From NCBI GenBank assembly GCA_013239625.1, contig MU053352.1, positions 107,485 to 171,484 on the forward strand: 64,000 nucleotides of DNA, in the 5' to 3' direction. How positions within the stretch are numbered: position 1 is the stretch's first letter; every line of letters starts with the position of its first letter. The notes under the pieces are model-generated. The model saw only the letters and a list, made by a program, of their open reading frames with translations, was not told the DNA's origin and ran no database searches. The position numbers and the translations under genes were made by a program. The DNA is from Lama guanicoe. Taxonomy: Eukaryota. This document shows positions 1 through 64,000 of the stretch, in pieces.

Positions 1-236
1 AAAGACAAACAAGTCTGATTATTGTACTGCATCTGGAGAGGAAGGGACAGACTTAGGCTTCTCTTCACGTGATGTTACCCTTATAATCTAGAATATGGTC
101 TATAATGATCAAGCACATGTCCAAGGAAGCTATCCTCACAAGTTATTCCAAGGGATTTCCTCTTTGATGCATGATGTTTGTTTATCCCTGGTTTGTATGG
201 AGCACTTCTAATGTGAAACCCTTAAGAAGTATTTAA

Positions 237-331
237 GGAGGGAAGGGTATAGCTCAGTGGTAAAGTGTGTGCTTAGCATGCACAAGGTCCTGCGTTCAAT
301 TCCAGTACCTCCATTAAAAATAAAGAAATAA
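237..331 (+). mobile_element. tRNA-derived SINE (camelid Vic-1 type)
   Basis: GGGTATAGCTCAGTGGTAAAG (A box)...GTTCAATTCC (B box)...ACCTCC then A-rich tail. Confidence 0.85.
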
Positions 332-360
332 GAGAACAGGCCAAGATGGCGGAATAGAGA

Positions 361-2020
361 ACCCATTTGATCATGTGTATGGTCCTTTTATTGTGCTGCT
401 GATTTTGGTGTGTTAGTATTTTGTTGAGATTTTTTAAATTAATGTTCATCAGGAATATTAACGTGTAGTTTTCTTTTCTTGTGTGTTTATCTGCCTTTGG
501 TACCAGGGTGATGCTGACCTTATAAAATAAGTTTGGGAGTGTTCCCTTTGCTTCAAATTTTTGTAAGAGTTTTTTTAAAAACTGGCATTAATTCTTTAAA
601 TGTTTGTTGAAATTCACCTGTAAAGCCATCTGATCCTGGGCCTTTCTTTATAGAGAGGTTTTTGATTACTGATTCAGTTTCCTTACTTGTTATCATTCAA
701 CCTTTTTACTTGTTACCAATAACAAGCAAGTAACTCTTCATGATTCATACTTAGTAGGTTGTATTTTTCTATGAATTTATCCATTTTCTCTAGGTTGTCC
801 AATTTGTTGGTGTATAATTGCCCATAGTACTCTTATAATCCTTTGTATTTCTGTAGCATCCATTGTAATACCTCCTATTTCAGTTATCATCTTATTTATT
901 TGAGTCCTCTCTCTCTCTTCTTCTCTTGGTAAGTCAAGCTAAAGTTTTTTCAATTTTGTTTACCTTCTCAAAAAACCACTTAATTCTATTGATATTTTCT
1001 ATTGATTTTCTATTCTCTATTTCATTTATTTCTGCTCTGATTTTTGTTATAGCCTTCCTTCTGCTAAGTTTGGCCTCAGTCTGTTCTTGTTTTTATAGTT
1101 CCTTGAGGTATAAGGTTAAGTTGCTTATTTGAAATATTTCCTTTTTTAATGTAAGCATTTATCACTATGAACTTCCCTCCTAGCACTGATTTTGCTACAT
1201 CCCATTAGTTTTGATATGTGTGATTCCATTTTTATTTGTTTTAAGATTTTTAAACTTCCATTTTGATTTCATCTTTGACCCATCGGTTGTTTAGGAGTGT
1301 GTTGTTTAATTTTCACGTATTTGTGAATTTTCCAATTTTCCTCCTGTTAATTGATTTCTAGTTTCACACCACTGTGGTCAGAAAAGATACTTGGTATAAT
1401 TTCAAAATTTTTAAATTTGCTGAGAGGTGTTTTGTGACCTAGCATGATCTATCTTGGAGAATGTTCTATGTGGTTTGAGAAGAATGTGTATTCTGCTGCT
1501 GTTGGATGGAATTTTCTATATATGTCTGTTAAGTCCATTTGGTCTAAACCATTGTTCAAGTCCAGTATTTCCTTGCTGATTTCTGGTCTGGATGATCTAT
1601 CCATTGTTGAAAGTGGAGTATTGAATTCCTCTATTATTACTGTATTGTTGTCTGTTACTCTTTCAGATTTGTTAGTATTTGCTTAATATAGTTTGGTACT
1701 CTGATGTTGGGAGTATATGTATTTACAATTGTTATGTCTTCTTGATGAATTTACCCATTTATCGTTATATAAGGACCTTCTTTTTCTCTTGTTATAGTTT
1801 TTGACTTGAAGTCTACTTGTCTGATATAAATGTAGCTACCCCTGTTCCATTCTGATTCCTATTTTATGGAATATCTTTTTCCATTCCTTCACTTTAAGCC
1901 TGTGTGTGTCCTTGAAGCTGAAGTGAGTCTCCTGTAGGCAGTATATAGTTAAGTCTTCTTTCAAAATCCATTCAGTCATTCTATGCCTTTTGACTGTAAT
2001 ATAATCCATTTACATTTAAA
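361..2020 (-). mobile_element. LINE-1 ORF2 fragment, degenerate
   Basis: T-rich antisense L1 ORF2 motifs (gtattttgttgagatt, aagaatgtgtattctgctgctgttggatgga, gatgatctatccattgttgaaagtgg). Confidence 0.9.
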
Positions 2021-2029
2021 GTCAAATCC

Positions 2030-2875
2030 AGGCAGGGCCCTGACGCCTGCATACTCTACCATCGCTGCTAGGTCTTGCCACAGTCACATGGAAGTAGAAG
2101 CTGGTGTTGAGAGTTAGGCTAAGTTTATGCAGGTGACACCTGGAGAGGCTAGCTGCAGGTTAGCCCATTGGTACAGGCCAGTGATAAGAAACAGAGCTAG
2201 ATCTGGGCTCACAATCGTCTCAGGGCCCTGGCTGTCAGCATGCACTTCTGTAGCTGCAGGATCTTGCCACAGATGTACACAACAATGGAGGCAGGTGGTG
2301 GGCATCAGGCCAGTGGCATGCAAGTAACAAAGCTGAAGGGGCTAGCCCCAAGCACACACACAAAGGTGGGGGTCAGCTGAAGGGATCTATACTGATGTCT
2401 TGAACTCACACACAGCCACAGAAGACTGAGAAGGCTGCCAGCACAGGTCCTGGATTCCCTTGAGGGTGAGGGTTGGAAGAGTATGGAGGGAGCCAGGAGA
2501 GACTCAGATGGCTGACATCAGTGAACACAAATAACTGTAGGGCAAAAAAATGGTGAAATCTACAGAAGTCCAAGGCAGCTTTGCTGGCTGCTGTTTTCTT
2601 CAGTGGGGAAACTGCTGGGATGCTCTGCAGAGCAGGTCTCTGGGAACCACCACTGTTGTTCCGACAGCGTGGCTGAAACTGGTAGCCTCTGCTTTCCTTC
2701 TTTGTTCCTAGCCAGCACGTCTCAACTTTGCTGGTTTCTGGATGGGGTGAACTCAAAGTGGTTCCTTCATGCCATGCCCTAAAGGCTGGGGAAGCTAATG
2801 GCTCACCCTACTCTCTCTTTCCCAGGGAGGGAACTCTTTCTAGCTGGAGAGTTCCCTCTAGGCAGTGAGCACTGC
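2030..2875 (-). mobile_element. Probable old L1 5'-region fragment
   Basis: GC-richer segment contiguous with the L1; ggggaactctttctagctggagagttccctc resembles L1M 5' consensus as recalled. Confidence 0.5.
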
Positions 2876-2877
2876 TG

Positions 2878-3266
2878 GCTTTTTGCTAGGGCTGCCATAA
2901 CAAAGTGCCACAGACTGGGTGTCTTCAACAGCAAAAATTTATTTTCTCAAAGTTCTGGAGGCTGGAAGTCTAAGATCAAGGTGTCAACAGGGTCAGTTTT
3001 TTCTGAGGCCTCTATTTTTGGCTTATAGATGCCCGTCTTCTCCCTGTGTCTTCTCATGGTCTTCCCTCTGTGGATGCCTGCAGTCCTGATCTCTTCTTAT
3101 AAAAACATCACACTTATCAGATACAGGCCCACCCTAGTAATCTCATTTTCATTCAGTTATCTCTTTAAAGACCCTATGTCCTAATAGAATCACACTCTGA
3201 AGTTCTGGGGGCTTAGACTTCAACAAATGAATGGGTGAGGGAAAAGAACACAATTAAGCCCATAAC
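2878..3266 (-). mobile_element. MaLR solo LTR (MLT1B-like)
   Basis: ctagggctgccataacaaagtgccacagactgggt...ttctggaggctggaagtctaagatcaaggtg...acacaattaagcccataaca. Confidence 0.9.
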
Positions 3267-4659
3267 ACAGGAAAAGTTAGTTACGTATCTTGTGGATTTT
3301 CAAGTCATAGGTTCCTGTGGGGAAAAAAATCTGAAGTGGATGCCATGCAGCAAAAAGAAACAGAATCACAAACTGAACATACAGAGCCTGAGGGCAAGAA
3401 AAGGCAGGTGGTGCAGGTCCTTTGGGTGGGCTGGATCACAGGTTTTCAACAATGAATGAATGACAAAGCATCTTCTGCTCCCAGGGCTCGGGCACCTTGA
3501 CTCCTGGACTACAGCATATCAGAAAATAGAAGCAAAGCAGCAGCATTCTAATCTGAATGTTTGCCAATCTGAAATGTCTGGTATTTAGTTTGACAATTTG
3601 GCCTTTGAGTGTGATCTAGGAATACAGGTCCACTCAAGGATCAACTTCTCTCAAGCTAGGAGTACCGCAAATCAGGAAAGCATTGTCCATGTCCTGAGAG
3701 TCTTGGAAGAGCCATCATAGAGGAACAGAAGCTGCACTGACAGAAAAAGCCGTCTGGGTCAAGGGTGCAGTGTGGGCTCAGGGCCTGAACAACACTCACC
3801 TGGATGCTCCAGAGCCAGTCAAACAACGCTTCCCCATTAACCTTACCCACATCTCCTTAATTCCATCCCCACCAACCCGCCAAGGCAATGGCACCTCATT
3901 CAAACAACTTGCTTCACTGAAATCCAATTTGAGGCTGGGTTAGGGGTAACGTTAAGGAATCTCTCTCTTCCAGCTAAGCACACATATGTGTTTCTCCCAA
4001 GGTTTGCTTTTGTGAAGCAGAACAAGCTGTAGTGGATCTTCTAGGAAACGGTGATGTCAGTACCAGGAAAAAGTGAGTTCTAGTAAATTTCAAAGGTAGA
4101 AAGTTTTCTACGAACGAGTACATCAATGCCTGACTCAGTTATATGGAAGTAAGAAAAGCTCCCAGGTGTCAAAGGCCCCGGGACCAACATCACTCTGCAG
4201 GGAAGGAGACATGCCTTCTCATTTTGAGAGATTTAAAGAAGCTTTTTTGCCTTATAGGGTATTGTTTTTCAGTTCTATAAACTAAGCATTAATAAGCAAT
4301 CACTCTGTCCCATAACAAACACCTTCCATTTGAGGGAAAGAATAGCTCTTTCCAGTATCCCTGAAATTATTCTAGTACAGTTTATCACTTCCTGGGCCCT
4401 GGTTACCCAAGCGGCTCAGTCTGTTCTAACGGGACATTAAGCATTGAAGGCAGAGTTACTCACCCCATGTTTACTAGAGGTTTGAAGTTGAAATCATCTC
4501 CAAACTTTGCTACATGTTGTTAAATTGTTCAAGTTGCTAGATTCTATTCTCAACTGTCCTGGCTCCTGCAACCTAATCCACATCTTGTGCCAACTAAAGC
4601 TCACCACAGAGATGGTCAGTCTTTGTCTAGAATCTCTAGAAAGCAAGAAATCAGGATGT

Positions 4660-6549
4660 TATGGGGGTTTTTTAATGGTTTTATTTTTTACCAAAGTAAC
4701 AAATTTTAATATATGGGACTAACCGTAGCTTAATACAACATCTGTTTGTCATCTTTCATGTATATATCTCCCATCCCCTTTTCAAAGTACCTGCTCACAC
4801 TCAGAGGAGGTAGTAGATGCTATAAGCACCAGAGTCCCCATTTTTCAAAGAGAAAAATACAGTTTAGACCAAATAATTTACCACATAAATGCAGTGAATC
4901 ATTGACAAAGTCAGAAACAGAATCTAGGACAATCTAGATATTTCATATTTCATGCCTGCTCCATCCATCAGCTTTCAGTCCTCTCCCTTTATCCTCTCAA
5001 AGCTCAAAAATATCACAAATTCCACACAAAACTCAGTGCTCCAAGTAATGCTGGCCATGAGAAACTCTCTACTTTTCCCTCTTCTCTGCCTAGCTTAAGG
5101 GGAACATGAGGGCACATAAAATATTTTCTTTTCTTTTCACAAGAACAAGCCATTCTTTACCTGTTGAATCATTTTTACACCCAAGGAACCACTCTCAGCT
5201 CCACAGAACCTCTGATCCTAGCTCCTTCCTAAACTAGGTTGAAAGCAGTCAATACTGATATCATGACTTCCACAGGATTATATTACACAATATGATTACT
5301 ATTTCTCAGTTGGAATTAAAAGAATTAAATTCATTAAATTTAATTTTAATTTTAAAAATTTCCTCCTAAGAAACAGATTTCACAAGAAATAAAAGTGTTG
5401 AGCACTGCCACCTGGAACAGAGACCACCCACCCTATCCTAGGTCGATGGACGATCACCAATCAAGAAGACACCTCAGAAAGGAAGAGCTGTGGTCACGTG
5501 AGCTCACAGCGGGGAGAATCTCAGGCTAAACGTTTCAGGAGAATGCAGCTGCTCTGAGATGACAGAAGCCCCCAAGAGGCCTATCTGCTCTGTTACATGA
5601 CACAGAGTCAGCTTCTAAGCCTGTGTGTATATCAATGTCAGCACCATAAGGAATAGGAGCCTCTGGAAATGCCCAATTCATTACAGTCACCAGAGTGTGT
5701 ACTCTGTGCATCCATAAGAAAAGGTTAACCAAAAATAAAGCAAGCATTTATAAACAAATGCTTTTATCATTCATTCGATCCACAAACACTACTGAGTGGC
5801 TAAGACATTCCAGACACAGCAAATGCCAAAATGAATAAAATCTCAAACCCGAGAAATTAACAGTGGACATTTTTAGAAAACCAGAAAGCCCCCTTGACTC
5901 AAGATTATCTGCTTTCCCTGTTGGCCTGAGGCTGGCACCTGGGTCCTTCCCTTTGGTAAGTACTGCCACCCCAAGGCCTCTCTTTCAGAAAGCAAACACC
6001 CAGGACAGGGACCCTATCAAGCTCCCATCCTCAGCTTCAATGTATTCCTCAGTTTATCAGATACATTTTTCTTGTGCCAGGGAAAATTTGACATGATATT
6101 ATGAGGAGGGAACTTTTTTTCTTTTAAAAAAAGATGAGGTGGGGTGGTTAGATAGGGAAAGTGGCAGGAACCAGGGAGACCGCAACTGTTCAATAATATT
6201 CAAGGATGACAAGCAATGTTGACATGCTGAATCTACCTGAGACAAACTTGCATCAGACATCACAGGGCTTCAGCTTCTTAATCTGCCTTTTCCTAGACAT
6301 CAGATTAAGTGGACTTCCCTCTGCAGCTCTGACACGTACAGATGACTGTATGACACTGGCCTCAAACACATAAGTTAACAGCAAATCACTGATTTTTCTG
6401 CAGCTAGCCTGTAATTACAAATGTACACATTCATCAACTAAACAAAATTTACAACTGGCTGGTGGCCCTTCAGCACCACAGAATGTAACTAAAGGGAGAT
6501 AGTAAAGAGTCCAGCCTTCAGAAGCACAGCCTGCAGCAGAAGGCAGGAC
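4660..6549 (-). other. SLC5A1: SLC5A1 3' UTR (long isoform; distal end approximate)
   Basis: Follows the stop codon; first canonical AATAAA I found on the minus strand is at 4680-4685; end position inferred. Confidence 0.55.
4671..4685 (-). terminator. Candidate polyadenylation signals (AATAAA then ATTAAA)
   Basis: Minus strand AATAAAaccATTAAA followed ~25-45 nt later by U-rich gatttcttgctttct. Confidence 0.6.
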
Positions 6550-50223
<43,674 letters not shown>

Positions 50224-50265
50224 GGCGGCAGTGGTGATGCGTGCCTCCCGCCCAGGCCACTCGCT

Positions 50266-50272
50266 CCTTATA
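50266..50272 (-). promoter_or_regulatory. TATA box of SLC5A1
   Basis: TATAAGG about 45 nt upstream of the ATG, implying a TSS near 50240-50245 and a very short 5' UTR. Confidence 0.85.
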
Positions 50273-50282
50273 CCGCCTCTGG

Positions 50283-50295
50283 GTTAATGATCAGC
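50283..50295. promoter_or_regulatory. HNF1 binding site
   Basis: GTTAATGATCAGC (consensus GTTAATNATTAAC) just upstream of the TATA box; an HNF1 site in this position is established for mammalian SGLT1 promoters. Confidence 0.85.
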
Positions 50296-50299
50296 CCCA

Positions 50300-50308
50300 G
50301 GGGAGGGG
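50300..50308. promoter_or_regulatory. Proximal Sp1/GC box
   Basis: GGGGAGGGG next to the HNF1 site. Confidence 0.65.
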
Positions 50309-50455
50309 ACCCGTGAAGTCTGGCAGCAAGGCCGTCGTGCAGGGGCCCCTGCGCTGCACCCTCGGGCAGCAGCTCTGAGTGCAGAAGGAGGAGTTGCTGG
50401 CAGAGTTATTGGCAGGGAGGCAGCAGGCAGGTAGGTAAGGGCTGTCCTGCAACCT

Positions 50456-50463
50456 GGGAGGGG
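50456..50463. promoter_or_regulatory. Distal Sp1/GC box
   Basis: GGGAGGGG about 215 nt upstream of the inferred TSS; two Sp1 sites plus HNF1 is the known SGLT1 minimal promoter layout. Confidence 0.55.
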
Positions 50464-51294
50464 CCAGCCAGGGGGTGGTGCCCGCCTGGCACAAAGGCCT
50501 GCTGTGCTCCCAGAGCGTGCACTGGCCAGGCAACCTCTCCTGGCCTCCTGTGGGGCCACACCCAGACCCCATTGAGGAGCCAGGCTGCCTGGTGCTGGAG
50601 GCCTAGAAGCTTCAGATCACCTGCCACCTGCCCTTGGACCAGTCTTCTGTTCTCTGTGGACCTGGCTTCTCCATGTCTAAAATGGGCCCAGGACTGTTCC
50701 AGGAATCAGCCAAGTTCTCGGTCTCTATGGAGAGCATTCTGAGGAGGACCAGAAGTTGTCGGGGGAGAAAATCAGCACGATGGAAGCATCTTTGGCCACA
50801 GGGATGGCCACTCACCCATCCACCTTTCTGTCTCCCCCTCTATAGCCTGCAGCCCCCAGGAGCACTGTTACCCCCACTGTAAGGAGGAGGAAACTGAGAC
50901 TGGGAGGGGATCCCACTGGGAGCTATTTCCTTGCCCTGTGCCTCACCCAGTAATGTGATTTGGGGCCCTTCCCAGGCAGGCAGGAGGGAGGGAAGATACT
51001 AGAAAATCCCTCCCAAGGAGCTCATCAAACTCTGACCCCTTCTCACCTGTGAGCCTTACCCCACACACAGCCAATCGCCACCCATCCATCCACCTGAGAC
51101 TGAGGCCGGAACACAAAAACCAGACTCAAAAATCCTTGGGCAACGGAAAGACCCACAAAGATTACAATGGGGACAGCAAGTCATTTTATGTATTCAACAA
51201 ATACCAGTTGTGCATTTGTCTAGGCATTAGGGGCACAAAGTGAGCAAGACACGGGTAGTCCCCGCCTTTTAGAAGCTTAAAACACATACACATG

Positions 51295-51445
51295 TTCAGT
51301 GGGCAAAGAGTTTCCTTTTGGAGTGATGAAGATGTTTAGGAACTAGATAGAGGTGGTGGTTGTATGCACTTGAGGCCACTGAATTATTCACTTTAAAATG
51401 GTTAATTTCATATTATGTAAATCTCACCTCAATTCAAAAAAAAAA
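51295..51445 (+). mobile_element. L1MB 3' tip
   Basis: agagtttccttttggagtgatgaagatg...cactgaattattcactttaaaatggttaatttcatattatgt + A tail. Confidence 0.8.
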
Positions 51446-51718
51446 CATATGCAAGGCAACTGGCATGGAGATAATGAAAATGTAATCCCCACCCAGATCA
51501 TTTTTCTGCATTCTAAAAGTTTCATGAGTTTCATGTGTTCAACAAGTAATTTGCACAGAATGAAAAGTTGGGCTTATTTTGCCGTCAGAAGAACATTCTC
51601 TCCCATCTAATGGCTGGCCCTGATAATCCTGCATTGAGAAACTCCATTCATTCATTTAGAGTATCAATGCTACAGCAGGTACCAGGGGTTACAGACTTGA
51701 ACAGGACACAGTCTCTGC

Positions 51719-52240
51719 AATGAACATGGGCATGCAGATACCTCTTTGAGATGCAGATTCCATTTCCTTGGAATATACGCCAAGAAGTGGGATTGCCGGA
51801 TCATATAGTATTCTATTTTTTAATTTTTTGAAGATCCTCCATACTGTTTTCCATAATGGCTGCACCAGTTTACATTGCTGCCAACTCCACATCTCTGCCA
51901 ACAATTGTTATCACTTGTCTTTTTGATGATAGCCGTTCTAAGAAGTGTGGGATGATATTTCAGTGGTTTTGACTTGCATTTCCCTGATGATTAGTGATGT
52001 TGAGCACCTTTCCATGTACCTGTTGGCTCTTCGTATACTGTTTGAGTTCCTTATATTTTTTTAGATACTAAAGATGGTAACTATGTGAGATAATGAATAT
52101 GTTAATTAACTTGATCGTGGTCATCATTTTACAATGTATCTGAATATCAAATCATCACATTGTACACCTCAAATATATACAATTTTGTCAATTACACCTC
52201 AATAAAGTGAGGGGGAAGAAGAAAATACTCACCAAAAAAA
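51719..52240. mobile_element. L1MA with inverted 5' part
   Basis: Antisense ORF2-end segment 51719-52065 joined to a sense 3' tip 52070-52240 ending cctcaataaa + A-rich tail. Confidence 0.8.
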
Positions 52241-53030
52241 AGACACAAATTCTGCCTTGGGGCCCTCTCAGTCCCTCAAGGAAAGTTTACATCTGATGTG
52301 CATGTGCTGTTCCCTATGCAAGGATGCTTTCTCCCCATTCGTCACCTGAATAACTCTTGTAATTCTTCAATCTCAGCTTTAATTTCCTCCAAGAGGCTTC
52401 CTAACCTGCACCCACCCTTAGCAAGAAAGCTAAGAGAGAACCCCACTCTCAAGCTCTGTTCTTGTCCTCCCCATACTTGTCTCGATTTTCAATTGACATT
52501 TAGGTGTATAACTATATGTTTAATGTCTACATTCCCCACTAGACTATTAGCTTCGTGAAGGTAGCACCCATGTCTTCCTGCCATCGCTGTGCCTAGGACT
52601 GGGGCTGAGATATAGCCGATGCTCAATAAACATCAACTGAATGAATAAACGAATTAAAATAATGAACACACGCAATCATAACATCACAAATGGTTGAGAC
52701 AAGCTGAGGCAGAACATGCTTAATCTGTCTCACTAAGGGATTTAGACAGAGGGGCAAAAGAAATCATCATCAAGAGGGGATATTTGCACTGAGTCTTCAG
52801 GGATAAGTAGGAGTTCCTGAGGCGATACAGTTGAGGAAAGGTTTTGAGACGTGAGAGAACACACTATGCATATTCAGGGAGCGGTAAGTGCTTGTGGTCT
52901 ACTTGGCTGGGCAGAACACCCAGAGATAAGGCCAGAGGTGTGGGCAGGAACTGGACCGACCACAGGGGACCTTGTGTGTCATATTAAACATCCTGGAATT
53001 CTTCCCGAGAACGCTGGGGAGCTAGTAAAA

Positions 53031-53208
53031 CAGGTGTTCCTGGTCTTAGACCCATGGATGCCTTAGAGGTGGGTTTTGAACATCCGTGGACTCCCTAAAA
53101 TTGTATGCATAACTGTGATCAGATTAGTGTTTTCTTGGCAAGAGGGCCCATAGCTTTCATCAGCTTCTCAGAAAGATCAGTGACTCAAAAAAAGATGAAG
53201 AACCGCCA
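53031..53208. mobile_element. hAT-Charlie fragment (Charlie4-like)
   Basis: gagggcccatagctttcatcagcttctcaga...gtgactcaaaaaaagatgaagaacc. Confidence 0.65.
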
Positions 53209-53441
53209 CCTTCCCCGACCATCCTAACTAAAACAGCCCCACCCCCACCCCAGCTCAGGACTTTCATAGTACTCATAACAGAGTTGATTTGTTTCCTTGT
53301 TTTTTCCCCATCTTCCCCTCTGTGAGAGCAGACCGTGTCTTTCTTATTCAGGAGTCTATCTCCTGTGCCTAGAACGCATGGCCTGGAAGTTACAGAACTC
53401 AATAAACATCTGCTGACTAAACAAATCTTACTACAGGTGTT

Positions 53442-53945
53442 TGGTTTTTTTTTCATTGTGGTACACATAACATAAAAGTTACCATCATCGCCTTTTTTAA
53501 GTGGCCAGTTCAGTTGCACTAAGTCCGTTCACATTGTTGTGTACAATTACCATCTTCCATCTGCAGAACTCCTCTCATCTTGCAAAACTGAAACTCTGTA
53601 CCTATTAAACACTAACTTTCCATCCTCCCACCCCAACCCAGCCCTTGGCACCCACCATTCTACTTTCTGTCTCTGTGGCTTTGACTACCCTAGGAACCTC
53701 ATGTAAGTGGAATCGTATTATAGTATTTGTCCTTTTGTGACTGCCTTATTTCACTTAGCATAATGTCATCAAGGTTCATCCATGTTGTAGCAGGTGTCAG
53801 GATTTCCTTCCTTTTTAAGGCTGAATAATTCCTTTGTATAAATATACCACACTTTGCTGATTCATTTACTCATTGGACTTTTGGGTCACTTTTACCTCTT
53901 AGCCATTGCAGCCATCGCTGCTGTGAACATGAGTGTCTAGGAATC
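53442..53945 (-). mobile_element. L1MB 3' end
   Basis: catcttgcaaaactgaaactctgtacctattaaac...ttatttcacttagcataatgtcatcaaggttcatccatgttgtagca. Confidence 0.88.
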
Positions 53946-54599
53946 TTCTGATCCTTTTTGAAATAAGAGTCATCACAGGATGAGTTGATGGATGAATGGA
54001 CGGTTGGATGGTGGATGGATGGGTAGATGGATGGGTGACAGATGAATGGATAGAGAAATGAAAGAGCTCTAGACTGAGTTAGATCTATTTCCTGTCCTAA
54101 CTGTGACGCTTCCCACCTGCATGACACACCAGAGAGACTGTGAAGTAACAGTGACCTCATTGTAATAATGGTATTGAGTTAAAAGGAATTTCAGAATATT
54201 TATAAAGATGAATAAGTCTGTGCTATTTCATGATCACAGCTGGCGTGTATCAGTAACAGGATATGTACAAGACCATAAGGTGTTGCTGGCAAAGAAGAAA
54301 GGGGTTTCCCAGAGTGGTAATCCTAGGAAGGAAGGGAGTGATTCACATTGGGTAAAAACCACATTTAGTACCAAATGTGGAACAACCATAACATCAGTCA
54401 AAACAGTAAAAACAGAGTCACTAAAAATTCAAGACCTTGAGCCACAAACGATGTTGACAGTGAATGGGTCCAACTGCCAAAGAAAATGAAGAGTGCAGAG
54501 ACGAGGCCTTGAGGATACTGAGCTCTGCTTTAAACTGGCCTCCAGGATTTTCTTATCCATAGTCTCACCATCTACAGCAATTGAAAACCAATCCTAACA

Positions 54600-56500
54600 G
54601 AAGAATGAACCAAAAATACAACCAGTTCACATAAAAGGAAATACAAATGGCATATAAATTTAGGAAAAGATATCCAGTCTCTCTCTAATAAAGCAAATGC
54701 AAATTAAAACTATAGTAAGATACTACTTTTTTACCTCTCAGACTGGAAAAGATCCCAAATTGAAAATATATTGTGTTATAAGAGTAAACATTTACTCTCA
54801 CACATTACAGGTGGAAGTATAAATTGGTATCAACTTCGACACAGTAATTTGAGAACGTCTATCAAAACTATGTGAAGAGAATGAGGAGACAAGCCACAAA
54901 CTGGGAGAAAATATTTGTAAAAGACACATCTGATAAAAGACTGTTAGCCAAACTATACAAAGAAATCTTAAGTCTCAACAATAAGAAAATTAACAACTCA
55001 ATCTGAAAAATGGGCAAAAGATTTGAACAGATGCCTGTTCAGGTATATGGATATCTTCTGATATGCAAATAAGCATATGAAAAGATGCTTAAGATCATAC
55101 GTCATTAGAGAGGTGCAAATTAAAACAACAGTAAGATACCACTACACACCTATTGGTATGGCCAAAGTCCAAAACACTGACAAAACGCTGACAGGAATGT
55201 GGATCAACAGAAAGTCTCATTCATTGTTGGTGAGAATGTGGTGGTGATGCCACAGTTTGGCAGTTTCTTACAAAACCAAACATAGTCCTACCATATGACC
55301 CAGTAATTGTGCTCCTAGGTATTTACCCAAAGGAGTTGAAAACATGTTTGCAAAAAAAAAAAAAAGAAAAGAAGAGAAACATGCACGCAGATGTTTATAG
55401 CATGACTGCTAAAATTTGGAAGCAACAAGAGGTCCTTCAGTAAGTGAATGGATAAATAAACTGTGGTACAACCAAATGATGGAATATTATCCAGTGATTA
55501 AAGAAATACTCTATCAAGCCAAGAAAAGATATGGAGGAGTGTCAAATGTATATCAGTAAGTGAAAGAAGCCAATCTAAAAAGGCAATTACTATGTAATTC
55601 CAACTATATGATTTTCTGGAAAAGGCAAAACTATGGAGACATTAAAGAGATCCACAATTGCCAGGGTTAGAGAGGAAAGCAGAATGAATAGGAGATGCAG
55701 AATTGTTAAGGCAGTGAAATTATTCTGTGCAATGCTCCAGTGGTGGATACTTGTCATTATGCATCTATCAAAACTCATAGAATGTGCAATGCCAAGAGTG
55801 AGCCCTAATGTGAACTGTGGACTTTGAATGGTAATGATGTATCAGTGTAAGTTCATTGATGGTAACAAATGTACCATTCTGGTGCAGAATGTTGACAGTG
55901 ACTGAGACTGTGTATGGGGGGAGAGGGGTACATGGAAATTCTCTGTACTTTCAGGTCAGTTTTGCTATGAACCTAAAACCACTCTAAAAAAATCTATCTA
56001 GAAATTATACATGCACATACCCTTTGACCCAACAACAAAGAATTTATGCTACAGATAGGCGTACATCAGGGCAAATGACATATGTTCAAAGTTATTTATT
56101 GCAGCACTATTTGTAATGGGCAAAGATTAGAAGTAACCTAAATGCCCATCCATCAAGGACAGGTTAAATATATTACAGTTTATCTACTTAACGGAATAAT
56201 ACTATGCAGTCATTAAAAATAAAAAGGAAAGCTCTTGTATATTAATATGTATTGATCTCAAAGATTTTTTTTTTAGGTTAAAAAAGCAAAGTGTGCAAAA
56301 CAACATGTAGTATGCTAAAACTGGTGTAAAATGTCAGGGGGTCAGGGAAGAATATTGGTACATGTTTACTTACATGTACAGTTTAAAAATCTCTTGGATC
56401 TCTAAAACTGGCAAACTGGCAAAATTGATGGCCTTCAGGGAGAATATTTGGATGACTAGGAGAATTTGTATATATATGTTTATATACTTTATGAACCATG
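54600..56500 (+). mobile_element. Nested L1s: L1MC-like (~54872-56000) inside an older L1ME-like element
   Basis: The old element breaks at ctatcaaaactat and resumes at gaaattatacatgcacataccctttgaccc; the inner element ends gtgagccctaatgtgaactgtggacttt...gaacctaaaaccactctaaaaaa. Confidence 0.8.
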
Positions 56501-57236
56501 AGAATGGATTGCTTATTGGATCTGTAGATAGTAAGAAGGAAGGAGGGAGGGAAAAAGGAAGGAAAGAAAGACAATCACAACACTAAGATCACTGAATATT
56601 CAAGTATTGGGGGACCAAAGAGATCTTCCAACTTGACTCCATAATACATTCGCTGGTTCCACAAATAACTCTTGAGTGTCCTATACATGCCTGTCACTGT
56701 CCCAGGTGCTGCAGACAGCAAGATGCAAAGACGTAGGGGTGTGCAATTCCAATGGGGAAAGACCTTACTAATGAGAAACTGAGACCCAGAGAATGGACAG
56801 ACCTTGTCAAAGTTGCCCAGACTGTTGGTGGAAGAGCTAGGGCTGAAACCCAGGCCTGCAGCCTCCTGTCTGGTTTTATTATCTACCCTGGGCTTAAAGT
56901 ACAGTGAAGGAAATAGACTTGATTACGCAGGTAATGCTTACAAGTGTAAAGATAAGTGAACCACAAAACTGGCTTCCCAGAAAGAGATTTCCTCTTCTAC
57001 ATATGCTTTCTAAAGGTCATAATCATTGCCAGACAATGGAAAGACCTCCCTATGCCACAGAATACTACCTTCAACATCCATTCACAGAAACAAATATTTA
57101 GGAGTCATTATAAATTAACACTGTTCACACACACACACCCCTTTCCAAATGATGATTTGTGTGCCCTTACTGAGACACCAAAAATGCTAAGACAAATTAA
57201 TAAGGCACAGATTCAGCTTAAAAAATGATCTTCTGA

Positions 57237-57561
57237 TGAAAACAAAAACAAACAAACAAACAAACAAAAACAAAGCATAAATACAGGACAGAAATAGACT
57301 CATAGACAGAGAATACAGACTTGTGGTTGCCAGGGGGGTGGAGGGTGGGAAGGGATAGACTGGGATTTCAAAATTGTAGAATAGATAAACAAGATTACAC
57401 TGTATAGCACAGGGAAATATACACAAAATTTTATGATAACTCACAGAGAAAAAAATGTGACAATGAGTGTGTATATGTCCATGAATGAAAAATTGTGCTG
57501 AACACTGGAATTTGACACAACATTATAAAAATGATTATAAATCAATAAAAAATGTTAAAAG
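57237..57561 (+). mobile_element. Young 5'-truncated L1 3' end with TSD
   Basis: TT/AAAA site; TSD aaaaatgatct-tctga (57221-57236) / aaaaatgatctgtctga (57562-57578); reverse complement closely matches 7586-7900. Confidence 0.9.
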
Positions 57562-58769
57562 AAAAATGATCTGTCTGAGCAAAGGGAAAAACCGAACCTA
57601 TGGTCAAATATCATTGATCCTTGGGATTTTCTCAGGATCTTAGGTAAACTCCTCAACTGGGGTTTTCCAAGTTTGGGAAATCCTATCAGGAATCAAGAAG
57701 AACAAAGGAGTGTTCATTCTCACTACACTGAATGACAAAGATGTAACAGTCAAAGGCCTAGGGCTTAGCCTAATGTTTTCGGCTGACTTTGATTAAAGTA
57801 TCACAGAACATGTACCAAAATGAAACCGTATATATACAAACACATATAAACATCCCCACAAATATATACCCACAAAGACGTACACACAAACATCCACCCC
57901 AAACACAGAATAAAGATCTGAGATAAAGAACTATCCATTCTAAATCGGCTACACTTGGGGAAAGAACTACTGTGATGATGTTTCAAAATGCAAAATCCTG
58001 AAATCTTTGTCTTTGGAGTGATTCTGTGATTGGCGGAGGGCCTGCTGTTTGACCGTACAGCTTCATATTGGCGCTATATATTGACCCTTGCTGAGACTGC
58101 AACTGCTGATGGGTGAGAAGAGGTGGTTCAGGTTGTGTGGGAAAAGTGGAGAAGCCAAAGTGAGATTTTTTTATATGGGCTTAGGCCATGGATCCAACCG
58201 TAAGGCCTCATTTTTAATGGAGGCCCACCACAAAGCCCATTTCCTCTGCCATCCAGGCAGAAGTCATCACAGGTCCCAGTTTAATCTCTTGTTTTGACTC
58301 ATCCTGAGTCACTCCCTGGTTGTTTCCCACTTCCACTCCTTGAGAAAGCACTTGGGTAGGAGATTTTCAGTATTCTCCAGTTATTGTTTCATGTGAAAGA
58401 GCTATGAGCTCTTTGGGGCAAAGGCCTCTTCAAATTACCGACTGTCATTAACATTGTGATTATGCCCACATAGCCCTGATATGGGAGGGCTGTCTTTGCT
58501 TTCTTGAGCACTGGGAGCTGCTGGTGGGTGGCCGTGAGGGCCAATTCCTTTACTGCCTGAATCAGGCATGTGTCAGGTTTTCAATTTCCACAACCTCTAA
58601 GAATAACAGGCTTTTCAGGCCAAAAGGGGTTAAGAGCATTCAACTTACCCCCTCGTTTTATAGTAGAAATTGTGACTCAAAGAGGAAGGGTGATTTGTCC
58701 AAGGACATGGCCTGATCTCTGAGCTCCTAATCCAGTGCTCTGCATTCTTCTCCAAAAACTTTGTTCAGA

Positions 58770-59730
58770 ACAAACTCTTACAATTTCTTATGAAGTTAAA
58801 CCTACACCTAGCCTATGACCCTGCAATTCCACCTGTAAGTATTTATTTGAGAGAAGTGAAAACATACGCTATGGTCTAAATATGTCCCCCCACAAAATTC
58901 ATATGTTGAATTCTAACCCCTAAGGGTACTGGTATTTGGAGGTGGGGCCTTTGGGAGGTGATTAGGTCATGAGGGTGATGCACTCACGAGTGGGATCAGT
59001 GCCCTTATAAAAGAGGCCCCAGCTAGGCCTTTCCACCAGGTAAGGACACAGTGAGAAGATGCCAGCCCTGAACTAGGAAGAGGGCCTTCACCAAAATACA
59101 ACCATGCTGGCAACCTGGTCTCAGACTTCCAGCCTCTGCAACTATGAGAAACAGACTAAGACAACACATATCCACAAAAAGACATACACAAGTGCTTACA
59201 ACAACTTTATCTATAATAGCCAGAAATTAAATACAAACAACCCAAATGTCCATTAACAGGTAAATTGATAAACAAATGGTGGTATATCCATTCAATGGAA
59301 TACTACTCATCAGGAAAAATGAACAAACTACACAGTACAACCTGGATGAGTCTCATAGACATTGAATCAGGAAAGTAGGGCAAACATAAGAGAGTACATA
59401 CTGTATTATTTCTTTTGTATATAGTTCTAAAAGAGGCAAAACTAATCATTAGTCTATAGTGATAGAAAACAGAACATAGTTGTCTAGGGCTGGAGAGGGT
59501 CAATTGGCTGCAGAGACATATGAGAGAAACTTCTGGGGCACAGGCAATGTCCTATATCTTGATTGAGATGGTGGTTACATGGGTATAAAATTTGTCAAAA
59601 ACTCACCAAACTGTCAATAAAAAATTAAATTTTTAAATAATTTTTTAAAACTCACCAAGCTGTACATTTAAAATCTGTTTATTTTACTGCATGTAAACGG
59701 TACCTTAATAAAGTTAATTAATAAAAAGAT
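58770..59730 (+). mobile_element. Old L1 3' region (L1MC/ME-like) interrupted by an MLT1 LTR
   Basis: ctatgaccctgcaattccacc...[LTR]...aacaacccaaatgtccattaacaggt...tccattcaatggaatactactca...accttaataaagtt. Confidence 0.8.
58867..59163 (+). mobile_element. MaLR solo LTR (MLT1A-like) with a 3' internal deletion
   Basis: gctatggtctaaatatgtcccc...aaattcatatgttgaa...ggaggtggggcctttgggaggtgattaggtcatgaggg...cagactaagaca; TSD-like acata/acaca. Confidence 0.9.
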
Positions 59731-60309
59731 AAGCCCTTACACTTTCACTGCTCCTTTCTGTTCACACGGCACTTTCCAACCTCTCACCTCACAATCATCT
59801 CACAACAGCCTTGTGACATCAGCAAGGTAAGGCTGAGGACACCATCTCCATTTTACAGGAGAGAAAACTAAGGCTGAGAAGCAGCAGCAGCCTCAGCCAC
59901 CTGGGCCAGGTACTCAAAGCACTTCTGTGCTCACAGGACCTGGAGAGCATAGAGTTGAACCCTCACTTGTCAGACAGACACACTGTGGCTCAGAGGGACA
60001 GGAACTTGTGAGTCCTCCAGCAAATCAGTGGCAGGACTGGGACTTGGGCCCTAGGCCCCCAGCTCCTGGCTCAGTGTGCTCCCCCACCCACTGCACTTTT
60101 GCCCCCCTCTTCTTCTGTCTCAGGCCGGGGCCTGCTTCTGCTGCCTGAGAGGCCCTCAAATCCCTCCAGGGGCTCCAAGCCTGACTTCCTCACGCTAAGC
60201 CCCAAATCCCAGTTCTGCACTCTTCCTCACGTGACTTCTGGGCTCCTCTGGCCCTGCCGTCAGCTAGTTGTCAGCCCTCTCAAGAGTTATCCACAAGGTG
60301 GTTTCTTAC

Positions 60310-60835
60310 AAAGAACTCCCAGCATTATTCCACCCAAGGACACCTGCCACCAATGAAAGAGTAAGAATTTAGTGATCAAAGAAAAAATTTAAAGAAGATT
60401 AAAGTCCGATCAGTTTCCACTTATAAAATTGTCAAATGTCGTTGAGGTCTACCCCAATGGAGATTTTTCTGTAGACCTACATCATTGGGAACGCCTCATA
60501 GAGTAAATACATGGTTTCTTTTACTCACAGAATTATGTGAGTAAATTATGTGTTAGACCTGTGGGGAAGAACTATAAGGCAGAGTAGCAACACTATGACT
60601 TGACTGTCAAACTTCTTTTATCTTAGGTATTGGTGTATCCCAATGATCTGTACTATTCTAGGGTGTGATAGCTTAGGGGTGAACATGATTTGAACTTATA
60701 CAAGTTTAGAGGTTGTCTAAAATTCAGAACCAGGCAGATCCATGTACTCTGACCCTAAACATGGCCCTAAAGCAAAGTACTTGAAGAAATTGGATCCCTA
60801 AGATTACAGGTGGGGAATTTTGGAAGTCTGTCCAT
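60310..60835 (+). pseudogene. Fragment copy of snoRNA host transcript (TAF1D-like non-coding region) retaining the SNORA18 intron
   Basis: Donor-like GTAAGA at 60361 and acceptor-like ttcttttatcttAG ending 60626 bracket the snoRNA; downstream sequence resembles recalled TAF1D-derived sequence; outer limits approximate. Confidence 0.6.
60441..60584 (+). pseudogene. SNORA18: SNORA18 (ACA18)-like H/ACA snoRNA copy, probably non-functional
   Basis: GTTGAGGTCTACCCCAATGG...CATTGGGAACGCCTCAT hairpin, H box AGAGTA (60500-60505), then ...TTTACTCACAG...GTTAGACCTGTGGGGAAG; matches SNORA18 as recalled; ACA box reads GCA (60579-60581); ~14-nt insertion in hairpin 2. Confidence 0.8.
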
Positions 60836-61005
60836 ATTCCGGAGAACACTGTGTATGTGTGTTAGGGTGTGTTAGCCAGAACAAATCCTAAGAAGTAGGA
60901 GAAAGGAGAGAAAGCATTCAGGACAGGGGAGCAGGGCCAAAGGAGAGGGCAAAATTCAAGGCCTTGCACCAAACCCCCACTCCCTGAAACCCAGAAAATG
61001 GTCCT

Positions 61006-61150
61006 CAGGAGACCATTGTTAGAGCCTCATTAGGCGATAGTTGCTATCATTTATTGAGCACTGTGTTAAGACAGGAGACCATTGTTAGAGTAATAGCAAA
61101 AGAGCCTCATTAGGCGATAGTTGCTATCATTTATTGAGCACTGTGTTAAG
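61006..61150. repeat. Local tandem duplication (65 bp + 79 bp copies)
   Basis: 61006-61070 equals 61072-61150 except for 14 bp missing from copy 1. Confidence 0.95.
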
Positions 61151-63074
61151 TGCTTTACAATCATTATCTCCTTTAATCCTCACAGCACCTCTATGGGATA
61201 GGTGCTAATATCCTCAATTTGTACTTAAGGAAACTGAGACAGAGAGATTAAGTAACTCATGAAAGACAGAAATAGAATTTCAACCCATTGCTTTTAACCA
61301 CACATTAAAAATATGTGCCTACAAAGAATATGTATGTCAAATCACTGCATTACACACTTGAAATTTGTATAATTTCATTTGTCAATTATACCTAAATAAA
61401 ACTGAAAAAAAAAGAAAAGAAAAATTGGGCCCAGAGAGGGTGTCTTAAGGAGAAGGGGAAAAAATACCCTAGGAAGGAACTCAAATGCTGAATTCCAGTC
61501 CCTGCACCACCCCTGACTCACTGCATCACCCTGACAAATCTTTTTCTGTCTAATCTACTGCTCCTCTGTGGGGCCATGAGATTCTCACCACCCACCTCCA
61601 CCAACATCACCCTGATTCCTCAGCCCATAGGCTTCCTTCATCCTCTCTGGGGTCCCAGTATCATGCTACTGATCCCCTCTTCCCAAATTTCCAGCTAGGC
61701 CAGACTTAGGCTCTAACTGGGGCCCAAACCTTGATGGCCTGTGGGTGGAGGGGCAGAGAGGAAATTCCTGGGAGCTCTGCTCAGCTCAGGACCCTTGGCT
61801 CTTTTTCTACAACCTTTAGCAAAGCCCATATCTTGAGCCTTATCACATAATGAGTTTGGTACTTTTGTAGGCCAATAAATCACACACTCCCCTCTCAGAT
61901 GGTGCACAATTCAGGTGATAACCTCAGTCATGCCAACATACCCTCCACTGAAAAATGTTTAAGGAAGCAGAGTTTCTAATACTGTTATCACAGCTCCCTG
62001 ATTACACACATGTCACAAAGACATCACAGCTCCTCAGTTACCTCACTGAGGGGCCCAAAGCTGAAGTCTTGCCAAAGTCAGCTGGTCACCCCCAGGAAGA
62101 CAACTGGTCTGCATTTCCAAATATTCTCACCCTGGTTGCAACTTGCTCAGCTTCTTCCAAAGACCTGGAATTCCGTGGCTTGACTGTGAGCCCTGGAAAT
62201 GCCACTAGACATGGCATGACTCATCCTCCACTTCTCATAAATGGGTCACTAAGGCTCAGTGAAACCACATGGCTCAAGTAGAACCAGAACTCCAGCCTTC
62301 TGCCCCCACGCTGCTTCCTTGATGCTTGCCCCATTTCACACTTCAGCTGGTTTCTGGGCCCATGGAGTTGGCCTCTGAAATACCTCTTCTAGTGTTTTCC
62401 TCACCCCTTCCCCTGACAGCCTCCAGACCATCATCCCTCCCGAAACTGTCACTGCAAATCCTTTTGGTCTCCTTCCTCCAAGTCTCCCCTTTCTACAATC
62501 CATCCTGGGCAATGTGCCAGGTCACTCTCAGACCTGAAAATTATCAGGGGCTCTCCTTTCCTGCCAAAGAAAAACCAAAGCCTTGGCCTGGTGTTCGAGG
62601 CCCTTCACCATCTGATGCCAGCTTGCTAACAGCTTCTCATCCCTCTCCACCTCCTCTCCCGACAGACCCTAAGCTTAGCCCAGATCATCTGGTTGTTGAT
62701 CCAGTATCTCTCTTCTACTTCTGCATTTAGCCAGTGCTGTTACCTCCACTGAGTGTGCAGGACAGTCCTGCCCACCACCCACCTTCACCTCCACCTGCCC
62801 AACCTACCTTCTTACAAGGCTTGGTTCAAATGTCCTCTCACCTCAAGAAGCCTTTCCATACTTCATTCCCAAAGGAAGTAATTGCTCCTTCTTTGGGACC
62901 CTGTGAGAGATGGGCCTTAAACCTTAGGTATTTAGATACCTGTTTTCTCTCCTAATAGGATACAAACCTTCTTAAAACCAGAATATGTATTGGTTTGTTT
63001 GTATGTTTCCCACAGGCCCAGCATGGTACCTTTTATTCATTGATTAATTCTTTCATTAATAATTTGCTGAACAG

Positions 63075-63290
63075 AATGTTGGAGTTCAAGCAACCTGAGC
63101 ATGAGTCCAAGCTCTCTCACTTGCTAGTATTATGACCTTGAATAAAGTACTTAACCATTCTAAGCCTCAGTTTTCTGCTCTGAAAAATGGTTCACAAAGT
63201 TATTGTAATGATTAATGAGGTAACATATGGTATTTGCTCAGCACAATGCCTGGAACATACTGAGTATTCAATTAATGAGGCAATACTACT
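63075..63290 (+). mobile_element. MIR SINE
   Basis: tgaccttgaataaagtacttaaccattctaagcctcagttttc...gctcagcacaatgcctggaacatac. Confidence 0.8.
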
Positions 63291-64000
63291 AATAATGAAA
63301 ATAAACCTAGCTCCTGCTGTGTGCCTGGAATTATGGAGACTGCTGGGGATACAGAGATAGATAAAACTAGGCCCACGCCTTTGAAAACTCAGAGACCAGT
63401 CGGGAAGCAGACAACATGGAAAGAGCTGACCTCCGTATCACATAGGGTGATAAGTGCTGTGACAAAGACACCCACAGGTTGCTCTAGAACTTCCAGAAAG
63501 GGCACTGAACTGGGGCTGTGTCCTGGAGGCAGGCGCTCAGGGAAAGCTCTCCAGGAGAGTGATGTGAGCAGTGTCTGGAAAGACCAGTGGTAATGATCCA
63601 GGGCAATGGGGCAAAATGGGTAAGTGGGGTGGAAGGCACAGTATGAGACCAGGAGCACAGAGGCAAGTTGGAGCACCCCAGCACCCTGCACACAGCTGGT
63701 GCTCAATAAATGTCTGCCAAACAAGAGGCAGCCTGAGGTGGAGGGCAGAGCCCTGGGATTCTCTGCCACAGTCACGGCGTGCGACCTTGGGGAAGTCACA
63801 CTCCTGCCCTGAGCTCCCTGTTCTGAGATGATCCGTCAGGTCGACCCCCATTCCATGATGCCAAGATTTGGGAAGGAATGCGGGGCCTTTGGCTGGTGCA
63901 CCCTTGTTCCTCTGAGTCAGGTAGGGGCATGTTTTCACCTACTCAGTTCAGGAGGAGTTTGGCCTAAGAGGCTGGCACCACCCTCTTTAGGTCACACCTG

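What the first reader, a model, noticed from the sequence alone, without database searches (positions are those of the whole stretch)
60310..60835. Displaced SNORA18 still inside its host intron: semi-processed TAF1D-like copy upstream of SLC5A1
Seen: a hairpin-H box-hairpin unit (60441-60584) inside a 266-bp GTAAGA...ttcttttatcttAG segment (60361-60626), flanked by non-repeat sequence, intergenic and pointing away from SLC5A1. Established: SNORA18 is encoded in an intron of the multi-snoRNA host TAF1D, and snoRNAs spread by retroposition. From memory, the downstream sequence (gtattggtgtatccc...gatttgaact...gaaccaggcagatcc...ttgaagaaattggatccc) matches TAF1D-derived sequence. Inference: a copy of a partly spliced host RNA that kept this intron, rather than a bare snoRNA retrocopy. 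I found no poly(A) tail or TSD, so the mechanism is open.
Basis: partly seen in the sequence, partly recalled or inferred. Interest (0 to 1): 0.7.

Follow-up and report, generated by a model that had tools for sequence, protein, structure and literature searches.

The report
Decayed SNORA18–TAF1D snoRNA retrocopy
This is an old, broken DNA copy of an RNA fragment that began at the small nucleolar RNA SNORA18 and ran on into spliced pieces of its host gene, a kind of element described in mammals in 2006, so it is real but ordinary.

Summary
The SNORA18 copy is real (Rfam, 60441-60584, 88.6 bits against a cut-off of 70). It lies 10.2 kb upstream of an SLC5A1-type gene, on the opposite strand.

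The '266-bp host intron' is not supported. In human the intron is 1,231 nt, with the snoRNA 1,029 nt from the donor and 70 nt from the acceptor. In two DNA runs no other copy aligned upstream of 60440.

Related copies cover 60440-60506 and 60616-60840. SNORD5, which a colinear DNA copy should contain, is absent, so at least one downstream intron was spliced out. This is the layout of a Weber type-3 snoRNA retroposon: mature snoRNA 5' end, downstream intron remnant (likely acceptor 60660-61), spliced TAF1D exons. It stops near 60848 with no poly(A) or target-site duplication.

The ACA box reads GCA, a 13-nt insertion distorts hairpin 2, and no host gene was found, so it is probably dead. The parent TAF1D locus could not be aligned directly; the 80-90 nt upstream remain slightly open. 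The scan noted the same class before, also in this genome, but not this locus. Ordinary.

The parts
60441..60584 (+). Decayed SNORA18 (H/ACA) copy; probable 5' end of the insertion
   Evidence: Rfam 88.6 bits, full model; 6 other contigs in run X4 and 5 in X9 cover its 5' half, none upstream of 60440
60500..60505 (+). H box (AGAGTA, fits ANANNA), intact
60520..60555 (+). 13-nt insertion in hairpin 2: AATTATGTG repeated at spacing 13; makes a perfect 10-bp inverted repeat 60520-29 / 60536-45
60579..60581 (+). ACA box position, reads GCA; the other ACA of the model (60574-76) reads ATA
   Evidence: alignment to the Rfam model
60585..60661 (+).
   Evidence: human: 70 nt to the exon, 32 nt to the branch point; AG survey; homologous stretch in other copies (records 2 and 7)
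60662..60700 (+). First downstream host exon (human about 45 nt); its end is inferred at about 60698-60706
   Evidence: 371-132-73-70-51 = 45 nt; records 14 and 22 stop at 60698 and go on for 217 unlike letters
60701..60848 (+). Further spliced host 3' exons, multi-copy in the genome; no SNORD5; ends without poly(A). End point approximate
   Evidence: summed depth up to 414 against 8.5 for the locus alone; pieces end at 60834-60840; 0 Rfam matches at E<=10; no C box
60849..60876 (+). 3' junction; TG-rich stretch with a 13-of-14 copy (60863-76) of internal 60659-72; possible templated filler
   Evidence: family D16; 2 of 992 control tiles and 0 of 500 shuffles as good; noticed post hoc
60422..60440 (+). 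L1-endonuclease-like site (AT|AAAA) 16-17 nt before the snoRNA; possible surviving 5' TSD copy, no partner found
   Evidence: chance 3-15% for the strict motif, up to 27% for the loosest; no second copy with 4 or fewer mismatches at the 3' junction
60352..60440 (.).
   Evidence: 5.7% of the window's 80-mers are as AT-rich; no paralogue laid here in the DNA runs

Best explanation
A non-functional type-3 snoRNA retroposon of SNORA18 that lacks its 3' end. Steps: (1) a TAF1D pre-mRNA was trimmed from the 5' side up to the SNORA18 snoRNP (inferred, Weber's model); (2) the intron stretch downstream of the snoRNA stayed while at least the SNORD5 intron was spliced out (shown indirectly); (3) L1 proteins reverse-transcribed the RNA and inserted it about 10 kb upstream of SLC5A1 (inferred); (4) the poly(A) and 3' TSD were lost by a later deletion or never made (not resolved); (5) the copy then drifted: ACA to GCA, a 13-nt insertion, about 10-20% divergence from other copies (shown). 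No host intron was found for it, so it should not be processed into a snoRNA.
For: Rfam full-length hit. In DNA runs X4 and X9, summed depth equals the locus alone (8.5 and 8.3) over 60150-60439 and jumps to 102-155 at 60440-60497. Other copies carry the same snoRNA + intron + exon order: record 7 is colinear over 60547-60821 with 7 gap letters, and one X4 contig joins 60506 to 60646. Human SNORD5 starts about 166 nt after SNORA18 ends, in the next intron of 232 nt. Here homology runs about 256 nt past the snoRNA with no SNORD5, no C box and 0 Rfam matches. The predicted exon end, 60584+115 = 60699, matches the stop of records 14 and 22 at 60698. An L1-like site lies at TSD distance from the snoRNA start. 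The class is described, and seven human ACA40 copies of this type come from the same host.
Against: No poly(A) and no TSD, both part of the class definition. The parent locus was never aligned directly: no genome is held, and the laying tool drops human-like records, including this locus's own contig right of 60686. The tool also missed surely homologous parts (60527-60613 in X4), so lack of cover upstream is only moderate evidence. Only 28 of 92 pieces and 24 of 79 loose ends were shown. Exon geometry is human, and the SNORA18 and SNORD5 rows use different transcripts (11 and 13 introns). There is a sharp GC drop at about 60360. The L1-like site is weak (3-15% by chance).
Confidence: 0.75

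Rival explanations
1. Copy of an RNA that still held intron sequence upstream of the snoRNA: 60352-60440 is TAF1D intron 7, either as a 5'-truncated piece or, as a whole short intron with its donor at 60361.
For: GC falls from 50-68% to 20-30% at about 60360; only 5.7% of 80-mers are this AT-rich; GTAAG sits at the step. Luo and Li list 5 human retrogenes with 5' flanks. The parent may have been filtered.
Against: The human donor is 1,029 nt upstream. None of 6 (X4) or 5 (X9) other SNORA18 contigs extends 5' of 60440, and the loose ends shown there do not resemble 60412-60443 by eye. GTAAG occurs by chance in 6-9%. Weber found upstream sequence only for U99.
Confidence: 0.15
2. Second-hand copy: a DNA-level duplication or repair-templated capture of another SNORA18 type-3 retrocopy. 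That would explain the missing tail and TSD.
For: No TSD or poly(A). Several sibling copies exist, and one also stops early, at 60821 (records 7, 16, 25). Templated-looking filler at the 3' junction.
Against: No laid record shares flanks outside 60440-60840. The listed sibling pieces differ by about 10-20%, so no close donor was seen.
Confidence: 0.06
3. Colinear DNA duplication of the genomic TAF1D snoRNA cluster.
For: Intron sequence is present and retroposition hallmarks are absent.
Against: SNORD5 should lie at about 60750-60830 and is absent. No other TAF1D snoRNA reaches threshold in the 64 kb.
Confidence: 0.02
4. A working extra SNORA18-like RNA, released from an unannotated plus-strand transcript that diverges from SLC5A1.
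For: H box intact, fold z = -3.46. Low-depth contigs of the locus are in two RNA runs. A human copy, SNORA18L5, is reported as expressed and active (review passage).
Against: ACA box lost, hairpin 2 distorted. RNA-run depth is 2-3 and also covers flanks outside the element, as DNA carry-over would. No coding host found.
Confidence: 0.02

Closest known systems
Type-3 snoRNA retroposons (snoRTs), Weber 2006, PLoS Genet 2:e205, PMC1687206 (parts 1, 2, 3 and 5 of 8 read, plus passages)
   Same: Starts at the mature snoRNA 5' end, keeps the downstream intron, continues into processed host exons; L1-like site at the 5' side.
   Different: No poly(A) tail or TSD; stops inside the 3' exons. ACA18 does not occur in that paper's main text; its .doc supplements could not be read.
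Human ACA40b/c/d/e/i/j/k and ACA18b-e retrogenes, Luo and Li 2007, PMC1802619 (section 11 and passages read)
   Same: Same host (MGC5306; that this is TAF1D is recalled, and fits SNORA40's intron rank 6): a snoRNA intron plus 3' exons retroposed seven times. Four human ACA18 retrogenes are listed.
   Different: Different species and site. The human copies are described with TSDs.
Tailless retropseudogenes, Noll et al. 2015, PMC5322556 (passages read)
   Same: 5'-complete, 3'-truncated, no oligo(A). The 5' flank fits the TT/WAAAAWW target consensus with one mismatch.
   Different: Those are defined by a TSD; none is found here.
Ovine semi-processed pseudogenes RPSAP8 and RPSAP9 with SNORA62, PMC2850357 (passages read)
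   Same: Retrocopy keeping part of a snoRNA-bearing intron; called semi-processed.
   Different: Different host gene and snoRNA; protein-coding exons.

Membership tests
SNORA18 (Rfam RF00425) | Score above the gathering threshold over the full model | tested here: met
   88.6 bits against 70, model 1-132
Functional H/ACA snoRNA | H box (ANANNA) in the hinge | tested here: met
   AGAGTA at 60500-05
Functional H/ACA snoRNA | ACA box 3 nt from the 3' end | tested here: not met
   reads GCA at 60579-81; no ACA in the last 12 nt
Functional H/ACA snoRNA | Sense-strand host intron or own promoter, with expression | tested here: inconclusive
   no coding host; RNA-run contigs at depth 2-3 also cover the flanks; contigs cannot show strand or level
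Type-3 snoRT (Weber 2006) | 5' end at the mature snoRNA 5' end | tested here: inconclusive
   favoured: no paralogue laid 5' of 60440 in the DNA runs, L1-like site 16 nt upstream; parent not aligned directly
Type-3 snoRT (Weber 2006) | Entire downstream intron kept up to the acceptor | tested here: met
   77 nt to AG 60660-61 against 70 nt in human; homologous in other copies. Indirect: no parent alignment
Type-3 snoRT (Weber 2006) | Processed (spliced) downstream exons | tested here: met
   SNORD5 intron absent while homology continues about 256 nt past the snoRNA. Indirect: uses human geometry
Type-3 snoRT (Weber 2006) | Poly(A) tail | tested here: not met
   no window with 10 of 12 A between 60300 and 61403
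Type-3 snoRT (Weber 2006) | 7-19 bp target-site duplication | tested here: not met
   Weber also lists some type-1 snoRTs without a TSD
   disfavoured: 80 nt against 1,029 nt in human, no paralogue cover; this species' intron length is unknown
Tailless retropseudogene (Noll 2015) | 3' truncation flanked by a TSD | tested here: not met
   truncated, but no TSD

The most novel reading that the evidence does not exclude
The element was not made by normal L1 target-primed insertion. It is an RNA-templated patch at a DNA break: a partly spliced TAF1D RNA, possibly still holding about 90 nt of intron upstream of SNORA18, copied without tail or TSD and sealed at the 3' end with filler templated from its own acceptor region. 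It would be a fixed germ-line fossil of break repair using an intron-retention intermediate.
Probability: 0.12. Interest if true: 0.45.

Novelty: new member of a known kind. Interest (0 to 1): 0.15.

Why it matters
Little, beyond annotation. It should be labelled a snoRNA pseudogene, not a SNORA18 gene; Rfam's threshold alone would call it one. With its siblings it shows that snoRNA-headed, spliced TAF1D RNA fragments existed in this lineage's germ line, as in human. It is held in runs labelled as three organisms, so it could serve as a presence/absence marker. Only the missing tail with templated filler is mildly unusual.

Tried and rejected
1. Own genome: not held, so no direct alignment to TAF1D or to an empty site.
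2. Pattern scans for a mammalian TAF1D or SNORA18 locus: 0 matches. One search gave 2 loci (L001, L002), both chance matches of 23-24 nt in 56-61% GC DNA with no Rfam hit. Plasmid BLASTN: no match.
3. TSD searches: only two 9-nt A-rich chance pairs, both with partners more than 470 nt past the end; no second copy of 60425-60440 near the 3' junction. The 16-nt pair 60349/61078 (D13) was rejected because its partner lies in a local duplication about 230 nt away.
4. The A-run at 61404-61424 was rejected as the tail: it is 550 nt away, behind MIR-like and L1-like sequence (repeat names recalled).
5. Frames just upstream of the snoRNA had no Pfam match, TAF1D included (proteins 21, 39, 40).
6. Expression: RNA runs hold 8-22% of the words; the two laid show depth 2-3 on element and flank alike, which is no evidence either way. 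Zero cover at 60846-61000 in the DNA runs is probably the tool's filter.
7. Recalled human exon coordinates were in no paper's main text; one search also gave 0. Supplements of PMC1802619 and PMC8609340 were unavailable; those of PMC10324135 had no hit.
8. A 5-nt difference near 60763 in other copies looked like a donor site but was read as an indel variant, because the following letters still align by eye.
9. No earlier scan note matched this sequence.

Full report
What is there. Rfam places SNORA18 at 60441-60584 on the plus strand, over the full model, at 88.6 bits against a cut-off of 70. The only other hit at threshold in the 64 kb is a tRNA-like SINE head at 243-313. A sodium:solute symporter gene runs on the minus strand (Pfam SSF) with its ATG at 50223. 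I call it SLC5A1 from recalled motifs. The snoRNA copy is 10.2 kb upstream of that ATG and points away. Of 38 long frames in 50300-64000, 37 had no Pfam match and one had a sub-threshold match, so no coding host was found; short exons or a non-coding host are not excluded.

The snoRNA is damaged. The H box is intact, but the ACA box reads GCA and the model's other ACA reads ATA. A 13-nt insertion repeats AATTATGTG and creates a perfect 10-bp hairpin (60520-29 with 60536-45), which reshapes hairpin 2 in the predicted fold. Two CG positions of the Rfam consensus read CA here, as expected for decay in methylated DNA. In human, expressed H/ACA RNAs keep the ACA motif more often than silent ones, 89% against 69% (PMC10234308, passage).

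The proposed intron does not fit. SNORA18 is hosted by TAF1D (PMC4696412, Table 2 passage). In human it sits in intron 7, 1,231 nt long, 1,029 nt from the upstream exon, 70 nt from the downstream exon and 32 nt from the branch point (PMC10234308, supplementary Table S1 row). A GTAAG lies 20-100 nt upstream of 6% of random positions in this window, 9% where the context is AT-rich. Part of the human upstream distance may be primate repeats (recalled), so this species' intron could be shorter.

Other copies define the edges. No genome is held, so I laid contigs of 4 of the 24 listed runs on 60150-61000 at 80% likeness: two probable DNA runs and two RNA runs. In X4 and X9, summed depth equals the locus alone (8.5 and 8.3) from 60150 to 60439. 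It rises to 102-155 at 60440-60497, where 6 and 5 other contigs carry the snoRNA 5' half, and drops back at 60527-60613. It then climbs from 60616 to a peak of 354-414 at 60701-60758 and ends near 60840. So the sequence behind the snoRNA is multi-copy and travels with it. Record 7 is colinear over 60547-60821 (42 differences, 7 gap letters), and its locus is contiguous in DNA over 60670-60821 (records 16 and 25; linked by shared variant letters, my inference). One X4 contig joins 60506 to 60646. That this sequence is TAF1D follows from its linkage to SNORA18 in several loci; it was not aligned to TAF1D itself. Limits: the tool drops human-like records (this locus's own contig right of 60686 is missing from the listed pieces, and depth is 0 from 60846), it missed homologous parts, and it showed 28 of 92 pieces and 24 of 79 loose ends.

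It came through spliced RNA. In human, SNORA18 and SNORD5 together span 371 nt (PMC4234469, section 5). SNORD5 lies in the next intron (232 nt), 51 nt from its upstream exon. That leaves a 45-nt exon ending 115 nt after SNORA18, and SNORD5 starting about 166 nt after it. In the window, homology continues about 256 nt past the snoRNA with no SNORD5: 0 Rfam matches at E up to 10 and no C box even with one mismatch. The predicted exon end is 60699. Records 14 (X4) and 22 (X9) stop at 60698 and go on for 217 unlike letters, with only 8 differences and 1 gap in 83. I read these as the intron-bearing parent; their further letters were not shown, so this is inference. The two table rows use different human transcripts (11 and 13 introns).

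The ends. A loose end at 60835 in another copy still resembles the window by eye to about 60848; there the window leaves. There is no A-rich run until 61404 and no TSD. An L1-like site, AT|AAAA, lies 16 nt before the snoRNA, at typical TSD distance, but chance gives this in 3-15% of positions (up to 27% for the loosest motif in AT-rich DNA). It also fits the tailless-retropseudogene target consensus with one mismatch (PMC5322556, passages). Against a start at 60441, GC drops sharply at about 60360 and only 5.7% of 80-mers are as AT-rich. At the 3' junction, 60863-76 repeats internal 60659-72 at 13 of 14 letters; 2 of 992 control tiles and 0 of 500 shuffles did as well. I noticed this after the fact, so it is a hint of templated filler, no more.

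Known kind. Weber's type-3 snoRTs start at the mature snoRNA 5' end and carry the whole downstream intron, processed 3' exons and a tail. Only U99 copies had upstream sequence, and extragenic copies are called dead on arrival (PMC1687206, parts 1, 2, 3 and 5 read). Luo and Li list four human ACA18 retrogenes and seven ACA40 copies with host intron and 3' exons from the same host (PMC1802619, section 11 and passages). Sheep RPSAP8 and RPSAP9 are similar (PMC2850357, passages). TAF1D makes much NMD-sensitive RNA (PMC4233243, one passage), a plausible source of such fragments. H/ACA copies spread mainly by retroposition (PMC8178906, passages). This element works like a type-3 snoRT but fails two defining features (tail, TSD), so I file it as a 3'-truncated relative. 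I saw no paper on this locus in the listings (the longer lists were shown only in part). The unreadable supplements of Weber and of Luo and Li may hold SNORA18 cases.

Distribution and expression. Fifteen of 24 listed runs, labelled as three organisms, hold 86-96% of the stretch's words. The two laid differ from the window by 1 in 537 and 2 in 528 letters. RNA runs show the locus at depth 2-3, on flanks as well, which does not show transcription. One human copy, SNORA18L5, is reported as functional (PMC9454744, review passages), so function is not absurd in general, but nothing here supports it.

Verdict. Observation partly confirmed; interpretation partly supported. Best reading: dead, 3'-truncated type-3 snoRNA retroposon of SNORA18/TAF1D (0.75). 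New member of a known kind; interest 0.15.

Noticed in passing
window 60701-60758: Summed contig depth is about 40-48 times that of the locus alone in both DNA runs, suggesting a large family of TAF1D 3'-exon retrocopies in this genome. Summed depth is not a copy number.
   Followed up: partly
window 240-330 (+): tRNA-derived SINE with an A-rich tail (Rfam tRNA 36 bits). From recall it resembles the camelid Vic-1 SINE; no call confirms this.
   Followed up: no
window 61006-61150: Local tandem duplication: two identical 50-nt copies at spacing 80 and two identical 19-nt copies at spacing 66, one unit lacking 14 nt (D1 and D5). Looks like the head of a MIR (recalled).
   Followed up: no
window 57144-57241 (+): Weak C/D-box-like Rfam match (snoU6-53, 22 bits, E 0.3, below the cut-off of 36); probably chance.
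   Followed up: no
window 59130-59725 and 61300-61430: L1-like 3' fragments flank the region (names recalled); the A-run at 61404-61424 follows AATAAA at 61395 and belongs to the second.
   Followed up: partly
records 7, 16 and 25 (match window 60547-60821): A second SNORA18 + intron + spliced-exon locus whose match also stops early, at 60821; whether it too lacks a tail was not seen.
   Followed up: no
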